In this document: one piece after another, positions 1 through 64,000 of the stretch | Numbering within the stretch: position 1 is the first letter of the stretch | Layout: every line of letters starts with the position of its first letter | Origin: Escherichia phage ST2 | Sequence record: OM982647 | Strand: one strand, 5' to 3' | DNA: 64,000 bases | Program-made: the position numbers and the translations under genes | The notes under the pieces: generated by a model | Databases searched by the model: none | Told to the model about the DNA's origin: nothing | The model's input: the letters and a program-made list of their open reading frames with translations, nothing else

Positions 1-1461
1 ATAAGCTCTAAGTTAGACAGATTAGCTACATTATTAGAGCAAAAATTACAAACATCTACCGCTATTCAAAATACAGGAGGCACCTCTCTTGAAGTAATTG
101 AGAACGCAATACCTGTTAAAGTGGTTGAGAACGAAACTTCTGATGAGTTGTTTAAAGCATTACCTACACCTGAAAAGATTGATAATAAGCCAGACGAAGA
201 TTTCTTCCCGGTCCCGGTTCAAGAAAGTGCTAATTCTACTTCCGATTCTAAAAGCGGAATTAGCTTTAAATTGAGCGATAAAATTGCAATGCTCACCAAA
301 ACAGTTCAAACCGGGTTTAATAAATCAATATCAATTTCAGACAGAATTGCTGGAATGCTTTTCAAATACACTATAACGGCCGCTATTGAAGCAGCAAAAA
401 TGGCCGCACTTATTCTTGGTATTGTTATCGGTATTGATTTATTGATAGTCCATTTCAAATATTGGACAGACAAGTTCACTTCTGCTTGGGATTTATTTGA
501 TGAAAACTTTACTAAATTCTCCGATGAAGCTAAAGAGTGGGGTAAATTCTTAAGTGATATATTCACTTCTATTGACTCGATAAAACAATTATGGGAAGCT
601 GGAGACTGGGGTGGTTTAACCGTTGCTATTGTCAAAGGTGTAGGAACAGCATTAATGAACTTAGGTGAACTAATTCAATTAGGAATGGCTAAACTCTCCG
701 CGTCTATATTGCGTGCTATAGGTTTTGGTGATACTGCGGACGAAATAGAAGGACGTGCTTTGGAAGGATTCCAAGAAACTACTGGGAACAAATTAAAGAA
801 AGAAGACCAAGAGAAAGTCGCTAAATATCAAATGAAGCGTGACGATGGGGAATTAGGAACCGTTTCTAAAGGTCTTGATATGTTACAGCGCGGCAAAACA
901 TTCGTTACTAACTGGGTTCGTGGTAATGACAATAAAGAAGAGTTTAGTACAAGCGATGAGCGTGCTGCGGAATCAGCAAAATTAAAAGAGTTACCTGAAG
1001 AGGAGCGTAAAGAAGCGTATATAAAAGCTAATGAAACTCGTGCGGCACTTGTTAGATTTGAGGATTATATCGATAAAATCGATATGACTAATCCGGAAAA
1101 TGCTAAAAACGTCGAGAAGTCTTATGCTGATTTAAGTAAACTTATTAAAGACCCTGAACTTAATAAAACTCCTGTTGTTAAAAAGGAATTAGATGCTAGA
1201 TTTGAAAAGCTAAATAATAAAATGGCTGAAGCCAAAAAGGCTCAGACAACAGTTAAGCCTGAATCTTCGTCTAAATCTCCGGAAGCAAAACAAGTTCAGT
1301 CAATAGAGAAAGGACGTGCTTCTGAATCTAAACAACAGCAACCGGTAGCGGCGATTAGTAACACAAATAATGTCGTCAAAAAGAATACCGTAGTCCAGAA
1401 TATGACCCCTGTAACAAGTACAACGGCTCCTGGAATTTTCCATGCCACCGGTGTTAATTAA
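1..1461 (+). CDS. 29: Baseplate hub / tail-length determinator, 3' portion (reading frame open from window edge)
   Basis: Frame open from nt 1 with no stop; hydrophobic segment plus coiled-coil-rich C-terminus; order 29-48-54 as in T4. Confidence 0.55.
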   Translation: MSSKLDRLATLLEQKLQTSTAIQNTGGTSLEVIENAIPVKVVENETSDELFKALPTPEKIDNKPDEDFFPVPVQESANSTSDSKSGISFKLSDKIAMLTKTVQTGFNKSISISDRIAGMLFKYTITAAIEAAKMAALILGIVIGIDLLIVHFKYWTDKFTSAWDLFDENFTKFSDEAKEWGKFLSDIFTSIDSIKQLWEAGDWGGLTVAIVKGVGTALMNLGELIQLGMAKLSASILRAIGFGDTADEIEGRALEGFQETTGNKLKKEDQEKVAKYQMKRDDGELGTVSKGLDMLQRGKTFVTNWVRGNDNKEEFSTSDERAAESAKLKELPEEERKEAYIKANETRAALVRFEDYIDKIDMTNPENAKNVEKSYADLSKLIKDPELNKTPVVKKELDARFEKLNNKMAEAKKAQTTVKPESSSKSPEAKQVQSIEKGRASESKQQQPVAAISNTNNVVKKNTVVQNMTPVTSTTAPGIFHATGVN

Positions 1462-1469
1462 GGATTATT

Positions 1470-2579
1470 ATGATTAGTGTAAAAGAAATAGTAGTAGATG
1501 CAAAGGATTTAAATAAAGCAATCCCAGTCTCAGAAAGTGCTGGGCAAAGCACTAAAACCGAAACAACTACTAAAACTTATGTTGCTCAATTTCCTACAGG
1601 AAGAGCAGCCGGAAATGACTCCACAGGAGACTTCCAGGTAACAGACCTTTATAAGAATGGATTATTATTTACCGCGTACAATATGTCTGCACGCGATTCA
1701 GGATCCCTCAGGAATTTACGTCCGGCATACGCCGGGACTTCATCTAATGGTATCATATCAGATTTAGCTGATAATGTGAAAGATGCAGTGACTAAATTCT
1801 CAAACGGATTGCTTCCTGCTGGAGCTAATAAATCTACTATAAATAAAACTCCTGTTGCCAATATCCTTTTGCCACGTTCCAAATCTGACGTTGATACAAC
1901 TTCACATCGTTTTAATGATATCGGTGATAGTCTTATTACTAAAGGTGGAGGTACTGCTACGGGTGTTTTAAGTAACATTGCTTCTACTGCAGTTTTTGGT
2001 GCATTAGATTCTATTACCCAAGGGCTTATGGCTGATAATAACGAACAGATTTATACGACTTCTCGTAGTATGTATGGTGGTGCCGAGAACCGTACTAAAG
2101 TCTTTACATGGGATTTAACTCCACGTTCAACTGAAGACCTTATGGCTATTATAAACATTTACCAGTATTTTAATTATTTCTCATATGGTGAGACCGGTAA
2201 ATCACAGTACGCCCAAGAGATTAAAAGTTATTTAGACGAATGGTACCGTTCAACGTTTATTGAGCCTATGACACCAGACGATGCTGTAAAAAATAAGACA
2301 TTGTTTGAAAAGATTACTGCGTCGTTAACAAACGTATTAGTTGTAAGCAACCCTACGATTTGGATGGTTAAAAACTTTGGACACACATCTAAATTTGACG
2401 GGTTAACTGATGTATTTGGCCCATGTCAAATTCAAAGCGTACGTTTTGATAAAACTCCAAATGGACAATTTAATGGTCTCGCTGTTGCTCCTAACTTACC
2501 GTCAACATTTACGTTAGAGATAACAATGCGAGAAATTATTACATTAAACCGTTCTTCACTTTATGCGGGGACTTTCTAA
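1470..2579 (+). CDS. 48: Baseplate tail-tube cap protein
   Basis: 369 aa vs 364 aa in T4; position between 29 and 54; SD aggatt upstream. Confidence 0.65.
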   Translation: MISVKEIVVDAKDLNKAIPVSESAGQSTKTETTTKTYVAQFPTGRAAGNDSTGDFQVTDLYKNGLLFTAYNMSARDSGSLRNLRPAYAGTSSNGIISDLADNVKDAVTKFSNGLLPAGANKSTINKTPVANILLPRSKSDVDTTSHRFNDIGDSLITKGGGTATGVLSNIASTAVFGALDSITQGLMADNNEQIYTTSRSMYGGAENRTKVFTWDLTPRSTEDLMAIINIYQYFNYFSYGETGKSQYAQEIKSYLDEWYRSTFIEPMTPDDAVKNKTLFEKITASLTNVLVVSNPTIWMVKNFGHTSKFDGLTDVFGPCQIQSVRFDKTPNGQFNGLAVAPNLPSTFTLEITMREIITLNRSSLYAGTF

Positions 2580-3541
2580 TGTACTCTTTAGAAGAATTTA
2601 ATAACCAAGCTATAAATGCAGATTTCCAACGAAACAATATGTTTAGTTGTGTATTTGCTACTACACCATCAACCAAATCGTCTTCACTAATTTCGTCAAT
2701 TGGTAGTTTTGCTTATAATAACTTAGGGTTGGATTCTGATTGGCTAGGATTGACTCAAGGTGATATCAATCAGGGCGTAACAACCCTGATTACAGCAGGA
2801 ACACAGAAATTAATTCGAAAATCAGGTATAAGTAAATATCTGATTGGAGCAATGAGTCAACGTACGGTACAAAGCTTGTTAGGTGAGTTCACAGTAGGAG
2901 CTTATCTGATAGACTTCTTCAATATGGCATATAATAATACAGGTTTAATGATTTATTCTGTAAAAATGCCTGAGAACCGATTATCTTATGAAACAGATTT
3001 CAACTATAACTCACCGAACATCCGAATTACCGGTCGTGAAATGGACCCGTTAGTAATAAGCTTTAGAATGGATTCTGAAGCATCTAACTTTAGAGCAATG
3101 CAAGACTGGGTAAACTCAGTCCAAGACCCTGTAACAGGTCTTCGTGCTTTACCACAAGACGTCGAAGCAGATATTCAGGTTAATTTACATGCACGAAATG
3201 GTTTACCACATACCGCTGTCATGTTCACCGGATGTATTCCTGTTAGTGTCTCTTCTCCTGAGTTAACGTATGATGGCGATAATCAGATAACAGTTTTTGA
3301 TGTAACATTTGCTTATCGCGTTATGCAATCAGGTGCTGTAAATAGACAGGCTGCTTTAGAATGGTTGGAATCAGGACTTATTAGTAGTGTTTCAGGAATG
3401 TTTGGAAATAATCAGAATGATTCTGGACTAGGAAGTGCCGTATCAAGACTTTCTAGATTAGGTGGGACTGCTGGAGGTGTGTCTAATATAAACACATTGA
3501 CAGGTGTGGTGAATTCTGCGTCAAGAGTTTTAGGACTATAA
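2579..3541 (+). CDS. 54: Baseplate tail-tube initiator
   Basis: 320 aa as in T4; start overlaps gp48 stop (TAATG); followed by terminator hairpin. Confidence 0.65.
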   Translation: MYSLEEFNNQAINADFQRNNMFSCVFATTPSTKSSSLISSIGSFAYNNLGLDSDWLGLTQGDINQGVTTLITAGTQKLIRKSGISKYLIGAMSQRTVQSLLGEFTVGAYLIDFFNMAYNNTGLMIYSVKMPENRLSYETDFNYNSPNIRITGREMDPLVISFRMDSEASNFRAMQDWVNSVQDPVTGLRALPQDVEADIQVNLHARNGLPHTAVMFTGCIPVSVSSPELTYDGDNQITVFDVTFAYRVMQSGAVNRQAALEWLESGLISSVSGMFGNNQNDSGLGSAVSRLSRLGGTAGGVSNINTLTGVVNSASRVLGL

Positions 3542-3548
3542 GAAAAAA

Positions 3549-3565
3549 GGGAGACGTTGTCTCCC
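3549..3565. terminator. Bidirectional hairpin terminator between convergent genes 54 (+) and the minus-strand early block
   Basis: GGGAGAC-GTT-GTCTCCC flanked by A6 on one side and T3 on the other. Confidence 0.6.
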
Positions 3566-3574
3566 TTTAGGGGT

Positions 3575-3868
3575 TTATTTACGGAATGAAAGGAATGCTG
3601 GTGCTCGAAATGGAGTATCATCTTTAGAGTATTTAACTAATACGACCATTGGTACCTCTGTTTCTAAATGACCTGTCAATACACCGATAAAAATTTGATC
3701 AGTGTGCTCAGGGTCACGAAAGTTTTTAAGAGGTTCCATAGCAATATGGAATGCACCTGGGAATACTCGATTCAATTCGTCAATCACAGCTTCGTTAAAA
3801 ACATCATCTGCCGGGATAACATCTTCAACTACTAGTTCTTGACCATTAAAGCGAAGCATAGATTTCAT
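3575..3868 (-). CDS. Hypothetical early protein (alt-downstream ORF); track start trimmed to ATG with SD GAGGAA
   Basis: ORF track 3575..3940 runs through promoter; ATG at 3868 preceded by GAGGAAAACGTT. Confidence 0.5.
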   Translation of the reverse strand: MKSMLRFNGQELVVEDVIPADDVFNEAVIDELNRVFPGAFHIAMEPLKNFRDPEHTDQIFIGVLTGHLETEVPMVVLVKYSKDDTPFRAPAFLSFRK

Positions 3869-3895
3869 AACGTTTTCCTCATGTTGTTGATGAGA

Positions 3896-3930
3896 TGATA
3901 GTATCACACATCCATGTGTTTGTAAACTAT
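3896..3930 (-). promoter_or_regulatory. T4-type early promoter
   Basis: Minus strand GTTTACA, 18-nt spacer, GATACTAT -10. Confidence 0.5.
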
Positions 3931-6014
3931 CCTTGGACAAATTTAAACGGAACTGATTCTAAATCCATTAAAGATGCTAACAATTTCAAACCTTTAGGTG
4001 CACTAGTTTTTTCTACAAATGAGGAGAACGATACCGGCTCATCTGATTCGATTTCACCCGCCATAGCAACCACCTCGCCTGTTTCCATGAGAACATCGCC
4101 GTCGTAAATGACAGCTTCATCCAACTGGTCCGAGGACATGACTTCAGCTTGAATAAATTTAAGGTTGGATTCTAAACCTGCACCGGTGTCAGATGACGCA
4201 TCTGTAATTTTATTTATCTGCAAGAGAATGCCTCTAGGCAAAATAATTTCTTGCTCATTAGGGTGATTACTCAACTGTCCTGGATAAATCACGTTAACTT
4301 TATGGGCGCCATCAATAGCCCATCCAACGTTAACACGGATTTGTTCTGGTGCATGCATAGCTGTTCTTACTTGACTAGGAGAAATGGTAACACCTTCGTC
4401 ATTATTGTCAATGTTAAGCTCTTTGCGAACTTCTTCAGGAGCAAGTCCAAGGGCAACGTTCTCTTTAAACCCGCCGAAAATAATAGGAGCTAGTGAAGTG
4501 GAAACATAGTTTCTGAAGTAGAATACCTTATTTTTAACCATTGCTTCGTAAATAGGCATTCTGATAGACTGAGCTCTATATAACGTTAGTCCTTCAGGTA
4601 AACGGTCTCCATTTAAAAACGCCGAATCAAGACCATCAATAGCGCGTTTAACTTCATCTTCATCCGCAACATCGTAAAAATCTGGTTTATAACGACCTAA
4701 CAACATATTATTGATATCGGTATACGCAGAAGAGGCATATTCACGAATAGCTCGTTTTTCAGCAACAGAGTATTGTTTAGGGTCCCGATTCATTGTTATA
4801 TTAAAGGTGCCTCTAGCCGATTCTCGTGCATAAGTATACATCACATTAGACAAGAACGCTGATTTACGTTGTTTCCAAGTTTTTTCAGATACTTCAGCTA
4901 AAACATCGTCGGCCAGTTGGAAATTATCACGTCTAAAATCTTCAAACCATTCGTCTTTAATAGAGTCTGCAATTTCGTTTGCAGCTTCAACAAAAGCAGC
5001 TAATGCTTTAACAGATGTTGTTTTTTCAGTTTTAATTTTCTTAGCAAACTTTTCTAAAGTTGGCTTAATAACACTACCATAAGAAACTTCATCAGCAAAT
5101 CTAAAGGATTCATCAATACGATTATAAATCTTATTTTCGATATCAGCAACTAAAGTGCCTTTTGCTGTGGATGATGCTTGGGCTAGTACGATTTCATATG
5201 CTTCAGGAAGTAATTCGGCTGTAGCCGGGCCACTAACTTCTTTAGCAGAATTTTCGTATTTCTGGAATAACTCACCTTCTTGGCGGTCAGCTTCTAAAGA
5301 TTGGCTTGCGGCAATAGCGCGCCGAGAAATTTTAGTACGAGCAATAACAGGCTTATCTTTACGTTTTTCTTCTACAGCAGCAATAGAACCAGCGATAGCC
5401 GTTTCTTTGGTGACCTTTTCGCCAGTCTTTTTACTCACATAAACTTCGCCAACATCAGAATCTACTTTCGTGTACAACTCTGTGTTAATGTTAGGGATGC
5501 CTTTAATATCTTCAATGTTGGCATTTTTACGAACCATCATCACATAGGTGTGTTTACCTGTGAATTGATACATTGCCGACAATACTTTAAAACGACCACC
5601 GGTTTTAGTAGAAACTAAACGAGCAAGAAGAGTTTGAAGTTGTTGTCCGCGTCCTTTCAATTTCTTGGTAGGGAATCTGAACAGAACCGCGTCCATACGA
5701 AGAGCTTTAACCTGTTCATATACTGTATTGAAAATGGTGTTGATTGCATCAATAGGAGCAGGACCAAGACCGTTTTTCAATTCAGCGAGATTACCCTTTT
5801 CAGACAGACTCATAATAACGACATGAGCATATTTGTCGCCAAGTTTAACTTGTTTTACAGCATCGCCTTCAGAAAGGTAAGAGAATAAGCGAACTACGAT
5901 GTTTGTATCGATATCACCAATTTTCCAGACTTGTGGAACTTTAGCTTTAGGGTTCAAATTGACGACAGGAAGACTGCCTTCAGATTCAAACACTTCATTT
6001 AATTGTTCAGACAT
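3927..6014 (-). CDS. alt: Alt-like ADP-ribosyltransferase (virion-injected)
   Basis: 695 aa (T4 Alt 682 aa); R-S-EXE motifs LYRAQ / YVSTS / NEQEI; between 54 and 30 as in T4. Confidence 0.75.
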   Translation of the reverse strand: MSEQLNEVFESEGSLPVVNLNPKAKVPQVWKIGDIDTNIVVRLFSYLSEGDAVKQVKLGDKYAHVVIMSLSEKGNLAELKNGLGPAPIDAINTIFNTVYEQVKALRMDAVLFRFPTKKLKGRGQQLQTLLARLVSTKTGGRFKVLSAMYQFTGKHTYVMMVRKNANIEDIKGIPNINTELYTKVDSDVGEVYVSKKTGEKVTKETAIAGSIAAVEEKRKDKPVIARTKISRRAIAASQSLEADRQEGELFQKYENSAKEVSGPATAELLPEAYEIVLAQASSTAKGTLVADIENKIYNRIDESFRFADEVSYGSVIKPTLEKFAKKIKTEKTTSVKALAAFVEAANEIADSIKDEWFEDFRRDNFQLADDVLAEVSEKTWKQRKSAFLSNVMYTYARESARGTFNITMNRDPKQYSVAEKRAIREYASSAYTDINNMLLGRYKPDFYDVADEDEVKRAIDGLDSAFLNGDRLPEGLTLYRAQSIRMPIYEAMVKNKVFYFRNYVSTSLAPIIFGGFKENVALGLAPEEVRKELNIDNNDEGVTISPSQVRTAMHAPEQIRVNVGWAIDGAHKVNVIYPGQLSNHPNEQEIILPRGILLQINKITDASSDTGAGLESNLKFIQAEVMSSDQLDEAVIYDGDVLMETGEVVAMAGEIESDEPVSFSSFVEKTSAPKGLKLLASLMDLESVPFKFVQG

Positions 6015-6054
6015 AGTGTTTTCCTTTTAGTAATAATTTATATTTATGCCAAAA

Positions 6055-6070
6055 AGAGCCCGAAGGCTCT
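6055..6070 (-). terminator. UUCG-tetraloop hairpin
   Basis: AGAGCC-CGAA-GGCTCT on + strand (UUCG loop on transcript), followed by U-run. Confidence 0.5.
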
Positions 6071-6258
6071 TAATCCACAATCGGGAGCAAAGTACGATAA
6101 ACTTCAAAATTAGGGCCTTTTTCGTACCCATTAACGTTATCTACGAAAACCCGATACGAATTTTCATTAGGAAAATCTAATATAATCTGAGAGCAAGAGG
6201 TGGAAACATCTCCACCATCCTTCTTAGCTACAATAACTGTTTCTAAATAAGCTTTCAT
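6070..6258 (-). CDS. Hypothetical small protein, start coupled to ligase stop
   Basis: ATG at 6258 overlaps gene 30 stop (TAATG); 62 aa. Confidence 0.4.
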   Translation of the reverse strand: MKAYLETVIVAKKDGGDVSTSCSQIILDFPNENSYRVFVDNVNGYEKGPNFEVYRTLLPIVD

Positions 6259-7751
6259 TATAAACCTGTCTGGGACCACGGTCCAAATACGTCTTCAAAT
6301 GAATCCGCTTCTGTTTTATCAAAACGGAACCCTTTAATAATTGGAAGGAAAATACCTACAGTACCTTCACGGCCTTTAGAATGAACCCAACCATTACATT
6401 CACAATCAGCGATACGTCCAATTAATTTACCTTCACGAGCTTCGGTCATTAATCGTTCACGGTCTAAATCATGACGCTCGTCTAAAGGAATAAGAACCTT
6501 TACACCATCAACTGTTTTATGAGTTGTATCTTTAAAACCTGAACCACAATCGGTTGTAATACGACGACAACGTGATACGAGTTCGACACCACCTAATTTG
6601 TTAGGGTCTTTAGAGTGTTCATAGTATCCTACAACTTCTAAAGCGATATCAATAACTTCTTTAAATTTAATTAGATTCTTAGAGCGTTTGTTTTCCCAAT
6701 ATGAATCACGGTTTTTAAGGATAATACCTTCAAGACCTTGGTCAACATATTTTTTATAAACCACTTTAGCTTCGTCAAGATTACGAACTAACTGATTTTC
6801 AATTGGCTCAATTCGCTTAAAGCCTTCAGCCATATTTTCAAGAGCAGCAAAACGAACATCGTATTTCTGACCTTTAATTTTGCCGTCAGAATAGACTTCA
6901 TCTAAAGGAACATAGTCCCAGGCTTGAAGAACCATACCTTCCGCTTCTTTAGGAGAAATAGTCCCTTGAAGAGATTTATTTGCTAAACCGTTTGAAGTGC
7001 TACGGTCTGCAACTTGTACTTCTTCGGATTCTTCATTATCACCAAATAAGAACGACAGGTCATTTCCTGAGCTCACAGCCTTTTTAATATCAAATGAATG
7101 ATAAACTAATTCACCGTCGATTAAAACCCCATTAGGGTGTCTTTCACGAGCTTCTTTAGTCATTTCCATTAGTTCATCTGCTAATAGAGTAAGACCATGG
7201 TATTCATTACCGGCACGAGAAAAGAATTGAACACCATCATCGCGAACTTCAGCGAAACAACGAGCACCATCGGCTTTTAATTGAGCAAATGCAGGCCATT
7301 TAATATTTTTAGTAATCAATTTCTCATCATATGCAGATGCTAACATCTGTGGCTGCAATTGAATAAGACCAGGCCACACCTTATTCGCGATAGACACTGA
7401 AGCACCTACTTCAAGGTCGCGCATCATTACACGACGAAGGACTTCTACATCATCAGGTTTACCATCAGCGATATAACCCATGAGCTCTTTAATTGCAGCA
7501 TTACCAGTGAGTTTACGAGTGGCTAATGTGAACTCAATAAAATCCAACATGTCATCTAATTCAAGAAGACCATACGCTTGAGACCTTTCACCTGGTCCTG
7601 GCCATTTCTTAATATAATACTGGATACCACGTGCATATGTTAAACGATACACACGTTCAAGTAATTTGTTGTCCTTATTTTTCTTAAGGATTTCTTGTTT
7701 TGTTTTAGTAGAACCGATCGCAGCTATTTGGTTTAAAATATCTAAAATCAT
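6258..7751 (-). CDS. 30: ATP-dependent DNA ligase
   Basis: 497 aa; N-terminus MILDILNQIAAIGSTKTKQEILKKNKDN and C-terminus ...FEDVFGPWSQTGL match my recollection of T4 ligase nearly residue for residue. Confidence 0.95.
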   Translation of the reverse strand: MILDILNQIAAIGSTKTKQEILKKNKDNKLLERVYRLTYARGIQYYIKKWPGPGERSQAYGLLELDDMLDFIEFTLATRKLTGNAAIKELMGYIADGKPDDVEVLRRVMMRDLEVGASVSIANKVWPGLIQLQPQMLASAYDEKLITKNIKWPAFAQLKADGARCFAEVRDDGVQFFSRAGNEYHGLTLLADELMEMTKEARERHPNGVLIDGELVYHSFDIKKAVSSGNDLSFLFGDNEESEEVQVADRSTSNGLANKSLQGTISPKEAEGMVLQAWDYVPLDEVYSDGKIKGQKYDVRFAALENMAEGFKRIEPIENQLVRNLDEAKVVYKKYVDQGLEGIILKNRDSYWENKRSKNLIKFKEVIDIALEVVGYYEHSKDPNKLGGVELVSRCRRITTDCGSGFKDTTHKTVDGVKVLIPLDERHDLDRERLMTEAREGKLIGRIADCECNGWVHSKGREGTVGIFLPIIKGFRFDKTEADSFEDVFGPWSQTGL

Positions 7752-8017
7752 TTGATGTCCTCGATTTTGGTTACGGTTCTATTATAAGCCACTTCATCTA
7801 GAAGCGATTTCAGCGTTTTCTGATAAGTGGTAATCCGTTTACCGAGTCCTTCAACGTAGTATTCTGAAATGTAGATGAACCCTTGTTCAACACACTCTTT
7901 AAATATTTCTGCGTCTTTTACTGAACGAAACAATGGCCAGTCTCGAAAGAACATGTTAACGTGACCGTAGTCACGCGTTGTGTTTTTACCATCTGTAATA
8001 TCATGAACTACAAACAT
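7748..8017 (-). CDS. Hypothetical protein (30.1 position)
   Basis: 89-aa ORF, ATGA overlap with ligase start. Confidence 0.45.
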   Translation of the reverse strand: MFVVHDITDGKNTTRDYGHVNMFFRDWPLFRSVKDAEIFKECVEQGFIYISEYYVEGLGKRITTYQKTLKSLLDEVAYNRTVTKIEDIK

Positions 8018-8026
8018 AAGTATCCC

Positions 8027-8851
8027 TTAACAATTTATAGACCAAGTCCATTTAGACGAATCTAAAGGAAAGTTTTGAATCGTCCACCACGGCCGCATAT
8101 CGGTTGGTCCTGGGGTTCGCCAGGTATATGGAGTACGTGTTGTCGAGGGGCCACCAATTTGATTAGGCCATGCACCTGGACTTGTTGCACCAGATTCTTT
8201 AAGCAAATCCGCCAATCGTTTTAAAAGGTCTTCACGATCTGAATCTGAATTATGCTCGGGTGGAACCAAACGAGATTCAATATCATCCCACGTGTGTACA
8301 CGTTGTGCAGTGCGAGGAATATCATCACGTTCACCACGAGCCAACCAATAAATCGGTACATTAAGAATTTCTGCCGCATGGTCACAGTGATGAGCTAAAT
8401 CGTCAACGTAACAAATCACGTTATATTTTGTTTTAGCTAGTTCGAATAATTGTTCCTTTGAAGAATCATGACCACACATCATTACTTCAGAGAAAGCGCC
8501 TGGGAACAAAGCGTTCAAATTAAATTGTCTATTCAATCGAGCATCAATTGAATCACCTAGCGCCGTCACGGCTACAAAATTATAGTCTTCTTTTAGTTTA
8601 TTGATAACTCGAAGAGCATCCGAATAAGGCGCTAAGTAACGAATAAAATCAGAGCGATTATATTTTTCTATTAATTGTTTACCAAGGTTATCGTCGGTAT
8701 TGAACAGTTTACCAGGAGAAATAAATTTTTCGTCCTGAATCATTTTTAAAATATGTTCTAATGGAAGATTATATTTTTGGGCAAAATAAGGAAGCCCAGA
8801 TTGCCAGCTTAAACATACACCATCAATATCAGTCAAAATAGTAGGTTTCAT
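8027..8851 (-). CDS. HAD-superfamily hydrolase-like protein (30.2 position) with W/P-rich C-terminal tail
   Basis: Motif I DIDGV near N-terminus, YVDDL motif; C-terminal 60 aa Trp/Pro/Thr-rich and GC-rich. Confidence 0.5.
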   Translation of the reverse strand: MKPTILTDIDGVCLSWQSGLPYFAQKYNLPLEHILKMIQDEKFISPGKLFNTDDNLGKQLIEKYNRSDFIRYLAPYSDALRVINKLKEDYNFVAVTALGDSIDARLNRQFNLNALFPGAFSEVMMCGHDSSKEQLFELAKTKYNVICYVDDLAHHCDHAAEILNVPIYWLARGERDDIPRTAQRVHTWDDIESRLVPPEHNSDSDREDLLKRLADLLKESGATSPGAWPNQIGGPSTTRTPYTWRTPGPTDMRPWWTIQNFPLDSSKWTWSINC

Positions 8852-9300
8852 AAAGAGTCTCTTAATAGGTTTAACACATCAATAAATTCAACTTCGGTTA
8901 GTATTGTATCATCTTTTGTTAGGTGGCTGGCCATGCTGTGCTTCAAAATTTTTCCTTTAGAGGCTTGTAATGCATCACGAAACCCCTTGTTTTGGATCGC
9001 GGCTTCAAAATATGCATTTGTATATAATTCTTTCCACGCTTCGGAGTATCTTGAAAATGGAACTCCTAACCAGAAGAGAGTCCCACGGTCCTGAGCTCTT
9101 GCATAAGACCTTCCAGCTTGCTGTGCAGCCAATCCAGACAACCTGAATATACGTCTTTGTTGTTCAACATTTTTCACCTTACATCCTTGGAGAAATCCTT
9201 CAAGTCCTCCGAATTGAATACCATCCATGACGAAAGGCCATTGGGCGAAGTTACTTAATGCACATGACGGCCATGGAAAATTGCTTCTGATTTCAATCAT
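8848..9300 (-). CDS. NADAR-domain-like protein (30.3 position), candidate ADP-ribose processing enzyme
   Basis: SNFAQWPF ... GLEGFLQGCK ... WKELYTNAYFEAAIQNKGFRDAL pattern resembles NADAR/YbiA family. Confidence 0.45.
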   Translation of the reverse strand: MIEIRSNFPWPSCALSNFAQWPFVMDGIQFGGLEGFLQGCKVKNVEQQRRIFRLSGLAAQQAGRSYARAQDRGTLFWLGVPFSRYSEAWKELYTNAYFEAAIQNKGFRDALQASKGKILKHSMASHLTKDDTILTEVEFIDVLNLLRDSL

Positions 9301-9491
9301 AGTCTTTTAAGGCTTTTGATAACTTCTAATTCAGAACTCATGCGAACGTCTTCAGTTCCATCGACCCATAGGACGGTGTAGGCTTCTTTAATTTGAGTAT
9401 TACCTAATTTAAAAGCAGGTAGAACCTTTGAAATCATTCCAGGAATACCTATGCCTTTTAACTGGACTGTTTGCGATAAAAATAGTTGCAT
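9297..9491 (-). CDS. Hypothetical small protein
   Basis: 64-aa ORF; ATG overlaps upstream stop (TAATG). Confidence 0.4.
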   Translation of the reverse strand: MQLFLSQTVQLKGIGIPGMISKVLPAFKLGNTQIKEAYTVLWVDGTEDVRMSSELEVIKSLKRL

Positions 9492-9778
9492 TAGAACCTC
9501 ATCTGGAACCCGTGTGATTTAACATTACCACCGTAGATGTCAGAGGTATTGACTTCACGGGCGGCACTATGGACGATATTGATATCGTGGTTGAGCTTAG
9601 TGATTGCTAAGGTATCACGGCCGTTAACAGTACGGAATTCTACCGGGCACACAACATCAGCATAAGCCTTAATAGATTCACGAGTAGGTTGTTTGTCGGC
9701 AGGAACGTCTTTACCTGCTTTAGAGAAAACAACTTCACAGAAATTTTTACGAGTATCGAAATAAGTGGTCATAAACAT
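9491..9778 (-). CDS. Hypothetical protein; start trimmed to ATG after hairpin
   Basis: ATG at 9778 with SD GAGGAAAATATT; track start lies inside terminator hairpin. Confidence 0.45.
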   Translation of the reverse strand: MFMTTYFDTRKNFCEVVFSKAGKDVPADKQPTRESIKAYADVVCPVEFRTVNGRDTLAITKLNHDINIVHSAAREVNTSDIYGGNVKSHGFQMRF

Positions 9779-9793
9779 AATATTTTCCTCAAA

Positions 9794-9809
9794 GGAGGCC
9801 GAAGCCTCC
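9794..9809 (-). terminator. UUCG-tetraloop hairpin
   Basis: GGAGGC-CGAA-GCCTCC. Confidence 0.5.
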
Positions 9810-9818
9810 ATTTTAAGA

Positions 9819-10184
9819 TTAGATATCGAATTCGTTAAGAACTACATCAAAGATTGCTTCGAGATGTTCAGGTTTAGCTCGGTTACTCAGGATATGACGA
9901 ATCCAAGTTTTAACCAGAAGTTTACGATTAACACCATTCCAGCAAGGATGAGTACCTAAATCACGTTGACGGAAATCGTCATCTAATGCAATTTTGAAGT
10001 TGGAACCTTCCATCGTGATTGAAACCGTGATGCCGTTTTCAAATCGCATATAAACGTAATTAGGAGTCATGCACTGTTCGATTTCACAAACTGAACCGTT
10101 ATTATGCTTCCATAAGCAAATAACTTCAGAAGAACCAGCGATACCGTTAGAAACATATTTACGTTCGAAGTTGGTGTAGTTCAT
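9819..10184 (-). CDS. Hypothetical protein
   Basis: 121-aa ORF with own early promoter. Confidence 0.45.
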   Translation of the reverse strand: MNYTNFERKYVSNGIAGSSEVICLWKHNNGSVCEIEQCMTPNYVYMRFENGITVSITMEGSNFKIALDDDFRQRDLGTHPCWNGVNRKLLVKTWIRHILSNRAKPEHLEAIFDVVLNEFDI

Positions 10185-10221
10185 TTTATTCTCCAGATGT
10201 TTAAGTTGTTTGTTGGTACAG

Positions 10222-10256
10222 GTCTATAATAACATAACCTGTACCAAAGTAAACAT
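10222..10256 (-). promoter_or_regulatory. T4-type early promoter with 8-bp inverted repeat flanking -10
   Basis: GTTTAC, 17-nt spacer, TATTAT; GGTACAGG/CCTGTACC arms at 10215..10245. Confidence 0.5.
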
Positions 10257-10258
10257 TT

Positions 10259-10630
10259 TTATTTGATTTTTGTCCACTTAGCTGAATCAATAACACCTTT
10301 TGCTTTAATCTTCTCAATTAATGACTCTGCGCGATTTCTGGCGTTTTCGTACCATACAACATCTTCAGAGTAACCAGTTTCTTCATCTTCGTAAGTTTTA
10401 GAACGAATACAGCCGTAAACTGTAGAATTCAGGCGGTAAATTTCACCAGTGAAAAAGTTTTCGATTTCGATATGATAACAAAAATCGTCTGAAGGGCCAT
10501 CAGGAGTTGTACAATAAACCACATCACCTTGAACTGAACGAACCATCCACTGTAACTCGTTAACAACTTGAGATTTATATCCATCATGGTCGCGGCATTT
10601 AATTGTAGCATTTAAATTGATAGTGTTCAT
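10259..10630 (-). CDS. Hypothetical protein
   Basis: 123-aa ORF with own early promoter. Confidence 0.45.
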   Translation of the reverse strand: MNTINLNATIKCRDHDGYKSQVVNELQWMVRSVQGDVVYCTTPDGPSDDFCYHIEIENFFTGEIYRLNSTVYGCIRSKTYEDEETGYSEDVVWYENARNRAESLIEKIKAKGVIDSAKWTKIK

Positions 10631-10664
10631 TTTATTCTCCGGTTGTTTTATTGATTAGGTGGTA

Positions 10665-10702
10665 CAAGTCTATAGTAACACATCCTACAGGAGAGTAAAC
10701 AT
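10665..10702 (-). promoter_or_regulatory. T4-type early promoter
   Basis: GTTTAC (10695..10700 revcomp), -10 TACTATAG. Confidence 0.45.
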
Positions 10703-10736
10703 CTTTTTAAACTTTTTCTGCCCTAAACGCACAAAA

Positions 10737-10754
10737 GGGAGACCGAAGTCTCCC
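10737..10754 (-). terminator. UUCG-tetraloop intrinsic terminator
   Basis: GGGAGAC-CGAA-GTCTCCC, followed by UUUU on transcript. Confidence 0.6.
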
Positions 10755-10759
10755 TAAAA

Positions 10760-10939
10760 TTATGCAACAACCTTTCCAAAACGAGAAGCATCATCTCGAA
10801 GAACTGCACGTGCTCTGCGCATGATCTTCTCAACTGTTTGATTAATACGAGAGTTCGACCCACGCTTGTATCCAGCGCGTTTAGAGGTACCATCAACTTT
10901 CTTTTCAACTGCTTTCTTTGCTTTAGCTTGTTTTGCCAT
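10760..10939 (-). CDS. Small basic protein, 59 aa (MAKQAKAKKAVEKK...), absent from ORF track
   Basis: ATG..TAA ORF translated by hand; lies between long non-coding stretch and strong terminator; track instead lists overlapping TTG-start ORF in another frame. Confidence 0.4.
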   Translation of the reverse strand: MAKQAKAKKAVEKKVDGTSKRAGYKRGSNSRINQTVEKIMRRARAVLRDDASRFGKVVA

Positions 10940-11202
10940 TATAAATTCTCTTTAAATGAAAATGCAGGACTTATTGACATTGCCTGCGCAAGCCCTCAAG
11001 GGGAACATAGGTTTTGAATATTTACCGACAGGATAACCATAAACCCGTCATCATACCAACCACGACTTAGACAGATAACCTTTTTCTGACGCGTGATAGT
11101 ACAAAATACATTCAAGAGGTACACCGTAAAACTGCCGGGGTCTTAAAACTATAATGATTCGCAAATCATTAATCAGACAGTTCGACGGCTCCTCGATTTA
11201 AC

Positions 11203-11451
11203 TTACTTCAGGGTAATAACAAAATGACGTACTGCTTTACGAGCCGCAGAAGCCAAAGGCTTAGCATATTTCAGTTCATCTTTTGCTTCCAGTTCAGAGG
11301 CCAATACAGCTTGGGCAGGGTTCAGATGTTTGAAATAACGCAGGATTTCCAATGCTTCGGCTTCAACATCAATAGATGCACCGTAGTTTTCGTGACCATT
11401 ATTCCATGCGTTTCGTTGCAGTTCAAGAGCGTGTTGTAATTGTTTAATCAT
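11203..11451 (-). CDS. rIII: rIII lysis-inhibition accessory protein
   Basis: 82 aa as in T4; position downstream of gene 31. Confidence 0.75.
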   Translation of the reverse strand: MIKQLQHALELQRNAWNNGHENYGASIDVEAEALEILRYFKHLNPAQAVLASELEAKDELKYAKPLASAARKAVRHFVITLK

Positions 11452-11567
11452 TTTAAATTCTCAATTCGAGATAATATTTAGTAGCCACGTTCGTCTGAAT
11501 TTCACCTTCTTTCGACAAGTCTCTCAGTTGTAGGCTACCGCTTAGAAGAGTGTTCTCTTCATATAGT

Positions 11568-11575
11568 TATTTATA
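11568..11575 (-). promoter_or_regulatory. Late promoter core TATAAATA
   Basis: Exact TATAAATA on minus strand immediately after gene 31 stop, about 115 nt upstream of rIII. Confidence 0.4.
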
Positions 11576-11908
11576 TCACTTATAAAGACACGGAATAGCT
11601 TTATAGTGGCATGTTACGAATTTCTGTTTAATTTCTTTAGGTTGTTTAAGTCCCAAAGCCACAAATGGATGTGGAACATTTCGAATTTGTCCAACTGGTA
11701 GTGGAGTCAAATCACCGACTTCAACAAAACCTTCAGGAACATCAGGACCTACAGAATGAACTACACATAGTTCAGGAACTTCACCTTGAACACGTTTACC
11801 AATCACAAGTCCTGATTCGGTAACTTCTTCATCACCTGCTTGAGCGGGTTCAGAAACCAGAATAACATATTCACCAACAGCACGAATTGGGAGTTGTACT
11901 TCAGACAT
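11576..11908 (-). CDS. 31: GroES-like co-chaperonin for capsid protein folding
   Basis: 110 aa; [34 protein letters not shown]... near-identical to T4 gp31 as I recall it. Confidence 0.9.
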
Positions 11909-11934
11909 CTTATTTCCTTGTTGTTTGACGATAG

Positions 11935-11965
11935 ATTAATAATACCATACTATTCGTAAAGCATA
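11935..11965 (-). promoter_or_regulatory. MotA-dependent middle promoter for gene 31
   Basis: Minus strand TATGCTTTAC (MotA box) then 12 nt then TATTAT. Confidence 0.5.
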
Positions 11966-12274
11966 TTACATAAGAAGCAAACGTTCAACCGGAGTACCAT
12001 CAACCGAAATTACTTTATCAAGGCGGAAAGAACGCCACTGACCTAACTCGGTATCGAATGCTCGAACTGATTCACGAGGTTCATAACGAACTTCTGTTGC
12101 CGGATTGTTATTTTCATATTTGACTTCAAGTTCATCGCGCGAAGCAAACATAGTGCGTACCTCGCCGTTAGCCTTTTCAAATACAACACAATGAACGCCT
12201 ACAGACAGAATAGTTTTAATACGTTCACGAAGAACCATAGTTTCTTGTTCAGTTAAAATCATATTATTCACCAC
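11966..12274 (-). CDS. Hypothetical protein (31.1/31.2 position)
   Basis: 102-aa ORF overlapping cd start region. Confidence 0.45.
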   Translation of the reverse strand: MVNNMILTEQETMVLRERIKTILSVGVHCVVFEKANGEVRTMFASRDELEVKYENNNPATEVRYEPRESVRAFDTELGQWRSFRLDKVISVDGTPVERLLLM

Positions 12275-12845
12275 AAAAGTTTCGAATTTGTTCCCAATTC
12301 AGAGAACGAAGATTATTACGAGAGTACTGAATTACTTCAATACCAGCTTGTTTTAGAATGTCGGCCCAATTTTCAGGAGATCTGTCATATAATTCTGCGT
12401 ATACAACCTTTTTAATACCTGACTGCGTAATAGCTTTAGTGCAATCAGGACACGGAGAAAGCGTAGTATATAACGTAGCACCTTCAATAGAATTACCTTT
12501 ACGAGCTGCAAACAAAATTGCATTCAATTCCGCATGGATTTCATTATTAGCAGACCATGCACTATGAGCGGCCCGATGTTCTTTAGCCAAAACAAAATTA
12601 TCCACCCGTCCAAATGCTGTAGTGCCTTCTTTATGCCCAGCAACGATGACCGGGCTTGGTTTATTCTTCAACCAACCGTTTTCGGATGCATGTTCGCAAC
12701 AGTTTGTACCACCTGAAGGAGAGCCATTATAACCTGTAGAAATAATGCGTCCATCTTTTTCAATGACGGCACCAACTTTCCATGAACAACATTTTGATTC
12801 TTGAGAAATCAGATATGCAATCTGAAGGTATGTGCTAGCTTTCAT
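12264..12845 (-). CDS. cd: dCMP deaminase
   Basis: 193 aa; zinc-binding CxxC / HAE motifs; N-terminus MKASTYLQIAYLISQESKCCSWKVGAVIEK as in T4. Confidence 0.9.
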   Translation of the reverse strand: MKASTYLQIAYLISQESKCCSWKVGAVIEKDGRIISTGYNGSPSGGTNCCEHASENGWLKNKPSPVIVAGHKEGTTAFGRVDNFVLAKEHRAAHSAWSANNEIHAELNAILFAARKGNSIEGATLYTTLSPCPDCTKAITQSGIKKVVYAELYDRSPENWADILKQAGIEVIQYSRNNLRSLNWEQIRNFCGE

Positions 12846-13837
12846 TATTGAACCTTATTAATATAAGTTAACAGCTCTTTAGTTTGTTCCCAACTGATGC
12901 ACGCATCGGTAATGGAAACGCCATAGGACATATTATCAGAAATTTTTTGATTTCCTTCATGTAGGAATGATTCTATCATAATTCCTTTGACCAAATCATT
13001 AGCTGCTAAATTTTTACCAATACCAATTTGATTGCTATAATGCCCATCAGCGTTTGCATGGCTACAGTCAACCATTACATAATGATTCAGACCTACTGCC
13101 CTTGCTTTGTTAGAAGCTTCTTGAATATCAGAAGAATGATAGTTCGGGCCGTTGGTCCCGCCACGCAATACGATATGCGTATTCTGATTACCTTCAGCTT
13201 CAACAATGCCTACAGTACCATCGACGTCCATACCCATATACCGATGAGGCCAGGCGGCACTATACATCGCGTCTGTAGCTACTTTAATAGAACCATTGGT
13301 TGCGTTCTTGAAGCCTACGCACATCGGTAGACCTGAAGCAATTTCACGATGTGTCTGACTTTCAGTCGTACGGGCGCCAATAGCAACCCATGAGAAAATA
13401 CCAGAAAGATACTTAATCGTGAATGGGTCTAATACTTCAGTTGCTAATGGAAGTCCCATACGTAGAAGTTTACGACACAATGTTCGTGCAACTATAAGAC
13501 CGTGGTTCATATCAAAACTTCCGTCAAGATATGGATCATTTACAAGACCTTTCCAACCTACGGTAGTTCGAGGCTTTTCAAAATAAACGCGCATCACTAA
13601 CAGAACATTAGGAAGACGAGTTTGAAGTTCAGCCAGACGTTTGCCGTATTCAACAGCAGCAATAGGGTCATGAATTGAACAAGGACCTACAACAATAAGT
13701 TTGCGTGGGTCTTCACCATTCATAATCGAATTAACTTGTTCGCGATGAGAAGCCACTTGTGATGCGTAAGCTTCCGACAAAGGAATAATCTCAGCCAGTT
13801 CTTTTGGAGAAATAAGTTTTCCGACGACAGGTAACAT
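12845..13837 (-). CDS. Class I DAHP synthase (3-deoxy-7-phosphoheptulonate synthase, AroG/F/H-like)
   Basis: 330 aa; FEKPRTTVGWKG, GARTTESQ, VMVDCSHAN, IMIESFLHEGNQ motifs, alignable by eye along its length to E. coli AroG. Confidence 0.8.
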   Translation of the reverse strand: MLPVVGKLISPKELAEIIPLSEAYASQVASHREQVNSIMNGEDPRKLIVVGPCSIHDPIAAVEYGKRLAELQTRLPNVLLVMRVYFEKPRTTVGWKGLVNDPYLDGSFDMNHGLIVARTLCRKLLRMGLPLATEVLDPFTIKYLSGIFSWVAIGARTTESQTHREIASGLPMCVGFKNATNGSIKVATDAMYSAAWPHRYMGMDVDGTVGIVEAEGNQNTHIVLRGGTNGPNYHSSDIQEASNKARAVGLNHYVMVDCSHANADGHYSNQIGIGKNLAANDLVKGIMIESFLHEGNQKISDNMSYGVSITDACISWEQTKELLTYINKVQ

Positions 13838-13957
13838 AACAATCCTTAGGAGATATAAACAGATTCTGATTCAACAATACCTTTAACCGGATTAGACAGG
13901 CTAAGTTGGTAGTGCTCAGATTTATGACCATTCTCGATAGTAATTAGATAGCTCTCA

Positions 13958-14194
13958 TTATAGTGTTCCATATACTCGAGTTGCTTCAACAAGACCATCA
14001 CTGCCTAATTTAAGATTAGTAATTTGGTCACCATCTTTAGGATTAACGATTATGAGAAAAGAACGTGGAGATTCTTGAATAACTCGTAATGTTGCATCCT
14101 GGAAACGTTCAGATACTTTATTAATCAAAGTCTGAGCGAACTCTTTTACTTTAACATGAAATTCTTGAAGCGTGATAGGTTTTTCACTTAACAT
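13958..14194 (-). CDS. Hypothetical protein
   Basis: 78-aa ORF; ATG with SD GAGGAAAACAGA. Confidence 0.45.
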   Translation of the reverse strand: MLSEKPITLQEFHVKVKEFAQTLINKVSERFQDATLRVIQESPRSFLIIVNPKDGDQITNLKLGSDGLVEATRVYGTL

Positions 14195-14220
14195 TCTGTT
14201 TTCCTCATTGTGTTGGTAGA

Positions 14221-14255
14221 GTCATAGTATCACAACTCCACCATGTTGTAAACTT
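14221..14255 (-). promoter_or_regulatory. T4-type early promoter
   Basis: GTTTACA then GTGATACTATG. Confidence 0.45.
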
Positions 14256-14529
14256 AAATTGCAAAACATTTAATTTCTTGTGAATCGAAATCAACTTCGC
14301 ACTGAATTACTAGTTCAGCATCAAGTCCAAACACAACAATCACATGAGCCGAGCTGGGCAACAGTGTAACAGACACAGAATCCACTTGGTCAGGCACCAG
14401 CGTATTCAAAACGTAGAGTAGTTCAGAGTGGATCTTAAGCTCGGTAGCCGTGTCCAGCTTATCAAAGAAATGATTTGCGATAATCTGACTAAAAACGACC
14501 TTTACAATTTCAGAATATTTAGGGAACAT
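14254..14529 (-). CDS. Hypothetical protein
   Basis: 91-aa ORF, SD GAGGTAATT. Confidence 0.45.
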   Translation of the reverse strand: MFPKYSEIVKVVFSQIIANHFFDKLDTATELKIHSELLYVLNTLVPDQVDSVSVTLLPSSAHVIVVFGLDAELVIQCEVDFDSQEIKCFAI

Positions 14530-14536
14530 AATTACC

Positions 14537-14761
14537 TCAGTGTACAGTATTTACTTTAACTCGAACAACAAATTGCTCGGTCGGTTCGCCTACAGGAACA
14601 AACTCTACATGATATTCGCCTTTGTAACGAGTATTCAGGTCGTTACGAATTTCGGTAAGCTTGTTGATTAATGTAGAACTCATATTAAGTCCCACTAGTT
14701 TACGAAGCATTTTGTATGCTTCATCTTCGATTTCATGATGTTTATCGCACATAGTTTTCAT
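14537..14761 (-). CDS. Hypothetical protein (start uncertain)
   Basis: 74-aa ORF. Confidence 0.4.
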   Translation of the reverse strand: MKTMCDKHHEIEDEAYKMLRKLVGLNMSSTLINKLTEIRNDLNTRYKGEYHVEFVPVGEPTEQFVVRVKVNTVH

Positions 14762-14932
14762 TTAACCATTCAATTGCCTGGTCGACGTTATCAAATATAC
14801 CACCGTCCAAACGTTCTTCATACTCATAGTCCAGCACATCAATACCGAACTGTCCATTTACTAAAGGCCAGGCTACAAACAAATATTCTTTATGCTGTTC
14901 GATGGCCTCAATCACTTCATATAATCGTTTCA

Positions 14933-14933
<1 letters not shown>
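14742..14933 (-). CDS. Hypothetical protein
   Basis: 63-aa ORF; ATG overlaps pseT stop (TAATG). Confidence 0.4.
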
Positions 14934-16019
<1,086 letters not shown>

Positions 16020-16020
<1 letters not shown>

Positions 16021-16319
16021 TATTTTATTCCTAAGAAAGTTTCAAGAATACGAATGTTATGCTCGCGCCGGTCTTTATTAATTTCAGCAACGTTTTTATT
16101 AATTGACGTACTTCTAACGTTTGAAGAAATAAATTTAATCATATGACTTTTGAGTTGTTGCAAATCCAACCCTTTTTCTTTAGCAGCTTTACGAAGAGCT
16201 TTACCTGCTTCATCTAGTGCCTTTGCTGCATCTTTATCATAATTGCCAAGTGACATTCCACGGCAGATATCAATATACTCATCCGACCGTTTGATGTAAT
16301 TCTCTAGTAATGTTTTCAT
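16020..16319 (-). CDS. Hypothetical protein
   Basis: 99-aa ORF, SD GAGGAAATCTAA. Confidence 0.45.
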
Positions 16320-16342
16320 TTAGATTTCCTCAATTATCCATA

Positions 16343-16379
16343 GGAGCATTATACTCTGCTCCCGAGAGTTTGTAAACTA
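16343..16379 (-). promoter_or_regulatory. T4-type early promoter with palindrome GGAGCA/TGCTCC flanking TATAAT
   Basis: GTTTACA, then TATAAT; near-identical copy at 44664..44700. Confidence 0.5.
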
Positions 16380-16601
16380 TTTTACTAAAGATTCAATATA
16401 CTCATGAAGAGCTTTAGTCGCTACTGCCCACTTATTCTGATATTCATTTTTCAGATTAGCACGAGACTGAACTAACAAGCGGTCATTAGTCGGAGGCAAA
16501 GATTCTAATCGTTGAATCTGGCGCCCATAAATCATAGCCGCCATTTCAGATTCATAGATAAGCCCTTTAATGTATTCATGCTGTTCTTTAGTCATTGGCA
16601 T
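16377..16601 (-). CDS. Hypothetical protein
   Basis: 74-aa ORF. Confidence 0.4.
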   Translation of the reverse strand: MPMTKEQHEYIKGLIYESEMAAMIYGRQIQRLESLPPTNDRLLVQSRANLKNEYQNKWAVATKALHEYIESLVK

Positions 16602-16882
16602 TTTTCCTCTTTTAAACCACTACGATAATAACATATCATAGTCTTCTGGTCATGTACATATCTTTTTACGTCATTTAACCAGATACGAAATTCTTGAGAG
16701 TCTTCAAACGGCATTCCAACCCATGGATTACCATCAATAACCTTTACTTGCCATTTCTGGTTATATTCAACAATAGATTCAGGCCATGACGGATGTAAAG
16801 TTTCTTTAGGGCTTAAGGGCACATCCTGGGCACATCCAGCCAAAATGCCAATAGATAATACAACTGCGGTTAATTTAATCAT
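16592..16882 (-). CDS. Outer-membrane spanin subunit (lipoprotein, Rz1-like)
   Basis: Signal peptide with lipobox LAGC; overlaps upstream i-spanin by 4 nt. Confidence 0.6.
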   Translation of the reverse strand: MIKLTAVVLSIGILAGCAQDVPLSPKETLHPSWPESIVEYNQKWQVKVIDGNPWVGMPFEDSQEFRIWLNDVKRYVHDQKTMICYYRSGLKEEKCQ

Positions 16883-17235
16883 TCTGAGAGCTTCCTGAGG
16901 TCTTCTGCAAAGGAATCGAAGGACTTGTTGATTTGTTTTTCGACCAATCCTGGTTTACTTGCCACCACGTTCTTCTTCTTCGAATCCTTACGGAGCTTTT
17001 CATTTTCGGCCTTAAGTTGGTCAACTAAAACACGGTTCTTATAAGTCATTTCTTCGATTGACTGATATTGAACCTTGAAGTCGTCTAATACTTTAGCATT
17101 GTTTTTAGCGGTCTCTTTGACAGAAGCTAATTCAGTATTCAACGAATCAACTTTGTTGTTTAAGACAACTATTGTTACCGTAGAAACTAGAGCAAAAGCT
17201 GCTACTATAGCATAAATCGGATTTACTTTAAGCAT
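16879..17235 (-). CDS. Inner-membrane spanin subunit (Rz-like)
   Basis: N-terminal TM helix then coiled-coil-rich periplasmic domain; paired with lipoprotein. Confidence 0.6.
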   Translation of the reverse strand: MLKVNPIYAIVAAFALVSTVTIVVLNNKVDSLNTELASVKETAKNNAKVLDDFKVQYQSIEEMTYKNRVLVDQLKAENEKLRKDSKKKNVVASKPGLVEKQINKSFDSFAEDLRKLSE

Positions 17236-17723
17236 GTTTTAATAATCTCAATGATTTCATCTCGGGATAATCCATTGATAAGAACGGTTTTCAAACCATC
17301 ACACTGGATTTTGTACGATTCAAACAATACACACAACTCTTCTGCTGTATGATACGGACTTGAAATTCCGAGGCGGTTGAATTTGTCGGTAAGAGGGTCG
17401 CAAATAATGTAGAATTTTATACCTGCGATATGTACGTTTGGTTGACTAATATTAATGAACACATTAGCGTCATATTTAGTCAAATTGTTTTGAAGAAATT
17501 CTACCATGGCATTAACTGCTTCCGGCATTGCTTCACGTTTCTCTTCAGCGTATCGGGTGGAATACTCTTTTTGTTTTACTTTCTTTTTAAGATTTTTGGC
17601 CAGTGTAACACGTAGGTCAGTAAGATAACCAACTGGACGTCCTTTCTTAAAGACCCGGATTCCGTCAGTTGTATCTCCAAAAGCGGTTACGACCATATCG
17701 TTAGTAATCAATTGCATATTCAT
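17223..17723 (-). CDS. alc: Alc-like transcription-termination protein for cytosine-containing DNA
   Basis: 166 aa after trimming to ATG with SD GAGGAG (track start extends through promoter); position between rnlA and pseT as in T4. Confidence 0.55.
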   Translation of the reverse strand: MNMQLITNDMVVTAFGDTTDGIRVFKKGRPVGYLTDLRVTLAKNLKKKVKQKEYSTRYAEEKREAMPEAVNAMVEFLQNNLTKYDANVFINISQPNVHIAGIKFYIICDPLTDKFNRLGISSPYHTAEELCVLFESYKIQCDGLKTVLINGLSRDEIIEIIKTCLK

Positions 17724-17749
17724 AATTTTCTCCTCGTGTTGTTGATAAA

Positions 17750-17784
17750 AGCCATAGTAACACCTTCCTTGGTGTTTGTAAACC
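17750..17784 (-). promoter_or_regulatory. T4-type early promoter
   Basis: GTTTACA then GTGTTACTATGG. Confidence 0.45.
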
Positions 17785-17785
17785 A

Positions 17786-18919
<1,134 letters not shown>

Positions 18920-18924
18920 TCAGT

Positions 18925-18966
18925 TAGTTTTTTTTAAATTGTACCACAATCCTTGTGGTGTGTAAA
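18925..18966 (-). promoter_or_regulatory. T4-type early promoter with CCACAA/TTGTGG inverted repeat in spacer
   Basis: GTTTACA, 17-nt spacer, TACAAT. Confidence 0.5.
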
Positions 18967-19377
18967 CTACTTTTTCTTATGTTGGATATTCCAAGGCGGG
19001 TTGAACTTTTTGATAAAAAGCGGTTCTTCAAGGTCCATTGTTGCGATGGTCATTGAACCAAGTTCGTTGGTGACTGAAAGGTCAAAACATTGGCGGGCCC
19101 AGAATTCAACCTTTTTTCCTTGCATTAAGGCATCCAAAATCATAAGTGATTTTCTTGAATCTGAAGTCTGGTCTTTTCGATTTATGGCTGTTCGATAATA
19201 GTTAATGCGTTTCTTTAAATTCTTGGTTTTACCAATATACACAAGTTCGTCATCTATAGCAATAGCGTATATGACATTTTTCTTATTAGGGACATCAACT
19301 GTTTTAATTGTTGCATCTTCTAATAGCTCCAATTCTGTATATTTAATAAAGGAATATTCGGCGGCAATATCTTTCAT
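18967..19377 (-). CDS. denA: Endonuclease II (GIY-YIG family)
   Basis: 136 aa as in T4; GIY-YIG-like VYIGKTKNLKKRINYY; position after nrdB. Confidence 0.7.
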   Translation of the reverse strand: MKDIAAEYSFIKYTELELLEDATIKTVDVPNKKNVIYAIAIDDELVYIGKTKNLKKRINYYRTAINRKDQTSDSRKSLMILDALMQGKKVEFWARQCFDLSVTNELGSMTIATMDLEEPLFIKKFNPPWNIQHKKK

Positions 19378-19385
19378 AATAAAGT

Positions 19386-19399
19386 GGGACCGAAGTCCC
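19386..19399 (-). terminator. UUCG-tetraloop hairpin
   Basis: GGGAC-CGAA-GTCCC between nrdB and denA. Confidence 0.45.
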
Positions 19400-19403
19400 G
19401 TCC

Positions 19404-20579
19404 TTAGAAATATTTTTTGTATGAATTGATTACATTTTGGTCTACATCATTATCAATTTGTGCGACAAGATAAGAACTGATTTCAACTTCCTGAGGAGCT
19501 GCTTGAACTAAATCAGAGTTCAGATATTCACGAATCCAAGGATACGGATGTTTGGTCGGAGCATCAGTGATTGGGCATGGCAAACCACACTGTTTCATAC
19601 GAGACACAGTCAAGTAATCAACAAAAGCACACATACTCTGCGTATTGATACCCGGACATGTACCATCTTTAAAGAGGTGTGCAGCCCATTCCTTCTCTTG
19701 TCTATTTACTTCCATAAAAATGTCAACTGCTTCTTGTTCACATTCTTTAGCAATTTGAACCCACTCATCACCATCGGTACCGGACTGAAGTTGACGGATA
19801 ATGTACTGAGTACCCTTGAGGTGGAGTTGTTCGTCGCGAGCAATGAACTTCATAATCTTTGCATTACCTTCCATAATTTCCATATTTTTATGGAAGTTGA
19901 AAGTACATGCAAATGATACGTAAAAACGAATAGCTTCTAAGGCGTTGATAACATGCAAACAGAGATAAAGAGACTTCATTAAATCACGCTTGGCGTTAAA
20001 CATTATTTCTTCGTACATCTCAATATCATTCTGCTGGCATGAGCCTATTGAATACTCATAATTTTCCTTAGCATTTTCCCAATGACGAGTCTTGACTAGA
20101 ACATCATCATAATATTTGCCGATTGATTCCGCACGTTTCATAATTGCTTCATCTAATACAATCTCATCAAATACCTTCGATGGATCAGTATAAAGATTTC
20201 GCATGATATGAGTATATGAACGAGAGTGAATGGTTTCACTGAATGTCCATGTAGCAACCCATGTATCTAATGAAGGGTCGGAAAGCAATGCCATAAGTAC
20301 CGCAGATGGTGCCCTGCCTTGGATAGAATCCAATAATGATTGATACTTAAGGTTGTTCGTAAAGATGTTCTGTTGGAACTGTGGAAGCTTATTGAACTGC
20401 GCAGAGTCCAACATCAAGTTTACCTCTTCAGGGCGCCAAAAAAACGACAATTGCTTTTCAATAAGCTCTTCAAAAACTTTATGGCGTTGAATATCGTAAC
20501 GCGCCAGACCAAGACCGGAACCGAAGAACATTGGTTCATTCAAAACATCAACTTTTTGGGTATTAAAAACTGTACTCAT
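19404..20579 (-). CDS. nrdB: Ribonucleotide reductase small subunit (uninterrupted)
   Basis: 391 aa; di-iron/tyrosyl radical family features; contiguous ORF, no intron. Confidence 0.9.
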   Translation of the reverse strand: MSTVFNTQKVDVLNEPMFFGSGLGLARYDIQRHKVFEELIEKQLSFFWRPEEVNLMLDSAQFNKLPQFQQNIFTNNLKYQSLLDSIQGRAPSAVLMALLSDPSLDTWVATWTFSETIHSRSYTHIMRNLYTDPSKVFDEIVLDEAIMKRAESIGKYYDDVLVKTRHWENAKENYEYSIGSCQQNDIEMYEEIMFNAKRDLMKSLYLCLHVINALEAIRFYVSFACTFNFHKNMEIMEGNAKIMKFIARDEQLHLKGTQYIIRQLQSGTDGDEWVQIAKECEQEAVDIFMEVNRQEKEWAAHLFKDGTCPGINTQSMCAFVDYLTVSRMKQCGLPCPITDAPTKHPYPWIREYLNSDLVQAAPQEVEISSYLVAQIDNDVDQNVINSYKKYF

Positions 20580-20629
20580 TATATTCTCTCAATAGTGACT
20601 CATCCATGAGTCAATTATAAACAAAATTC

Positions 20630-22885
20630 TTAAAGCTTACAAGCGGAGCAATCTTCAGCTTTAGGCGTTTCTAACTCATAGTCATCTGTACCAGAACCAT
20701 CTCGAGTGTTATGATAGTAAAGGTTCTTACCACCAAAGTACCAGAAGTAAAGCAAGTCATCAAGCATTACAGACATTGGCACTTTGCCTTTCTCAAAGAC
20801 TGAAGGGTCGTAGTATGTATTAGCAGAAGCAGATTGGCACACCCATTTTAACATGATAACAACTTGTGTCAGATAAGGCTTATTACCTTTCTTAGCGAGT
20901 TTCCACGCATAGTCATAAAGACCCATGTTGTGTTCAATATTAGGAACTACTTGACGGAAATTACCTTCTTTAGATTCTTTAATACTTACTGGGCCACGAG
21001 GTGGTTCAATACCATTTGTGCTATTTGAGACCTGGCTGCTTGATTCGCATGGCATGAGAGCACTGAGTGTACTGTTACGAATCCCGTGTTCTTTAAGTTC
21101 GGCTCGTAGTTCTTCCCAATCACATACATAGTTTGGGGCTGCGATTTGGTCAATCTTTTTATTGTACCAGTCGATAGGTAATTCGCCTCGAGACCATTTA
21201 GTGTCTGAATAATACTCGCAACGTCCTTTTTCTTTGGCAAGTTTGATTGACGCTTTGATAAGGCCATATTGTAATCTCTCAAACAATTCATGAGTCAAAT
21301 CGTTAGCATCTTCATATGAAGCAAAGTTAGAAGCTAACCAGGCTGCATAGTTAGTAACACCAACACCTAGGTTTCGACGCTTTTTAGCTTTTAAAGCTTC
21401 TGGAACCGGATAATCTTGATAGTCTAACAAGTTATCAAGTGCACGTACTTGCACTTCAGCAAGTTCATTAATTTTATCTTGGTCTTGCCAATCAAATTTA
21501 TCAAGAACAAAAGCAGAAAGAGTGCAAAGTCCAATTTCTGCGTCAGGACTATTAACATCATTAGTTGGAATAGCTATTTCACAACATAGATTGCTCTGAC
21601 GAATAGGAGCTTTTTCACGAATAAATGGAGTGTAGTTATTTGTGTTATCAACAAACTGTGGATAAATTCGAGCAGTGCCAGAACGTTCAGTCATGAACAA
21701 TTCAAAGAGTTCTAGTGCTTTGATTCTTTTCTTTCTGATTGTTGGATCTTTTTCAGCTTTCTCATAAAGCTCACGGAATTTATCTTGATCTTCAAAGAAC
21801 GAGTAGTATAGTTCGCCTGACATTTCGTGAGGGCTAAATAAAGTAATATAATCATTTTTACCAAGGCGTTCCATCATAAGGTCATTAATCTGAATTCCGT
21901 AGTCCATATGTCGAATACGGTTTTCATCCACGCCTTTGTTATTTTTCAGAACTAATAGGTTCTCTACTTCTAAGTGCCACATCGGATAATACGCTGTAGC
22001 AGCACCGCCACGAATACCACCTTGAGAACAAGATTTTACTGCAGTTTGGAAATGTTTCCAGAATGGAATAACACCCGTATGTCGAACTTCACCCATACCG
22101 ATCTTAGAACCTTCCGCACGAAGCATACCAACGTTGATACCGATACCAGCTCGTTTAGAAATATATTCGATAATTGATGCTGAAGTTTTGTTAATAGATT
22201 TTAACGAATCACCAGCTTCAATAACTACACAACTAGAGAACTGGCGAGTCGGAGTACGAGCACCTGCCATAATTGGAGTAGGCAATGAAACTTGATGAGT
22301 AGAAACGGCATCATAAAAACGAATAATATGTTTCAAACGGTCACGAGTTTCGTCTTGATGTAAAGCCATGCCAATAGCCATAATAGCAAACTGTGGAGTT
22401 TCATAAATCTTCCCAGTTGTTTTATCTTTAACTAGATATTTTTCTTTAAGCTGCATAGCGCCAGCATAAGTCAGGTCAAAGTCTCGTTCATGTTTAATCT
22501 GTGAATCGAGATAAATGATTTCTTCTGCAGAATATCTAGACAACAACTCAGGGTCGTATTTGCCTTCATTAACACAATAAGAAATATGGTCGATAAAAGC
22601 AGGCGGTTCAAACTGCCCATATACATCTTTACGAAGTGCAAACATTAGCCCTTTGGCGGCGACATACTGATAATCAGGTTCTTCGACAGAAATCGAGTTA
22701 GCTGCAACTTTAATACAAATCTTCTGGATATCTTTGGTGCTCATCCCATCAACAAGATGGGTCTTAATTTCTTCGTACAATTCATATGGGTCAATTTGTG
22801 TTCCTTCACATTGCCAAGTTAATACTTGAATAATTTTCTGTGCATCAAAATTTTGGGATACACCACTGCTCTTAGTTACTTGCAT
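20630..22885 (-). CDS. nrdA: Ribonucleotide reductase large subunit
   Basis: 751 aa; ATP-cone N-terminus, catalytic Cys region NLCCEIA, C-terminal CSACKL. Confidence 0.9.
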   Translation of the reverse strand: MQVTKSSGVSQNFDAQKIIQVLTWQCEGTQIDPYELYEEIKTHLVDGMSTKDIQKICIKVAANSISVEEPDYQYVAAKGLMFALRKDVYGQFEPPAFIDHISYCVNEGKYDPELLSRYSAEEIIYLDSQIKHERDFDLTYAGAMQLKEKYLVKDKTTGKIYETPQFAIMAIGMALHQDETRDRLKHIIRFYDAVSTHQVSLPTPIMAGARTPTRQFSSCVVIEAGDSLKSINKTSASIIEYISKRAGIGINVGMLRAEGSKIGMGEVRHTGVIPFWKHFQTAVKSCSQGGIRGGAATAYYPMWHLEVENLLVLKNNKGVDENRIRHMDYGIQINDLMMERLGKNDYITLFSPHEMSGELYYSFFEDQDKFRELYEKAEKDPTIRKKRIKALELFELFMTERSGTARIYPQFVDNTNNYTPFIREKAPIRQSNLCCEIAIPTNDVNSPDAEIGLCTLSAFVLDKFDWQDQDKINELAEVQVRALDNLLDYQDYPVPEALKAKKRRNLGVGVTNYAAWLASNFASYEDANDLTHELFERLQYGLIKASIKLAKEKGRCEYYSDTKWSRGELPIDWYNKKIDQIAAPNYVCDWEELRAELKEHGIRNSTLSALMPCESSSQVSNSTNGIEPPRGPVSIKESKEGNFRQVVPNIEHNMGLYDYAWKLAKKGNKPYLTQVVIMLKWVCQSASANTYYDPSVFEKGKVPMSVMLDDLLYFWYFGGKNLYYHNTRDGSGTDDYELETPKAEDCSACKL

Positions 22886-22972
22886 ATATTCCTCAGTATA
22901 GGTTGATAGACATTACTCCAAACGGGATAGTATTTATCCCGTTAATTTATTATACACTTTTAAACTGAAGCG

Positions 22973-23227
22973 TTAATTATCCTCAGCAATAATTTCTTTA
23001 TATTCTTTAGGAGTCAAGACCGTGATATCGAAATAAACCAATGGTTCTTTTTCCATACCGTAACCACCACAAAATTCACGATATTCATAAATTCGTTCGT
23101 GTGAATGACAAATGAATCGTTCACCTTTAACTGTGATTTCACTATTCGGTGAAGGGATATCTAGTTCGGTAGGATTTTTCATTTCAAAAATTGTGGTGCC
23201 ATATGAATTAATAAAACGTAAAATCAT
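22973..23227 (-). CDS. Hypothetical protein
   Basis: 84-aa ORF between td and nrdA. Confidence 0.45.
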   Translation of the reverse strand: MILRFINSYGTTIFEMKNPTELDIPSPNSEITVKGERFICHSHERIYEYREFCGGYGMEKEPLVYFDITVLTPKEYKEIIAEDN

Positions 23228-24923
<1,696 letters not shown>

Positions 24924-24947
24924 TTTATTCTCCTTCACTTTTATTTG

Positions 24948-24990
24948 ATAGGGCTACTATAACATAGCCCTATCTTGTTATAAACTACTT
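24948..24990 (-). promoter_or_regulatory. Early promoter with 9-bp palindrome ATAGGGCTA/TAGCCCTAT flanking -10
   Basis: GTTTATA, 17-nt spacer, TATAGT. Confidence 0.45.
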
Positions 24991-25377
24991 TTTAAAAGTT
25001 TTTTGCAAAAGTTCGATGATTTCGTCGACGTTGGTTTCATCTACGATACAATGGATTTTTGTTACACCTAAAGTTATACCTTCGTTAGAAGGTTGAGGCT
25101 TTACTAAATCTACCTCAGTAAAGTATTTGAACTCGTCAGGATAAATCTCAAAATAAGTTTCAATTTCACCACCGGCAGAACATACAGTACCATCTTCCAT
25201 AGTTACACTTACTACGTTTGACGTATCGCTATCATAATCAGGTTCCATTCCGTTTACAACAAAACTAGGCCCGTGGAGTTCAATCAATTTTAACATCTTA
25301 GCGTTATTGTGTGGTGCTTCTTGAACAAAGTCATCTTTAAATAAAGGGTTAATGATATAAGATTTTCCGATTTCCAT
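24985..25377 (-). CDS. Hypothetical protein
   Basis: 130-aa ORF, SD GAGGAAATC. Confidence 0.45.
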   Translation of the reverse strand: MEIGKSYIINPLFKDDFVQEAPHNNAKMLKLIELHGPSFVVNGMEPDYDSDTSNVVSVTMEDGTVCSAGGEIETYFEIYPDEFKYFTEVDLVKPQPSNEGITLGVTKIHCIVDETNVDEIIELLQKTFKK

Positions 25378-25466
25378 TTTGATTTCCTCATGTTGTTGAT
25401 AAGTCTATACTAACACATCCAGGGAAGAAGTAAACAACTTTTTAGGCAATTTACAGATACTCAAAA

Positions 25467-25484
25467 GGGAGACCGAAGTCTCCC
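25467..25484 (-). terminator. UUCG-tetraloop intrinsic terminator after gene 32
   Basis: GGGAGAC-CGAA-GTCTCCC then U-run on transcript. Confidence 0.6.
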
Positions 25485-25490
25485 GATTTA

Positions 25491-26390
25491 TTATAGACCA
25501 GCTAACAGGTCATCGAGGTCGCCATCATCAGAGGATGAGGTAGAGCTCATGAAGTCGTCTTCAGTTTTTGCAGAACTAAAGGCTTCCATGTCTTTATCAA
25601 AATCGTCAAGGTCAGAAGCAACTTTATCTGCAACAGAAGCTGCGGCTGCTGCACCACCAAGAGCGGCAGTACCAAGAACCTTAGCGAAAGATTCATTTAA
25701 TTTTTCAAAGGATTTAAACTGGTCTTTAGCCGTCAAAGTAGTAAGATCTACCATCTGGTCATATAGTTCTTTCTGGAATGCTTCATCATTAATACGAGGA
25801 ATTTCAGATTGACCCAAGAATTTAGATTCATCATAGTTGCTAAAACCGGAAACCTGCTTAGCTTTCAGAACGAAGTTAGCACCTTCAAACGGACAAGTAA
25901 CATCAACTGGAGTTTCACCCATTTCGGTATCAACTGCAATCATTGCATTGATTTTGTCCCAAATCTTTTTACCGAAACGATATTTAAATACTTTACCTTC
26001 GTTATCTGGAGCTTGAGGGTCTTTAACAACCAGAATATTAGCCCAATAAGAAGTTTTACGTTTCAGTTGAGAATATTCATTTTTGTTGGTATTGTACAGG
26101 TCATTTTTACTAATGTACTGACATACAGGACAAGAGTCGTAATCACCGTGTGTAGAAGAGCAATTTTCAATATACCATTTACCATTTTTCTTGAAACCAT
26201 GGTTAACAAGAATTGCAAATGGTAGTGCATCATCAGTTTTTGCTGGCAAGAAACGAATTACCGCTTGACCATTACCTGATGCATCTAGCTTCAGCTTCCA
26301 TTCGCCTTTATCTTCTGAAGAGAAACCTTTGTTACCGTTCAGTTTAGCCATTTGAGCAGCGAGGTCAGCAGTAGATTTACGTTTAAACAT
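25491..26390 (-). CDS. 32: Single-stranded DNA-binding protein
   Basis: 299 aa; [36 protein letters not shown]... near-identical to T4 gp32; acidic C-terminus. Confidence 0.95.
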
Positions 26391-26506
26391 TATATTTACC
26401 TTTATTTAGATTATTTAATTTATTTACAGTTGGTTGCTACGACACTTATACCTCGTAGCTGGTACGATTTATTTATAAAGTAATTTTAACACACAAGAAA
26501 TAAAGC
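26391..26506 (-). promoter_or_regulatory. Gene 32 leader: late promoter TATAAATA (26470..26477) plus structured AU-rich translational operator region
   Basis: 116-nt leader with 7-bp stem GCTACGA/TCGTAGC and AU-rich repeats upstream of start. Confidence 0.5.
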
Positions 26507-27160
26507 TTAATACTTACACGATTTGATTGTTTCTATGAACAATTTCTTAGCAGCATTTCCATCGATTTGAAGTATTTTTCGATATGCCTTTAATTTGGTA
26601 GAATAATTTTGCCAGACTAAGTTATCGGTGAGTTCGTCGTGCTTATCTATAATATTCAAGAATGAATCCAACAACAAGAAGGTTTCAAACGAAATTATAT
26701 TGCTTTGTAGCAATTTAAATATGTAGCTCGACTGAACTTTATTATTATAATCAAATATCTCTTGAAGCGCACTAACTTCAACTTTCTTACTGAAATAGTA
26801 GATGTTACGTACATCTTCAGCAAACGTCTCCTTGGCTTGTTTGAGACGTCCAATATATTCCCTATAGAAAACTAATGCATCAGCGTCTGATATCTCACCA
26901 ATCCATGCATCTTGGTTAGCAACTAAGTTACTGATGAATATCAAAGTGAGTTCCTTTAACTTATATTTCTCTGCTAGTTTCTCAAAGAAATATTTATCTC
27001 GGCGTTTTTGATACGCATTATCCGAAACACGCATGCACCAGTTATATTTGATTACGTCATACCGACCATTAAAATGTTGTTTGCACATCAAGTATAGTTT
27101 GTATACCGATTTTCCGTTAATATAACGTTCTCCATCAGGAGGCATGCGTATTTTAATCAT
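26507..27160 (-). CDS. 59: Helicase loader
   Basis: 217 aa; MIKIRMPPDGERYINGKSVYKLYLM... as T4 gp59. Confidence 0.85.
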   Translation of the reverse strand: MIKIRMPPDGERYINGKSVYKLYLMCKQHFNGRYDVIKYNWCMRVSDNAYQKRRDKYFFEKLAEKYKLKELTLIFISNLVANQDAWIGEISDADALVFYREYIGRLKQAKETFAEDVRNIYYFSKKVEVSALQEIFDYNNKVQSSYIFKLLQSNIISFETFLLLDSFLNIIDKHDELTDNLVWQNYSTKLKAYRKILQIDGNAAKKLFIETIKSCKY

Positions 27161-27495
27161 AATAAGAAATCTAACGTATTAGTTTTTTCACCACGAGCAA
27201 CTGATGGGCGAAGCATGTTTTCGTCAATTGCTTCGCTTGTAATTTTTTCAACAATTCCTGTAGGAATAAATTTAGCAAATTGTGTTTCTGGAATAGAATT
27301 TTCTTCCAAGAAAGCAGTTGTTGCTTCTAAATAAGACATACCAAATTTTTCAACCATGGATTCGATAATGAATCCGTTTTCTTGTCGGTCAAGCAATTTA
27401 GCGATATCATCTTTATCGTGTTTTACTGCTAATTCTTGTTCAGATAAACCGGCCTCATCAACCGGTTTAATATCACTTAGTGAAAACTGTGTCAT
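27157..27495 (-). CDS. 33: Late transcription co-activator
   Basis: 112 aa as in T4; position between dsbA and 59. Confidence 0.65.
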   Translation of the reverse strand: MTQFSLSDIKPVDEAGLSEQELAVKHDKDDIAKLLDRQENGFIIESMVEKFGMSYLEATTAFLEENSIPETQFAKFIPTGIVEKITSEAIDENMLRPSVARGEKTNTLDFLL

Positions 27496-27760
27496 AAAGC
27501 TCGACTACCTCTTCGTTTTCAGCTTCAAATTGGTCACGAGCGTCTTTATGATAAAGAGCTAACAAACGATTAAACATTTTTCCATCGACACCAAGCTCTT
27601 CTTTAGCACGAGTACGAATGTCTTTAATCAGTTCGTTATAACCAGAAATTTTAAGTTTGTTATCGGAAGCTTCCTTGACTAGTTTAGCCAGTTCTTCACC
27701 ATGCACATCTTGATTAAATTCAACTGCTTCTTTCTTAGCCATGTTTACCTCAGAATTCAT
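27473..27760 (-). CDS. dsbA: dsDNA-binding protein DsbA-like
   Basis: 95-aa ORF between rnh and 33. Confidence 0.55.
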   Translation of the reverse strand: MNSEVNMAKKEAVEFNQDVHGEELAKLVKEASDNKLKISGYNELIKDIRTRAKEELGVDGKMFNRLLALYHKDARDQFEAENEEVVELYDTVFTK

Positions 27761-28667
27761 TAATTACACTTGTTAATTTAGAAAGACCAGATTTTACAAA
27801 GTATGAATAAATCTTGCCTTTAGGTTGTTGTTTATATGAGTTATAATACTCTATAATGGTTGAAGCAATATTATCAGGGATATAATCAAAATCAATGAGA
27901 ACCAAATTTTCTTGGTACCGTTTATATTCTTCTGCACTTAATAATACTTCAGCTTGAGAACGATCATTGGCAATTGCTTCAATGATCGTTGTTTTCATGC
28001 TTGGAGTTCGTTCGCCTTCAACTCGAGTAAACCAGAAATCACCACGAACTCGAACAGACGCAACACCATCTTTACGGTCGCCTTTAAGAATTTTAGTCAT
28101 GCAATCAATTTCGGCAGAACCATTCTTAATTTTAACCCATTTTTTCTGCGGTGGTGACCACTGTTTAACGTTAGGGTATTTGTGTAATTGTGTAAAGTCA
28201 CCATCTGATGCAACAATACATACCTTATGACCAGCTAATGACAAATATTTAGTTAATACACCGATATGGTCATCCGCTTCATACTTGTCAATATCCATTA
28301 CAACGTATGGCATGTATTTCTTAATCTCATCAACAACTTGACGGAGCGCAGTAAAATATCCTTCCCAATCCCACTTTGAAGCTTCACGATCGGTTTTACG
28401 ATTTTTCTTGTAATAGTAAGCAAAGTCACGACGCCAATAACCTGAAGTAGCATTATCCATACACAATACAAATTTTGTATAGCCTTGCTTACGGAACATC
28501 ACTACGTTTTTACGAATTGAATTCAAGATTACATGGCGAACCATCGGAACAGTAATTTTATCGCCGTCTTCAAAGTTGTTTAATGCAGCTGCCAATGCAA
28601 TGTTACTAAAGTCGGCAAGTGCAATACCTTCTTTGTAATCTTCATCCAACATCATTTCTAAATCCAT
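27750..28667 (-). CDS. rnh: RNase H / 5'-3' exonuclease
   Basis: 305 aa as in T4; FEN-family acidic motifs (VVMDIDKYEADD, SDGDFTQL). Confidence 0.9.
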   Translation of the reverse strand: MDLEMMLDEDYKEGIALADFSNIALAAALNNFEDGDKITVPMVRHVILNSIRKNVVMFRKQGYTKFVLCMDNATSGYWRRDFAYYYKKNRKTDREASKWDWEGYFTALRQVVDEIKKYMPYVVMDIDKYEADDHIGVLTKYLSLAGHKVCIVASDGDFTQLHKYPNVKQWSPPQKKWVKIKNGSAEIDCMTKILKGDRKDGVASVRVRGDFWFTRVEGERTPSMKTTIIEAIANDRSQAEVLLSAEEYKRYQENLVLIDFDYIPDNIASTIIEYYNSYKQQPKGKIYSYFVKSGLSKLTSVINEF

Positions 28668-28745
28668 ATGAACCTCTTGTTCAGTTAGTCAACTTGGACT
28701 ATAGTAACATACTAGTTCGAAAGCGTAAATAGTCTTTTACTCATT

Positions 28746-28753
28746 TATAAATA
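28746..28753 (+). promoter_or_regulatory. Late promoter TATAAATA for gene 34
   Basis: Exact TATAAATA 35 nt upstream of ATG, SD AAGAGGA. Confidence 0.6.
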
Positions 28754-28787
28754 GTAAAATAGAACACATAATGATAAGAGGACTACC

Positions 28788-31700
28788 ATGGTTGACATCA
28801 AACGTAAGTTCAGGGCCGAAGATGGTCTTGACGCAGGCGGTGATAAGATAGTTAACGTTGCGCTTGCTGACCGCACAGTTGGCACCGATGGCGTGAACGT
28901 TGACTTTTTGGTGCAAGAAAACACCGTACAGAATTATGACGATACGCGCGCGTATACAAAAGATTTTATTGTTCTTTATGATAATCGTTTTTATCAAGCT
29001 TTAAGCGATATTCCAGCTCCGGCAGGCCCTTTCTCTTTGGCTAAATGGAAGGCAACTCGTACAGATGCAGAATGGATTACAGTTCAAGGCGGAGATTTCC
29101 AATTATCAGTAGGTAACTCTATTGCGGTTGATACTTCAGCTGGCACTGATATTAATTTCACTTTGCCTCAAAATCCTTTAGATGGCGATACAGTTATTTT
29201 GTCTGATATTGGCGGTAGAGTAGGCTATGTAAAAGTTCAAATTACTGCAGCGGCTCAAAGTATTGTAGACTTTAGAGGACAACAGGTTCGTTCAGTTTTA
29301 ATGACGCACCCAAAATCTAAAATGGTCTTCATTTTTAGCAACCGCCTATGGCAAATGTATGTTTCTGATTACGAACGTAATGCAGTCACAGTAACTCCTG
29401 CCACGCCATATCAAGCGCAACCTAATGATTTTATCATTCGACGTTTTACATCAGCCGCTCCTATTAATATTACATTGCCTCGTAATGCTAATAATGGCGA
29501 TATTATTAATTTAGTGGATTTAGACAAATTAAACCCATTATATCACACAATTGTCAAAACTTACGATGAAACAACTTCTATACGAGAAGCTGGTGTTCAT
29601 GTAGCAGAAGGACGTAATACTGCGGAAGCATTCTTTGTTTATGATTCTGCCAATAGTTTATGGCGTGTTTGGGAAGGTGACCAGAAATCTCGTTTACGTA
29701 TAGTTCGTAATGATACTGATTTACGCCCTAATGAAGAAGTTCTTGTTTTTGGAACTAATAATGATACAATCTCGACGGTAAATCTTACTTTGCCTACAGA
29801 TATTTTGTCTGGCGATACTGTTAAAATATCGTTGAATTATATGCGTAAAGGGCAAACTGTAAAAATTAAAGCTGCTGAAGGCGATACAATTGCTAGCAGT
29901 ATTTCTTTATTACAGTTCCCAAAACGTTCGGAGTATCCACCTGATGCACAATGGGTTTCTGTTAGTGAGCTGGAATTTAATGGTGATACTTCGTATGTAC
30001 CTGTACTTGAGTTATCTTATATAGAAGATTATTCATCTGAAACAAAATATTGGGTAGTTCAACAAAACACCGTAACCGTCGAACGAGTCGATGCATCGAG
30101 CAATACCACTCGAGCTCGTTTAGGTGTTATTGCTCTTGCTTCTCAAGCGCAAGCAAATGTCGATTTAGAAAATGCTCCTGGTAAAGAACTGGCTATTACT
30201 CCGGAAACATTAGCAAATCGTACAGCAACTGAAACTCGTCGTGGTATTGCTCGTATTGCAACAACTGCACAAGTTAACCAGAATACCGATTTTGCATTCC
30301 AAGACGACTTGATTATTTCTCCTAAGAAATTGAACGAACGTACAGCAACCGAAACCCGTAGAGGTGTTGCTGAAGTTGCAACTCAGGCTGAAACTAATGC
30401 CGGAACAGATGACACCACTATTATTACTCCTAAGAAATTGGATGCCCGTCAAGGTTCTGAAGTTTTATCTGGTATTGTAAAATACACATCTACGACTGGT
30501 ACTACAGCTGCTACTATTCGTGGTAATGCTGGGACTAACGTTTATAACAAAGCCGTAGATAATTTAACTATTTCTCCAAAGGCCCTTGACCAATATAAAG
30601 CTACCCCTACTCAGCAGGGTGCAGTAATTCTTGCTATTGAAAGTGAAGTTATCGCTGGCGAATCACAGGCCGGTTGGGCTAATGCTGTAGTGACCCCTGA
30701 AACTCTGCATAAGAAAACTTCTACTGATGGACGTATTGGTTTAATTGAAATTGCTACGCAAGCAGAAACTAACACTGGAACTGATTATACTAGAGCAGTA
30801 ACGCCTAAGACGTTAAACGATAGGAAAGCTACGGAAGGATTATCTGGCATAGCCGAAATTGCTACGCAAGTTGAATTTGATACTGGAACTGATGATACTC
30901 GTATCTCGACTCCACTGAAAATTAAAACTCATTTTGATTCTTCTGACCGTACCAGTGTTAATTCTGATTCCGGACTTATTGAAGAAGGAACCTTGTGGAA
31001 CCATTATACTCTTGATATTTCTAAAGCAAATGAAACACAACGTGGTACACTTCGCGTAGCGACCCAGGCAGAATCTAATGCAGGAACTTTAGATGATGTT
31101 CTTATTACTCCTAAAAAGCTTTTAGGGACTAAGTCCACTGAAACGTCTGAAGGCGTAATTAAGGTTGCTACTCAGGCTGAAACTGTAACAGGAACTTCTG
31201 CTAATACTGCTGTATCACCTAAGAATTTAAAATGGATTGTTCAATCAGAACCATCATGGACTGCTACTACGGCAATTCGTGGATTCGTTAAAACTTCATC
31301 TGGTTCTATTACATTTGTTGGTAATGATACAGTTGGTTCAACACAATCTTTAGAATCATATGAGAAAAATAGCTATGCGGTATCACCATATGAATTAAAC
31401 CGTGTACTTGCTAACTACTTACCGTTGAAAGCTAAAGCAGCTGATAGTAATTTGTTAGATGGTCTAGATTCTCTTCAGTTCATCCGTAGAGACATCGACC
31501 AGACGGTTAATGGTTCTTTAAGTCTTACTAAACAGACCAACCTGAGTGCTCCTTTAGTATCTACAAGCACTGCTTCTTTTGGTTCCGAAGCATCTGTTAC
31601 TCGTAGATTAACTCTTAATGATTCTAGCGGTTCTGAAATAATTTTCACTAAAGGAACCCAATCTCTTAGTAATAAAGAGAATTTCGTTGTTAGAGCATGG

Positions 31701-32621
31701 GGTAATAGCGCTACAGATGGTGCCCGTGATACAGTATTTGAAGCGGGTGATGAAACCGGATACCATTTCTATTCTCAGCGCGCTGCTGATAATAGAGTAT
31801 CATTTAATATTAATGGAACACTTTATTCAACAGGTATTGTTTCTACAAATGGATTAAATGTTACAGGTGTTTCTACCTTTACAGGGCCTATTAGTGCTAC
31901 AGGCGAAATTGTTTCTAGTTCTCCTATTGCATTCAGAGCTATTAACGGTAACTATGGTGTTATGCTTTATAATGCTGGTAACAGTTCTTATATTGCATTA
32001 ACTAACTCAGGTGACCAGACCGGGACGTTTAATAACTTACGCCCGATCACGATTAACAACGCCACAGGCTTAGTTCGTCTTGACAATGGTGTTCAAATCA
32101 CGAGTGGTGCAACAATAACTACCGGTGGATTAACTGTAAATAACAGAATTATTTCTAACGGCGTTAAAACTGCCACTGTTTATACCGATAAACCAACAGC
32201 TTCTACTGTAGGTTTTTGGTCTATTGACATTAACGATTCTGCTGTATATAGCCAATTCCCTGGATACTGGACGCGTGATAACAAAGGTAACCGTGACCAA
32301 GAAATTAAATATCCTGGTACTTTGACTCAATTCGGTAATAGCTTAGATTCACTTTATCAGGATTGGATTTGTTATCCTACAGGTGCAAATGGTGGTAGCA
32401 TTCGATATACTCGTACCTGGCAGAAAAATAAAGATGCTTGGACTTCATTTGCAATGGTATTTGATAGTGGCAACCCACCTTCACCTAGCGATGTTGGTGC
32501 TATACCATCTGATAATGCTGTTATTGGAAACCTTACTATTCGAGACTTCTTACAATTAGGAAATGTGAGAATTGTTCCAGACCCGGTTAACAAAACAGTT
32601 AAATTTATATGGGTTGAATAA
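28788..32621 (+). CDS. 34: Long tail fiber proximal subunit
   Basis: 1277 aa (T4 1289); internal repeat motifs; first gene of 34-35-36-37 late cluster. Confidence 0.85.
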   Translation: MVDIKRKFRAEDGLDAGGDKIVNVALADRTVGTDGVNVDFLVQENTVQNYDDTRAYTKDFIVLYDNRFYQALSDIPAPAGPFSLAKWKATRTDAEWITVQGGDFQLSVGNSIAVDTSAGTDINFTLPQNPLDGDTVILSDIGGRVGYVKVQITAAAQSIVDFRGQQVRSVLMTHPKSKMVFIFSNRLWQMYVSDYERNAVTVTPATPYQAQPNDFIIRRFTSAAPINITLPRNANNGDIINLVDLDKLNPLYHTIVKTYDETTSIREAGVHVAEGRNTAEAFFVYDSANSLWRVWEGDQKSRLRIVRNDTDLRPNEEVLVFGTNNDTISTVNLTLPTDILSGDTVKISLNYMRKGQTVKIKAAEGDTIASSISLLQFPKRSEYPPDAQWVSVSELEFNGDTSYVPVLELSYIEDYSSETKYWVVQQNTVTVERVDASSNTTRARLGVIALASQAQANVDLENAPGKELAITPETLANRTATETRRGIARIATTAQVNQNTDFAFQDDLIISPKKLNERTATETRRGVAEVATQAETNAGTDDTTIITPKKLDARQGSEVLSGIVKYTSTTGTTAATIRGNAGTNVYNKAVDNLTISPKALDQYKATPTQQGAVILAIESEVIAGESQAGWANAVVTPETLHKKTSTDGRIGLIEIATQAETNTGTDYTRAVTPKTLNDRKATEGLSGIAEIATQVEFDTGTDDTRISTPLKIKTHFDSSDRTSVNSDSGLIEEGTLWNHYTLDISKANETQRGTLRVATQAESNAGTLDDVLITPKKLLGTKSTETSEGVIKVATQAETVTGTSANTAVSPKNLKWIVQSEPSWTATTAIRGFVKTSSGSITFVGNDTVGSTQSLESYEKNSYAVSPYELNRVLANYLPLKAKAADSNLLDGLDSLQFIRRDIDQTVNGSLSLTKQTNLSAPLVSTSTASFGSEASVTRRLTLNDSSGSEIIFTKGTQSLSNKENFVVRAWGNSATDGARDTVFEAGDETGYHFYSQRAADNRVSFNINGTLYSTGIVSTNGLNVTGVSTFTGPISATGEIVSSSPIAFRAINGNYGVMLYNAGNSSYIALTNSGDQTGTFNNLRPITINNATGLVRLDNGVQITSGATITTGGLTVNNRIISNGVKTATVYTDKPTASTVGFWSIDINDSAVYSQFPGYWTRDNKGNRDQEIKYPGTLTQFGNSLDSLYQDWICYPTGANGGSIRYTRTWQKNKDAWTSFAMVFDSGNPPSPSDVGAIPSDNAVIGNLTIRDFLQLGNVRIVPDPVNKTVKFIWVE
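30200..31230 (+). repeat. Imperfect in-frame tandem repeats inside gene 34
   Basis: Repeated peptide modules (T/A)ATETRRG(I/V)A..ATQA..N.GTD...I(T/S)PKKL at least 6 times. Confidence 0.5.
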
Positions 32622-32629
32622 GAGGTTAT

Positions 32630-33754
32630 ATGGAAAAATTTATGGCAAGGTTTGGACAGGGATACGTCCAAACGCCGTTTTTATCGGAAAGCAATTCAGT
32701 TAGATTTAAGCTAAGTATAGCGGGTTCATGCCCGCTTTCAACAACTAATCCGTATATTTTGTTCCAAAACGAGCCTTTAGGGTTGCAGTCTTTTGGTATT
32801 GGACTAAATGTTAGGGTGATAAATCCGGAAAATGGAACTATAGTTGATAGTAAATTATACAATTTTGCGCCTACAAATAATGCAACTTCGGCCGCGTTTA
32901 TTTCGTTTGTTAATACATACGCGGATAATTTCATTTTCGCATTTATTTCTAATAACAAATTTAATTTGCCGCCAGAAATAATTGAATGGTTTAAAGCTGC
33001 TGGGAGTTCAGTTATACCGTCAATTGAAGTTGCTAGTCTTGTTGATATTTCATATTCAGCGTTTTATGTTTCAGGTAAAAATACTATTGCATTAGAACAC
33101 ATAAAATACAGTAATAAGAAAACAATTTCTGATTACGCAACTCCATTAGATATTGTATATGACTCTATTGCTGATATAGGTGCTACCGGCTATCCTAGAC
33201 GTACATATGAAGCTTTAGAAACGTTTTTATCTCCTATTGGAGAAACTAACAATGAAATAAAAAGGATGCCTACATCATCCCTTGTTACTCCTATCGCAAA
33301 CTATGGATTAAAGCCTACAGATTTTCTTTATTTGAAATTTCAATTAATGGCTGATGAAGAATTATTAGAGGAAGGAACCACAAGACTTTCAATTCGTTTC
33401 TTTAAGTCTCCATCTAGCTCTCCTATATCATCTAAAGATATAAACTTTGATGGAACTGCCGGGGAGTGGAAGCTATATGAAGAATACGTTGAAATACCAG
33501 CTGAAGCTGATGGCTTTACAGTATATTGTTACCGTACGGCCTCAGTCGGTCAAGGTGGACTAAGAAATGTTATTTTCACTGAAGTATCATGTAACGGAAG
33601 TATAGCAAAACCCGCCGAGTTTGGTATAAACGGTATTCGTGTTAATTACATTGATGAATCATTAACCGGTAATGATATAATGGACTTGCCTACTCAGTTA
33701 TCTAACGACACAGGTAAGGTATTTGGGCAGGAATTTAAAGAGTACACAGAATAA
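32630..33754 (+). CDS. 35: Long tail fiber hinge connector
   Basis: 374 aa (T4 372); position. Confidence 0.75.
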   Translation: MEKFMARFGQGYVQTPFLSESNSVRFKLSIAGSCPLSTTNPYILFQNEPLGLQSFGIGLNVRVINPENGTIVDSKLYNFAPTNNATSAAFISFVNTYADNFIFAFISNNKFNLPPEIIEWFKAAGSSVIPSIEVASLVDISYSAFYVSGKNTIALEHIKYSNKKTISDYATPLDIVYDSIADIGATGYPRRTYEALETFLSPIGETNNEIKRMPTSSLVTPIANYGLKPTDFLYLKFQLMADEELLEEGTTRLSIRFFKSPSSSPISSKDINFDGTAGEWKLYEEYVEIPAEADGFTVYCYRTASVGQGGLRNVIFTEVSCNGSIAKPAEFGINGIRVNYIDESLTGNDIMDLPTQLSNDTGKVFGQEFKEYTE

Positions 33755-33755
33755 A

Positions 33756-33771
33756 GGAGACTTCGGTCTCC
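33756..33771 (+). terminator. UUCG-tetraloop intrinsic terminator
   Basis: GGAGAC-TTCG-GTCTCC followed by TTTT. Confidence 0.6.
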
Positions 33772-33779
33772 TTTTCGCG

Positions 33780-33787
33780 TATAAATA
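33780..33787 (+). promoter_or_regulatory. Late promoter TATAAATA for gene 36
   Basis: Exact TATAAATA 27 nt upstream of ATG, SD AAGGAGA. Confidence 0.6.
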
Positions 33788-33813
33788 CTTTAATATTAAT
33801 AAGGAGACACGAA

Positions 33814-34470
33814 ATGGCCGATTTAAAAGCCGGAAGTACAGTTGGTGGTTCCGTCATATGGCATCAAGGCAATTTTCCTTTAATGCCAGCTGGCGATGAC
33901 ATCCTATATAAAACATTTAAATTATACACCGAATATAACAAGCCAAAAGCGGCTGATAATGATTTCGTATCTAAAGCAAATGGTGGGACATATCTCAAAA
34001 AGGTAATCTTTAACGAAGGTATTGCAGTCAAAACAGCAGATGACCAAACGAATGGTATTTTTTCTGGTGGTGGTGACGCCGCGACATTCGACCAAACAAA
34101 CATGGATATTGTTTCGTGGTATGGTATTGGGTTTAAATCATCTCAAGGTACAGGTGAAAGAACTGTTGTAATTGATACTCGCACCGGTAATATAAGTTCT
34201 AAAGGTGTTATTGAAGCATCTCAATTCAGAGCCACAACGTTAGCACCTTTAAATAATTACGACCTTACTCGCAAAGATTATGTTGATAGTCAAATAAATA
34301 CAGTTAATGCTAATGCAAACAGTCGTGTACTCCGTTCAGGAGATACGATGACCGGCGCGCTAACAGCCCCAAACTTTTTCTCACAGAATCCTGCATCTCA
34401 ACCCTCGCATGTTCCACGATTTGACCAAATTGTTATTAAGGATTCTGTTCAAGATTTCGGCTATTATTAA
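33814..34470 (+). CDS. 36: Long tail fiber distal connector
   Basis: 218 aa (T4 221); position. Confidence 0.75.
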   Translation: MADLKAGSTVGGSVIWHQGNFPLMPAGDDILYKTFKLYTEYNKPKAADNDFVSKANGGTYLKKVIFNEGIAVKTADDQTNGIFSGGGDAATFDQTNMDIVSWYGIGFKSSQGTGERTVVIDTRTGNISSKGVIEASQFRATTLAPLNNYDLTRKDYVDSQINTVNANANSRVLRSGDTMTGALTAPNFFSQNPASQPSHVPRFDQIVIKDSVQDFGYY

Positions 34471-34478
34471 GAGGACTT

Positions 34479-37400
34479 ATGGCTACTTTAAAACAAATAC
34501 AATTTAAAAGAAGCAAAACTGCAGGAGCACGTCCTGCCGCTTCAGTATTAGCCGAAGGTGAATTGGCTATAAACTTAAAAGACCGTGTACTTTTTACTAA
34601 AGATGACCAAGGAAATATTATTGATCTGGGTTTTGCTAAAGGCGGTAGTATTGACGGGAATGTTATTCATACAGGCAATTATAACCAAACTGGCGATTAT
34701 ACTTTAAATGGGGTCTTCACTCAGACTGGTAATTTTAATTTAACCGGTATTGCTCGAGTAACTCGTGATATTATTGCCGCTGGGCAGATTATGACTGAAG
34801 GCGGAGAACTTATTACAAAAAGTTCGGGTACAGCGCATGTTCGTTTTTTCGATGGCAATAGTCGCGAACGTGGAATCATTTATGCCCCGGCTAATGATGG
34901 ATTAACTACACAAGTACTTAATATCAGGGTTCAAGACTACGCCGCTGGTAGCGAAAGCACTTATGCATTTTCAGGCAGTGGCCTATTTACTTCACCTGAA
35001 GTATCAGCATGGAAATCTATGTCAACTCCTCAGATTTTGACTGACAAAGTCATTACAGACGGGAAGAAGACAGGCGATTATGATATCTATTCATTATCAA
35101 ATAACACTCCAATGGCAGAAGGCGAAACGGCTATTAACCACCTCCGTGTTATGCGAAATGCTGTAGGAGCAGGTATTTTCCACGAAGTTAATGTTAATGA
35201 CGGAATAACCTGGTATTCCGGAGATGGACTTGACACTTATCTTTGGTCGTTTAACTGGGCCGGTGGATTGAAAGCCGGTCATTCTATTTCTGTAGGTCTT
35301 CCAGGCGGCCCCAAAGGATATTCTGAATTAGGAACGGCCTCAATTGTTCTTGGGGATAATGATACCGGGCTAAAATGGCATCAGGACGGATATTTCTATA
35401 CAGTAAACAACGGAACAAAAACTTTCATCTATGGTCCAGGAGAAACGCAAAGCCTTAGAAAAATGGTTATGGCTTATTCTCCAGATGGGCTTCTTATGAC
35501 AACGCCGCCGACAGAAAACTATGCTTTGGCTACTGTTGTTACTTACCATGATAATAATGCGTATGGTGACGGTCAAACTCTTTTAGGATATTATCAAGGT
35601 GGTAATTATCATCATTATTTCCGCGGCAAGGGTACCACAAACATTAATACTCATGGCGGTTTGTTAGTTACTCCAGGTAATATTGATGTTATTGGCGGTT
35701 CTGTTAATATAGATGGTAGAAATAATTCTTCTACACTAATGTTTAGAGGCAACACAACAGGATACAGCTCGGTTGATAATATGGATATTAAAGTTTGGGG
35801 TAATACGTTTGTTGATCCAAGCGGAGGTATCCGTAAAAACATTATGGAAATTTCTGATGCAACTAGCTGGATGAGCTATATTCAAAGACTTACTACTGGC
35901 GAAGTAGAAATGAACGTTAATGGTTCATTTGAATCATCTGGTGTTACTGCTGGAGATAGAGGAGTTCACACAACAGGTGAAATTTCATCTGGAGCAGTGA
36001 ATGCTCTTCGTATTTGGAACGCAGATTATGGAGCCATTTTTAGACGTTCAGAAGGAAGTCTTCATATTATTCCAACTGCTTATGGCGAAGGCAAAGATGG
36101 CGATATCGGTCCACTTCGCCCGTTTAGTATGGCTTTAGATACCGGTAAAGTTACTATTCCAGATTTACAATCAAGTTACAATACGTTCGCTGCGAACGGC
36201 TATATTAAATTTGTTGGCCATGGTGCAGGCGCAGGTGGATATGATATTCAATATGCCCAAGCGGCTCCTATTTTCCAAGAAATTGATGATGCTGAGGTAA
36301 GCAAATATTATCCTATTGTTAAGCAGAAATTTTTACAAGGAAAAGCAGTTTGGTCTTTAGGTACTGAAATTAATTCAGGTACATTCGTGATACACCATAT
36401 CAAAGAAGACGGGACTCAAGCTCATACATCAAGATTTAATGCTGACGGTACAGTTAATTTCCCTGATAATGTTCAGGTTGGTGGCGGTGAAGCTACTATT
36501 GCTCGAAATGGTAATATCTTCTCCAACATTTGGAACGTATTTACCTCTGCTGGTGATATAACCAACATTCATGATGCCATTGCCTCCCGTGTGGCTAAAG
36601 AAGGCGACACGATGACAGGTAAGTTGAGTATTAATGCCCCAGACGATGCTTTAGTATTAAATGCTCCTAGTGCAACTAACTCATCTCATATTCGTTCGAC
36701 TGTCGCTGGAGCAAATAGCTGGTTCATAGGTAAAGGTGGAGTGTCAGACACCGTATCTTTTTATAACTATAAGTCCCAGACAGGTATAGATATATCAGCA
36801 GAAGGTAATATTTCATTTAACCCACAATCGGGTAACCTGGTCAGCATGAGCCAGAACCGTATGTATGTTAACGGCGAAAGATGGGTGGCCACAAACCAAG
36901 GTGCAATTAATGTGCAATACGGCGTTGAAGCTCCAGTATTTGTTAACTTAGGCGAGTTAAATGGTAACGTATACTATCCATTGATAAAGGGTCGAAGCTC
37001 TTCCACCGGATATGGTTACCTAAGTAGTGTTGAGCTTGGCCAATTACGTACAGGTGACAATAACTGGGGTATTGGTTGTATAATTGTTCGCTCGGCTGAA
37101 AATACACCAGAACAAGGACATCCGGCAGCAGTATACCAGTTTGACGCTAGAGGTAACTTTAGTGCTCCAGCCGGGGTTTATTCGAACGTTAATATGGGCA
37201 TTGGCACTATTCCTGTATGGGGTGGTCCATCTCTTGCAATCGGCGACAATGATACTGGATTTGTATGGGAAGCAGACGGTATTTTCAACGCATATGCAAA
37301 CGGCCAAGGTGTGTTTAGTTTTAGACCTGGTTTAGCTCAGACATTCGGTAATGTTAACTTCCACTGTAATGCAGGTATGTATGTTCGTGATAACATTGAT

Positions 37401-37742
37401 GTTAACGACGTTTATATTCGTTCTGATATTCGTTGTAAGTCGGAAATTAAGCTTATTAAGAACGCTCAAGAGAAATCTAAACTATTGGGCGGTTATACTT
37501 ATCTGCTTAAAAACTCTGTTACAGACGAAGTTAAACCGTCCGCAGGTTTAATTGCTCAGGAAGTTCAAGAAGTATTACCTGAACTTGTTTCTGAAGATAA
37601 AGAGACCGGACTGCTTCGTTTGAACTATAACGGTATTATTGGTTTAAATACAGCTGCAATAAACGAGCATACAGATGAAATCAAGGAATTGAAATCTGAA
37701 ATTACCGAATTGAAAGCATTAATTAAATCATTGATAAAATAA
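34479..37742 (+). CDS. 37: Long tail fiber distal subunit with C-terminal intramolecular-chaperone-like domain
   Basis: 1087 aa; C-terminal ~105 aa carries SDIRCK and GLIAQEVQEVLPELV motifs typical of auto-cleaving chaperone domains. Confidence 0.8.
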   Translation: MATLKQIQFKRSKTAGARPAASVLAEGELAINLKDRVLFTKDDQGNIIDLGFAKGGSIDGNVIHTGNYNQTGDYTLNGVFTQTGNFNLTGIARVTRDIIAAGQIMTEGGELITKSSGTAHVRFFDGNSRERGIIYAPANDGLTTQVLNIRVQDYAAGSESTYAFSGSGLFTSPEVSAWKSMSTPQILTDKVITDGKKTGDYDIYSLSNNTPMAEGETAINHLRVMRNAVGAGIFHEVNVNDGITWYSGDGLDTYLWSFNWAGGLKAGHSISVGLPGGPKGYSELGTASIVLGDNDTGLKWHQDGYFYTVNNGTKTFIYGPGETQSLRKMVMAYSPDGLLMTTPPTENYALATVVTYHDNNAYGDGQTLLGYYQGGNYHHYFRGKGTTNINTHGGLLVTPGNIDVIGGSVNIDGRNNSSTLMFRGNTTGYSSVDNMDIKVWGNTFVDPSGGIRKNIMEISDATSWMSYIQRLTTGEVEMNVNGSFESSGVTAGDRGVHTTGEISSGAVNALRIWNADYGAIFRRSEGSLHIIPTAYGEGKDGDIGPLRPFSMALDTGKVTIPDLQSSYNTFAANGYIKFVGHGAGAGGYDIQYAQAAPIFQEIDDAEVSKYYPIVKQKFLQGKAVWSLGTEINSGTFVIHHIKEDGTQAHTSRFNADGTVNFPDNVQVGGGEATIARNGNIFSNIWNVFTSAGDITNIHDAIASRVAKEGDTMTGKLSINAPDDALVLNAPSATNSSHIRSTVAGANSWFIGKGGVSDTVSFYNYKSQTGIDISAEGNISFNPQSGNLVSMSQNRMYVNGERWVATNQGAINVQYGVEAPVFVNLGELNGNVYYPLIKGRSSSTGYGYLSSVELGQLRTGDNNWGIGCIIVRSAENTPEQGHPAAVYQFDARGNFSAPAGVYSNVNMGIGTIPVWGGPSLAIGDNDTGFVWEADGIFNAYANGQGVFSFRPGLAQTFGNVNFHCNAGMYVRDNIDVNDVYIRSDIRCKSEIKLIKNAQEKSKLLGGYTYLLKNSVTDEVKPSAGLIAQEVQEVLPELVSEDKETGLLRLNYNGIIGLNTAAINEHTDEIKELKSEITELKALIKSLIK

Positions 37743-37747
37743 TAAAA

Positions 37748-37761
37748 GGGCCTTCGGGCCC
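37748..37761 (+). terminator. UUCG hairpin (no U-run; likely mRNA-stabilising stem-loop)
   Basis: GGGCC-TTCG-GGCCC immediately after gene 37 stop. Confidence 0.4.
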
Positions 37762-37772
37762 TGGAGGTTTAT

Positions 37773-38552
37773 ATGGCAGTAGTAGGAATCCCTGGTTGGA
37801 TTGGGACCTCAGCCGTTGCTGAAACGGGTCAAAGATGGATGACGGCTGCTTCAAGGGAACTTCGTTTAGGAAACCCTTCATGGATGTCCCAATTCGCGGG
37901 CCGTTCAAGAGAAATAATTCATACACTTGGTGCAGACCATAACTTTAACGGACAATGGTTCCGAGATAGATGTTTTGAGGCAGGTAGTACACCTATAGTG
38001 TTTAATATCACTGGAGATTTAGTATCATATTCTAAAGATGTTCCTTTATTCTTCATGTACGGAGATACACCGAATGAATATGTTCAGTTGAATATACACG
38101 GCGTAACGATGTATGGACGTGGGGGTAATGGCGGTAGCAATAGTCCTGGCTCAGCTGGAGGTCATTGTATTCAAAACGATATTGGTGGGAGACTAAGAAT
38201 TAATAATGGTGGAGCTATTGCAGGCGGCGGTGGCGGCGGTGGCGGCGGTATATATGGCAGACTATCATTTGGTGGTGGCGGTGGTCGTCCATTTGGTGCT
38301 GGTGGGTCTTCCTCTCATATGGGTGCTGGTGCAACCGCTGGCACCATTTCCGCTCCGGGTGCAGGATCTGTCGGTGAGGGGTCTCTTTGGGTATATACAG
38401 GCGGGAATGGCGGCGAAGTTGGCTCTGCAGGAGGAAGATGTAATATTCATGGTAACGGCACAGAATATAACGGCGGCGGTGCTGGTTATGCTGTTATAGG
38501 GTCTGCTCCAACGTGGATAAATGTTGGAGCAATATATGGTCCAAGAGTATAA
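37773..38552 (+). CDS. 38: T2-type receptor-recognising adhesin gp38
   Basis: 259 aa; N-terminus [15 protein letters not shown]...; C-terminal poly-Gly motifs separated by variable segments. Confidence 0.8.
38223..38249 (+). repeat. Perfect (GGCGGCGGT)x3 tandem repeat encoding Gly9 within gene 38
   Basis: 27 bp exact triplication. Confidence 0.8.
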
Positions 38553-38582
38553 TTTGAATAAATATCCTTAAAAGGAGGTATT

Positions 38583-39242
38583 ATGGCAACACCAAAAGTG
38601 TCATTTTCGCCTAGTGATATTCTATTTGGGTTGCTAGATCGTATTTTCAAAGATAACGCTACTGGAAAGGTTTTAATGTCTCGAGTAGCGGTAATTATTC
38701 TTTTGTTCCTAATGGCACTAATATGGTACAAAGGAAGTATTTTGCTGGATTATTATGTAAGAGCTAAGTATGATACTTATACTGAAATAATCCAAAAAGA
38801 ACGAGCTTTACGTTTTGAATCTGCGGCTCTAGAACAACTGCAAATAGTTCATATCTCATCTGGTGCAGATTTTAGTGCTGTGTATTCTTTCAGACCTAAA
38901 AACTTAAATTATTTCGTCGACCTTATAGCTTATGAAGGCAAACTACCTAGCACAATTTCTGAAAAGTCCCTTGGCGGATTCCCGGTGGATAAAACGGCTA
39001 ATGAATATATAATTCATTTAAGTGGCCGTCATTTCTCATCTAAATCAGAATTTGCATTTTTGCCTACAAAATCTAAGACCGCCGAACTTTCTTATATGTA
39101 TAGTTGCCCATACTTTAATTTGGATAACATCTACGCTGGAACTGTGACGATGTATTGGTATAAGGGGAATAATATACTTGAGGAGGAACGCTTAGCGGCT
39201 ATATGCAACCAAGCGGTCCGAATACTAGGAAGGGCTAAATAA
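38583..39242 (+). CDS. t: Holin
   Basis: 219 aa; MATPKVSFSPSDILFGLLDRIFKDNATGKVLMSRVAVIILLF... as T4 T; single TM then periplasmic domain. Confidence 0.9.
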   Translation: MATPKVSFSPSDILFGLLDRIFKDNATGKVLMSRVAVIILLFLMALIWYKGSILLDYYVRAKYDTYTEIIQKERALRFESAALEQLQIVHISSGADFSAVYSFRPKNLNYFVDLIAYEGKLPSTISEKSLGGFPVDKTANEYIIHLSGRHFSSKSEFAFLPTKSKTAELSYMYSCPYFNLDNIYAGTVTMYWYKGNNILEEERLAAICNQAVRILGRAK

Positions 39243-39515
39243 TTAGTTGTTAGAATACATCGCTAAATGACGATAAATATTTTCAAAACCTTCATTGAAT
39301 TCACTAATCAGTGTTTTCTTTTCTTCGGCAGTTAAATTTGTAATTAGTTTTCTGAACGAATTCTGATTTAGCTGCCGACCATCTTTTTTAATTCCAATCT
39401 CATTCAAGAATCCGATGAAACTTGCTCGGTCTTCAACAATATCTTCCCTAGAGAATTTAATCAAAATAGAAGCAATAGTAATAATTTCACGTACGATTTC
39501 AATGTCTTTATTCAT
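39243..39515 (-). CDS. asiA: Anti-sigma70 factor
   Basis: 90 aa; MNKDIEIVREIITIASILIKFSREDIVEDRASFIGFLNEIG... as T4 AsiA. Confidence 0.9.
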   Translation of the reverse strand: MNKDIEIVREIITIASILIKFSREDIVEDRASFIGFLNEIGIKKDGRQLNQNSFRKLITNLTAEEKKTLISEFNEGFENIYRHLAMYSNN

Positions 39516-39547
39516 AACGTTTTATTCATTCCACTTAGTTGATATGG

Positions 39548-39580
39548 ATATAGTACCATTATCAGTGTTGATTGTAAACA
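39548..39580 (-). promoter_or_regulatory. T4-type early promoter for asiA
   Basis: GTTTACA, 18-nt spacer, TACTATAT. Confidence 0.5.
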
Positions 39581-39723
39581 GCTTTTTCTACGCTTTTAAC
39601 GTAATTGGTATAGTCTTCCTGTTCATACGAGTGTAAGGCCAAGAATGTGGCTAATAGTTCATTATAAACTAAAGCCTCACGCTCACGTTCGGCCTCTACT
39701 ACGTTCTGAAGATTATGACTCAT
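39562..39723 (-). CDS. Hypothetical small protein (start trimmed to ATG)
   Basis: 53 aa from internal ATG; track start 39777 non-ATG. Confidence 0.35.
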   Translation of the reverse strand: MSHNLQNVVEAEREREALVYNELLATFLALHSYEQEDYTNYVKSVEKAVYNQH

Positions 39724-40012
39724 ATCGTTCCTTATAACTATCAATGTAGTCCTGTATGTCAAAGAATGACATTTCATATTCTAGGACATTAAGAGCCTGT
39801 TCTTCAGTGTAGTCAGAACCAAATACGATAGTGATTTCACCTGGTTTAGAATGACTGAAATCAACACTAAACTCAATTCGAGAGCAGACTTCATCTTCCA
39901 TATCTATGACAACACTACGATACACTTCTCGGTTAACCTGATAAAGCTCTGCAAGTTCTTCACATTGAATAACAAGTTCAGTGGCAGGATTTTCTTTGAT
40001 TTTAGTAAGCAT
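39713..40012 (-). CDS. Hypothetical protein (start trimmed to ATG with SD AAGGG)
   Basis: 99 aa. Confidence 0.4.
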   Translation of the reverse strand: MLTKIKENPATELVIQCEELAELYQVNREVYRSVVIDMEDEVCSRIEFSVDFSHSKPGEITIVFGSDYTEEQALNVLEYEMSFFDIQDYIDSYKERYES

Positions 40013-40095
40013 AGTCTTTACCCTTATGTTTTTGTTTGCGTTTAGATTGAAGTTCTGATTTCTTTTTGTCCTTATGGACGGAAGCCTTATTGAAA

Positions 40096-40314
40096 TCATG
40101 TTTTGCTACAAGATTGTTCATAATGATTTATAACCTCATTTAAACATTTATCGGTAAAAGAAAACTTTTTAGCCACAGAACATTCGATAATGTGCTCTTT
40201 CAAATCTTTAGAGTCGGTATAACCCATCTCAGTAATAAAGTGGCGAATTAAAGCTTTATTCTTATCATTAACAGAATTAAAATAATCTGCTTTAGAATCA
40301 ATTATTCTCATCAT
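40096..40314 (-). CDS. Hypothetical protein
   Basis: 72-aa ORF. Confidence 0.4.
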   Translation of the reverse strand: MMRIIDSKADYFNSVNDKNKALIRHFITEMGYTDSKDLKEHIIECSVAKKFSFTDKCLNEVINHYEQSCSKT

Positions 40315-40579
40315 CTAATTTCCTTAATTGATATTGCAACGAGCTAATAATTTCTTCATTCATTTTAATATACATGTCGCGCAAGAAAGGTTTTAACCCA
40401 TCACGAATAATTGCTAACGTATCACCTTTACATAGATTGACCAAATAAGGATGATCTAAAGCATCCCAACCAGGCTGATTAGCATACATACCATAGTTTT
40501 CTTCCATCATATGATTAAGGCGTTTGATATCTTGGATACGTGATTCAATAGCATCTTTCTGGAGTTGTTTAATATTCAT
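40298..40579 (-). CDS. Hypothetical protein
   Basis: 93-aa ORF. Confidence 0.4.
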   Translation of the reverse strand: MNIKQLQKDAIESRIQDIKRLNHMMEENYGMYANQPGWDALDHPYLVNLCKGDTLAIIRDGLKPFLRDMYIKMNEEIISSLQYQLRKLDDENN

Positions 40580-41040
40580 TAATAAAGGTCCTCTGAATAA
40601 AGTTCTTTCTCACTTCCGCCACGTTCAATACGTACCTGTCCAGCATATGTTGCAATAATCATTGCTTCTTCACGAGTCCAGTAATTAGAGTATTGGTCGA
40701 TAAAGCCTTGGTCGTCACCACAAACCTGTTGCGAGACTAATTGAGGACCAACTATATCAAGTACTTCAGCCATATCTTTAGAGTAATGACGAACTCCAGG
40801 AATAACCAGAGTTCCACCGCTCTTCAATTTAAACCTATTAGCTGCACATACTATAACACGTTGAACTTTTTGGTCATTATTCCAATAGCACGTTTGCCAA
40901 CAGATTTCAGGAACTTCATTCGTTACATCATCAGCAGAATAATTATAACCGTAGGACTGGAATTTTTCTGCTAGACTTTCAGGAGTCTCACGAGACAAGG
41001 CCAGATCTAATAGCTCTAAACGTTCTTTAAATGATTTCAT
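40579..41040 (-). CDS. Hypothetical protein
   Basis: 153-aa ORF, TAATG-type coupling. Confidence 0.45.
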
Positions 41041-41366
41041 TTAAACCATTCCTTAATACGTTGCCAAATAGATTTTTGTGCTTGTTTATTTACACCAATC
41101 GAACGAATAACCGGTTGTGACTGCTGATATTCTTTATAATCTTCTTTATAGATTTCGTAAGCTACATCAACAAATGAACTGATCGCTGCCATGTAGTTTT
41201 TACGAAGGCCAAATGGCGCGTCATTATTTTCACGAATAACCGTATATTGACCTGCTTTAATCTTTACAATTGTCCCTAAATAAGCCCCGTGGTACCAAAT
41301 ATCCCATCCTTCCTGAGTAGGTTCTGCACATTTACGAAGTTCGTTAATAATATTCAGCTTATTCAT
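41037..41366 (-). CDS. Hypothetical protein
   Basis: 109-aa ORF, ATGA overlap. Confidence 0.45.
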
Positions 41367-41376
41367 TATGTATTCC

Positions 41377-42009
41377 TCACAGTACGTTAGTTACAAGGGT
41401 AATGATTTCTTTGGACACATTAGGGAAGTCAATGTAAGTATATTTACCACCGATCTTAATCTTAACATCATTTTCAAGAGAAGTAAACAGCTTTGATTCA
41501 GTTTCTGACATGTTGTATGCAAAGATTCTAAGAGAACCATCTCGACGAATTTCGATCTGACGAATACCTAGAACTCGTTTTGCAAATCGAACTTCTAAGT
41601 TACTACGGTTTTCGCCAATTTCTTTAACTTCAACTTTATCTTTAATATTTTCAAAAACAAAGTTTGCTAATTCATGCATTTCAGGAGTAACTCCACGTGC
41701 TTTTCTAGTGTTACGTTTCTGAAGAAGTTCTGGAGCATTTTCTTGGGCAAAGAGGTCTGCAGCTTTTTGGATAATATCCATTGCTTCGCCTGTTGCTACA
41801 AGTCCATCACCGGATTTTTCGACTAAACCTTTCTTAATCAATACACCAATGTTAGAGTTAACAACCGATGCATTGTATTCCGCTTCTAGAGCTTCACGGA
41901 CATTGGCAGCAGTGGTGAAGTTGTTCTTAATGATATAAACCATTATTGCAGCAGTTTTTTCATTCAGAGCGTTTTCAGAAGCTTTGATGATGTAAGTAAC
42001 TTTAGACAT
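41377..42009 (-). CDS. motA: Middle-transcription activator
   Basis: 210 aa (T4 211); MSKVTYIIKAS...NIGVLIKKGLVEKSGDGL as T4 MotA. Confidence 0.85.
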   Translation of the reverse strand: MSKVTYIIKASENALNEKTAAIMVYIIKNNFTTAANVREALEAEYNASVVNSNIGVLIKKGLVEKSGDGLVATGEAMDIIQKAADLFAQENAPELLQKRNTRKARGVTPEMHELANFVFENIKDKVEVKEIGENRSNLEVRFAKRVLGIRQIEIRRDGSLRIFAYNMSETESKLFTSLENDVKIKIGGKYTYIDFPNVSKEIITLVTNVL

Positions 42010-42066
42010 TTTATTTCTCCAAATTAGTATTTGTTTTGATAGGTCTATAATATCATGTTTGAAGCA
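42001..42066 (-). repeat. Promoter-leader module copy A (66 bp identical to 42320..42385)
   Basis: Exact 66-bp direct repeat spanning start codon, SD and early promoter -10. Confidence 0.8.
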
Positions 42067-42076
42067 AAAGTAAACT
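42045..42076 (-). promoter_or_regulatory. T4-type early promoter for motA
   Basis: GTTTAC, 17-nt spacer, TATTAT. Confidence 0.5.
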
Positions 42077-42112
42077 TTATTTTGGGCTCTTTTTCAAAAG
42101 CCCTGGTAAAAT

Positions 42113-42328
42113 TTACAAACTCATTTCTTTAATAAGGCTAATAAGTTTTGCCTTTTTAGAACGAAGCTTTTCTAAATGATGACCATTCGAACCGCGAACC
42201 ACTAAAGAATTGATTTCAACTTCTAAGAAATTTAATTCTTCAACAAGTGCTTTACGGAGAGCATTCATACCAGGTTTGACTTTACCGAAACGAGTAGTTG
42301 TGTTTTGGGTTAATTTCATTTTAGACAT
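42113..42328 (-). CDS. Hypothetical basic protein, 71 aa (start trimmed to ATG)
   Basis: ATG at 42328 with same leader as motA; track start runs through promoter. Confidence 0.45.
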   Translation of the reverse strand: MSKMKLTQNTTTRFGKVKPGMNALRKALVEELNFLEVEINSLVVRGSNGHHLEKLRSKKAKLISLIKEMSL

Positions 42329-42385
42329 TTTATTTCTCCAAATTAGTATTTGTTTTGATAGGTCTATAATATCATGTTTGAAGCA
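42320..42385 (-). repeat. Promoter-leader module copy B
   Basis: Exact 66-bp direct repeat of 42001..42066. Confidence 0.8.
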
Positions 42386-42420
42386 CATGTAAACTGTTTT
42401 GTGAGAAAAAATGCACAAAA

Positions 42421-42436
42421 GGGAGCCGAAGCTCCC
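42421..42436 (-). terminator. UUCG-tetraloop intrinsic terminator
   Basis: GGGAGC-CGAA-GCTCCC then U-run. Confidence 0.55.
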
Positions 42437-42512
42437 TAATCATGTTTGTCCAACCAATACAGCCAAATCACTAGTGCAGCTATTGCACCGAGAAATCCTA
42501 AGGCTAGGGCAC

Positions 42513-43838
42513 TCAAAGTGCCTCCAAGTCTTTAGTGTACTCTGTCACAACATCAGTAGACTTCCAATACTCATTTTCTTCTTTCTTAGCTTTAGCTTCT
42601 TCTGCTAGTTTACGTGCTTCGTCGGAAGTGATATGGAAGATGTTAAGACCTACCAGTTTATCGACATGTTCTTTATACATTTCGATTTGTGCTAGCTCTT
42701 CAGTCAAAGCTTTACGAGTCTTGCCCTGAATCACAATTTCGCCACTGATAACTTTTTTGATGAAGTGTGCCTTAGCAAAAGCAAGTTTAAATGCTTTTTC
42801 AGATTCAAGGATTTTGTTATCAATACGTTTCTGAACGTAAGTCTTACGGACTTCAACAAAATCTTTGATTAAGTCCACTACGTTATCGTAGACCGCTAAT
42901 TTACCCTTTTCATTAATCACTGTGATGTTTTGTGAACGACGTTCGATGAGACTAAAATCTTTCATGATTTTTTCATGACGTAGCTCTTCATCATCAGGAA
43001 GCGAGTACTCTTTACGGAACTTCACCTTAAACCCAAAGCCATGTTCACCACAATCATCTTCCCATGAGATTAGACCTTTGTCTTCCAACGGGTCAAGAAC
43101 CTTACTCACATACGTTTCACGGTCGAATTTATATGGGATTTCAGTTATCTGCATTTGAGTGCGAGATGTGAACTTATATGTTCCGTGAATCTCATAACGC
43201 CCATCAACTTCATGTACTTCACCACGGAATTCTGGGAATTCAACTTTTGGCTTAGTGACATTTTTACCTTGAAGAGCTTGTAATACGGCCTTTTTGACTG
43301 ATTTAAAACTATGAGGCAGAATATTTGTTGCGTAACCGGTTGCAATACCAGAGACGCCATTCAAAAGAACTGTCGGAATAATAGGAAGATAGAATTTTGG
43401 TGGAATATGTTCTTTATCTTCATGAGCTGGAGCATATTCAGTATCTTTATATACGTTATAGAAATTTTTACTTACACGAGCAAAAATATAACGAGATGCT
43501 GCAGCTTTTTGGACTGTTCGAGAACCAAAGTTGCCTTGGCCATCTAACAGTGGATAGTTGTTGTTCCATGTGTTAGCCATCAATGCACCTGCATCTTGTG
43601 CAGAAGATTCACCATGGTGATAACCTAAATCTGCAACACCTCCTGCAATTGACGCAAGTTTATGAAATTTTTCTTTATTACCACGAGCCAAATCTAACGC
43701 ACGATGAACCACAAAACGTTGAACCGGCTTAAATCCATCAATCATGTTTGGGATTGCACGGTTTTCAACGGTGTACATCGCATATGCTAAGGCTTCGTTA
43801 TCAATAATACTTTTTAGATTACGAGAATTCAATTGCAT
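42513..43838 (-). CDS. 52: DNA topoisomerase II medium subunit (GyrA-like)
   Basis: 441 aa (T4 442); MQLNSRNLKSIIDNEALAYAMYTVENRAIPNMIDGFKPVQRF... Confidence 0.95.
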   Translation of the reverse strand: MQLNSRNLKSIIDNEALAYAMYTVENRAIPNMIDGFKPVQRFVVHRALDLARGNKEKFHKLASIAGGVADLGYHHGESSAQDAGALMANTWNNNYPLLDGQGNFGSRTVQKAAASRYIFARVSKNFYNVYKDTEYAPAHEDKEHIPPKFYLPIIPTVLLNGVSGIATGYATNILPHSFKSVKKAVLQALQGKNVTKPKVEFPEFRGEVHEVDGRYEIHGTYKFTSRTQMQITEIPYKFDRETYVSKVLDPLEDKGLISWEDDCGEHGFGFKVKFRKEYSLPDDEELRHEKIMKDFSLIERRSQNITVINEKGKLAVYDNVVDLIKDFVEVRKTYVQKRIDNKILESEKAFKLAFAKAHFIKKVISGEIVIQGKTRKALTEELAQIEMYKEHVDKLVGLNIFHITSDEARKLAEEAKAKKEENEYWKSTDVVTEYTKDLEAL

Positions 43839-43842
43839 ATTT

Positions 43843-43983
43843 TCACCATATTAATGAACGAATAACCATTATAACATCTGAAATGAAAAGCACTACTTGG
43901 ATTAGTCCAAACATCACACCGTAGTACAGAACCGTAAGCAACAACAAGAGCCCGAAGGCTCCTGCTAAGATTTTCTTAATCAT
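43843..43983 (-). CDS. Small hydrophobic membrane protein, 46 aa (not in ORF track)
   Basis: ATG overlaps upstream stop (TAATG); single predicted TM. Confidence 0.4.
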   Translation of the reverse strand: MIKKILAGAFGLLLLLTVLYYGVMFGLIQVVLFISDVIMVIRSLIW

Positions 43984-44129
43984 TACTCGCCTTTTAACAC
44001 GTTAACAAGAGCTAAGACCGCTAAGGTGCCTTGTGATACGGCCTGTTGAAATACCGTTGTTTCGCCTGTAACTAAAGTGCTAACGAATAAAAACGACCAA
44101 CACAGCAATGCAATAATCCATGCCACCAT
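43983..44129 (-). CDS. Small hydrophobic membrane protein, 48 aa (not in ORF track)
   Basis: ATG with SD GAGGTAATTAAA; single predicted TM. Confidence 0.45.
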   Translation of the reverse strand: MVAWIIALLCWSFLFVSTLVTGETTVFQQAVSQGTLAVLALVNVLKGE

Positions 44130-44181
44130 TTTAATTACCTCAAAAATAAATTAAAGGCCCAACTTAATAGGCCCGTATAAA

Positions 44182-44628
44182 TTAGTAACTCTGCAGAATG
44201 AATTTGAAATTATCTGCCAGAAGACGGTTCATTTCAGTGAGTGTTTGATATTCTGATGTATGGTTGCGAGTGAATGCCAGAGCCAATTGTCCTTTACCAT
44301 AACCAGTAGTCAGTGGTTTCATGTTCTTAGCTGCAACAAAGATTACATCATATTCAATATTGTTAGTGCCCATAGTGCGAGCTAGTTGCGAACGGCCTTG
44401 ACGAATGTGAGAAAGAATTGCATCCAACCCTTGTTTAGAACGTTGACGTCCTACAAAGAATCGTGCTGCTACTTGTCGCCAATCAGATGAACCTTTAACA
44501 AAGAAGTAAAAACCTTCACGAGAACGAAACTCTTTAGAAACTTCAGAACCGTATTCGCCATTGCGAACTACTGCAACAACTTCACCGCCAACTGCCAGAA
44601 GGTCTTTACGAGTTAAATATTTAGACAT
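44182..44628 (-). CDS. ndd: Nucleoid disruption protein
   Basis: 148 aa; ...[25 protein letters not shown]...[20 protein letters not shown]...[12 protein letters not shown] as T4 Ndd. Confidence 0.85.
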
Positions 44629-44666
44629 GCTAATTTCCTCAATTGATTAATGTTTTTGTAATCCAT

Positions 44667-44700
44667 GAGAGCATTATACTCTGCTCTCAAGAGTTTGTAC
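44667..44700 (-). promoter_or_regulatory. Early promoter for ndd; near-identical to module at 16343..16379
   Basis: GAGAGCATTATACTCTGCTCTC palindrome around TATAAT, -35 GTACAA variant. Confidence 0.45.
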
Positions 44701-44704
44701 AATT

Positions 44705-44905
44705 TTATTCGGTCATATCAGAACGTTCAAAAAGCTCTTCAACGGTTAAACATTCGGTGTCATCCTCAATAAAGAATCGGGTCCAACACGTTGGGGCGAT
44801 GCAGTTATGAGTTTGTCCGGCTATAGAAGCTACACGAATAAGCTGCTGACCATTATTCAGGACAAATTTTTCACCAATTTCAACATCTTTAAAAAGCTTA
44901 GCCAT
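44705..44905 (-). CDS. Hypothetical protein
   Basis: 66-aa ORF, SD GAGGAACACAAA. Confidence 0.45.
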   Translation of the reverse strand: MAKLFKDVEIGEKFVLNNGQQLIRVASIAGQTHNCIAPTCWTRFFIEDDTECLTVEELFERSDMTE

Positions 44906-44965
44906 TTTGTGTTCCTCATATTTTGATAGGACTACTATACCATAATCCTACCTTGATGTAAACAA

Positions 44966-45076
44966 TTAAATTACATTAAAATATGTTAAAGCCAACCATG
45001 TTCCAGTGAACGAACATGCGATGTAAAAACCCGTATCACAAATTGTTCTTAGTACAATAAGAAGTGCATTTTTCAT
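44966..45076 (-). CDS. Small hydrophobic peptide, 36 aa (not in ORF track)
   Basis: ATGA-coupled to upstream peptide; hydrophobic. Confidence 0.3.
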   Translation of the reverse strand: MKNALLIVLRTICDTGFYIACSFTGTWLALTYFNVI

Positions 45077-45159
45077 AAGTACCTCAATACAATTGAAAAT
45101 ATTATACAAATCATAGGGATACTAAGCAACCATATTCCGATCCACATTTTAGAGCTCAT
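45073..45159 (-). CDS. Small hydrophobic peptide, 28 aa (not in ORF track)
   Basis: ATG overlaps stop of 45156..45419 ORF (ATGA). Confidence 0.3.
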   Translation of the reverse strand: MSSKMWIGIWLLSIPMICIIFSIVLRYL

Positions 45160-45419
45160 ATCTCAACTTCCGCGAGTTCCATATATCCTTTGTTGATAAC
45201 CTCTTTAAGGTCTTTAGAAAGAATGACATTAAAATGGTCGTTCATATGTCCATTAACTAAACGAGTTATTTCGGCTTCAGATGACATATAAGGCACGTCT
45301 GAGTCCCAATGAGATAGACCTAAATGGGTATAAATCATCCCTTCGTCGTCTGCAGTGTTGTACATTGAAACAAATTCGCCTGTTACTTTATGTTTTGCGT
45401 AGAAAAATTTAAATTTCAT
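45156..45419 (-). CDS. Hypothetical protein
   Basis: 87-aa ORF, SD GAGGATAACATC. Confidence 0.45.
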   Translation of the reverse strand: MKFKFFYAKHKVTGEFVSMYNTADDEGMIYTHLGLSHWDSDVPYMSSEAEITRLVNGHMNDHFNVILSKDLKEVINKGYMELAEVEI

Positions 45420-45438
45420 GATGTTATCCTCTTTTAGA

Positions 45439-45478
45439 TAGGACTACTATATCATAGTCCTACTTAGTTGTAAACACT
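45439..45478 (-). promoter_or_regulatory. Early promoter with 8-bp palindrome TAGGACTA/TAGTCCTA flanking -10
   Basis: GTTTACA, 17-nt spacer, TATAGT. Confidence 0.5.
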
Positions 45479-45487
45479 TTTATGAAA

Positions 45488-46045
45488 TTAAAGATGAAGA
45501 TACCACCCGTTGTAGTTGCTCTTGCGGACGATTTTCTTTAGGTCTTCATGGTCTCCCACGAACTTTATAGAATAGGAGAAGACGTCAGGTGAGGTTTCTT
45601 TGACATCTAATATAATAATGCAATCTGCGACTCGATGGTTCAAGAAGGGCCCTATATTGATTCCATTACCACCAGGATAATCACCACTGTATCCTGTGGT
45701 AACCGAAATCCATTTAGAATCTATCTGGTGCGTCTTGACTTCGACACGCAACCCGCAATATTTAGGATGAGCTAACACGTCCCATGCATACGTGTACGGG
45801 TCTTCGACGTCTTCAATACCTTTATTAACATATCCGTCTAGCCAATTTGCTACTACATACTCTGCAAAGACTGCAACCTTACAACGTCGAACAACGTCTT
45901 CTTTTATTTGACCTGGATCTTGTTTCAACGAATACCGAGCAGTATCAGCGATCTTAACCTTCATTTCGCTAGTCAAAAACTCATTCGACAGGATAAATGT
46001 CGGAAGACTCTTCAGCCTCAACAGTCCCAAGTTCGTCTTTACCAT
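45488..46045 (-). CDS. denB: Endonuclease IV-like (start uncertain; 185 aa from internal ATG)
   Basis: Position between ndd and rIIB and length 185 aa as T4 DenB; track start 46096 overlaps upstream ORF. Confidence 0.45.
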   Translation of the reverse strand: MVKTNLGLLRLKSLPTFILSNEFLTSEMKVKIADTARYSLKQDPGQIKEDVVRRCKVAVFAEYVVANWLDGYVNKGIEDVEDPYTYAWDVLAHPKYCGLRVEVKTHQIDSKWISVTTGYSGDYPGGNGINIGPFLNHRVADCIIILDVKETSPDVFSYSIKFVGDHEDLKKIVRKSNYNGWYLHL

Positions 46046-46268
46046 AGATACCTCTGATGTGTAGTTCACCAAAATAAATGCGGTCACCTTCTTCAAGATA
46101 TTCTGCGTCTACAGGCGGAATTTCAATAACAACTTCGTCGCATTCTAACCAGCCGTAGTGTGCATCACCAGGATGTTTTACCAATTTAGCACAATAAACT
46201 GATTTACACTTATGATGACCACGAAGATTAGCAATTTTGGATTCTGATACGTCAAATGGATGAATCAT
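45981..46268 (-). CDS. Hypothetical protein
   Basis: 95-aa ORF. Confidence 0.4.
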   Translation of the reverse strand: MIHPFDVSESKIANLRGHHKCKSVYCAKLVKHPGDAHYGWLECDEVVIEIPPVDAEYLEEGDRIYFGELHIRGIYGKDELGTVEAEESSDIYPVE

Positions 46269-46288
46269 AATTACCCCTAAAGAAAAAA

Positions 46289-46304
46289 GGGGACCGAAGT
46301 CCCC
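46289..46304 (-). terminator. UUCG-tetraloop intrinsic terminator after rIIB
   Basis: GGGGAC-CGAA-GTCCCC then U6. Confidence 0.6.
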
Positions 46305-46309
46305 AATTA

Positions 46310-47257
46310 TTATTCTGCAAATAATTCAGTAACGTCTGAAATTACTTCATAACGACAAGTACGCATCTTAGCATCACCATAGTCAACTGGGATGGATACA
46401 ACATCACGTGGATGAACTTTAACCTTAACAACTTTATCTGAGCTAGAACCAAAGTAACGAATATATGATTTAGCACAAACATGTAGACCGCTGGAGCAGG
46501 TTTGAGTATCATCATCGTTAACACGAGTACGAGGCATTGAAACAACTTTACCAGGCGAGTTATCAAATGTACCACTATAACAGTCTAAATAGTCCTTACG
46601 AACTACTTTCCATGCATAGAAATGTCCGTCTTCAGTGATTTCAATATCATTTGCAACCAAGAAGTCGAATAAACGTTGTACAGCTTTTTCGCTTGGGTTT
46701 TCTAACAGGTTTTCAAGGAACGGCAGATAGAATTTAAAGTCTTCGCCTTTTTCCATGGAATCAATAATACGGTTAACCAGCCCTGAACGAATCTCTATAC
46801 CTTGATAAAATAAACTACCACCTTCAATAGTAACATTACCATCAACAAACTTAGTAATAGCTTTCTTGATGTTAATAAGTTCGACAGCTTTACTAAGGTT
46901 TCCTGCGACCAGATTAGCTTTAATTTCTTCAAAATTTGCATGACTTGATGGAGTCGCATTGTATGCTACGCGTCCTTCAATAATTGAAATAAATTTAGAT
47001 GACGCGTTCCATATGATTTCAGGACGATGTCCGCCGATAATAGGTTCATTATTTTCTGGAACTTCTTCGATTACATAAGAGGCATCGTTTGCTTCAGGGA
47101 CAACGCCTTCTGCTTTAAAATTCTTAACAATCTTACGAAGAGTATCTGTTGAAATGTCAAAGTAATCGGCAATTTCTTTACGGGTCCATTGACCTGATTT
47201 AACCAGGCCATAAGCTTCTAACTGTTCTTCTTGGGACAAGCATTTGATATTGTACAT
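46310..47257 (-). CDS. rIIB: rIIB
   Basis: 315 aa (T4 312); MYNIKCL... and C-terminal half recalled from T4. Confidence 0.85.
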   Translation of the reverse strand: MYNIKCLSQEEQLEAYGLVKSGQWTRKEIADYFDISTDTLRKIVKNFKAEGVVPEANDASYVIEEVPENNEPIIGGHRPEIIWNASSKFISIIEGRVAYNATPSSHANFEEIKANLVAGNLSKAVELINIKKAITKFVDGNVTIEGGSLFYQGIEIRSGLVNRIIDSMEKGEDFKFYLPFLENLLENPSEKAVQRLFDFLVANDIEITEDGHFYAWKVVRKDYLDCYSGTFDNSPGKVVSMPRTRVNDDDTQTCSSGLHVCAKSYIRYFGSSSDKVVKVKVHPRDVVSIPVDYGDAKMRTCRYEVISDVTELFAE

Positions 47258-47266
47258 AATGTTTCC

Positions 47267-49480
47267 TTATTTGGCCGCTTCCACGGCCTTCATGAATTTA
47301 ACGATTTGAGCGACCTGTTCTTTGGAAAGAGTACCACGTCGTCCCATGTATTCTGACACAATATGATAATTGGTTTCGAATTCAATAACCATTTTATCAT
47401 CATTATCGTAAGCATTATCTTTAAGCTTATCGAAAATTTTGGCACACAATTCTAACTTCCTGTTCAGGTCTCTGTTATCAGCGCCTGCGAATCGATTCCA
47501 TCCCCAACGATTATTTACTGTTGAAAGTTTTGCGAAATCTTTACTGATTTCTTTGTTCTTAGAGCTAAAATACTTACTAAGGAAGTTAAGTTCTTCATTA
47601 CGAGTAATATGATTCAAATAAGGCTGTGCTCTACGACTTGGTGATACATACTCATCATAATCCACTTTATCAATTAGCGTAATATAGTCGTTAATTGATT
47701 TTTCAAACAAGCATTCTACTTCACCAAGTTTACGAACTTTCTTAGCAATCTGTGGGCGAACTACAGTGAACTCTTTAATACCTGACAAATCAGCAATACG
47801 GGTCAAAAAATTGGAGTCATAGTTCAACCAACCTTTATCTGCGTCAAGACATTCAGCGTTAGAACGATTACGAATTACAACATAACCTTGAATCTCATCA
47901 GCTTTACTGGCCGGAATAAAAAGGTCTTCTGATACCCAAACATCTTTTTCGTTCTTGAAGAAACGATGGGCACTCGGTGATTTAGGGCGAGGCTGCGATG
48001 AACGTTCTTTAACTTCAATCCACGGTTTAACTAATGCAAGAATTTCAGAGGTCTTATAAAATTTAAGGCTATCACCAGCGAAAATAACCTTTAATCGTTC
48101 CAGAAGTTTCATTGCAACTTCATCTTCTGGGTTAATGAATAATACGCTACTACCCCATCCGGAAGGAACCTTATCAACGAGTGTTGATGCATCTGTGGAA
48201 GTCAAAGCATCGTTCAGAGCACGCATCATTGGTACGCGGCCTTTCACATCGTCAATAACAATATCAATATGCTTACGACTAATACCTAGCAGGCTATTAA
48301 TTGAAATAGTTGCAGACGAGCTTCCGCTTTCACGAATACGACGAAGTCGTGGGTCTGAAACGATATCATATACAACACCAAGGTTGCACCATTCGGGACC
48401 CATTTTAAAACGTTTGTACAACTCGGAATAAGTTAGTTGTTCTTTAGAGTATTTCAGTGATTCAATATTAGAACCGGCTTTTTCCATGTATTTACGAGCA
48501 GAGTAACCAAGAGAATCGATTTCACGGAATACATGACGTGGATATTCACAATCAATCCATTTCTTAGAATCTTCAGCAAATAATTTTGCATCGATTTCTG
48601 CAACACGTTTATGGATATTTGCTACTGTGCGTTTATCAAATGACAATGCTTCACGAGACGGGGCTACATCTAGTTCACCCATAGGGAATTTAATATAAGC
48701 TGTAGTGCATCGCGTCATCATCCATGTTTGTTCTTTAATAACACTTCCGATTGGATATACAATACCACCATAAACAGCCATGATATTACCACGTTCACCC
48801 CATGGAGCTTCCTTGGCCAAATATACATCGTCAAATTCAGGAAAGTATTTAATATCTTTAACACCGCGAACTTCTGCAATATCACCTAGAGGACGCATAA
48901 CATATGCAATTTCAGATGCGAACTTTTCAAAATCTTCTGGGTTAACCGGCACAACTACTTCTACACCCGTACGGTCATCAGGACCCATCTTATCTACAAA
49001 GGTTGGCTTAATTTGTGGACCCGTGTCATCTTGGTAGATTACGTAACCACGAACTTCACCGTTGTGATAAGACGTAAGGTTAAACGTATCGGTATATGCT
49101 AGTGGAGCTTTAGAGCCGAGTCCGAATCCACCAATGAAATCATTACTCGATGTTTTAGTTGAAGCAAAATATGAGTTATAGATTCCTGGCTCTTCGTCAT
49201 TACCTCGAATGGTGAAATCACTCATACCAGGACCAAAGTCTCGAACTACAAAACGTGGGTCTAAACGACCTGGAGCCTGAACAATAAACTTATCAGTGCA
49301 ACCATTAAGAATTTGACCATCGATACAGTTTGTGATTAATTCACGTACACAAGCCAATTCTTTGTTTGTATAAAGGTCATTAGACAAAATCTTATAAACT
49401 TTGCTATTGCCTTGAATAGTGAATGCTGTGCTCTTACCGCCTGAACCAATAATCGTTTCTTTAGCCGTTTCAATAATCAT
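47267..49480 (-). CDS. rIIA: rIIA
   Basis: 737 aa (T4 725); MIIETAKETIIGSGGKSTAFTIQG... Confidence 0.9.
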   Translation of the reverse strand: MIIETAKETIIGSGGKSTAFTIQGNSKVYKILSNDLYTNKELACVRELITNCIDGQILNGCTDKFIVQAPGRLDPRFVVRDFGPGMSDFTIRGNDEEPGIYNSYFASTKTSSNDFIGGFGLGSKAPLAYTDTFNLTSYHNGEVRGYVIYQDDTGPQIKPTFVDKMGPDDRTGVEVVVPVNPEDFEKFASEIAYVMRPLGDIAEVRGVKDIKYFPEFDDVYLAKEAPWGERGNIMAVYGGIVYPIGSVIKEQTWMMTRCTTAYIKFPMGELDVAPSREALSFDKRTVANIHKRVAEIDAKLFAEDSKKWIDCEYPRHVFREIDSLGYSARKYMEKAGSNIESLKYSKEQLTYSELYKRFKMGPEWCNLGVVYDIVSDPRLRRIRESGSSSATISINSLLGISRKHIDIVIDDVKGRVPMMRALNDALTSTDASTLVDKVPSGWGSSVLFINPEDEVAMKLLERLKVIFAGDSLKFYKTSEILALVKPWIEVKERSSQPRPKSPSAHRFFKNEKDVWVSEDLFIPASKADEIQGYVVIRNRSNAECLDADKGWLNYDSNFLTRIADLSGIKEFTVVRPQIAKKVRKLGEVECLFEKSINDYITLIDKVDYDEYVSPSRRAQPYLNHITRNEELNFLSKYFSSKNKEISKDFAKLSTVNNRWGWNRFAGADNRDLNRKLELCAKIFDKLKDNAYDNDDKMVIEFETNYHIVSEYMGRRGTLSKEQVAQIVKFMKAVEAAK

Positions 49481-49492
49481 ATTTTTCTCTCA

Positions 49493-49693
49493 TCACAAGT
49501 TACGTTTAAAAATTTCTGCTACTTCAAGAAGTTCTTCTTTAGTAGCTGTATCGGTTTGTATTTTATATCGAATTTCTTTAAAGCGTTCTTTAAAGGCTTC
49601 AGCTGATTCGATATCAAAAAATCTTTGGATAAGACGGAATTCCCGGAGCACTGCTTTATCAAAAAGTTCCAAGTCCACGTTATATGTTCTCAT
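49493..49693 (-). CDS. Hypothetical protein (rIIA.1 position)
   Basis: 66-aa ORF. Confidence 0.45.
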   Translation of the reverse strand: MRTYNVDLELFDKAVLREFRLIQRFFDIESAEAFKERFKEIRYKIQTDTATKEELLEVAEIFKRNL

Positions 49694-49785
49694 AATATTC
49701 TCTTCAGTAGATTGCTAGGGCACTATTACTAAAGACCATATAATTTATCATCTTATATGTAATAGTGCCTCAGGCTATTCAGGAT

Positions 49786-50886
49786 TTACGCTGTGAAGAT
49801 TTTATCCCACATCGCAACAACTGCATCTCGATTATACTTCTTCCATACTGCTTCAGCACGTTTAACTCGAGCTTCGTATGTGTCAGTGAATTCTAATACA
49901 GCTTTTGTGTAAAGCGCAACTACTTCTTTCTTAGGAGTAGAGGAATCAATTTCTACACGCACAGTATCTGGGTCGTATTCGAATGTCGCATGAGGATAAT
50001 CCTTAAAAACTAACTGGATTACAGGGACACCTTTAGAGATGGCTTCAATAGAACTATTCTCTACCGTACCTGTGTCAGGACACGTATTAATAAGTGCTTT
50101 AGCTGTTTTAAGACGTTCCATGATTTCACTGTGTGGAGCATCAATAATAACAGGATATTTAGCTGGTGGTGCCCATTTGCTTGGACAATAACCAATACCA
50201 TTTTCGCCTAGTGCTTTAATCGCTTCGAGAGCAACATCAGTACGACGCATTTTAGTGTCATAACGTTGTGCACTAATAATCAGATCAGTCGCCGGAAGAA
50301 CTTCAGGTTTCTCATTCAAACAAATAACCGGATAATCTTCGGCTTCAAACAACGGATTTGCTCGCCAATAATCATAATCAATTTTGTCAGTCAGACCTGA
50401 AGTCATATAACAATATTTGCGTTCAAATTCACGGAAGGCTTTAGTAGGAGCATAACTCTTACCACCATTCTTATGAATTTGAATAGTCTGGTCCCAAATT
50501 TGAACAATGCCACGAGATACCGGTTCAAATGGTGTTGCCATAAAATTCTTATGAACTTTAGAGAGACCTGCGTCTTTAATTGCCTGAACGGTTAGTTTAG
50601 TCGGTTCCATAGTAACAACAAAATCGTATTCATGGATGCCGGCTAGTTCAACAATCTTACGAGCCATAGTATAACTCATACCTAGACTGAATTTTGTCAG
50701 ATGACCAACAGGATGGTGTGTAACTTTCCAATCACCAAACGTGTCATTATCAAAGCCGATATAATCAATATCAGCACCGATGGATACAAGATATTTCAAC
50801 ACATTTAAATGTACTGCTTCAAGACCACCTTGTACACGGTCAGGGTTAAATGGGACTGCACGAGATGGGATAAACATAACTTTCAT
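49786..50886 (-). CDS. GT-B fold glycosyltransferase-like protein (GT4-like signature)
   Basis: 366 aa; N-terminal ...RVQGGLEAVHLNVLKYL... and C-terminal ...ENSSIEAISKGVPVIQ... resemble GT-B donor-binding motifs. Confidence 0.5.
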   Translation of the reverse strand: MKVMFIPSRAVPFNPDRVQGGLEAVHLNVLKYLVSIGADIDYIGFDNDTFGDWKVTHHPVGHLTKFSLGMSYTMARKIVELAGIHEYDFVVTMEPTKLTVQAIKDAGLSKVHKNFMATPFEPVSRGIVQIWDQTIQIHKNGGKSYAPTKAFREFERKYCYMTSGLTDKIDYDYWRANPLFEAEDYPVICLNEKPEVLPATDLIISAQRYDTKMRRTDVALEAIKALGENGIGYCPSKWAPPAKYPVIIDAPHSEIMERLKTAKALINTCPDTGTVENSSIEAISKGVPVIQLVFKDYPHATFEYDPDTVRVEIDSSTPKKEVVALYTKAVLEFTDTYEARVKRAEAVWKKYNRDAVVAMWDKIFTA

Positions 50887-50912
50887 AATTAAGCCTTATT
50901 AAAATTAAAATG

Positions 50913-50930
50913 AAGCTCCCGAAGGAGCTT
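50913..50930 (-). terminator. UUCG hairpin immediately after gene 39 stop
   Basis: AAGCTCC-CGAA-GGAGCTT. Confidence 0.4.
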
Positions 50931-52746
50931 AGGACATCCATTCTTTACGAAGTTCTGAATCATCACCCATCAACATTTCAAAGAGTTCTTTCCAATTTTC
51001 AGGAAGTTTAACTACGTCGTACACAGGGTTCTGAATCATTTCACGATATTCTGACTTTTCAAGGGAGCCTAATCCCTTGATGTATCGAATACTATGCTTA
51101 GGCAGTGTATCTTTAACTTCTTCATACTCAGCTACAGTATAAAACCATTTTTGAGTTTTGCCAATTTGTGCAATAATTACAGGCGTTTTAACAAAGCGAA
51201 TACGTCCTTGTTCAAACAATTCAGGCCAATTACTAAAGAAAGCAAGCAAAGCCGGATAGATACTTCCAAGACCGTCATGATCGGCATCGGTCATAATTGC
51301 AATATTACGATAGTTCGTATTCTCTGCCTTTTCACCAAGAATAAGACCTGTGATAGCACAGATATCAAAGAGCTCTTTGTTCTTCATCATATCGGCATAT
51401 GACATACCCCAGCTATTCATCACCTTACCACGTAATGGGAATCCGCCATGTAGTTCACGGTCACGAACATCAATGAGATAACCAATTGCCGAATCACCTT
51501 CTGTTAAGAACAATGTCGTATCTGCATCTTTACCACATTGGTTAGCTTTAATATGCTTATGAACCTTAGCTTTAGTTGCCTTTTTAGCTGCTTTAGTTTC
51601 TGCAGCCTTTTCTGCTGCCAATTTACGAGCTAATGCTGCTTCAACAATAGGCATAATCAAGGCTTCGTTTTTAAGAAGTGCCTGAGCAATTTTCTTAGCA
51701 TCTAATTGGATATGATTACGAATATCACCGTACGTTGACGTTAAACGTTCTTTAGTCTGAGAATCAAAACGCATGTTGCTCATGTCTCTAATAAACATCA
51801 ACATTGTGAGGCATTCTTTAACACGAGCTTTAGTGACTTCAATACCCTTATATTTCTTTTTAATACCGGGCAAAAGATGTTCGCAGATATCATCCATTAC
51901 GCATTCAACATGATGACCACCATTTTTAGTATGGATGTTATTCACATAAGTTAAATGTCGGAAGCCATCTGGTGATGTTGTGAATGCTATAGAGACTTTA
52001 TCATTTTCTTGAATGATGTTATCTTCGCCAAATTGTTTAGCAAATCGTTTAAAATTACCATCAACCTTTTTACCATTAAATGTGAACTTGATATCAGGAT
52101 AAACGACTGCCAATGTTTGAAGTCGGTCTAAAGTAATATCTAAATAAACTTGAGATAAATTATGCTCTTCAAATGAAGAGAAATCAGGAGTGAAGATTAC
52201 TTTAGTGCCTTTACCTTTAGATTTCTTAGAAGACCATGATTTGTTTTCCATTCCATTTGAACAGTTAACAGTGATTTCATTTTCGCCATCTGACGTGATG
52301 CCTGTAAACAACGTAGAGAAGATATTAGTTAAACTACTCCCGACGCCATTCATACCACCAGTCTTGCGTTCAGAGTCATCACCAAAGTTACCACCTGCCT
52401 TTGGAATAGTCCAGGCTGCTACAGGCCCAGGAATTTGTTCACCTGTTTGGTCGGTAACTAAACCTTGAGGAATACCACGTCCGTTATCTTCCACCGAAAC
52501 TTGATTATTTTTAATTTGCACATCAATTTTATTTGCAAACTTAAATGATGTACGAATAGCTTCATCAACCGAGTTGTCAATAATCTCATCGATTAATTTA
52601 ACCAGACCAGGAACATATTCAACTTGTTGATATTTACCAAACAAAAAACGCTCGTGGGCTTCTTTAGCCGAAGAACCAATATACATACCACTACGTTTCT
52701 TAATATGTTCTACATCTGACAATACCTTAATTTCATTTTTAATCAT
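50929..52746 (-). CDS. 39: DNA topoisomerase II large subunit, unsplit (GyrB-like ATPase plus Toprim in one ORF)
   Basis: 605 aa single ORF; GHKL ATPase N-terminus; length as T2-type fused 39+60. Confidence 0.85.
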   Translation of the reverse strand: MIKNEIKVLSDVEHIKKRSGMYIGSSAKEAHERFLFGKYQQVEYVPGLVKLIDEIIDNSVDEAIRTSFKFANKIDVQIKNNQVSVEDNGRGIPQGLVTDQTGEQIPGPVAAWTIPKAGGNFGDDSERKTGGMNGVGSSLTNIFSTLFTGITSDGENEITVNCSNGMENKSWSSKKSKGKGTKVIFTPDFSSFEEHNLSQVYLDITLDRLQTLAVVYPDIKFTFNGKKVDGNFKRFAKQFGEDNIIQENDKVSIAFTTSPDGFRHLTYVNNIHTKNGGHHVECVMDDICEHLLPGIKKKYKGIEVTKARVKECLTMLMFIRDMSNMRFDSQTKERLTSTYGDIRNHIQLDAKKIAQALLKNEALIMPIVEAALARKLAAEKAAETKAAKKATKAKVHKHIKANQCGKDADTTLFLTEGDSAIGYLIDVRDRELHGGFPLRGKVMNSWGMSYADMMKNKELFDICAITGLILGEKAENTNYRNIAIMTDADHDGLGSIYPALLAFFSNWPELFEQGRIRFVKTPVIIAQIGKTQKWFYTVAEYEEVKDTLPKHSIRYIKGLGSLEKSEYREMIQNPVYDVVKLPENWKELFEMLMGDDSELRKEWMS

Positions 52747-52797
52747 GTTGTCTCCTCGTTATGAAGGTATTCTATCATCCGAAATCTAAAGCAAAAA

Positions 52798-52809
52798 GGG
52801 CCGAAGCCC
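52798..52809 (-). terminator. UUCG hairpin
   Basis: GGGC-CGAA-GCCC with flanking A/T pairs. Confidence 0.45.
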
Positions 52810-53247
52810 TTATTTAAATTTAATTTTCTGAAGTGTATCAATTGCAGCTAAACGCCCTTGTTCACTTTTAACTGTAATGACCACATCGCCTGATACAATC
52901 ACCGAACCATCAACAAATTCTATAGAGCCTTTTTTGAAATCGACAGCTGTATCTGGTTCCGGAACTTCTTCAAAGAATTTGAATTCTGCACCATAAATCA
53001 GAATATCACCTTGCATACTATGAATAGTTCGGCCATAATCGCCTACGGCTTCTACAGCAATCACTGAAACACCATAACCAATCATCTCTTCCACAATAAA
53101 ATCTTTGGACAATAAAGTAGTATGCAGATTAGTATTAAGACGTTTACCAGTCGTATTAAGAATTCTCAAGAAATTATCTTCTTGTCCTTTGATAATACGA
53201 TATTTCTTACCAACTTCAAAACCTTTAAAAGCCGTATTAAAAGCCAT
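52810..53247 (-). CDS. Hypothetical protein
   Basis: 145-aa ORF. Confidence 0.45.
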   Translation of the reverse strand: MAFNTAFKGFEVGKKYRIIKGQEDNFLRILNTTGKRLNTNLHTTLLSKDFIVEEMIGYGVSVIAVEAVGDYGRTIHSMQGDILIYGAEFKFFEEVPEPDTAVDFKKGSIEFVDGSVIVSGDVVITVKSEQGRLAAIDTLQKIKFK

Positions 53248-53249
53248 AA

Positions 53250-53429
53250 TTAACCCTTCTTAAGTAAGTCGTAAAAACCACCGTTCACATGTTTAGGAGC
53301 AGAAACCCGACGAGTAGACAGGCGATGACATTCAGGGCAAACATCGTTTTCTCGTTCAGAAATTCTTTTAATTTTTTCGTATTCATGGCCACAATCTTCA
53401 GATTGGCATTTATAGTCGTATAACGGCAT
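53250..53429 (-). CDS. Small zinc-ribbon protein (CxxC...CPxC), 59 aa (not in ORF track)
   Basis: Hand translation MPLYDYKCQSEDCGHEYEKIKRISERENDVCPECHRL... Confidence 0.45.
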   Translation of the reverse strand: MPLYDYKCQSEDCGHEYEKIKRISERENDVCPECHRLSTRRVSAPKHVNGGFYDLLKKG

Positions 53430-53431
53430 TA

Positions 53432-53842
53432 TTATTCCTTAAAATGTGCTTTCAACATTTGATACAAAGACCATGCCTGGTCATTATTTTCGATAGTAAT
53501 CGTCATCACAGGAAATTCAGTCAATTCATCAAGTTCACCAGAATCTTGCTCTTCAGACGCTTGATACGGATTTCCAACTTCGTCAAAGAACTCTGCTTCA
53601 TTCGTGGAGAGCCAGATAAAGTTTTCATCAAGGATATCACCGCCTGTTGCGTATCCAACCATGCCAGTAGATGTCACAATTTTAGTAGGACGACCAAGAT
53701 GGTCAACATCTAATACTTTAAATGGTTCCATGCCAAGACGTCGTGCATAAATCCCATTATCAGTGTGGTTTTTAATAAACTCTTCTTGGACACGTTTATC
53801 TTTAAATTGGTACCATGAGTTAACGCGGAATTTATTAGCCAT
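53432..53842 (-). CDS. Hypothetical protein (start trimmed to ATG with SD AAGGAA)
   Basis: 136 aa; track start is TTG. Confidence 0.45.
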
Positions 53843-54069
53843 TAGTAAGTTTCCTTCCAATAAGTTGTACCATTTTCAGTGATTTCACGGAAGATACCAT
53901 AGATAGGCATTTCATCACCGAGTTTTTCGTAAACGTAAACCACTTCAGTGTAGCATAAAAATTCAGTCCAGTTTTTCTGTACAACAACTAAATCAGGATT
54001 AAACAGAACATCTTCAAACTCATCGATGTTTGAATCAGTAGTTACGTTTTTAATGATTTGACGTTTCAT
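53842..54069 (-). CDS. Hypothetical protein (start trimmed to ATG with SD GAGGAG)
   Basis: 75 aa; track start runs through promoter. Confidence 0.45.
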
Positions 54070-54084
54070 AATATTCTCCTCTTG

Positions 54085-54125
54085 TTTTGATAGGTCTATA
54101 GTATCATAAACCAGAGGAGAAGTAA
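54085..54125 (-). promoter_or_regulatory. T4-type early promoter
   Basis: GTTTAC then GATACTATAGACC. Confidence 0.45.
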
Positions 54126-54131
54126 ACAACT

Positions 54132-54551
54132 TTATGCAAAAGATGCTGGACAATATTTTTTGATTTGGAACTCAGGAACTACCATGAACTGTCCAGCAAA
54201 AACAATGTTATAAAGCTTGACGCCATCTTCAACCCATTGGTCCGAAATAAAACCAGCAACTTTATTCGTTGTCCATGGAGACCCGTCAGTTGCAGCAGCA
54301 ATAGTAAATTCATGGTCTTTTACAACTAAAACAGATCTGCACAGTTTCCATTTGAACGCACGTTCTTCTGGCTCAATGAACTGGCTTGAGACGTAGCCAA
54401 TGTTGCCATCAGCATCACGAACTTTAACTTGATGTGGACTAAAGAGTCCACAACTTACAGAAAGAACTTCAACCAACTTCCCGGCAACTTTAGAGCGAGA
54501 AGCAACAGATACATATACGTAATCACCTGTAGAGAGATTTACAATATTCAT
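54132..54551 (-). CDS. Hypothetical protein, paralog 1 of tandem pair
   Basis: 139 aa; shares SRSK.AG.LVEV and GFISDQWVEDG.KLYNIVF.G.F.VV motifs with 54561..55016. Confidence 0.5.
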   Translation of the reverse strand: MNIVNLSTGDYVYVSVASRSKVAGKLVEVLSVSCGLFSPHQVKVRDADGNIGYVSSQFIEPEERAFKWKLCRSVLVVKDHEFTIAAATDGSPWTTNKVAGFISDQWVEDGVKLYNIVFAGQFMVVPEFQIKKYCPASFA

Positions 54552-54560
54552 AATAATTCC

Positions 54561-55016
54561 TTAAGCTTTAAGAGGAGACACATAGCGAGTGATTTCAGAT
54601 TCTTTAACAACTCGGAAGTCACCTAAGAATACGATATTGTATAACTTTTCACCATCTTCAACCCATTGGTCACTAATGAAGCCACACATAGTATCAGTTT
54701 TGCTTGGATAACCGTGTTCGTCGATGTAATCAAATTCTTTATCGGTTATAAATTCAACGCCTTTGCAAAGGGCCCATTTGAACTGTACATTAGGTTTGGT
54801 AGAAGCAAAATGAGCGCTCACAGGAGTTTCCAAGAATTTAGGACTTACATAAGCGAACTGAACATCTTTTTGCCCAAAGTTATGAATGATTCGAACTTTA
54901 ACTTCTTTAATGCGTCCCATGCCATTTGTGCGAAGTCCCACCACTTCAACCAATCGTCCTGCAGCTTTAGAACGAGATACAGGCGATACATACTTAATTT
55001 CACCAATAGTAATCAT
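54561..55016 (-). CDS. Hypothetical protein, paralog 2 of tandem pair
   Basis: 151 aa; see paralog 1. Confidence 0.5.
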   Translation of the reverse strand: MITIGEIKYVSPVSRSKAAGRLVEVVGLRTNGMGRIKEVKVRIIHNFGQKDVQFAYVSPKFLETPVSAHFASTKPNVQFKWALCKGVEFITDKEFDYIDEHGYPSKTDTMCGFISDQWVEDGEKLYNIVFLGDFRVVKESEITRYVSPLKA

Positions 55017-55034
55017 AATTTCTCTCTCTCTTTG

Positions 55035-55075
55035 TTTAAATTTAATTCATTATACTCCAACCATCCTTGGTTGTA
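55035..55075 (-). promoter_or_regulatory. T4-type early promoter (consensus GTTTACA-17-TATAAT)
   Basis: Spacer contains AACCA/TGGTT inverted repeat; (CT)n tract in leader. Confidence 0.55.
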
Positions 55076-55083
55076 AACTGGTT

Positions 55084-55761
55084 TTATCGCTGTTTTACAC
55101 TTAACGGGTCAGGATTCTCAGGGACATCTTCAAGGCCAAGCGCATAACGCTGAGCATATTTTAACATCAAAATATCTTTAGCACAATCATGAATACTATC
55201 ATGGGCAACGAATCCTTTTAGCGTACCCATCGGTAATGGACACATACTTAATCCTCGTGTCAACGAGTAAGCTTCGATTGCCGTACGAATATCGCGTTGA
55301 GCCCAGAATTTAACCGGTTCTAATTTATCAGTATCAATATCTGGTTCAAGAACACCTTCATCACGATAGAGGTCACGAATCAAATCGACCAAGATCGGGA
55401 AGTCAAAGCTCATACCACGGCACCACATCTGTGATTTCCATTGGTCAACTTTATTATCTCGGCAATAGTCTAAAAAGATTTTAATGCCTTCAAGCGTAGT
55501 GACATCGTCTTCAGACGGGGCCAAGTTTTTACGCGCTTCAGCCGATTGTTCTTTCCACCATTTCATAGTGGATTTAGCGAAAACTCTCTTCCCTTTCTGA
55601 GAAGCTAAATTAAATTTAATTCGCTTACCACGTTGAACAAGTTCTTCAAATGATTCAACAACTTCAGGGTCGGAATTATATGCAATAACCGCAAGGTCAA
55701 TAACGGCCGCTTTTGATGTATTGCCGAATGTTTCAAAATCTATAATAACATCAGTGCTCAT
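55084..55761 (-). CDS. dexA: Exonuclease A (DEDD 3'-5' exonuclease)
   Basis: 225 aa (T4 227); IIDFETFG motif. Confidence 0.8.
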   Translation of the reverse strand: MSTDVIIDFETFGNTSKAAVIDLAVIAYNSDPEVVESFEELVQRGKRIKFNLASQKGKRVFAKSTMKWWKEQSAEARKNLAPSEDDVTTLEGIKIFLDYCRDNKVDQWKSQMWCRGMSFDFPILVDLIRDLYRDEGVLEPDIDTDKLEPVKFWAQRDIRTAIEAYSLTRGLSMCPLPMGTLKGFVAHDSIHDCAKDILMLKYAQRYALGLEDVPENPDPLSVKQR

Positions 55762-55770
55762 AATTTTCTC

Positions 55771-57084
55771 TCAAATAAAATGGACGTCAAAACGACCACG
55801 AGTCGTGCCGACATACAATAACTGTTTAGCTAATTCTGAATCGGCATAATGGATACACGGTGTATAAACAAAGGCCGTGTCAACAGACATACCCTGGGCC
55901 TTATGGAAGGTTGATACTGGTAGCGCCTTCACCTTAGTGAACATACGTTTAGCATCCCAGAATTCGCTCCATGGAGCTTTACCACCTTTATTCCAGAATT
56001 TATATGTTTCTGCGGCCTTAGCCAAAAACAAATTGAATTTATAAAGCTCTTCTTCAGAAGAAATAACCTTTATATCTTCTCGGATGTATTCTTCATCATC
56101 CCCATATGTTTCTACTGTAAGATTCCAGTATCGTATCATATATTCGCCTGAAACGCCACGTGCTTTAACGAATGTAGACGTTTCTACAGCATCTCGAATA
56201 CGAACGAATTGCCCATTATTGAAAAGCATTTCGGTCATATTTTTACCATCTAGCTTGTACGTCTTAGTAAACGGCTCTTGTAGAACAATGACTTCGTCTT
56301 TAATAAATGGTTTTTCTGTTTCAAGAAGTTTTCGGCGAATAATTGAATTTAACTTGTCCACCGACTTATTTGTGAATGCCATCATTCGATTTTCGAAAAG
56401 GTCTTCAGGAGTTTTAACGACGTTAAAATAGTTCATCATATACGATTTAAGGTCTGTATATCCGTGAACACCGTGTCCATCAACTACTTTATCGTAAATC
56501 CATTTGCCATTACGAATATCAGTCGCAACATCAATAATTGGTGCATTGCTACGTTTAACTTCTGTAAGGTTGCATTGCACGAAGTCTTTGTGAGTGAAGA
56601 AAGGACTTAGATACGCAGTTGATTCGCCTGGGTCTACCGGACGAATCTGGCATCGGTCGCCGATTCCAATTACTGTACACCATTTAGGGATACTAGCTAA
56701 CATTATTTTAAACAGAGAACGGTCGCACATTGACGCTTCATCAAATAACAGTACACGACACAAGGCTAAGTCGGGAACCTTTTTCTGTTCAAACAATACG
56801 TTTTCTTCGTATGTAGTTGGGTTGATTTTAAGAATGCTATGAATAGTCGATGCTTCTTGGCCCGCAAGTTTGCTTAGAACCTTTTTAGCAGCATGTGTAG
56901 GGGCTGCTAAAATAATACCTGATTCTCCAGAAGAAATAAGGGCTTCAACGATGAATCTAGTAAGGGTTGTTTTACCTGTACCAGCAGGCCCATTAATAGT
57001 TACGTGATGTTTCTTTTCTTTAATAGCTTTCATAACAACGTTGAAGGCGTTTTTCTGGCCTTCAGTCAAATCATCAAATGTCAT
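55771..57084 (-). CDS. dda: Dda DNA helicase (SF1B)
   Basis: 437 aa; MTFDDLTEGQKNAFNVVMKAIKEKKHHVTINGPAGTGKTTL... near-identical to T4 Dda. Confidence 0.95.
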   Translation of the reverse strand: MTFDDLTEGQKNAFNVVMKAIKEKKHHVTINGPAGTGKTTLTRFIVEALISSGESGIILAAPTHAAKKVLSKLAGQEASTIHSILKINPTTYEENVLFEQKKVPDLALCRVLLFDEASMCDRSLFKIMLASIPKWCTVIGIGDRCQIRPVDPGESTAYLSPFFTHKDFVQCNLTEVKRSNAPIIDVATDIRNGKWIYDKVVDGHGVHGYTDLKSYMMNYFNVVKTPEDLFENRMMAFTNKSVDKLNSIIRRKLLETEKPFIKDEVIVLQEPFTKTYKLDGKNMTEMLFNNGQFVRIRDAVETSTFVKARGVSGEYMIRYWNLTVETYGDDEEYIREDIKVISSEEELYKFNLFLAKAAETYKFWNKGGKAPWSEFWDAKRMFTKVKALPVSTFHKAQGMSVDTAFVYTPCIHYADSELAKQLLYVGTTRGRFDVHFI

Positions 57085-57392
57085 CGTAAAGTCCCTGCAA
57101 TTGGAATACTAACAATACGGCCTGTGTCCAGGATTCGTTGATACAATCTTTGCGTCTCCGCATCTAGTTTAATGTGTTTCATTTCGAGCTTATTAAACCA
57201 GAACTTACGCGGAGTTTCGACCATTCTTAGAACTCCCATTTTTAAATCTGTTTTATACTGTGTTTTCAAAGTATCGAAAACTTTATCTGCAATATCCTTT
57301 CTAAAAAATACTGCAGGACGATGCTCATCAAGTGGAACCGGGACAGTAAATCCTTCCATATCTCGATAAACTATTGCATATACATAAACCAT
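57081..57392 (-). CDS. Hypothetical protein (dda.1 position)
   Basis: 103-aa ORF. Confidence 0.45.
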   Translation of the reverse strand: MVYVYAIVYRDMEGFTVPVPLDEHRPAVFFRKDIADKVFDTLKTQYKTDLKMGVLRMVETPRKFWFNKLEMKHIKLDAETQRLYQRILDTGRIVSIPIAGTLR

Positions 57393-57394
57393 AA

Positions 57395-58141
57395 TTAACC
57401 TTTAATCAGTTGGAATAATGATGCGCTAAGTGGTAAGCCACGTTTCAATTTTAATTTACCAATGAAACCAATCTTTTCAAAACGTTGCAGACCTTGGATA
57501 ACTTTATCATATGTATCGAAAAGCGATTCAGCGTCAGTTAATTTAGTTTTAGTTTTCCAGTCAGAGCCTTTAAGAAGAACGTTGAGTTTAGTAAGTTCAT
57601 GGCCTTCTGCTTGATGTGAGCCATTAATGCGTGCTTTCAAAGCAACAATTCTAAGTTTAGATTCGTTAGATAAAGGTTGATTTTTCATCATGTTTGCCAT
57701 ATGCTTAACACGATTTTCACGTTTTGCTCGGATTTTTAAAATAGTACCATAAACCTTTTTAATTTGGGCCCATTTCTTCTCGTCGAGATTAAGTTTCTCT
57801 ACTTTACGGGCAGAAGGATTAGCGATACGTCTTGCAACGGCATCACGTTTCTCAATAAGTTCTTCTAATGTTAAATCAGAACGAGCCGTGTTATATTTTT
57901 TCTTAACTGGGATGACATTACCTTTAATGTAGCCTATATCATTATTAAAACGTTCTAAGGATAATTTCTCACCTTCAACAGAGTTATTAAAAGATTCACC
58001 TGAGTAAGCGCAGACCTTTTGATCAAGAATGTTTTTAAGGTAATTAAAGTCTAAGTTAAAATCCTTAGAGCGTCTCTTCGCAGAAGCTCTGGTGTGATCA
58101 AGACGACGATTAATTTTGTTAATTTTATTATTTGATAACAT
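57395..58141 (-). CDS. Highly basic protein, possibly Srd-like
   Basis: 248 aa, K/R-rich; position between dda and mod genes as T4 srd. Confidence 0.35.
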   Translation of the reverse strand: MLSNNKINKINRRLDHTRASAKRRSKDFNLDFNYLKNILDQKVCAYSGESFNNSVEGEKLSLERFNNDIGYIKGNVIPVKKKYNTARSDLTLEELIEKRDAVARRIANPSARKVEKLNLDEKKWAQIKKVYGTILKIRAKRENRVKHMANMMKNQPLSNESKLRIVALKARINGSHQAEGHELTKLNVLLKGSDWKTKTKLTDAESLFDTYDKVIQGLQRFEKIGFIGKLKLKRGLPLSASLFQLIKG

Positions 58142-58294
58142 AATATTTTCCTCTGTCTTACGGACGTTAAGGTCATTTAGCTGATAAGCTTATAATATCA
58201 TGCCCTCAGGTAGTGTACACTCTTTTTTCATAAAATGCTTTAATTTTTTATGTGTTATAATGGTTCTGAGTTCCATCCGGTTATTCCAATTCAG

Positions 58295-58903
58295 TCAGTA
58301 ACTGACAATAGTCAGATTCCAGATTGTATAACGTCCATCTTGAATAATAGAATCTACACGCAGTGTAGTCCCTATAGGGAGCATAAATTCACATTCGTCA
58401 GATATAAGTCTAGCATTAGACCGTCTTGTCGCTTCAGGGAAAGCTCCATTGAACTCACAAGATGGCGCAGCCAGAATCATGTTAAGCATATGTTCACGGA
58501 AGTTGAAAGCAAATGGTGCATCTTTGATGCAGAACATATTAAATGTTCCGTAAAAATTATACGAAGCAAAGTTACGTGCTACACCGAACACTGGGCTGAA
58601 GCTCATTACTCTGTCAAATTTAATAATACTACCAATGCCTTTATCATCGAGTGTGGCCATAGTTTTCTTAGAGATTCCACGATACATTGTCTCAGGAACA
58701 GAAGACGACCAATTTCTACGAACAATTGCACTTAAATCTTGTTGGATGCTATCGGGCTTGTTTTCCATACACTGCCATAGTACACTTTGTTCAATGTCGC
58801 TGAATTGCTCATCGATTTTGTACTGAAGCATATCTTGATAATCCGGGCATTGAGCACGACGAACCATTTCCTCAATTTCACATTCATTATACGGCATAAA
58901 CAT
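58295..58903 (-). CDS. ModA/ModB-like ADP-ribosyltransferase, paralog 1
   Basis: 202 aa; R-S-EXE-like motifs MYRG / SFSPVFG / SDECEF; SD GGAG. Confidence 0.6.
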   Translation of the reverse strand: MFMPYNECEIEEMVRRAQCPDYQDMLQYKIDEQFSDIEQSVLWQCMENKPDSIQQDLSAIVRRNWSSSVPETMYRGISKKTMATLDDKGIGSIIKFDRVMSFSPVFGVARNFASYNFYGTFNMFCIKDAPFAFNFREHMLNMILAAPSCEFNGAFPEATRRSNARLISDECEFMLPIGTTLRVDSIIQDGRYTIWNLTIVSY

Positions 58904-58960
58904 TTATGTTTCTCCTGTGGTTGATAAAGATATAGTATCATCATCGGAAGAGTTTGTACA

Positions 58961-59542
58961 CTAAAAATTCAACATTTTCAAATGAATGATTTTGTATAAT
59001 CGAGATAAAGGGTCATATTCTAAGTCTTCAATTTCCACAATCTCAAATCTAGAGATACCTGAGACCATGTACTCTTGTTCAGATTCAATCATATCTAGGA
59101 CGTCAACACGCTTTTCTTCCATAACATGCTTAGGGTTCTTTCCGGCGAGTACAATGTTAACCATGTTTTGGTAGTAATCAAAAATGAATGGAGCATTCCT
59201 GAGACTAAGAATAGTGTACGTCTGATATTCCCATATCCCGGAGAATTGACGAGCTGTACTGAAATCAGTTGTGAACGATGTTACTCGTCCAGGAGACCAA
59301 TGGCATCCAACAGAAAGAAGGGAAAGACGTTCTGCTTCTTCTGGAGTTACACCACGGTAGAGTTCTACTGGTACTGTAGAAGTCATATGCTTACGAACAA
59401 GATGGTCTAATTCATAGTGGAAATCCGGGTCTTCCTTAGAATCGGTGCAAGCCCAGAGAATGTTTTGTTCTTGGCGGGTGAATTTGCTATCAATCAGATT
59501 TGTTAGGTATTCACGTTCTTGAAGTTCAGATTGACATGTCAT
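58961..59542 (-). CDS. ModA/ModB-like ADP-ribosyltransferase, paralog 2
   Basis: 193 aa; LYRG / SFTTDFS / ESEQEY; SD GGAGG. Confidence 0.6.
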   Translation of the reverse strand: MTCQSELQEREYLTNLIDSKFTRQEQNILWACTDSKEDPDFHYELDHLVRKHMTSTVPVELYRGVTPEEAERLSLLSVGCHWSPGRVTSFTTDFSTARQFSGIWEYQTYTILSLRNAPFIFDYYQNMVNIVLAGKNPKHVMEEKRVDVLDMIESEQEYMVSGISRFEIVEIEDLEYDPLSRLYKIIHLKMLNF

Positions 59543-59746
59543 GATAGACCTCCATTTAAAGATAAGCCTATCATAACACGAGAGGAGGGAATGTAAACTA
59601 CTTTTTAAGCTTTCCTACTAAAGGTCCATCAGGACCAGGTTGTTCTAACATGAATAAGGATGCTTTAAAAAGCAATGTCAACCCTTTCACCATTCGATAC
59701 CATGTCTCAAAGTCTTTTTCCTTGATTTCTAGTAAGAATTTCTCTT

Positions 59747-59935
59747 TCATTTCCAAGGACTCCATGGTGGTGGGTCGTCATAATAAGAGGCAAGGTCTTT
59801 CAGGGCTTCGACAGGTAAACTAAAGCCGTGTCGTTGTATAATACTATCTAGTTCATCAACAAGTTCACTACGATGCACTTTAGGAGCCTTGACTTCAGGC
59901 TCATCAAACATACTCATCAAGTCCATATTATTCAC
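59747..59935 (-). CDS. Hypothetical protein
   Basis: 62-aa ORF. Confidence 0.4.
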   Translation of the reverse strand: MNNMDLMSMFDEPEVKAPKVHRSELVDELDSIIQRHGFSLPVEALKDLASYYDDPPPWSPWK

Positions 59936-60392
59936 CGAGATAAAAACTAGCAGGTTCAGAGAACGTTTCTAGTGCTACACCTTTTGTCTTAAAAAATTTC
60001 CAAATAGCTCGTTGCAAATGGATTAAATCTGCTAATGATGTAATAAAGTATTTTTTGGCAAAATACTTGTGGTCTCGCTTTTCAAACAAGTCTAAACGCT
60101 TTTCAGGATTCACATAAACGGCATTTTCCGTAGATTCATAACCTAAGTCCTTTATGCCTTCTTCAAGACTAAACGGAGAATTTTTAGAACGAGTAATAGC
60201 TCCAACTCGCTCTACACGAATTTTGTAACCTTTAGGAATCTGTAATTTGCAGAATTCTTCTACGATATATTGCGGATTATTTAGACTTTTGTTAATGAGA
60301 ATAGCTATTTCTAGTGGAGTCTTATCTTCCACTGGTATATGTTTAAATGACTTGGCTTCAAGCAAATACATTTTAAATAGCATAGCATCCAT
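59928..60392 (-). CDS. Hypothetical protein
   Basis: 154-aa ORF. Confidence 0.45.
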   Translation of the reverse strand: MDAMLFKMYLLEAKSFKHIPVEDKTPLEIAILINKSLNNPQYIVEEFCKLQIPKGYKIRVERVGAITRSKNSPFSLEEGIKDLGYESTENAVYVNPEKRLDLFEKRDHKYFAKKYFITSLADLIHLQRAIWKFFKTKGVALETFSEPASFYLGE

Positions 60393-60567
60393 TATAATTT
60401 CCTCGATGGTTCACCCATATAAAGTTTTACAATACGTTCGCCTTCATCTTCGACGAGCTTTTCTTCATGTTTCTGGAATTCTTTAGCCATATTCTCTTCA
60501 AGAACATCCAGCCAATCTTCTGGACCGACGCCATCATTCCAGCTTTTAAACCATTTTACTATTCTGT

Positions 60568-60768
60568 TCATTCACAGCTCCCTGAGCTTGAACCACAATC
60601 AGAATAACTTGACCCAGAATCACCAGGCCAAGACGATACGTATGAATGATTATAACTTGAAGAGTTTGAAGCATTAACATGTTTTGTTTTTGGACGAACA
60701 ACTTCTTCCATCATGCCGTCACCAATGTATTCCCAACTTTTTTCGTGTGTATCAGGAATAGGCATCAT
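60568..60768 (-). CDS. Hypothetical protein with Ser-rich C-terminus (start trimmed to ATG with SD GAAGGT)
   Basis: 66 aa. Confidence 0.4.
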   Translation of the reverse strand: MMPIPDTHEKSWEYIGDGMMEEVVRPKTKHVNASNSSSYNHSYVSSWPGDSGSSYSDCGSSSGSCE

Positions 60769-60781
60769 ACCTTCGCCAGGT

Positions 60782-61078
60782 TTAGCAGCAAACAACTTCT
60801 TCAGCATCGTAAGCATTAATTGTTCCTCGAACAAAACGAACATCGCCATCATCCCAACGAATTTCGGCATTAAATTTGACGTCTTCACCATCCATCATGA
60901 ATGAGTGTACGACTACATCATCATAATATCCAAGACCGTATTTCAACGAAACTTCTTGAGCAATCAAAGCACCTAATGTGTTATTAGGTTTAATCCAACG
61001 ATTTAACATATTGTTCTCCTCTTGAGTAAGTAAGAATATCTTAACACAGTTTTTAGTGGTTGTAAACTGTAGAAACAA
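60782..61078 (-). CDS. Hypothetical protein
   Basis: 98-aa ORF. Confidence 0.45.
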   Translation of the reverse strand: MFLQFTTTKNCVKIFLLTQEENNMLNRWIKPNNTLGALIAQEVSLKYGLGYYDDVVVHSFMMDGEDVKFNAEIRWDDGDVRFVRGTINAYDAEEVVCC

Positions 61079-61084
61079 AAAAAA

Positions 61085-61104
61085 AGGAATCCCGAAGGAT
61101 TCCT
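61085..61104 (-). terminator. UUCG-tetraloop intrinsic terminator after soc
   Basis: AGGAATCC-CGAA-GGATTCCT then U10. Confidence 0.65.
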
Positions 61105-61112
61105 TAAATTAT

Positions 61113-61349
61113 TTAACCGCTTACTGGTGTAGGGGTAAACATTGCAGCATTCTTAGTTTTCCAAGTTGCTGCATCAGAAACGACATCAGAATAAGCTGCC
61201 TTTTCTGACGGAAAGATTTGATAATGAGAATCTGCAATCCGATGTTCGTTTGAATAAATCTCAAACGGTACAGAAACTTCCATACCTTTAACTTCTTTGC
61301 CTTCACCAGCCGGACGTGTAAAGGTTTTGATATTAACGTAACCACCCAT
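61113..61349 (-). CDS. soc: Small outer capsid protein
   Basis: 78 aa; GYVNIKTF...HYQIFPSEKAAYS as T4 Soc. Confidence 0.85.
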   Translation of the reverse strand: MGGYVNIKTFTRPAGEGKEVKGMEVSVPFEIYSNEHRIADSHYQIFPSEKAAYSDVVSDAATWKTKNAAMFTPTPVSG

Positions 61350-61380
61350 AATTAACTCCTTTGTTGTTTAATTACAGGTG

Positions 61381-61388
61381 TATTTATA
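61381..61388 (-). promoter_or_regulatory. Late promoter TATAAATA for soc
   Basis: Exact TATAAATA on minus strand 32 nt upstream of soc ATG. Confidence 0.6.
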
Positions 61389-61394
61389 ACTTAA

Positions 61395-61916
61395 TCAGTA
61401 ACCATTATCCTGACGTTCAAAGTTGTGTTGGTTTTTCAAGTAGTAAAGTTTAAAGATTTCTTCAGCAGAAAGACCCAGACCTTGGAACATATTTAGAACG
61501 AAATGCAGAATATCAATCATTTCAAATTTAATTTCAAGTTGGTCTTCAGGAGACAGTTCATCGATACGACGATTTCGATATTCAGCATGTTGTGCTTTCC
61601 ATGGCTTCCAAACACTGCTAGCGGCTTTCTCACCATTGCTCATACCGCCAAGTGAAGTCAACAGTTCACGGAATTCATCATCAATATAATCTTTCTGATT
61701 ACGCAGCCAATCAACAACATCGCCAGCAGTGGCCAATTCATCAGGATGTTTGTTATGTTCAGGCTTGTCATTTGCCAGACGAACCTGTAAAGATTTCTGC
61801 ATATCAAGCATTACCTGCAGTGGGTCTTTATCTTCGTGAATCAGAGCATTAAAATAAGCTTCTTCTGCTTTATCAACACCAGAAATAAGTTGTGAACATT
61901 CGTTAAAGTGTGCCAT
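61395..61916 (-). CDS. 56: dCTPase / dCTP pyrophosphatase
   Basis: MAHFNEC... start with SD AAGGA; ...PLQVMLDMQ...IDDEFRELLTSLG...EIFKLYYLKN as T4 gp56. Confidence 0.85.
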   Translation of the reverse strand: MAHFNECSQLISGVDKAEEAYFNALIHEDKDPLQVMLDMQKSLQVRLANDKPEHNKHPDELATAGDVVDWLRNQKDYIDDEFRELLTSLGGMSNGEKAASSVWKPWKAQHAEYRNRRIDELSPEDQLEIKFEMIDILHFVLNMFQGLGLSAEEIFKLYYLKNQHNFERQDNGY

Positions 61917-62005
61917 TATTTTTCCTTTCAATTCAGTATAAGAGAGTTAATTCTAACATTAATTTTATAAAGCGTAATAAATAATAAGGTAACTAAGGAG
62001 ATATT

Positions 62006-62203
62006 ATGTTTAAACTTCCATCGTTAATCAACGCTATTAAAGGCAATAAAAAGAAAACTGCTATCGCCGCAATAGTTGTAGGTGGCATTATTTCATGGAA
62101 CTTCGGTATCGCACCATTATTAGTTGCTAATGGTATTATAGTTCCTTCTGTTCCATTGGATACTGTAGTTGATTTGGCCTTTGCTTTAGTTGGGCTTGTT
62201 TAA
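62006..62203 (+). CDS. Small hydrophobic protein on opposite strand, 65 aa
   Basis: Strong SD AAGGAG 7 nt before ATG; two hydrophobic segments; stop overlaps gene 61 stop. Confidence 0.45.
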   Translation: MFKLPSLINAIKGNKKKTAIAAIVVGGIISWNFGIAPLLVANGIIVPSVPLDTVVDLAFALVGLV

Positions 62204-63222
62204 ATCTTAGAATAATGAGATAATCTCATTTTAGCATGCAACCCACTTGAAATATTCTGTTTCATATATTCTAAAATTTCTTGTGGTGTTGCATTTTCTT
62301 TCATTACCATATCATTCACATCCTTTGATCTCCATGGAGCTCGATCCCAGAACATGACACGTTCGCCTGCATCAACTAATCGCTTCATACGAGCTATAGT
62401 ATCCGGATGCCTAGGTTCATTATCCATTACCCATACCCGACGTTCTTTAAATGGTACCACATCTAAATCTATTGAGCCGCCTGTAATAGCGATTGCGTTT
62501 GGTATGAATAAACTATCAATAGGACCTTCCATTACCCAGACGTCCCCTTCCTTAACACGTTCAACACCATAAATTTTTGTTGCAGACTCAAACGCTTTAA
62601 TAGTGATATATTTCTGAGGAGCATCTTTACGAAGTGCACGTCCTTGGAACGACTCGGCCTTCCCATCTTTATTAAAAATAGGAATCACTAAACGCGGTTC
62701 AGGAATCTCTTTCTTATACGTACCCGGTTGAATCTTGTTGACCAATTTGGGCCATTCTAATGTGAACCATAATCTGTTCCATGATTCTTTAGGAATACAC
62801 CGAGACTTAACATATTTCACAATAGGATGCTCTTCAGGCAACTTGTCTAGACGAGAACAAGACGGCAAAGAATTTATAGTCTTTTTCTCTGGCTCCGGTT
62901 TAGCTTCAGGAACCTTTTCAATCTTTGGTTCCATTCTAGCTTTTTCTTTACGAACTTCCATTAGATATTCGCGATAAAGCTCTTCATCATACTCTTTTAA
63001 GTATCCGGAAATTGTATTGTGGTATTGACAGTTATAGCAATGCACATTACCAGGAGTACCGCCATAATACCATCCGCGAGCTTTCATTGCATCTGTCTGG
63101 GAGTCGCCACAAACTGGACATCGAAATGTTAATTTAAATGTGCTTGAATTATTGATTTGTCTAAAACGAGGTAGGTGAGAAAACGCACGATAAGCAAATT
63201 CATTATCTATCCATTCAGCCAT
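62200..63222 (-). CDS. 61: DNA primase
   Basis: 340 aa from ATG with SD GGAGAA; WIDNEFAYRA...FRCPVCGDSQTD...HCYNCQYH zinc-binding domain as T4 gp61. Confidence 0.9.
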   Translation of the reverse strand: MAEWIDNEFAYRAFSHLPRFRQINNSSTFKLTFRCPVCGDSQTDAMKARGWYYGGTPGNVHCYNCQYHNTISGYLKEYDEELYREYLMEVRKEKARMEPKIEKVPEAKPEPEKKTINSLPSCSRLDKLPEEHPIVKYVKSRCIPKESWNRLWFTLEWPKLVNKIQPGTYKKEIPEPRLVIPIFNKDGKAESFQGRALRKDAPQKYITIKAFESATKIYGVERVKEGDVWVMEGPIDSLFIPNAIAITGGSIDLDVVPFKERRVWVMDNEPRHPDTIARMKRLVDAGERVMFWDRAPWRSKDVNDMVMKENATPQEILEYMKQNISSGLHAKMRLSHYSKI

Positions 63223-63262
63223 AGTATTCTCCAGAGGCCTTAAATTAATAAGGCCCATCTTA

Positions 63263-63757
63263 TCACAACTTATTAATATTTACTTTAATTCGCTTTCTTT
63301 TCTTGGAAGGAATTTGTTCGGGACCTTTATTTACGACTGCACCTGTAGTTGTTCCTGATGCAATAGCTTGAGGGCTGCCACCTGAATCGCCAGCAACCAT
63401 ATCCTCAAATAAAGGGAGCTCTTTAAATATTTCTTTCTGTTGTTCTTCCGTAATGTTATAGCGTGAAGCTACAGCACTCCAGGCAGACATCATTGAGGCC
63501 ATTCCATTAAGACCCGGAACAGTGCTCATCATTCGCTTCATTGAACGAACTGAAGCATGAAAAGGTGTATACGCCGCTTTTTCTTCGGGAGTAGAAGGAC
63601 GTTTAAGAACACTTCCACGTTCATCGATGATTTTGGCGTCGTATGCTTTCCATTCGGTAAAAGGTTTTTGCATTAGTCGAATAAACTTATATGCGTAAAC
63701 AGAATCTATTGCAGTGTTAATAATACCCATAGGTACCTCCTGAGTATATTTAATCAA
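63263..63757 (-). CDS. Hypothetical protein (61.1 position)
   Basis: 164-aa ORF. Confidence 0.45.
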   Translation of the reverse strand: MIKYTQEVPMGIINTAIDSVYAYKFIRLMQKPFTEWKAYDAKIIDERGSVLKRPSTPEEKAAYTPFHASVRSMKRMMSTVPGLNGMASMMSAWSAVASRYNITEEQQKEIFKELPLFEDMVAGDSGGSPQAIASGTTTGAVVNKGPEQIPSKKRKRIKVNINKL

Positions 63758-63947
63758 TTACAAAGATTGCTTTGTCACCATTTATATCTGTGACTTCATA
63801 CGTAGTGCCTTCATACTGTGGAATATTCCAAATTACACCATCATTAGCTTTTACGCTAATATGGCATTGGTGTTTTGAAACAACTTCATAATCTTCAAAA
63901 CTTGTAAAAACACTAATTTTAGAACCAGTGCAAATTGCAGTAGTCAT
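63750..63947 (-). CDS. Hypothetical protein
   Basis: 65-aa ORF. Confidence 0.4.
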   Translation of the reverse strand: MTTAICTGSKISVFTSFEDYEVVSKHQCHISVKANDGVIWNIPQYEGTTYEVTDINGDKAIFVID

Positions 63948-64000
63948 TTTAACCTCGATTCATAAATGCATTAAATATTTGGTCATCAACAGAAATTTCT

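Follow-up and report, generated by a model that had tools for sequence, protein, structure and literature searches.

The closest described relatives of the phage enzyme considered here are the DAHP synthases (DAHPS) of Escherichia coli, AroF (6AGM/6AGL), AroG (1KFL) and AroH. In bacterial enzymes of this type the side chains of Q151/Q152 and S180/S181 bind the main chain of the inhibitor, and inhibition is lost in S180F, P150L and F209A/S variants as well as in AroFcg Q159A/S188F (PMC9529685). In AroG, D6 and D7 are also part of the Phe site, and the D6G-D7A variant is more Phe-resistant than S180F (PMC6520568). D155 is a further listed residue of the inhibitor site, for which expression of the Ala variant failed.

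A second set of described systems concerns the hydroxylation of pyrimidines. TrhP and RlhA, bacterial members of the U32 family, are prephenate-dependent pyrimidine C5 hydroxylases acting on U and C, and CmoA also uses prephenate (PMC6599085); a motif of the form E-x7-C-x6-C is essential in both TrhP and RlhA. The DNA of RB69-group phages carries arabinosylated 5-hydroxycytosine, which is formed aerobically via a flavin/O2 TS homologue that alone yields 5hodC in aerobic E. coli, while the authors of that study suggested a role as "sugar or heterocycle reductase" for the U32 protein of these phages (PMC13326640). Finally, classical auxiliary metabolic genes (AMGs), such as those for pathway-entry or bottleneck enzymes in cyanophages, likewise place a host-type, flux-controlling step in a lytic phage and are dispensable in some relatives.

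An AroF-like DAHP synthase in an early gene unit

The gene is found in a Mosigvirus genome (T4-like, RB69 group), in the order cd.2-DAHPS-cd, within the window, i.e., the whole stretch of 64,000 nucleotides that was analysed. Its features are the following, in the direction of transcription:

14224..14252, minus strand: candidate early-promoter-like site, TTTACA-17-TACTAT with an upstream TG (scan and conservation)
13958..14194, minus strand: cd.2 homologue, 78 aa, DUF7320, upstream in the same transcription unit (ORF list, Pfam, PhAPEC2 annotation)
13947..13963, minus strand: upstream copy of an imperfect 17-nt direct repeat, CTATAATGAGAGCTATC, located at the left border of the DAHPS segment
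13838..13957, minus strand: 120-nt spacer from the cd.2 homologue to DAHPS (sequence reading)
13843..13847, minus strand: Shine-Dalgarno AAGGA, 5 nt ahead of the ATG (sequence reading)
12845..13837, minus strand: DAHP synthase coding sequence, 330 aa (profile matches, alignment, AF2 and Foldseek)
12834..12850, minus strand: downstream copy of the direct repeat, CAATAATGAAAGCTAGC, covering the stop codon of DAHPS and the start codon of cd
12264..12845, minus strand: cd, dCMP deaminase, 193 aa, downstream gene (Pfam PF00383; PhAPEC2 and Bas46 annotation)

The 330-aa open reading frame (ORF) runs from an ATG at 13835-13837 to a TAA stop at 12845-12847, and its translation contains all four blocks on which an earlier note on this DNA had based its assignment to class I DAHP synthases, namely FEKPRTTVGWKG, GARTTESQ, VMVDCSHAN and IMIESFLHEGNQ. 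The assignment stands: the ORF encodes a type I-alpha (class I) DAHP synthase that is AroF-like. Indeed, the profile search which that note had proposed gave family matches over the full length, far above the curated cut-offs, with PF00793 at E=4e-75 (252.6 bits, cut-off 25.5), NCBIfam TIGR00034 (aroFGH) at 428 bits (cut-off 173) and the AroF-type model NF009395 at 455 bits (cut-off 343), while the AroG and AroH equivalog models were missed (363 bits for a cut-off of 568 and 387 for 463, respectively). The top sequence match in the PDB is AroF (6AGM), and alignment with the E. coli enzymes gives identities of 51% to AroF, 48% to AroG and 44% to AroH. Among phage families, the ORF belongs to PHROG 5045 (E=3e-182).

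The catalytic site is preserved. The metal ligands C53, H260, E289 and D311 (AroG C61, H268, E302 and D326) are invariant in 123/123 aligned sequences, and the PEP/E4P site is complete, with R83, K88-P-R90-T91, A155-R156, K177 and R225 at the places of AroG R92, K97-P-R99-T100, A164-R165, K186 and R234. In the alignment with AroF, AroG and AroH, none of the metal- or PEP-binding residues is lost, a loss that the earlier note had named as speaking against its reading, and the phage enzyme is predicted to be catalytically complete, converting PEP and erythrose-4-phosphate (E4P) to DAHP and Pi. The AF2 model (pLDDT 90.7, pTM 0.90) is a (beta/alpha)8 barrel that retains the beta6a/6b insertion (strands 198-203 and 209-214), and in Foldseek it reaches TM values of 0.93-0.95 to 3TQK, NmeDAH7PS (4HSO) and AroG 1KFL. 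Thus, fold, chemistry and the metal, PEP and E4P ligands are common to the phage enzyme and its E. coli counterparts, and so are the beta6a/6b hairpin and a Gly at the Tyr/Phe-selectivity position. The phage enzyme differs from AroF, AroG and AroH in being 20-26 residues shorter, without the first 8-9 residues, with internal deletions of 5 aa and 3 aa and a shorter C-terminus; its inhibitor contacts are replaced, and it is encoded by a viral gene with phage codon usage.

The DAHPS gene is part of an early cd.2-DAHPS-cd unit. The promoter-like site at 14224..14252 is conserved in RB69 and T4, and the T4 record places the early promoter Pe133295 (misc_feature) at the matching position between cd.3 and cd.2. 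A scan found no promoter or terminator consensus within the 120-nt spacer between cd.2 and DAHPS, and no minus-strand terminator was found. The DAHPS stop overlaps the cd start in the sequence TAATG, in line with the translational coupling to cd proposed before. The early-operon location put forward at the same time also holds, as the gene belongs to the early pseT-cd block. The description of the gene as lying between pseT and cd is right on the cd side, while directly upstream it is flanked by the cd.2 homologue, with pseT ~1.1 kb further upstream, beyond four small ORFs. GC3 of the gene is 0.294, compared with 0.303+-0.043 in 46 ORFs of the window and 0.51-0.57 in E. coli aroF/G/H; the gene is fully ameliorated, which agrees with the earlier view that it has phage-like codon usage and is not a recent raw acquisition. 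According to the Bas46 annotation, DAHPS is placed in a nucleotide-metabolism block (cd, nrdAB, td and frd within ~11 kb). It lies ~100 kb away from the DNA-modification cluster, which is outside the window.

The 120-nt spacer begins with a vestige of the 5' end of cd, the mini-ORF ATGAGAGCTATCTAA at 13944-13958, and the two copies of the direct repeat share 14/17 nucleotides (P about 2e-6 for fixed positions). RB69 has one repeat copy, exactly at its cd.2/cd junction; both RB69 and T4 are without DAHPS, and in T4 the slot is occupied by the 112-aa cd.1, in agreement with the small cd.x ORFs that the earlier note gave for T4. That note had described the gene as inserted, which is probably the wrong direction, since DAHPS occupies a syntenic position in at least four further genera of T4-like phages and is present in ~140 of ~150 RB69-like records; the uninterrupted RB69-type junction occurs in only 11 records. 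RB69 and T4 probably represent states without the gene, rather than the phage in the window being one that gained it.

Changes in the inhibitor pocket

The N-terminus of the phage enzyme starts 8 residues later than that of AroG (phage L2 corresponds to AroG I10) and 9 later than that of AroF. This is the shortening of about 8 aa that had been noticed relative to AroG, and the inhibitor-binding residues D6 and D7 are lost with it; the segment carrying these contacts (N8 in AroF) is absent across the phage clade, a group of 25 phage sequences. The changes fixed in this clade are, in AroG numbering, Q151K, D155G, S180P, F209Y and P150I. In particular, phage residues K142, G146, P171 and Y200 stand at Q151, D155, S180 and F209 in 24-25/25 clade sequences, and bacterial enzymes hold Q, D, S and F at these sites in 96-98/98. 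The possible deregulation raised by the earlier note is strengthened by these four additional inhibitor-site residues, which appear to be replaced throughout the clade. The canonical site for aromatic amino acids is therefore not found in the phage enzyme, which bears on its regulation and not on its membership of the catalytic family.

The replacements are concentrated at the pocket. Indeed, 98 bacterial enzymes share 122 columns with a conservation of >=90%. The phage clade departs from them, in >=90% of its sequences, at just 9 columns, of which 4 (Q151, D155, S180 and F209) belong to the inhibitor site of 9 residues described in the literature (Fisher p=4.5e-4). They are also maintained once changed: replacements are conserved within the clade at 10/13 pocket positions, compared with 41% overall (p=0.008), and they recur in 24-25/25 sequences that are only 56-77% identical to each other overall. 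As judged from the sequences, the inhibitor pocket for aromatic amino acids has been rebuilt in the phage clade. Since changes at D6/D7, Q151, S180, F209 and P150 make bacterial enzymes resistant, the phage enzyme is inferred to be feedback-resistant, and it is fairly likely that none of Tyr, Phe and Trp shuts it off. The engineered resistant enzymes (AroG S180F, P150L, D146N, F209A/S and D6G-D7A; AroFcg Q159A and S188F) share positions with the phage changes, from which they differ in that the phage form appears to be a natural variant, conserved in a clade, that combines several positions with other replacements (K, P, Y, I and G).

Two points on individual positions speak against such resistance. 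A natural S180P is also present in a bacterium, Pasteurella P0120, and a Lys at position 151 could still bind carboxylate.

Distribution of the gene and of the U32 protein

The DAHPS gene is not new. It is annotated in ~195-200 phage records in RefSeq and GenBank and has its own PHROG; in particular, it is the same gene as PhAPEC2 gp185 of PHROG 5045, to which it is identical in 990/990 nt and 100% of the protein. The survey of orthologs at the cd locus suggested by the earlier note finds the gene annotated there in ~195 T4-like phages of several genera, under names such as "phospho-2-dehydro-3-deoxyheptonate aldolase", "putative aldolase" in Bas46 and "aroF" in O157 typing phage 6. The accessible literature mentions phage DAHPS only in passing, as annotation, and no experiment on the enzyme was found there. 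By phage host, the records are distributed among Escherichia (124), Klebsiella (25), Shigella (12), Proteus (7), Serratia (6), Enterobacter (4) and Edwardsiella (3). The phage DAHPS clade is monophyletic and confined to T4-like phages, with the 25 sequences forming a split in 200/200 NJ bootstraps, and it is under purifying selection, with a cross-genus dN/dS of 0.18-0.23. No bacterial donor can be named, the best bacterial matches being only 49-55% identical and coming from unrelated phyla. Faecal "Bacteriophage sp." contigs, flagged UNVERIFIED and considered as independent cases, encode an ABC transporter and MarR together with a type I dehydroquinase and are probably bacterial, and among the Acinetobacter MD-2021a records a 328-kb contig with kdsD is likely bacterial as well; both sets were left out as examples of phage DAHPS.

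The hosts of DAHPS-carrying phages resemble those of phages with a U32-family protein, which is encoded inside the 5-hydroxycytosine DNA gene cluster of these phages. A tblastn search with the RB69 U32 protein returned 221 phage records, from phages of Escherichia (136), Klebsiella (26), Shigella (14), Serratia (7), Proteus (7), Enterobacter (4) and Edwardsiella (3). Compared in this way by host genus, the DAHPS and U32 counts nearly coincide, with common descent as a confounder because all carriers belong to one part of Straboviridae. PhAPEC2 carries both genes; the exceptions are RB69 and ~10 relatives, which have U32 without DAHPS, and Yersinia Tegunavirus, where U32 and a chorismate mutase are present and DAHPS is absent.

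The phage U32 proteins are divergent. Those of RB69 and Klebsiella F48 pass Pfam PF01136 (42-45 bits, cut-off 22.4), a sequence search against the PDB gave no match, and hhalign, with a probability of 87.5%, aligns phage E188 to TrhP E162. C195, C206 and C212 follow E188 with a spacing unlike the E-x7-C-x6-C of TrhP and RlhA, so that only the Glu and some Cys can be placed. Between the U32 and 5hodCMP-synthase genes, a chorismate mutase of the AroQ type (CM_2, 39.5 bits, cut-off 27) is encoded in 50 records, in many genera directly beside the U32 gene, from Klebsiella, Enterobacter, Serratia, Yersinia and other phages; it was not detected in Mosigvirus, the group of the window itself. RB69p049, which takes the chorismate mutase slot, was considered as a divergent form and rejected, as it has no Pfam or NCBIfam match, cannot be aligned and belongs to a different PHROG. 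Aeromonas phage HJ05 carries a separately diverged DAHPS with a non-canonical pocket (Q151H, D155P, S180P and F209V), three genes away from a CmoA-like gene.

Possible roles of the phage enzyme

What goes beyond existing annotation is the rebuilt pocket together with a distribution that mirrors that of the U32 protein, and both could be accommodated if the enzyme served the supply of prephenate. A deregulated DAHPS would push carbon into the host shikimate pathway despite repletion with aromatic amino acids, when the host isozymes are inhibited, and the product that matters would be chorismate or prephenate and not the amino acids, as deregulation would be needed only if an intermediate is wanted rather than an end product. 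The phage U32 protein would then hydroxylate cytosine at C5 with prephenate, as TrhP and RlhA do, on a route that, by inference, needs no O2 and may work as a back-up for the O2/flavin-dependent TS homologue when oxygen is absent. The need for prephenate would amount to ~64,000 cytosines per genome multiplied by the burst size, to be covered by the deregulated entry enzyme, alone or together with a chorismate mutase of the phage, and a demand stoichiometric with genome cytosines would explain why enzymes for its supply are encoded by the phage. TrhP and RlhA are similarly paired with the O2-dependent TrhO, just as these phages encode U32 beside an O2/flavin hydroxylase, often with chorismate mutase; the phage substrate, however, would be a deoxynucleotide or DNA and not RNA, and the phage U32 is divergent. 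We regard the whole account, in which a deregulated DAHPS feeds prephenate to O2-independent cytosine hydroxylation, as evenly poised. The chances that the wanted product is chorismate or prephenate, serving U32-linked cytosine hydroxylation, fall slightly short of even, and it is proposed more tentatively still that T4-like phages with 5-hydroxycytosine run two hydroxylation routes, as bacteria do for ho5U in tRNA, with DAHPS (and chorismate mutase elsewhere) supplying the prephenate. What speaks against the account is that the shared distribution is confounded by common descent, that U32 also occurs without DAHPS, that chorismate mutase was not detected in Mosigvirus, that the TS homologue alone is enough for 5hodC in aerobic E. 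coli, that its authors favour another role for the U32 protein, which is divergent, and that DAHPS lies ~100 kb from the cluster.

A more conventional reading, and the main rival, is that of an ordinary AMG that keeps the synthesis of Phe, Tyr and Trp for virion proteins running after host transcription is shut off, with deregulation maximising flux. This is the reading given in phage-genome papers on Klebsiella KLB31 (PMC11845039) and phiC120 (PMC8022965), and overexpression of feedback-resistant DAHPS does raise the aromatic output of E. coli (PMC6520568). The gene is intact, conserved and in an early unit, and as a host-type enzyme in a virus, outside the core replication and structural set and variably present among relatives, it is an AMG, as the earlier note had it; aromatic amino acids as its purpose may not be right. 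Feedback control would be harmless if amino acids were wanted, which leaves the conserved, clade-wide rebuilding of the pocket unexplained, and the same holds for the restriction of the gene to U32-carrying T4-like phages, given that T4-type relatives with equal protein demand lack it, and for a chorismate mutase inside the DNA-modification cluster. Moreover, the annotation of those 50 kb of Bas46 that are collinear with most of the window shows no downstream gene of the aromatic pathway. Taken together, supply of amino acids seems rather unlikely as the role of the enzyme; compared with classical AMGs, what likely benefits here is a DNA modification specific to these phages, rather than bulk biosynthesis, and the regulatory site is remodelled.

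The conservation of the replaced residues, which are not decaying, would also suit an allosteric pocket re-tooled for another effector, e.g., prephenate or chorismate, giving the phage a feedback loop of its own. The loss of acidic groups (D6/D7 and D155) and the gain of a Lys at 151 may disfavour an ammonium and favour a carboxylate group. Conservation could, however, equally be explained by a stabilised active conformation, and such re-tooling, which would be compatible with a role in prephenate supply, is considered improbable. Less probable again is a normally regulated, Tyr-sensitive isozyme of the AroF type, in which the pocket changes are neutral drift and inhibition persists. The best family and structure matches of the phage enzyme are indeed to AroF (NF009395 passes and 6AGM is the top PDB sequence match), at AroG position 211 it has the Gly of the Tyr type, which also makes for a better match to the NmeDAH7PS S213G variant, and the beta6a/6b regulatory hairpin is kept in the AF2 model. 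Yet the contacts to the amino-acid moiety of the inhibitor (Q151, S180 and D6/D7) are all replaced or absent, experimental changes at these positions abolish inhibition, and drift would not give replacements conserved in 24-25/25 sequences at 56-77% identity.

A role as a lever on carbon flux, in which an irreversible sink for E4P (and PEP) pulls transketolase toward pentose phosphates for nucleotides and DNA arabinose, is very hard to credit, as a sink for E4P, which transaldolase normally recycles, wastes carbon. The position of the gene in the nucleotide-metabolism block (cd, nrdAB, td and frd) and the diversion of ribulose-5-P to UDP-arabinose by these phages (PMC13326640) speak for such a sink, which was mostly dropped because arabinose-5-phosphate isomerase was rejected as a correlate of DAHPS: tblastn with RB69 gp55 returned 261 records with a different host spectrum, including 57 from Acinetobacter phages, a host with none in the U32 list and with four DAHPS records that include a likely bacterial contig, and at most 3 from Klebsiella phages, ~25 of which have DAHPS. 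Klebsiella F48 has DAHPS and lacks the isomerase gene in its cluster.

The tie between DAHPS, U32 and chorismate mutase joins two questions, namely why these phages carry the entry enzyme of the shikimate pathway and what the U32 protein of the cluster does. If prephenate supply is indeed the role of the enzyme, this would be the first virus to rewire the shikimate pathway to feed DNA hypermodification, and the pairing of DAHPS with a CmoA-like gene in the Aeromonas phage would be a second, convergent instance. The enzyme is also of interest to engineers of aromatic compounds as an apparent natural multi-site pocket variant of a type I-alpha DAHPS. If the link is right, gut phages would need prephenate to protect their DNA without oxygen, which would affect the understanding of restriction evasion and host range.

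Identity, locus and history of the DAHP synthase gene

The phage DAHP synthase gene (DAHPS) and two elements around it are placed as follows.

12845-13837, minus strand: DAHPS ORF, 330 codons (ATG 13835-13837, TAA 12845-12847)
13947-13963 and 12834-12850, minus strand: 17-nt imperfect direct repeat (14/17 matches) flanking the 1.1-kb DAHPS segment
14252-14224, minus strand: promoter-like TTTACA-17-TACTAT upstream of cd.2, conserved with RB69 and T4

AAGGA lies five bases 5' of the DAHPS start codon. The product matches Pfam DAHP_synth_1 (E=4e-75) and, over its full length, PHROG 5045, 'phospho-2-dehydro-3-deoxyheptonate aldolase' (E=3e-182). Among NCBIfam models it scores 428 bits with the aroFGH equivalog TIGR00034 (cut-off 173) and 455 bits with the generic DAHP-synthase subfamily model NF009395 (PRK12755; cut-off 343), and falls below cut-off with the AroG and AroH models (363<568 and 387<463, respectively). 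Of the solved structures, E. coli AroF is the nearest in sequence (6AGM, E=7e-105), and an AlphaFold model built from a 41-sequence alignment (pLDDT 90.7) has a TM of 0.93-0.95 to solved type I-alpha DAHP synthases. The metal ligands (C53, H260, E289, D311) and the PEP/E4P ligands (R83, K88, R90, T91, A155, R156, K177, R225) are kept, and all four motif blocks quoted in the earlier note are found in the translation. With family scores above cut-off and these ligands retained, the class I assignment of that note is confirmed, and the ORF is almost certainly a DAHP synthase.

The earlier note is right in both what it observed and how it read it, but the gene call itself is ordinary and was already known, as many records carry the label DAHP synthase, aroF or 'putative aldolase'. 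ORF64 of phiC120 is said to have a 'DAHP synthetase domain' (PMC8022965), and the full-text literature yielded passing remarks and no experiments on phage DAHPS. By tblastn, DAHPS is found in 212 phage records, a count inflated by bacterial-looking 'Bacteriophage sp.' contigs: 139 (Escherichia and Shigella Mosigvirus) are at least 95% identical, 47 (Klebsiella, Enterobacter, Edwardsiella, Erwinia, Serratia and EcS1) are 60-80% identical, and a Proteus and Providencia group is 56-59% identical, with a few outliers besides. Two UNVERIFIED faecal contigs, MT837410.1 and MT838377.1, were rejected as phage cases; the genes beside DAHPS there encode an ABC transporter, MarR and type I dehydroquinase, or GH25 muramidases.

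The surrounding region is 97-98% identical to the Mosigviruses PhAPEC2, ChristianSchoenbein (Bas46) and AlbertHofmann (Bas47). The minus-strand order is pseT, cd.4, an RB69ORF227-like ORF, cd.3, cd.2, DAHPS, cd, 31.1, 31 and rIII, and the slot is therefore that between cd.2 and cd. Thus, of the earlier placement 'inserted between pseT and cd', the downstream neighbour stands and the immediate upstream neighbour is cd.2. At this slot T4 has the 112-aa cd.1, in keeping with the small cd.x ORFs given for it in the earlier note, and in RB69 cd.2 directly abuts cd. The proposed translational coupling is borne out by the DAHPS stop, which overlaps the cd start as TAATG. DAHPS is likely transcribed early together with cd, as the claimed early-operon position implied, because the promoter-like site, which matches the place of an early promoter in the T4 record, lies upstream and no terminator-like sites were found on the minus strand from pseT to gene 31. 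Codon usage is of the phage type, also as claimed: GC3 is 0.294, close to that of 46 ORFs of the window (0.303±0.043) and below that of E. coli aroF/G/H (0.51-0.57), and the log-likelihood ratio for synonymous codons is 0.20 (phage background 0.22±0.06).

This variable block is populated by mobile endonucleases: Proteus phage PM2 has a homing endonuclease gene between pseT and DAHPS (L009, 1606-2322), and a 99-aa ORF just upstream of pseT (16020-16319) is labelled 'putative homing endonuclease' in Bas46. A putative 51-aa ORF (13846-14001) overlaps the cd.2 3' end and the spacer upstream of DAHPS; its Bas46 version (13846-13971) is a 41-aa hypothetical protein. The cd gene has 193 aa in T4 and in the window (12264-12845), where it abuts or overlaps the next ORF; in RB69 (L002, 5743-6252) it is annotated with 169 aa and a 76-nt gap to gene 31.1, which may reflect a 3' truncation or a frameshift in the RB69 record.

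A search of about 5.8 billion protein clusters gave, within its best 120 hits, a compact group of 24 (56-98% identical, 319-343 aa) whose named members are all T4-like phages, the rest of the 120 being bacterial (at most 55% identity, 341-385 aa). The phage group is recovered as a split in 200/200 neighbour-joining bootstraps, and its place in the tree is with the part that contains AroF; no bacterial donor could be named from these hits and this tree. A survey of T4-like genomes placed DAHPS between pseT and cd also in Klebsiella F48 (Marfavirus), Serratia X20 (Winklervirus) and Proteus PM2 (Bragavirus), and a deep-branching metagenomic T4-like contig has it at this locus, again overlapping cd. 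Across genera dN/dS is 0.18-0.23. An uninterrupted RB69-type cd.2/cd junction occurs in only 11 phage records, and in about 140 RB69-like records it is split by the DAHPS segment. The upstream repeat copy is a relic of the start of cd (a 4-codon mini-ORF, ATGAGAGCTATCTAA, 13944-13958), and RB69 has exactly one copy, at the cd.2/cd junction, which points to a deletion between the two copies. The simplest reading of these sequences would be that DAHPS is long resident in the lineage and was deleted in RB69, so that 'inserted' is probably the wrong direction. DAHPS is identical to PhAPEC2 gp185 at 990/990 nt (12848-13837), above the identity of the surrounding 3.9 kb (97.0% to PhAPEC2, 98% to Bas46 and PTK), pointing to local mosaicism or recent exchange among Mosigviruses.

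Remodelling of the inhibitor site

The regulatory pocket was tabulated, in AroG numbering, for 25 phage-clade and 98 bacterial sequences, all of which keep the catalytic set. Only 5-9 residues precede L16 in the phage clade, compared with 13 or more in bacteria; the clade thus lacks the stretch that carries D6/D7 in AroG, and the N-terminal shortening that the earlier note had seen in the feedback region extends to all of it. In addition, Q151K (one R), D155G, S180P, F209Y and P150I are each present in 24-25 of the 25 phage sequences, the bacterial residues being Q151 (98/98), D155 (96/98), S180 (96/98) and F209 (98/98). In an unbiased scan of 122 columns at least 90% conserved in bacteria, only nine were changed in at least 90% of the phage clade, and four of these nine fall within the nine-residue inhibitor site (Fisher p=4.5e-4), which was derived from crystal structures of AroG with Phe and AroF with Tyr (PMC9529685). 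Among the 98 bacterial sequences, that of Pasteurella multocida (P0120) alone has S180P, and keeps Q151, D155 and F209. In E. coli AroF, Tyr resistance arises from N8K and from deletion of I11. The side chains of Q151/Q152 and S180/S181 hold the inhibitor main chain; S180F, P150L, L175D, F209A/S and D146N make AroG resistant, and AroFcg Q159A and S188F lose Tyr inhibition (PMC9529685). The Phe site includes D6 and D7, and D6G-D7A outdoes S180F in resistance (PMC6520568).

Of the 13 pocket positions, 10 are at least 95% conserved among the phage-clade sequences, compared with 41% of all positions (p=0.008). Since the replacements are conserved and the beta6a/6b hairpin persists in the model, the inhibitor site is, judged from the alignment, remodelled under selection rather than decaying. 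The missing segment and fixed replacements indicate that classical aromatic-amino-acid feedback has probably been lost, which favours the deregulation the earlier note thought possible; the remodelled pocket may now accommodate another ligand or help to hold the enzyme in its active state.

Association with the 5-hydroxycytosine cluster

Mosigvirus DNA is arabinosylated according to the BASEL paper. In RB69-type phages the arabinosylated base is 5-hydroxycytosine, formed under aerobic conditions by a thymidylate-synthase (TS) homologue that depends on flavin and O2, RB69 gp48; the gene cluster is conserved in Mosig-, Braga-, Marfa-, Kanagawa-, Kagamiyama- and other viruses (PMC13326640). These genera largely overlap those with DAHPS, Winklervirus being missing from that list. 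The cluster also encodes a 'peptidase' of the Pfam Peptidase_U32 family (U32; RB69p050 and F48 gp095, 42 and 45 bits, cut-off 22.4), whose gene lies outside the window. Host-genus counts of U32 and DAHPS nearly coincide, counts that are confounded by shared ancestry.

Phage records with U32 and with DAHPS, by first word of the organism name (confounded by shared ancestry)
Escherichia: U32 136, DAHPS 124
Klebsiella: U32 26, DAHPS 25
Shigella: U32 14, DAHPS 12
Serratia: U32 7, DAHPS 6
Proteus: U32 7, DAHPS 7
Enterobacter: U32 4, DAHPS 4
Enterobacteria: U32 3, DAHPS 3
Edwardsiella: U32 3, DAHPS 3

The link is not obligatory, because RB69 and about 10 relatives have U32 without DAHPS, as do Yersinia Tegunavirus, in which chorismate mutase is present. 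Arabinose-5-phosphate isomerase was rejected as a correlate, its hosts being a misfit (Acinetobacter 57 records, Klebsiella at most 3) and F48 lacking it.

In Enterobacter phage Entb_45 the gene between those for U32 and the hydroxylase (L018, 6170-6409) is annotated chorismate mutase, and its F48 homologue (L016, 21573-21818) is matched along its whole length by Pfam CM_2 (39.5 bits, cut-off 27). This 80-aa AroQ-type gene is found by tblastn in 50 phage records (hosts Klebsiella, Serratia, Yersinia, Enterobacter, Edwardsiella, Erwinia, Pectobacterium, Shewanella, Providencia, Morganella and Kosakonia, and EcS1) and, among the matches listed with an annotated stretch, always has U32, the TS homologue or both as neighbours. 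Most records call it 'hypothetical protein', and PHROG 10027 gives 'unknown function'. None was detected in Mosigvirus, the group of the window; there, an unrelated 79-aa ORF (RB69p049; L015, 4257-4496; PHROG 8601) stands between U32 and the TS homologue.

A PDB sequence search with the phage U32 protein gave no hit, and of the TrhP motif no more than the Glu and some Cys could be placed in this divergent protein (hhalign probability 87.5%). Three phage U32 proteins (L015 4493-5662, L016 20416-21576, L018 5001-6173; 86% identical) conserve 13/13 cysteines, and these include a C-terminal Cx4Cx3Cx2C cluster that TrhP, RlhA, UbiU and UbiV of E. coli lack, which suggests a putative extra Fe-S or metal site.

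Prephenate supply as a possible role

Prephenate is the product of chorismate mutase, and UbiU/UbiV, also U32 proteins, serve O2-independent hydroxylations in ubiquinone synthesis. The bacterial U32 proteins TrhP and RlhA act in prephenate-dependent formation of ho5U in tRNA and ho5C in 23S rRNA, respectively, with TrhO as a parallel O2-dependent route (PMC6599085). Accessible papers on RB69-type phages make no mention of prephenate, chorismate or U32, and one labels RB69p050 'sugar or heterocycle reductase'. The phage U32 protein could be a prephenate-dependent, O2-independent cytosine C5 hydroxylase, supplied with its co-substrate by deregulated DAHPS and, where present, the phage chorismate mutase. 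Every cytosine would have to be hydroxylated, about 64,000 per 169-kb genome at 38% GC, times the burst size, in a gut with little oxygen and plentiful aromatic amino acids, by which host DAHP synthases would therefore be inhibited.

Prephenate supply is tentatively put forward as the purpose of DAHPS. It would explain why feedback control was dropped, the wanted product being an intermediate and not the end products, and would account for confinement to U32-bearing T4-like phages, for early expression with nucleotide-metabolism genes and for dispensability in RB69, long propagated in the laboratory. Its main rival, plain aromatic-amino-acid supply, in which the end products themselves would be wanted, is rather unlikely; a role as an amino-acid auxiliary metabolic gene was hypothesised for Klebsiella KLB31 DAHPS (PMC11845039). 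Less weight is given to a Tyr-sensitive isozyme that persists, to an effector site that has been re-tooled and to a sink for E4P/PEP.

Aeromonas phage HJ05 (79 kb, unrelated) gives a hint of prephenate-based nucleobase modification, convergent with the T4-like case: it has a separately diverged DAHPS (37% identity, TIGR00034 275 bits) with a non-canonical pocket (Q151H, D155P, S180P, F209V) and, three genes away, a CmoA-like gene (TIGR00740 E=7e-35, below cut-off); CmoA consumes prephenate (PMC6599085). On one strand of HJ05 (L010, 287-5543) lie this methyltransferase-fold gene, two ORFs (one weakly terminase-like), DAHPS and an Acb2/Tad1-hairpin gene, an anti-CBASS/Thoeris sponge.

Collectively, the natural, clade-wide rebuilding of a feedback pocket and a tie of DAHPS to the U32 and chorismate-mutase genes are what is added to a known gene call, and they are moderately interesting and directly testable.

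Follow-up and report, generated by a model that had tools for sequence, protein, structure and literature searches.

A repeated early-promoter module with an embedded hairpin in an RB69-like Escherichia phage: a probable composite cassette of the PeSL type

The two intergenic sites described here lie in a stretch of 64,000 nucleotides of Escherichia phage ST2 (sequence record OM982647), which was analyzed as a whole and is called the window below. The source phage is a Mosigvirus, an RB69-like relative of T4, and its closest relative is PhAPEC2, to which the surroundings of site 1 and site 2 (1.1 kb each) are 99.5% and 97.7% identical, respectively. All genes at both sites are on the minus strand. 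Site 1 follows the PseT.1 homologue (ORF 16377..16601), whose TAG stop codon (16377..16379) provides with its G the first base of the promoter element GTTTAC, and precedes a gene for a 99-aa ORFan, the homologue of RB69ORF231c (16020..16319). A weak match of this ORF to TnsD (17.9 bits versus a cut-off of 32.4) was dismissed as noise. Site 2 follows the Ndd.1 homologue (ORF 44705..44905), which ends in a TAA stop codon (44705..44707), and precedes an ORF (44182..44628) that had been named ndd in the first-pass annotation of this DNA, a name borne out by its 60% identity to T4 Ndd. The two module copies occupy 16377..16336 (GTTTACAAACTCTCGGGAGCAGAGTATAATGCTCCTATGGAT) and 44702..44661 (TTGTACAAACTCTTGAGAGCAGAGTATAATGCTCTCATGGAT) of the minus strand. 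The sequences that the first-pass annotation had given for them are real, but its positions were about 2 nt off, and on the plus strand these sequences are found at 16337..16377 and 44662..44702.

Each copy has the elements of a promoter interleaved with the arms of an inverted repeat. At site 1, which reads ...GTAAAATAG-TTTACA-AACTCTCGGGAGCAGAG-TATAAT-GCTCCTATGGATAATTGAGGAAATCTAAATG on the minus strand, the -35 element (16371..16377) can be taken either as GTTTAC (16377..16372) or as TTTACA (16376..16371), the latter with a 17-nt spacer. It is followed by the left arm of the hairpin, G-GGAGCA (16357..16363, promoter positions about -21 to -15), by the -10 element TATAAT (16348..16353), the first five bases of which are located in the 8-nt loop GAGTATAA (16356..16349), and by the right arm TGCTCC-T (16342..16348), which is opened by the last T of the -10 element and lies in the discriminator region. 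The Shine-Dalgarno sequence GAGG (16331..16328) and the ATG (16319..16317) of the 99-aa ORFan come next (16317..16331 together). Site 2 reads ...GAATAAAAT-TGTACA-AACTCTTGAGAGCAGAG-TATAAT-GCTCTCATGGAT...TTGAGGAAATTAGCATG and is built in the same order: a -35 element (44696..44702) whose spacer has 17 nt if the element is taken as TGTACA (44701..44696) and 18 nt if it is taken as TTGTAC, the left arm TGAGAGCA (44682..44689), the -10 element TATAAT (44673..44678) inside the loop GAGTATAA (44681..44674), the right arm TGCTCTCA (44666..44673), and the Shine-Dalgarno sequence GAGG (44640..44637) with the ATG of ndd (44628..44626; 44626..44640 together). GAGGAAA and then ATG follow 29 nt past the -10 element at site 1 and 45 nt past it at site 2.

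The TATAAT pointed out in the first-pass annotation is perfect at both sites, and with a 17-nt spacer the match to the sigma-70 consensus is 11/12 at site 1 (TTTACA/TATAAT) and 10/12 at site 2 (TGTACA/TATAAT). T4 early promoters have been described as a combination of an UP element, a GTTTAC -35 element, TGn and TATAAT (Hinton 2010, PMC2988021), and 57 early promoters, 13 of them before novel ORFs, were predicted in RB69 (Nolan et al. 2006, PMC1524935). The module resembles this class in its GTTTAC-type -35 element, which is exact at site 1 (-36 to -31), in its spacer of 17-18 nt, its TATAAT, its A/T-rich upstream sequence (86% A+T in the 22 nt upstream at site 1 and 68% at site 2) and its "additional regions of consensus". 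It differs from the class in that site 2 has TTGTAC/TGTACA in place of GTTTAC, and in that the TGn of an extended -10, which is common in the class but not strictly defining, was sought and found absent at both copies, where GAG precedes TATAAT. Judging from spacing, transcription would start at the A at 16341 (site 1) and at the A at 44666 (site 2), and both promoters are presumably early ones. The T4 RefSeq record has no promoter features annotated at motB or ndd. An overlapping late promoter was also considered and dropped, as the window copies (GGATAATTG, GGATTACAAA) lack TATAAA(A/T) after the module; this motif is present just past the module in some relatives (T4 motB, JS98).

The likeness between the two sites extends well past the generic consensus. 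They are identical at 36 of 42 positions overall and at 34 of 38 in the core from ACAAACTC to GGAT, and a pattern with the four variable bases left free matched exactly twice in the window, with no match expected from 100 shuffles. A repeat search of the window recovered the pair as a family of its own (D15, 85% identical over 46 nt), and a covariance model built from relatives gave scores of 76.3 and 68.8 bits for the two sites; the next-best match in the window reached 21.6 bits and had only the 5' half of the module in common. As a comparison set, 18 GTTTAC-type early promoters were compiled from the minus strand of the window, giving 153 pairs with a median identity of 50% and a 95th percentile of 65%; the pair of site 1 and site 2 (83% over 48 nt) was the second most similar of all, after two tandem promoters by motA. 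Both the near-identity of two distant loci and the conservation beyond -35 and -10 that had been proposed at first pass were thus upheld. The tandem promoters by motA belong to copies on the minus strand (42001-42084 and 42320-42403) that are 94% identical over 84 nt, are 319 bp apart and contain promoter, leader, ribosome-binding site and first codons; one copy precedes the MotA homologue (41377..42009), the other precedes a small ORF just upstream, and neither promoter has a hairpin. Another minus-strand promoter (58936-58971) has the module's 5' half alone (TAGTGTACAAACTCTT), followed by sequence of a different promoter class (TACTAT...TATCAAC), and resembles a chimera formed from two families of promoters.

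At site 1, the inverted repeat is GGAGCA/TGCTCC, with 6 bp and an additional G·T; at site 2 it is TGAGAGCA/TGCTCTCA, with 8 bp. When folded as RNA, site 1 gave -12.2 kcal/mol (z = -2.0), a modest stability equalled by 10 of 200 shuffles, and site 2 gave -14.6 kcal/mol (z = -3.9). All four core differences between the sites fall within the repeat and keep or improve pairing: one compensated G-C/A-T, one change of G·T to G-C, and one of a C/A mismatch to T-A. Relatives were gathered by scanning IMG/VR with ACAAACTC-N9-GAGTATAAT, the arms being left free, and after unrelated phages had been taken out, 27 distinct sequences were aligned, including the promoter upstream of T4's own motB (GGGACCA/TGGTCCC). 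In this alignment, 96.8% of the stem cells were paired, compared with 36-55% when the partners were slid by 1-3 columns. Five of the eight stem pairs showed changes on both sides, one pair occurring as GC, CG, AU, UA, GU and UG, and none of 500 shuffles reached the observed covariation score, although, the family members being related by descent, both the covariation and the wobble counts are higher than the number of truly independent events. Stems with matching partners included GAGAGCA, GGGAGCA, GGGACCA, GGGGTCA, GGGGCCA, GGGATCA, GAGGACA and GAGAGA(T), the compensatory arm variants being GAGCA/TGCTC, GACCA/TGGTC, GGTCA/TGACC, AGGACA/TGTCCT and others. This pattern indicates that the palindrome is a selected structure and that the arm sequence itself is not conserved. 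The columns of a possible outer helix, ACTCT/GGAGT, were set aside, as they are invariant through the sequence selection itself and provide no test of pairing, and a search of both sites against Rfam 15 gave no covariance-model match at E-values up to 1.

The departures from Watson-Crick pairing are themselves strand-biased. Wherever the inner seven positions of the module family deviate, the pair is G·T on the sense strand and never A·C; other hairpin-bearing promoter families (from the window and fetched loci) have 14 G·T and 1 A·C, compared with 21 and 29 in random segments of the same DNA. These raw counts include related sequences, and the number of independent events is estimated at about 12-13 G·T versus 1 A·C.

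A further line of evidence comes from the sequences that stand before ndd in other lineages. A search with a single Ndd protein recovered only near-identical phages, and the ndd-upstream regions were therefore collected through an alignment of Ndd proteins, with no requirement on DNA. A hairpin is present in every lineage sampled, past the stop codon of the preceding gene and ahead of the ndd ribosome-binding site. In four lineages the loop contains the -10 element, and the stem is different in each. In T4-like phages the hairpin is GGCCG(Y)(R)...(Y)GCGGCC, the -35 element being absent and the -10 element decayed (TATTCA), and one lineage has GGGCC-TTCG-GGCCC with no promoter. The T4 hairpin itself is the promoter-less GGCCGTG-TGTATTCA-TGCGGCC (3060-3100 of L073, equal to T4 166059-166099, minus strand). 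At four of the collected loci (L081, L084, L086 and L087) the hairpin is found about 80-40 nt upstream of ndd, and TGGAG or TGAGG directly follows the ndd-upstream hairpin in most lineages.

It had been suggested at first pass that the conserved stretch might be a binding site for an additional factor. In its most explicit form, a dimeric DNA-binding protein of phage or host would occupy half-sites flanking the -10 element and co-regulate the promoters; a palindrome laid over a core promoter is indeed the classic position for a repressor, and the window copies have most of their arm sequence in common. Such an operator would nevertheless have to accommodate at least six stems between the same flanks, some of them in one genome and always with a matching other arm, a G·T wobble confined to one strand, hairpins of unrelated sequence in the same register at other promoter families, and the replacement of the module before ndd by promoter-less UUCG and GGCCG hairpins. 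The compensatory arm changes, the sense-only G·T pairs and the promoter-less hairpins before ndd make an operator highly improbable, and the suggestion of a factor-binding site is not supported. The same three observations are the reason for reading the palindrome as a nucleic-acid structure, most likely an RNA hairpin of read-through transcripts.

Hairpins of this type appeared to be common at early promoters of the window. A hairpin with z <= -2.5, straddling the -10 element or located in the spacer, was detected at 10 of the 18 early promoters of the comparison set, and weaker spacer stems at 2 more (17783 and 3927). In a larger sample of 113 distinct promoter-like sequences, 47% had a helix score of at least 6, versus 7.8% of random 38-nt segments, and the loop spans the -10 element in 42 of the 53 helix-bearing sequences. 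A second promoter family (24940-24995, 45430-45485) differs from the module in sequence yet keeps its register: the stem has 8 bp, the loop has 8 nt, and the right arm begins with the last T of the -10 element. More broadly, this second family, GTTTAC...TATAGT, was observed on the minus strand at 24940-24995, 44921-44980, 45430-45492 and 54085-54144, with stems of 8-10 bp round the -10 element (e.g., GATAGGGCTA/TAGCCCTATC), z down to -7.8, and copies that differ by compensatory and G·T changes. The promoter at 28730, before the long tail-fibre gene, is the only early promoter with no same-strand upstream gene and has no hairpin, which fits a role of the hairpin in read-through RNA, though this is a single case. 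It is an early-type promoter (28701-28730, minus strand) located in the gap from which a minus-strand gene (27750..28667) and a plus-strand ORF (28788..32621, 1277 aa) diverge.

The selected structure could also act in DNA, as a hairpin or cruciform on the sense strand that helps the -10 element to melt, which would give a very strong promoter, or is a preferred site of recombination between cassettes, such as that which yields PeSL mini-circles. It is on the sense strand, as the non-template strand, that sigma recognizes single-stranded DNA, the module is found at indel junctions (see below), and G·T pairs are tolerated in single-stranded DNA as well. On the other hand, the left arm (-21 to -14) remains double-stranded in the open complex, cruciform extrusion is inefficient for 8-nt loops on stems of 6-8 bp, UUCG tetraloops are exceptionally stable in RNA and not in DNA, hairpins persist where there is no promoter at all, and the single promoter without a same-strand upstream gene, that at 28730, is also without a hairpin. 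A role in DNA is accordingly rated unlikely, and RNA is preferred over DNA because of the UUCG tetraloop and the one-strand wobble bias.

The module is widely dispersed. A 71-nt query found matches in 767 phage records, with the module at 3-4 places per Mosigvirus genome and also in Tequatrovirus, Dhakavirus, Gaprivervirus and Yersinia phages. Across related phages it stands directly before some nine or ten different genes, among them ndd, motB, the ORF231c homologue, a 160-172 aa ORF, a 197-aa ORF, a DUF7570 protein and a 114-aa ORF; except for ndd and motB, these downstream genes are ORFans or DUFs. The module is also associated with insertions and deletions. In T4, pseT.1 abuts pseT, with no module and neither ORF231c nor ORF230c, and the window has the module plus two ORFs at that place. 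L060 has the order ndd.1, module, 114-aa ORF, module, ndd, its two direct copies being 412 bp apart, and homology between L018 and L012 breaks exactly at the -35 element. Among JS98-like phages, in which the 160-172 aa gene directly follows the module, one phage is without this gene. Given its occurrence in several T-even genera, the variety of genes behind it and its presence at indel junctions, the portable promoter cassette put forward at first pass is an apt description. As a separate observation, the loss of the 160-172 aa gene at the JS98-like pseT locus (L020 compared with L010, L013 and L017) runs from start codon to start codon, with ...ATTATGA shared at the ends, and has the look of a microhomology event and not of recombination between module copies.

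The dispersal raises the question of whether descent could account for the whole pattern, a promoter having been recently copied or gene-converted to a second locus together with an inverted repeat that has no function of its own. Paralogous copies do sometimes share stem variants: GGGGTCA/TGACCCC is found at both the motB and the ndd loci of contig 2706795408, the Mosigvirus copies before ndd and before the 197-aa ORF have an identical core, and in L023 and L036 a stem variant is common to paralogous copies and absent from the orthologous copies in other genera. Such sharing implies copying between loci. Recent paralogy would explain the dispersal, but not the pairing that has been kept through both-side changes at five of eight positions, and it leaves without explanation why helices are roughly six times as frequent at early promoters as in random segments and why hairpins persist where the promoter has decayed. 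As a sufficient account it is therefore considered quite improbable.

An element class of this kind has already been described. PeSL (promoter-early stem-loop) cassettes of T4-type phages were reported by Arbiol et al. 2010 (PMC2839356) and Comeau et al. 2014 (PMC4122927). In RB49/phi1, the stem-loop mostly lies between -35 and -10 or over -10, the stem-loop of one RB49 PeSL, assayed by lacZ fusion, lowered read-through to the same degree as the rrnB T1 terminator, and recombination between PeSL copies gave rise to mini-circles (PMC2839356); PeSLs were later extended to T4/PST and KVP40/nt-1, the T4 ndd region being the worked example (PMC4122927). The module shares with PeSLs a -35 and -10 about 17 nt apart, a stem-loop within or over the promoter, a stop codon on the upstream side, and, at the 3' end, a ribosome-binding site and start codon that belong to the next gene, as well as many dispersed copies, ORFan neighbours, junctions of insertion, deletion or replacement, and ORFs enclosed between two copies. 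It is a further PeSL-type cassette and not a new kind of element. Several differences exist as well: PeSLs were described for RB49/phi1, T4/PST and KVP40/nt-1, whereas the module is found here in an RB69-like phage; the stems of RB49 are polyG/polyC, whereas those of the module are mixed, with 6-8 bp and a fixed 8-nt loop; and the stem-loops of T4/PST were placed "just upstream of the promoter" with an AGNA/TCNT consensus (PMC4122927), a geometry from which that of the module differs. A literature search found no paper joining PeSLs with RB69, and nothing usable on stem-loops in T4 early promoters or on genome-wide maps of T4 5' and 3' ends.

Taken as a whole, the module is best read, with a probability of about 0.7, as a composite of an early promoter, an RNA hairpin of the upstream transcript and a patch of homology for cassette exchange. 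Site 1 and site 2 would be paralogous copies of such a composite PeSL-type cassette, each with several signals crowded into the roughly 60 bp that separate two genes of the same strand. Host RNA polymerase would start about 7 nt past the -10 element, which is past the end of the right arm at site 1 and on the arm's last base at site 2, and with a start at or after the end of the right arm, transcripts from the module's own promoter would be without the hairpin. Read-through transcripts from upstream promoters would hold both arms and could fold it. The hairpin would then most likely attenuate read-through or shield the 3' end of the upstream transcript, insulating adjacent early units, and the promoter may have been fitted into the hairpin loop in a very compact genome. 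The recurring 40-60 bp may also serve, by recombination through the module, as a homology patch for the gain, loss and swap of gene cassettes. The promoter and the selected hairpin are the surer parts of this composite reading; the exact RNA function, attenuator or stabiliser, is less sure, there being no U-run after the stem. A scan for intrinsic terminators at both modules gave no match, and the stem is followed by UAUGGAU (site 1) or UGGAUUA (site 2), with no T/U run, so that if read-through stopped there, it would not do so at a canonical intrinsic terminator.

A stronger interpretation is that a hairpin held in fixed register across unrelated early-promoter families is a dedicated recognition element, beyond a passive attenuator. 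A ribonuclease or processing factor may cut early read-through transcripts at each promoter and thereby define mRNA ends, or a phage recombination function may use the module as an integron-like site of cassette exchange. This interpretation is regarded as rather improbable.

Hairpins enclosing a promoter are also present at the T4 genes e, soc, 49 and I-TevI, where a hairpin with an internal late promoter controls translation. The module resembles these cases in that the promoter is embedded in the hairpin and only upstream transcripts can fold it, but differs in that their hairpin masks the downstream ribosome-binding site, whereas that of the module leaves the Shine-Dalgarno sequence out. 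Masking of the ribosome-binding site as in T4 e, soc and 49 was examined as a candidate function and rejected: the stem ends 10-25 nt before GAGG, and the right arm could pair with it over at most 4 bp. Stable intercistronic C(UUCG)G hairpins in T4 mRNAs were reportedly described by Tuerk et al. in 1988. These are likewise short, stable hairpins between same-strand genes and on the sense RNA, and the ndd lineage with GGGCC-UUCG-GGCCC resembles them directly; they are without a promoter, whereas the loop of the module has 8 nt and doubles as the -10 element. Finally, the module is comparable to lambdoid morons, which are self-contained units of promoter, gene and terminator, with their own promoter for accessory genes between conserved genes. 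Morons have no conserved flanking repeat for exchange and are often in opposite orientation (PMC2839356), whereas in the case of the module the repeated promoter itself is the shared junction.

These findings have consequences for how T-even early promoters are read. The extra conservation in such promoters has been attributed to polymerase contacts, with stems unmentioned (PMC2988021, PMC1524935; the word "stem" occurs 0 times in PMC1524935). The present comparison suggests that it is likely to be due in part to the RNA hairpin of the upstream transcript and not to contacts with polymerase or another factor. New in this analysis are the extension of PeSL cassettes to RB69-like phages, the definition of the module sub-family and its membership, with the T4 motB promoter included, the statistics of compensatory change, and the sense-strand and UUCG evidence for a role in RNA. 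The modules also mark points of gain and loss of accessory genes in therapy phages, and they are predicted to be compact, strong promoter parts with a built-in insulator.

Some further repeated sequences were observed in the window. A promoter-and-leader unit occurs twice (10168-10278 and 10614-10724, 72% identical over 111 nt), one copy having a stem of 10-12 bp (TTGGTACAGGTT/GACCTGTACCAA) round the -10 element that is decayed in the other. Many minus-strand promoters belong to a second early-promoter class in which the stretch right after the -10 element is conserved, from TA(C/T)TAT-AGACCT(A/G)T(A/C)(A/C)... to ATCAA(A/C) (e.g., 42047-42075, 42366-42394, 54098-54127 and 10226-10254), which suggests a conserved initial transcribed sequence. 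Within the long tail-fibre-like ORF on the plus strand (28788..32621), four to six diverged direct repeats of 60-70 nt, 62-73% identical, were found at 30194-31205, and they probably represent a repeated protein motif.

Follow-up and report, generated by a model that had tools for sequence, protein, structure and literature searches.

The distal tail fibre locus

We analysed a 64,000-nucleotide stretch of Escherichia phage ST2 (sequence record OM982647), referred to here as the window. It carries a T-even long-tail-fibre block comprising gp34 (28788-32621), the hinge protein gp35 (32630-33754) and gp36 (33814-34470), which leads into gene 37 (34479..37742, plus strand, stop codon included). 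In the list of open reading frames, gene 37 encodes a long tail fibre distal subunit precursor of 1087 aa and 116.7 kDa, and PHROG 1699 ('long tail fiber protein distal subunit') matches this protein across residues 1-1085. Immediately downstream sits gene 38 (37773..38552, plus strand), an adhesin gene with a glycine-rich specificity domain, followed by the holin gene t (38583-39242) and, on the minus strand, asiA (39243-39515). Gene 37 closes with a double stop, TAATAA (in the 37740-37767 region of the window). A GGGCC-UUCG-GGCCC tetraloop hairpin follows at 37747-37762 and abuts the gp38 Shine-Dalgarno sequence GGAGG (37763-37767); the folding energy of a 61-nt stretch containing this hairpin was no better than that of shuffled sequences (z = -1.08).

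The original prediction had singled out the end of gp37, from the motif SDIRCK onwards, as a folding module that cleaves itself off and finishes in a coiled coil. SDIRCK occurs once in gp37, at residues 982-987 (37422-37439); the numbering of Ser982 and the coordinates of the segment proved exact, and GLIAQEVQEVLPELV was found in the gp37 tail. From Ser982 to the last residue the segment measures 106 aa and 11.75 kDa. The coiled-coil tail is likewise real. Heptad analysis places Ile/Leu at a/d positions through the final ~37 residues, and AlphaFold models residues 1050-1086 (37626..37736, plus strand) as one long helix with a pLDDT of 86-94 (109-145 of the 146-aa fragment), which aligns with the C-terminal helix of S16 gp37. 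Judged by the model, the heptads and the S16 alignment, this helix is predicted to form a trimeric coiled-coil stalk.

A compact chaperone domain of peptidase S74 type

A profile search for the intramolecular chaperone or peptidase S74 domain, set beforehand as a test of the prediction, was positive. Pfam PF13884 (Peptidase_S74, 'Chaperone of endosialidase') matched gp37 residues 982-1037 at E = 8.3e-12, covering positions 1-57 of the 58 in the profile and scoring 45.7 bits where the gathering cut-off is 22 bits; searching the gp37 tail alone gave E = 2.1e-13. The match begins exactly at Ser982, which falls on profile position 1, and it delimits the core of the domain (37422..37589, plus strand). 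The NCBIfam search returned a single sub-threshold and meaningless match, PRK11627 (17.6 bits versus 242).

Comparisons with proteins of solved structure converged on the same core. Searching PDB sequences with phmmer identified the S16 gp37 distal fragment 6F45_A as the best relative (E = 1e-24), in an alignment that spans from just upstream of Ser982 through the final residue, along with a weak match to human myelin regulatory factor (MyRF), in its auto-processing ICA domain (7dc3, E = 0.02). A profile built from the window gp37 and 13 database homologues (alignment A1) matched 6F45_A at 4e-35, the MyRF ICA domain 7dc3 at 1.8e-9 and the phage tail fibre 8jov at 1.1e-6. The invariant positions of this alignment include the block AGLIAQ-V--LPE-V and the motif LNYN.

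We modelled gp37 residues 942-1087 as a monomer with AlphaFold, which gave a pLDDT of 71-94 over the chaperone part only. In this monomer the predicted fold runs from a small alpha/beta unit into a long C-terminal helix, as expected of the S74 family. Forty-nine residues spanning the predicted cleavage site had a pLDDT below 50, presumably because they are part of an interdigitated trimer. Foldseek placed the model closest to the MyRF ICA domain in the PDB (7dc3, 3e-5, probability 1.00) and next to the 'Intramolecular Chaperone' of K1F endoNF (3gw6, 3e-3, probability 0.99), with moderate TM-scores of 0.43-0.52; the PDB search with this model gave no credible match besides these two. Residues 982-1087, the last 106 aa at the extreme C terminus of gp37, thus belong to peptidase S74 as an intramolecular chaperone domain, in a compact form. 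The T5 and K1F domains share its Ser-Lys spacing, its C-terminal place on a trimeric fibre or spike and its terminal helix, but they are bigger (133 and 154 aa) and bear long beta-hairpin 'tentacle' inserts that are gapped here. Without tentacle inserts, the gp37 domain therefore approaches the MyRF ICA domain (7dc3) more closely in size.

Because the word-indexed protein search yielded 16 short fragment proteins, enough for a profile and too few for a survey, we assessed distribution by tblastn against phage genomes. The last 126 aa of gp37 found homologous segments in 1819 phage records, which include Escherichia, Salmonella, Klebsiella, Vibrio, Aeromonas and Synechococcus phages, among others. 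Among the matches listed, the segment lay almost always under an annotated tail-fibre gene. In PHROGs, it closes the C terminus of some two dozen tail-fibre families.

The Ser-Lys dyad and the predicted cleavage site

Ser982 (37422..37424, plus strand) is the predicted nucleophile and the P1' residue of a scissile Arg981-Ser982 bond, as indicated by its place at PF13884 position 1 and by its conservation in each of the 13 homologues covering the site (13/13, alignment A1). Lys987 (37437..37439, plus strand), five residues on, is the predicted general base of the dyad; like the serine it is kept in these 13 homologues, and it occupies a nearly invariant column of the same alignment. We took the T2, T5 and K1F sequences from a phage collection, anchored the alignment on the catalytic Ser and read the residues directly. 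The +5 spacing is common to gp37 (S982/K987), T5 pb1 (S1264/K1269), K1F endoNF (S911/K916) and T2 gp37 (S1243/K1248), so the expectation that Ser and Lys would be spaced as in an endosialidase-type dyad holds, the interval being equal to those of the experimentally characterised dyads of K1F endoNF and T5 pb1.

Taken as a bare pattern, S-x4-K is not significant by itself, since it occurs four times in gp37; we rejected the spacing as stand-alone evidence and let its significance rest on the PF13884 profile match. Those four occurrences are also what would favour reading the segment as a chance motif beside a generic coiled coil, lacking any chaperone or protease domain. We consider this vanishingly unlikely. 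PF13884 scores at twice its gathering threshold, the sequence and fold matches in the PDB are specific to chaperone/ICA domains, and the 1819 phage records with a homologous segment place it at tail-fibre genes among the matches listed. Chance resemblance is refuted by the PF13884, phmmer 6F45_A, profile and Foldseek matches.

The S74 assignment invites comparison with homologues whose processing has been described. In T5 pb1, the scissile bond is Thr1263-Ser1264 and the S1264A substitution blocks autoproteolysis; Lys1269 is proposed to activate the serine, with Arg1250 of a neighbouring chain as a folding sensor (PMC4690869). Oxyanion residues as well as the sensor Arg, upstream of the scissile bond, are described for both T5 and K1F. 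Upstream of the predicted cut, gp37 has Arg970 and Arg981, which are candidates for such a sensor; T5 has Arg1250/Asp1239, the alignment here is ambiguous, the model has a pLDDT below 50, and T2 gp37 is without an Arg at -12.

S16 gp37 offers a close parallel (6F45; Dunne et al. 2018), as the domain likewise lies at the end of a T-even gp37, carries an SD-R-K motif and has a T2-type gp38 with three Trp encoded downstream. According to Salem et al. (PMC7917993), its last 113 residues are an intramolecular chaperone that cuts itself between the two serines of DLNVS^SDRRIKK, by which the docking surface for gp38 is exposed. A second source groups the S16 fibre with those of K1F, phi29 and T5, whose C-terminal chaperone domains are removed by autoproteolysis (PMC7289586). 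The two proteins differ in domain length (106 aa here, 113 aa in S16), in the five residues before the cut (DVYIR here, DLNVS in S16) and in a mid-domain insert of ~6 residues that S16 has and ST2 lacks.

T2 gp37 reads NVYIR|SDIRLK at Ser1243, a motif much like the one here, ahead of a 99-aa tail whose terminal helix is shorter; identity between the T2 and ST2 chaperone domains is ~19-38% over residues 951-1087. The gp37 proteins of the Yersinia phages fPS-2, -65 and -90 have the identical five residues before the Ser, with the motif SDGRLKI in place of SDIRCKS; their cut is predicted at DVYIR^SDGRLKI, followed by chaperone release and gp38 docking (PMC7917993), and is thus likewise a prediction. 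From the S74 boundary and the homologue cleavage sites (S^S in S16, T1263^S1264 in T5 and DVYIR^SD in the fPS phages), we predict a mature gp37 of residues 1-981 (34479..37421, plus strand; 105.0 kDa) that ends in ...NDVYIR981.

A genuine S74-type chaperone module could in principle be cut off by another protease, of phage or host origin. The T2 literature leaves some room for this reading. By the title of Drexler, Riede & Henning (1986, J Mol Biol 191:267; cited in PMC3157838), 'proteolytic processing' of gp37 is part of T2 fibre morphogenesis, and Trojet et al. (2011; PMC3157838), who cite this work, describe the T2/T6 gp37 as 'proteolytically cleaved', then capped by gp38, with the agent unnamed in those lines. 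We regard a separate protease as very improbable here: the Ser-Lys dyad of gp37 is intact and strictly conserved, a single Ser-to-Ala change in T5 abolishes cleavage when the protein is made recombinantly in E. coli with no other phage protein present (PMC4690869), and S16 cleavage is described as autocleavage (PMC7917993, PMC7289586).

Another reading is that the segment serves as a trimerization and chaperone module that is kept in the mature fibre, cleavage having been lost. The catalytic motif might be taken to hint at this, as SDIRCK contains a Cys that is unusual among relatives. Yet gp37 has both dyad residues, and the variable position of the motif is tolerant in active homologues, with L in T5, R in K1F and I in S16, so that retention of the domain also appears highly unlikely. 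The residue in question, Cys986 (37434-37436), is flanked by the Arg of the motif and the catalytic Lys; relatives carry V, L, I, S or R at this position. Another Cys, Cys963 (37365-37367), lies 19 residues upstream of the predicted cut. Self-cleavage at Arg981-Ser982 is the reading we favour. The claim that gp37 ends in a chaperone-type self-cleaving module draws support from the PF13884 match, the dyad spacing and the predicted fold, with cleavage in the phage itself inferred.

Predicted gp38 docking and a putative fibre tip cassette

The partner of gp37 is a T2-type gp38. Its gene product matches the Pfam families GP38 (6e-68) and Gp38_N (6e-21), and its solved relatives are PP01 gp38, the best match (9v85, E = 3e-77), and S16 gp38 (6F45_D, 1e-53). 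The N-terminal attachment domain, residues 1-42 (37773..37898, plus strand), is covered by PF21721 and contains Trp9, Trp22 and Trp37, which align with the Trp residues of S16 gp38. A CASP13 account by the authors of the S16 structure, which covers the gp37-gp38 interface and not the chaperone domain, describes how, at the base of the gp37 beta-helix, three symmetry-related hydrophobic pockets take up these Trp of S16 gp38 (PMC6851490); the Trp prongs of gp38 are also described in PMC7917993. T5- and K1F-type tips, unlike this one, have no separate adhesin cap. In all features tested, gp37 fits a T2/S16-type fibre tip, with gp38 as the putative adhesin that caps the processed end.

By analogy with the T5, S16 and T2 homologues, we infer for gp37 a chaperone role, self-cleavage and exposure of the gp38 site. 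In the mechanism we propose, the helical stalk of the chaperone domain would trimerize and bring three gp37 chains into register, after which the distal beta-helical tip of gp37 would fold. Once the trimer is folded, Ser982, activated by Lys987, would attack the Arg981-Ser982 bond in each chain, and the chaperone trimer would leave, releasing the 11.75-kDa domain, which would stay out of the virion. The new C-terminal face, formed by three copies of ...DVYIR981, would then serve as a platform on which one gp38 docks through its N-terminal three-tryptophan helical bundle. We hold it very likely that this scheme, an S74 chaperone with self-cleavage at Arg981-Ser982 and gp38 docking on the new face, is the correct one overall. 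The further proposal that removal of the segment exposes the site where gp38 binds agrees with the literature on S16 and T2/T6 and with the T2-type gp38 of this phage, and would follow from a cleavage that is itself predicted here.

Two variations on this scheme are suggested by the unusual Cys residue alone. Cys986 and Cys963 might couple cleavage to redox state, or the 11.75-kDa trimer, once released, might do a second job, such as passing gp38 to the newly made tip. We give such a coupling or second job only a very slim chance.

The nearest deposited genomes are those of Escherichia phages PhAPEC2 (Mosigvirus phapec2) and AlbertHofmann (Bas47), the latter also classified as Mosigvirus phapec2. 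AlbertHofmann has the same gene order, 35-36-37-38-t-asiA, and the last 126 aa of its gp37 are 100% identical. Nucleotide identity with PhAPEC2 is 98.6% across gene 37 and the first part of gene 38, in a match that breaks off ~360 nt into the latter. The annotations deposited for the matched regions of AlbertHofmann and PhAPEC2 do not record the S74 domain.

Identity with AlbertHofmann is distributed unevenly along the tip. It is 34-74% over gp37 residues 701-950 (36579-37328), 98-100% over residues 951-1087 (from 37329), 100% over gp38 residues 1-45 and only 49% over the glycine-rich specificity domain of gp38 (residues 121-259, 38133-38549). From this pattern we surmise that the tip of gp37, its chaperone domain and the attachment domain of gp38 travel as one conserved cassette. 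These parts, extending to 37898, look like a single co-inherited unit between two variable segments that determine host range, and the gp38 host-range module has been exchanged relative to AlbertHofmann and PhAPEC2. The 'lock-and-key' pairing of gp37 C termini with gp38 N termini described by Trojet et al. (PMC3157838) fits such a cassette.

A self-cleaving gp37 domain is already known, being established for T2 and S16 and predicted for the fPS phages, in which the five residues ahead of the cut are identical. The value of the present assignment thus lies mainly in correct annotation and in fibre engineering, and it adds no new biology. For expression of the fibre, swaps of gp38 adhesins or chimeric designs, residues 982-1087 should be kept in the construct and expected to be absent from the product, and ...DVYIR981 should be treated as the true gp37 C terminus seen by gp38.

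We also recorded several features elsewhere in the window. Residues 58-131 of gp35 match the Pfam family ILEI ('Interleukin-like EMT inducer') barely over threshold (30.2 bits versus 27, E = 6e-7). Within gp37, residues 453-550 (35835-36128) match the proximal-fibre Gp34_trimer domain (29.4 bits versus 27), which suggests a shaft module common to gp34 and gp37. A search of the window for tRNA genes found none. Pfam gives no match at E <= 1e-5 for a 737-aa open reading frame on the minus strand (47267-49480), which has as large neighbours topoisomerase subunits, a frame at 42513-43838 and another at 50929-52746. On the same strand, a 695-aa protein (3927-6014) carries the ADP-ribosyltransferase exoenzyme domain PF03496 (E = 6e-28), as expected of a T-even Alt-like protein.

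Follow-up and report, generated by a model that had tools for sequence, protein, structure and literature searches.

In bacteriophage T4, the product of gene 38 (gp38) is a tail-fiber assembly chaperone and not an adhesin. The T2-type gp38 proteins, in contrast, are receptor-recognizing adhesins, among which the S16 protein is docked on the gp37 trimer by three tryptophans (PMC6851490), and the structure of PP01 gp38 was used to define five distal loops, of which loop B is needed for adsorption and loop E is the key contact with OmpC (PMC12892980). The modular behavior of gp38, and the scheme of glycine-rich motifs (GRMs) and hypervariable segments (HVSs) that we follow here, are those of Trojet et al. 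(2011). OmpA was identified as the receptor of phage IME340 by sequencing of resistant mutants, ompA deletion, adsorption assays and complementation (PMC6499177), and as that of EV240 by RB-TnSeq; when a Tsx phage was given the EV240 gp38 sequence starting at HVS2, it switched to OmpA (bioRxiv 10.64898/2026.04.02.716166). The adhesins of FL12, FL18 and FL20 are OmpA-dependent and classified as "type 2" (PMC12032242), and the receptor of Bas47 is OmpF (PMC8594841). Single HVS substitutions may change the receptor, as in RB68, where Q206L switches recognition from OmpF to OmpW (bioRxiv 10.64898/2026.04.02.716166), and PST, with three changes relative to T6, illustrates dual Tsx/OmpA use arising from few HVS changes (Trojet et al. 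2011).

Here we analyze gene 38 in a 64,000-nucleotide stretch of phage DNA (hereafter the window). Its product is a typical T2-type gp38 and probably forms, as a monomer, the cap by which the long tail fiber binds the receptor; the phage is a Mosigvirus and apparently Escherichia phage ST2.

Identity of the protein and its relatives in public sequences

The protein is identical to GenBank UUB18368.1, annotated as "hypothetical protein" in the 171,086-bp record of Escherichia phage ST2, and the literature search found no usable paper on this phage. In a phage collection that does not include ST2, the closest genomes over 24 kb belong to Mosigvirus, with AlbertHofmann/Bas47 first (about 96%), and the best full-length gp38 is that of BF15 (QXN75949.1; 95.4% amino acid and 92.2% nucleotide identity). 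A public protein with a T6-type N-terminus, P0131, is identical to gp38 over residues 51-259, and in public sequences the specificity domain also occurs in combination with other N-terminal docking modules, of which there are at least four. A reading of the DNA from its letters only (hereafter the sequence-only reading) had pointed to the variable segments as the likeliest place for strain-specific novelty; the ST2 deposit, the identity with P0131 and the 97.3% identity of the specificity domain to that of IME340 leave little room for it. The protein is deposited, and how the family is built, exchanges its modules and selects receptors has been published; gp38 is thus already known. Many close homologs (P0015, P0018 and P0024 among others) bear the names of bacteria such as Escherichia coli, Shigella sonnei and even Bacillus cereus, presumably because phage contigs were included in bacterial assemblies.

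Gene context and features of the locus

Within the window, the open reading frame listing contains a single ATG-started frame with exactly the bounds of g38 (259 codons plus stop), which begins 30 nt past the g37 stop codon (37740-37742), and the gene order is canonical, namely gp36 (Pfam Phage_T4_gp36), gp37, gp38 and the t holin (Table 1). Two alternative-frame open reading frames within g38 (38206-38499 on the plus strand and 38265-38450 on the minus strand) were dismissed as by-products of the GGN-rich coding sequence.

Table 1. Features of the g37-g38-t region, with residue numbers of gp38 unless indicated otherwise; entropies are mean column values
Feature	Residues	Position in the window	Strand	Evidence or remark
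g37, distal long-tail-fiber subunit, trimeric shaft predicted to bear gp38	1087 aa	34479..37742	+	Pfam gp37_trimer, Gp34_trimer, Peptidase_S74
gp37 tip and C-terminal intramolecular chaperone region	914-1087 of gp37	37218..37739	+	phmmer against 6f45_A, E = 1.2e-31
Peptidase_S74 intramolecular chaperone domain of gp37	982-1037 of gp37	37422..37589	+	PF13884, 8.3e-12
Hairpin AGGGCC-TTCG-GGCCCT (TTCG loop) in the 30-nt g37-g38 spacer, abutting the g38 ribosome-binding site		37747..37762	+	sequence
Shine-Dalgarno GGAGG, 5 nt 5' of the g38 ATG		37763..37767	+	read from sequence
g38, T2-type receptor-recognizing adhesin	1-259	37773..38552	+	Pfam, PDB sequence matches, predicted fold
N-terminal gp37-attachment domain (W9, W22, W37)	1-46	37773..37910	+	Pfam Gp38_N, aa 1-42
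First part of the beta-helix domain	47-114	37911..38114	+	model strands, pLDDT > 90
GRM1, GRGGNGG	115-121	38115..38135	+	0.29 bits
HVS1, start corresponding to PP01 distal loop A	122-150	38136..38222	+	0.73 bits
Distal loop A, SNSPG	~122-126			alignment with PP01
GRM2, nine glycines	151-159	38223..38249	+	perfect (GGCGGCGGT)x3 tandem repeat
HVS2 / distal loop B, IYGRLSF	160-166	38250..38270	+	1.92 bits
GRM3	167-178	38271..38306	+	0.32 bits
HVS3, distal loops C and D	179-209	38307..38399	+	1.48 bits
Distal loop C, SSSHMGA	~179-185			alignment with PP01
Distal loop D, in HVS3	~199-209			alignment with PP01
GRM4	210-221	38400..38435	+	0.98 bits
HVS4 / distal loop E	222-233	38436..38471	+	1.85 bits
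GRM5, GGGAG	234-238	38472..38486	+	0.61 bits
Conserved C-terminal strands closing the beta-helix	239-259	38487..38549	+	alignment, model
Gene t (holin), downstream of g38		38583..39242	+	Pfam Phage_holin_T, 4.9e-92

The hairpin in the g37-g38 spacer is GC-rich, identical in PhAPEC2 and BF15, and terminator-like on the minus strand. It appears in the minimum-free-energy fold, but its folding energy is no better than that of shuffled sequences (z = -1.0), and we make no claim of a regulatory role. Boxes resembling T4-type late promoters (TATAAATA) lie on the plus strand at 28746-28753 and 33780-33787, upstream of g34 and g36; the window contains no more of these eight-base matches than chance would give. 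Their placement would fit co-transcription of g36, g37 and g38, and since no such box was found in the window directly upstream of g38, this gene may be read from the g36 promoter.

Elsewhere in the tail-fiber region, residues 58-131 of gp35, the proximal hinge connector (32630-33754), match the Pfam family ILEI (PF15711, "interleukin-like EMT inducer") with 30.2 bits against a cut-off of 27 (E = 6.4e-7). An apparent ILEI domain is unexpected in a phage fiber protein.

A T2-type adhesin

Two Pfam families, and no others, match the protein: GP38 (PF05268, "phage tail fibre adhesin"; 6e-68, 229.4 bits, cut-off 25), which covers residues 47-259 and all of the profile (positions 1-218 of 218), and Gp38_N (PF21721; 6e-21, 74.6 bits, cut-off 25), which covers residues 1-42. 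A sequence search of the PDB returned only the receptor-binding domain of PP01 gp38 (9V85, 3.3e-77) and S16 gp38 (6F45 chain D, 1.3e-53). An AlphaFold2 model built from 61 homologs has a mean pLDDT of 87.6, with values above 90 from about residue 51 through 259; the N-terminal 45 residues are of low confidence (pLDDT 41-72), as is expected because gp37 is absent from the model. Foldseek places the model on 9v85_C (E = 1.5e-25, target-normalized TM-score 0.88, rmsd 2.1 Å) and 6f45_D (E = 2.4e-21), with no further match in the PDB (next E > 3). The predicted fold is a beta-helix with a polyglycine-II (PGII) sandwich. The PP01 receptor-binding domain and the S16 gp37-gp38 tip (6F45) have the same three-domain architecture, PGII sandwich and order of GRMs as the protein described here, to which PP01 and S16 gp38 are 64-66% and 44% identical, respectively. 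They differ from it in the length and sequence of the distal loops, and both recognize OmpC, whereas another receptor is predicted here.

The sequence-only reading had proposed a T2-type gp38 adhesin, and the Pfam matches, the PDB sequence matches and the predicted fold all favor this assignment. The competing notion, that the product of g38 merely assists the assembly of gp37 as in T4 and that receptor recognition resides in gp37, draws on the gene name and the position after g37, which are common to both kinds of protein, and on nothing in the sequence. An alignment to the chaperone, named in that reading as the finding that would overturn its proposal, did not emerge: the similarity to T4 gp38 (NP_049864.1) is undetectable, the best BLASTP alignment having E = 1.0 over 16 residues. 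In addition, the Pfam matches are confined to adhesin families, the fold is that of the adhesins, and gp37 ends in an S16-type tip followed by an S74 chaperone domain, not in the receptor-binding needle tip of the T4 type, so that the chaperone interpretation is effectively refuted. [quoted passage not shown]

Alternation of conserved glycine-rich motifs and variable segments

Glycine accounts for 53 of the 146 residues in the specificity domain (aa 114-259; 36%) as against 12 of 113 in the preceding part of gp38, and its runs include nine residues at 151-159, five at 167-171 and several GG and GGG. In the alignment of 61 family sequences, GRM1-3 have mean column entropies of 0.29-0.33 bits, GRM4 of 0.98 and GRM5 of 0.61, whereas HVS2, HVS3 and HVS4, with 1.92, 1.48 and 1.85 bits, respectively, carry indels. 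This contrast indicates that the alternation is real and family-wide, and not a chance effect of composition. The sequence-only reading had described the gene after g37 as one in which glycine runs alternate with variable C-terminal segments, and the reading frame, the composition and the alignment agree with that description. The alignment was also the proposed way to delimit the hypervariable segments; it bears out HVS2-4 as variable but not HVS1, which varies only mildly (0.73 bits) and is not hypervariable within the subgroup to which gp38 belongs.

The five distal loops were placed on gp38 by sequence alignment with PP01 (Table 1). The columns of W9, W22 and W37 in the N-terminal domain are invariant or nearly so across the family alignments. 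The counterpart of GRM2 in S16 is PGII helix 3, 151-GGGGGGGG-158 (PMC6851490). At the DNA level, the GRM2 tandem repeat is a potential substrate for slippage or recombination inside the adhesin gene.

Mosaic origin of g38

The DNA of g36, g37, the spacer and nucleotides 1-153 of g38 is 99.1-100% identical to that of the Mosigvirus PhAPEC2 (99.4% for g37), and this match runs to position 37952 with a single discordant site at 37928. Positions 37953-38122 are 100% identical to the Tequatrovirus IME340. Comparison of the mismatch maps for PhAPEC2 and IME340 therefore places the 5' junction at approximately 37953-37963 (codons 61-64), at the conserved start of the beta-helix. Past the junction, the identity of g38 to PhAPEC2 falls to about 50%, and the gene resembles IME340 or BF15 in patches, with 100% DNA identity to IME340 at 38304-38408 and to BF15 at 38496-38571. 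Gene t is 80% identical to its counterpart in PhAPEC2 and 73% to those in IME340 and BF15, and over the first ~100 nt it shares about 90% identity with Bas47, which implies that t is of yet another origin and that at least three parental lineages are represented within 6 kb. These identities indicate that g38 is a natural chimera of a PhAPEC2-like Mosigvirus 5' part and a Tequatrovirus OmpA-type module: g36, g37, the spacer and g38 up to codon 61-64 or so would derive from the former, and the remainder of g38, including all GRMs and HVSs, from the latter.

PhAPEC2 and AlbertHofmann/Bas47 share the genomic backbone of the phage analyzed here, whereas their gp38 specificity domains are only 46-50% identical to its own and of another HVS type; this is the swapped segment. 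Residues 1-50 of gp38 are identical in Bas47, BF15 and PhAPEC2, and relative to Bas47 and BF15 the first 50 codons of g38 contain 18 synonymous and no non-synonymous changes, suggestive of very strong purifying selection on the gp37-docking module across diverged alleles. Two apparent peculiarities of the region disappeared on comparison with PhAPEC2. The synonymous-only divergence at the 5' end is nothing unusual but simply another Mosigvirus allele, given that positions 37773-37925 are 100% identical in DNA to PhAPEC2 and PHB12; likewise, the segment of g37 at 36450-37260, which is only 35-60% identical to BF15, IME340 and Bas47 and seemed novel, is 99.9% identical to PhAPEC2.

Predicted receptor

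The specificity domain is most similar to those of phages with proven OmpA dependence (Table 2), and there are no indels in the HVSs relative to IME340, EV240, FL12 or FL20. On the strength of this near-identity, OmpA is predicted, with good confidence, to be the primary receptor.

Table 2. Amino acid identity between the gp38 specificity domain (aa 114-259) and those of other phages
Phage	Identity	Receptor
IME340	97.3% (I160N, G236A, A245T, I249Q; 4 of 146 differ)	OmpA
EV240	91.1%	OmpA
FL12	91.1%	OmpA
FL20	87.0%	OmpA
FL18	84.2%	OmpA
T6 / RB3-like	78-80%	Tsx
M1	67%	
FL08 / AV119	52%	OmpA "type 1"
Bas47	47%	OmpF

The gp38 of IME340 (AWD91689.1, from a Tequatrovirus) is likewise 259 residues long, agrees with the protein described here throughout residues 51-113 and in loops A, C, D and E, and has HVSs of the same lengths. 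Beyond the N-terminus, the two proteins differ only at the four positions given in Table 2, of which I160 (N160 in IME340), in loop B, is the only loop residue that distinguishes gp38 from this OmpA-binding adhesin. The N-terminal attachment domain, which here is of the PhAPEC2/Mosigvirus type, differs by 10 substitutions, and the 3' end of IME340 g37 is only about 40-50% identical in DNA, the N-terminus of gp38 here fitting a different gp37 tip. Conversely, BF15 gp38 is identical in the N-terminal domain, and 11 residues of its specificity domain are replaced, some of them in loops B, D and E, where it is of the "SLSAYT" subtype of EV240 and FL12. The type 2 adhesins of EV240, FL12, FL20 and FL18 (Lutz et al. 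2025), whose specificity domains are 84-91% identical to that of gp38, share its HVS lengths and motif set, and gp38 also has R172, A189 and A253, the residues given as contacts with OmpA in FL20. These four adhesins differ from gp38 in loop B (NRGRL(S/V/I)F as opposed to IYGRLSF), in loop D (S-A as opposed to W206-V207, which is characteristic of the IME340 subtype) and in loop E (T as opposed to I225). EV240 and the FL phages have other residues at the positions of W206/V207, Y161 and I225, and the OmpA prediction therefore rests mainly on the comparison with IME340.

The OmpA type 2 group adjoins the Tsx group, and gp38 shares HVS1, all GRMs and much of HVS4 with the Tsx-type adhesins, in addition to the 78-80% identity of its C-terminal domain to T6 and RB3-like proteins. 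Recognition of Tsx, or of Tsx together with OmpA, as in T6, RB3 and PST, could thus be considered in place of OmpA alone, the more so as PST attained dual specificity by few HVS changes. However, HVS2 of gp38 lacks 5 residues relative to the Tsx-type YYSPFxQMRLTF, HVS3 contains a 4-residue insertion (GEGSLW) that is absent from Tsx binders, and the experimentally characterized relatives closest to gp38 (91-97%), all of them dependent on OmpA, are far nearer to it than the Tsx binders, which makes an involvement of Tsx very unlikely.

A different question is raised by I160. This residue opens distal loop B, the loop that PP01 needs for adsorption (PMC12892980), and I, N, R, V and S are found at this position among close relatives; single-residue receptor switches are documented (bioRxiv 10.64898/2026.04.02.716166), and gp38 variants read different combinations of OmpA loops (Lutz et al.). 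The rare I160, with G236, might accordingly retune gp38 to an outer-membrane protein other than OmpA, or to certain of the OmpA loop alleles that occur in wild E. coli, resulting in a host range unlike that of IME340. Against this, every other loop residue equals that of IME340, and I160 occurs with at least two different N-terminal modules (in P0123 and P0131), so that it belongs to an allele in circulation and is not peculiar to this phage; moreover, tuning to an allele would still keep OmpA as the receptor. We consider such retuning unlikely. Also unlikely is the broader scenario in which a recent swap between Mosigvirus and Tequatrovirus moved the receptor from a Bas47-like one (OmpF-type) to OmpA, with I160 possibly retuning the choice of allele or receptor further. 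Primary recognition of OmpA, as in IME340, is the reading that we adopt in the model below.

A tentative model of the fiber tip

Residues 914-1087 of gp37 are homologous to the fragment of S16 gp37 that was crystallized with gp38, and the S74 domain opens with SDIRCK (Ser982...Lys987), which has the Ser-Lys spacing of the autocleavage dyad. Autocleavage near Ser982 would be expected from general knowledge of S74 domains, with the site placed by motif only. Based on the structural work on S16 and PP01 and on classical T2/T6 genetics, we propose that gp37 trimerizes with the help of its own C-terminal S74 chaperone domain, which would then cut itself off near Ser982. One gp38 monomer would cap the exposed tip of the gp37 trimer, to which it would attach by W9, W22 and W37 in its N-terminal three-helix domain. 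The remainder of gp38 is envisaged as a beta-helix, two excursions of which, made of the GRMs, would form a three-layer PGII lattice, so that the five distal loops, corresponding to the HVSs, point at the cell and are presented to the extracellular loops of OmpA. Reversible binding to these loops would lead to deployment of the short tail fibers and then to contraction of the sheath.

Implications

The principle is reportedly covered by the work of Tetart, Trojet and Krisch, of Dunne et al. and of Lutz et al. and by the 2026 receptor-prediction preprint, and the locus adds none. It is a clean natural example of the known movement of specificity domains between genera, in which the docking module at the N-terminus continues to fit the recipient's own gp37. 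UUB18368.1 can be confidently annotated as a gp38 receptor-recognizing adhesin instead of a "hypothetical protein". If I160 does change specificity, it would be another single-residue switch of receptor or allele in gp38. The prediction of OmpA from sequence may be useful for cocktail design and for foreseeing resistance through loss of ompA.

Follow-up and report, generated by a model that had tools for sequence, protein, structure and literature searches.

Does a perfect tandem repeat in a phage adhesin gene act as a source of host-range variation, or is it an ordinary part of the protein's structure? The question is raised by 27 bp at positions 38223–38249 of the window, the whole 64,000-nucleotide stretch of Escherichia phage ST2 DNA (OM982647) that was analysed. 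An initial annotation, made from the letters alone, described these bases as an exact triplication encoding nine glycines inside an adhesin gene and called them prone to slippage. It proposed that gain or loss of units would change a glycine loop in the receptor-binding domain, a possible built-in mechanism of host-range variation. Sequence, structural and comparative evidence was used here to assess each part of this proposal.

The repeat and the gene that carries it

Read directly from the window, 38223..38249 is GGCGGCGGTGGCGGCGGTGGCGGCGGT, that is, three copies of GGCGGCGGT with zero mismatches, and Tandem Repeats Finder reports the same interval with period 9, 3.0 copies and 100% matches. 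The repeat is in the codon frame of the ORF at 37773..38552 on the + strand ((38223-37773) mod 3 = 0). It makes up codons 151–159 of this 259-aa ORF, every one of which encodes glycine (Gly151–Gly159). The initial description of the DNA was therefore accurate, both as to the exact triplication and as to the nine glycines. From base composition, 2.6e-6 27-mers of such periodicity are expected by chance in 64 kb, and the repeat is the single lag-9 run of at least 14 bases in the window. Given nine glycine codons, the probability of a perfect three-codon period is 7e-4 when codon frequencies are taken from the gene's own glycines, and rises to 9e-3 under the bias for GGC and GGT that the run shows across relatives. 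The periodicity of the DNA is somewhat above what the protein sequence demands.

The identical 27-mer is also present in phages BF15, vB_Eco-B1.1 and G2133. Strings that differ from it by one codon are found in several further lineages, beside differing types of downstream hypervariable segment, and even in contigs with only 65% protein identity. The repeat had been noticed earlier, without interpretation, in two GenBank records: a repeat region is annotated at the same site in phages kvi (L047, MN850615, 752-777) and vB_Eco_TB34 (OX001802, near 132741-132934), in the latter as '3.1 copies of ACCGCCGCC'.

The features of the locus are listed below.

34479..37742, + strand: gp37-type distal long-tail-fibre subunit, 1087 aa (Pfam Peptidase_S74, Gp34_trimer and gp37_trimer; synteny with PhAPEC2 gp37)
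37773..38552, + strand: gp38 receptor-recognising adhesin of the T2/T6/S16 type, 259 aa (Pfam, PDB and AlphaFold2)
37773..37898, + strand: N-terminal attachment domain of gp38, aa 1-42, docking on the gp37 tip (Pfam Gp38_N)
38223..38249, + strand: putative polyglycine-II (PGII) helix 3, or GRM2 run, encoded by the three copies of the 9-bp unit
38250..38270, + strand: hypervariable segment 2 (HVS2), I160-F166, IYGRLSF, the equivalent of receptor loop B
38271..38285, + strand: next glycine-rich motif, GGGGG, aa 167-171, then RPFG
38583..39242, + strand: holin t, the downstream neighbour of gp38 (Pfam Phage_holin_T, 5e-92)

The product of 37773-38552 is a T2/T6/S16-type gp38 by all of the tests run, namely protein families, gene order, glycine motifs and modelled fold, and the repeat does lie in an adhesin gene as first described. 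The Pfam families GP38 (PF05268; 6e-68, 229.4 bits) and Gp38_N (PF21721; 6e-21, 74.6 bits) were both matched far above the cut-off of 25 bits. The closest PDB entries are 9v85, the PP01 gp38 receptor-binding domain (3e-77), and 6f45_D, the S16 gp37-gp38 tip (1e-53). The gene order gp37-gp38-t is shared with BF15, PhAPEC2 and other annotated relatives. W9 and W22 of gp38 are invariant among 46 homologues. Conserved glycine motifs alternate with hypervariable segments in the C-terminal domain of 121 aligned gp38 proteins, in which HVS2 is a variable block flanked by two conserved glycine runs. In the gp38 homologue alignment, G167-G171, R172, P173 and F174 are near-invariant. The upstream gp37-type protein carries a C-terminal intramolecular chaperone domain (Pfam Peptidase_S74, 8e-12, aa 982-1037), and its fibre tip is capped by gp38. 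The 3' end of the gp37 gene (window 37676-37740) contains imperfect 21-bp and 12-bp tandem repeats of its own, which encode a heptad-like tail, ...EIKELKSEITELKALIKSLIK, of this chaperone domain.

Two further ORFs overlap the specificity domain of gp38, one of 97 aa at 38206-38499 (+ strand, other frame) and one of 61 aa at 38265-38450 (- strand). Both are probably by-products of the G+C-rich glycine codons. They were set aside because the Pfam- and structure-supported gp38 frame accounts for the region.

The 20 kb around gp38 are 97.5% identical to Mosigvirus PhAPEC2. The window gp38 is identical to that of PhAPEC2 (L055, 11785-12573) only for aa 1 to ~108, after which the specificity domain is different; the C-terminal domain is closest to the Tequatrovirus phages BF15, vB_Eco-B1.1 and G2133. 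With a PhAPEC2-like N-terminal part and a Tequatrovirus-like C-terminal domain, the window adhesin is therefore itself mosaic, and its specificity domain appears to have been swapped across genera, Tequatrovirus-like on a Mosigvirus backbone. FL12 falls in the same cluster as the window adhesin, and FL18 and FL20 fall in related clusters. These three are OmpA-dependent "type 2" adhesins (PMC12032242), and by similarity to them the receptor of the window gp38 is likely OmpA.

A protein-guided scan of bacterial contigs, with one genome per species, returned zero relatives of the window adhesin. Adhesins of the gp38 type were also seen on ~110-kb and ~224-kb contigs labelled Salmonella, E. coli or Shigella (L012-L014, L027, L028 and L032-L035; clusters of P0037, P0042, P0046 and P0102). 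In the case of L032-L035, the neighbours of the adhesin gene are not T-even-like: a 73-aa ORF lies upstream and small ORFs downstream, and neither gp37 nor holin t was called. This suggests that the adhesin module also circulates beyond typical T-even phages.

The glycine run in the folded protein and among relatives

In the HMMER alignment, G151-G158 of the window gp38 fall on residues 151-158 of S16 gp38, residue for residue, and G159 falls on S16 F159. The run plus the variable segment that follows it amounts to 16 residues in both proteins. In S16, 151-GGGGGGGG-158 is "helix 3", a long polyglycine type II helix within a central glycine-rich motif whose saturating main-chain hydrogen-bond network forms a three-layered "polyglycine sandwich", and the hypervariable segments are the distal receptor-binding loops (PMC6851490). 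The alignment indicates that Gly151-158 correspond to this long central helix and that Gly159 leads into the distal loop. To judge from its position, the run would be GRM2 of the five-motif scheme of Trojet et al.

An AlphaFold2 model of gp38, built on 46 homologues, has a mean pLDDT of 87. Residues 151-160 are modelled at a pLDDT of ~97 and receive neither alpha nor beta assignment, as would be expected of an ordered PGII helix but not of a flexible loop. Foldseek matched the model to 9v85 (E 2e-25, TM 0.85) and 6f45_D (E 3e-21) and returned no other significant match; the predicted structure is a three-domain fold with a polyglycine sandwich. The "Gly-loop" of the initial annotation is thus better described as a helix, and the receptor loop, HVS2 or loop B, begins only after the run. 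In PP01 gp38, the 13 residues right after the run (158-170) are loop B, which is essential for adsorption, and the mutation Y159A, at the first residue past the run, abolishes infection (PMC12892980).

Conservation of the run was assessed in 46 diverse homologues. G153-G156 are invariant, and conservation is 90% or higher at G152 and G157. The block has Ser or Ala at its start, or Ala at its end, in some gp38 types, and Ser- or Ala-capped blocks occur in 16 of 120 cluster representatives. Position at this site therefore counts more than pure glycine composition. Trojet et al. (PMC3157838) screened for T6 phages with the whole of GRM2, GRM3 or GRM4 deleted and recovered none (0/220).

The number of glycines at the site among the 120 cluster representatives is nine in 55, eight in 36, seven in 7, six in three and four in three, and the length of the run tracks the type of hypervariable segment that comes after it. 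None of these representatives exceeds nine glycines; the 12-residue alleles described below were revealed by span lengths in the isolate table. Nine glycines are present in 136 of the 141 sampled cluster members that cover the region, a sample from ten clusters at >=90% identity whose listed members are not random. A 207-nt query across the site was used to survey isolates and yielded ~41 distinct records of the window adhesin type at 75-95% identity, spanning Tequatrovirus and the RB49 group of Krischvirus. None of these ~41 records shows a net length change across the site; Ac3 is the sole record with a span unlike the query, and its extra codon is located elsewhere than the run. Likewise, no unit-number variant was found among H1-H16. 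Exact-pattern scans of IMG/VR for alleles of 2, 3 and 4 units together with the upstream flank gave zero matches, even for the 3-unit control, and therefore carry no information on repeat number. The initial annotation had named invariance of repeat number across many isolates as the outcome that would count against its proposal. With ~41 isolates without net change and nine glycines in 136/141 relatives, this is nearly what is found in the phage's own lineage, and for the window phage a dedicated host-range mechanism is unlikely on this comparative evidence. Purifying selection presumably explains the constancy of the run length.

The codons that encode the run are less constant than its length. 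Across the 38 loci examined, 23 distinct codon strings occur. Of these, 18 have nine codons, and nearly all combine GGC with GGT; the scrambled string of LYE-01, for example, is GGC GGC GGT GGC GGT GGC GGC GGC GGT. At silent sites, the mean pairwise difference within the run amounts to 0.37, compared to 0.22 at other glycine codons (resampling P 0.011) and 0.17 at other four-fold sites (resampling P 0.001); the neighbouring GGGGG motif is likewise raised, at 0.40. The comparison covered 13 gap-free 780-bp genes, in which sites are non-independent and genes are mosaic, and the silent diversity is therefore read only as a sign of faster turnover in the run while its length stays constant.

The run has a G+C content of 89% in a genome of 38%. 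This composition, together with the almost exclusive use of GGC and GGT across relatives, might suggest a role at the nucleic-acid level, either as a G-rich structure or as a codon run that pauses translation to aid folding of the sandwich. However, the G tracts are just two bases long, codon order is freely scrambled in relatives, and nothing in the data demands such a role, which we regard as highly improbable.

Length variants and recombination at the glycine motifs

The length of the run is not absolutely fixed, as 12-residue isolates and gp38 types with 7 or 8 residues at the site demonstrate. The longer alleles belong to a T6-like sister group. SHFML-26 of this group has three units, GGC GGC GGT twice followed by GGC GGC GGA. 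Compared to it, PYps14T and AV121 carry an extra GGC GGC GGT, giving four units and 12 glycines in genes that are 97-98% identical, and PYps32T also has a 12-residue block. The +9 bp change is thus present in 3 of ~54 distinct isolates of the sister group. All three isolates with 12-residue blocks form plaques, and infection therefore tolerates a helix that is presumably lengthened by one turn. The repeat-number comparison therefore gives different answers by lineage, with constancy in the window type and unit gains in its sister group.

PYps14T (MT526905) and PYps15T (MT515752) come from the same aviary and the same year. Their only differences over 992 bp are the 9-bp unit and an indel of 3 bp; there are 0 substitutions. 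Of 128 Y. pseudotuberculosis strains, 78 were lysed by PYps14T and 85 by PYps15T, and PYps14T also lysed all nine Y. pestis strains; the same study reported gp38 indels and differing host ranges, did not localise the indels and made no causal test (PMC8762354). A loss of the same size is seen in metagenomic L031, which lacks 9 bp of the run and otherwise matches L032/L033 at 771/771 positions. Run length also varies by -1, -2 or -3 Gly within further near-identical pairs, and the changes other than 9 bp are -1, -2 and -5 Gly. A 6-Gly allele comes from SRR21291524. Contractions in the window adhesin type are rare and come only from metagenome-derived sequences, and short metagenomic contigs with length variants could carry errors. 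Roughly eight independent length events were distinguished, of which four or five are +/-3 Gly exactly.

A PGII helix has three residues per turn, and the 9-bp unit therefore corresponds to one turn. Such a one-turn unit may account for the excess of +/-3 Gly changes among viable variants. At the DNA level, exact self-homology of the window allele extends over 18 nt at lag 9 and over no more than 5 nt at lags 3, 6 and 12, so that slippage would be expected to yield 6- and 12-Gly alleles. We infer that slippage, and not recombination, makes the +/-9 bp alleles. In-frame unit changes of the kind foreseen by the initial annotation thus do occur, with +9 bp in PYps14T, AV121 and PYps32T and -9 bp in L031. 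The annotation is partly supported in this respect: the tract appears capable of slippage and lies beside a critical receptor loop.

Several related changes were observed outside the run. PYps55T (L064, 9168-9977), compared to PYps2T (L066, 11273-12070), has a 9-bp tandem duplication in GRM1, which converts RGGQGGW to RGGQGGQGGW, and one extra residue right after the helix-3 run. Duplication of a 9-bp unit is hence not limited to the run. D5505 has lost one glycine from the next motif, not from the run. The gp38 of HP3 (P0180), with a frameshift after 8 Gly, was considered as a slippage product and rejected: the paper on the passage from HP3 to HP3.1 lists two SNPs genome-wide and none in gp38. 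The frameshift is a probable sequence or annotation error and was left out of the counts. [quoted passage not shown] The +9 bp alleles of cultured PYps14T, AV121 and PYps32T arose on an allele of the (GGCGGCGGT)n type, the -9 bp allele of L031 lies in an otherwise identical gene, and the unit difference between PYps14T and PYps15T coincides with host ranges of 78 and 85 of 128. The 18-nt self-homology, the functional importance of loop B and the raised silent-site turnover agree with this reading as well. However, three units are far below the numbers of classical contingency loci, no unit-number variant appears in the ~41 isolates or in H1-H16, and close relatives keep nine glycines. Many relatives have scrambled, non-periodic strings of equal length, so periodicity itself is not maintained, and the PYps host-range differences are small and confounded. 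We consider a contingency-type repeat unlikely, and the built-in host-range mechanism of the initial annotation is unproven in a lineage where the site is near-invariant.

The opposite reading holds that the periodicity is incidental: a GGC/GGT mix happened to fall in a three-codon pattern, probably in an old allele spread by recombination, and the rare length variants are products of unequal homologous recombination, either between co-infecting phages or among glycine motifs, and not of slippage of 9-bp units. A perfect period has a probability of ~1% per allele under run-specific codon usage, and 23 alleles were seen. The same or nearly the same string stands beside different HVS2 types and in 65%-identical contigs, as spread by recombination would predict. 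Changes of -1, -2 and -5 Gly also occur, several length variants lie at lineage-switch junctions, and the allele on which the L031 deletion occurred had only 8 nt of lag-9 homology. Against this, the +9 bp alleles are exact unit copies without a flanking lineage switch (0 substitutions between PYps14T and PYps15T), and half or more of the length events are of exactly three glycines. We consider the incidental reading rather unlikely.

Recombination at the glycine motifs is evident in the alleles. By BLAST, the best-matching parent lineage of L052, L053 and L054 switches exactly at the run. In the case of L053 and L054, the run is fused straight to the next glycine motif and HVS2 is gone. The cultured phage PYps47T (L060, MT515755, 101-937) has the reciprocal of this fusion, an in-frame 54-bp tandem duplication bounded by glycine motifs, which takes in HVS2 together with portions of the run and of the next motif and results in two copies of the YYSPFSQMRLTF loop. 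The motif at 38271..38285 would thus be the site that partners the run in unequal recombination events. GRMs have been proposed as recombination hotspots (Tetart 1998; Trojet 2011, PMC3157838). The run fits this model, with mosaic junctions inside a conserved glycine motif, and shortened runs are also found where recombination has deleted or duplicated the hypervariable loop next to them.

Alleles without HVS2 were seen in L053 (601-1317) and L054 (601-1251), from Logan SRR30543803 and ERR14716713, and also in P0023, P0027 and P0030; the contigs that carry them are 26-29 kb long, and gp37 and holin are intact on them. T6 phage without HVS2 was not recovered by Trojet et al. (PMC3157838). Either these alleles represent defective genomes or assembly artefacts, or some gp38 types tolerate the loss of loop B. 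Within its subgroup, PYps47T is the phage with the narrowest range on Y. pseudotuberculosis (52/128).

A probably ordinary structural motif and its relation to known systems

The reading that we favour, with good though not complete confidence, is that the repeat consists of the codons of the longest PGII helix of gp38, an ordinary structural motif that is also a site of recombination and undergoes occasional changes in length. The all-glycine rod would occupy a central position in the polyglycine sandwich, hydrogen-bonded to its neighbours, and serve as a scaffold for the projecting hypervariable receptor loops, with HVS2 or loop B predicted to start at about residue 159-160, after the rod. 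The stretch of (GGY)9 is a short low-complexity island conserved between otherwise diverged gp38 alleles, and acts as a crossover point at which specificity modules are exchanged, deleted or duplicated. Occasionally the run gains or loses codons; on a perfect-repeat allele the change should be a whole 9-bp unit, or three glycines and one PGII turn. Selection on the fold would then return the population to the modal nine residues in the window adhesin type. Changes in run length, where they arise, would presumably reposition loop B. The feature itself is a previously described and ordinary motif. The additions from public data are modest, namely the series of 6, 9 and 12 glycines and the loss or duplication of HVS2 mediated by glycine motifs. 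The exact periodicity is unlikely by chance (P 7e-4 to 9e-3), and some process may therefore generate or preserve the repeat.

A further reading can be outlined, although we think it quite improbable. The perfect (GGCGGCGGT)n tract could be a whole-turn length adjuster for PGII helix 3, with 6-, 9- and 12-Gly alleles held as a low-frequency reservoir, a phage analogue of a contingency locus. One PGII turn is ~9 Angstrom long. If this were true, a single 9-bp slip would change the helix by one turn, neighbouring helices would stay in register, and loop B would be pushed out or pulled in, which would give 6-, 9- and 12-Gly adhesins with shifted preferences for receptor or LPS depth.

As a structural motif, the run has practical relevance. 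In most T-even-like phages, host range is set mainly by gp38, and those who engineer therapeutic phages have it as a target. Because the run is a central scaffold helix and not a binding loop, it should be left alone by engineers or altered only by whole turns. Viable 12-residue helices and natural loss or duplication of HVS2 suggest more tolerance of length than was implied by experiments in which whole motifs were deleted. A duplication of the neighbouring loop from unequal exchange between glycine motifs is present in a plaque-forming isolate, PYps47T.

The closest known counterparts are helix 3 of S16 gp38 (PDB 6F45) and the PP01 gp38 receptor-binding domain (PDB 9V85), homologous proteins with which the run aligns residue for residue. 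In each, the strand '...NNGGAIA' of the beta-helix precedes the run, the distal loop follows it, and the same GGGGGRPFG stands downstream. The window run differs from that of S16 in having nine glycines instead of eight, the ninth in place of F159. The following loop is one residue shorter and differs in sequence, and the likely receptor, by similarity, is OmpA, compared to OmpC for S16.

The GRMs of T-even gp38 (Drexler 1989; Tetart 1998; Trojet 2011, PMC3157838) resemble the window run in being conserved at the DNA level among diverged alleles, flanked by hypervariable segments and crossed by mosaic junctions. Those papers treat GRMs as fixed blocks, whereas the public sequences compared here include runs of 6, 7, 8 and 12 residues as well as GRM2xGRM3 fusions and duplications. 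In classical work on Ox2 and K3, changes in host-range mutants were reportedly confined to hypervariable segments.

For T4, Tetart et al. reportedly found in 1996 that host range widened when a small domain of the gp37 tip was tandemly duplicated. The likeness is an in-frame tandem duplication in the tip of a T-even tail fibre by way of short conserved repeats. However, the T4 duplications copy a receptor-contacting segment and are selected for host range, whereas the window unit is pure glycine scaffold.

Bacterial contingency loci are simple-sequence repeats that vary by slipped-strand mispairing. They share with the run perfect tandem units in a surface-recognition gene and polymorphism in unit number, here between near-identical isolates of the sister lineage. 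The run differs from such loci in that it has three units only, its changes are in frame and provide no on/off switch, and the site is invariant in the window lineage.
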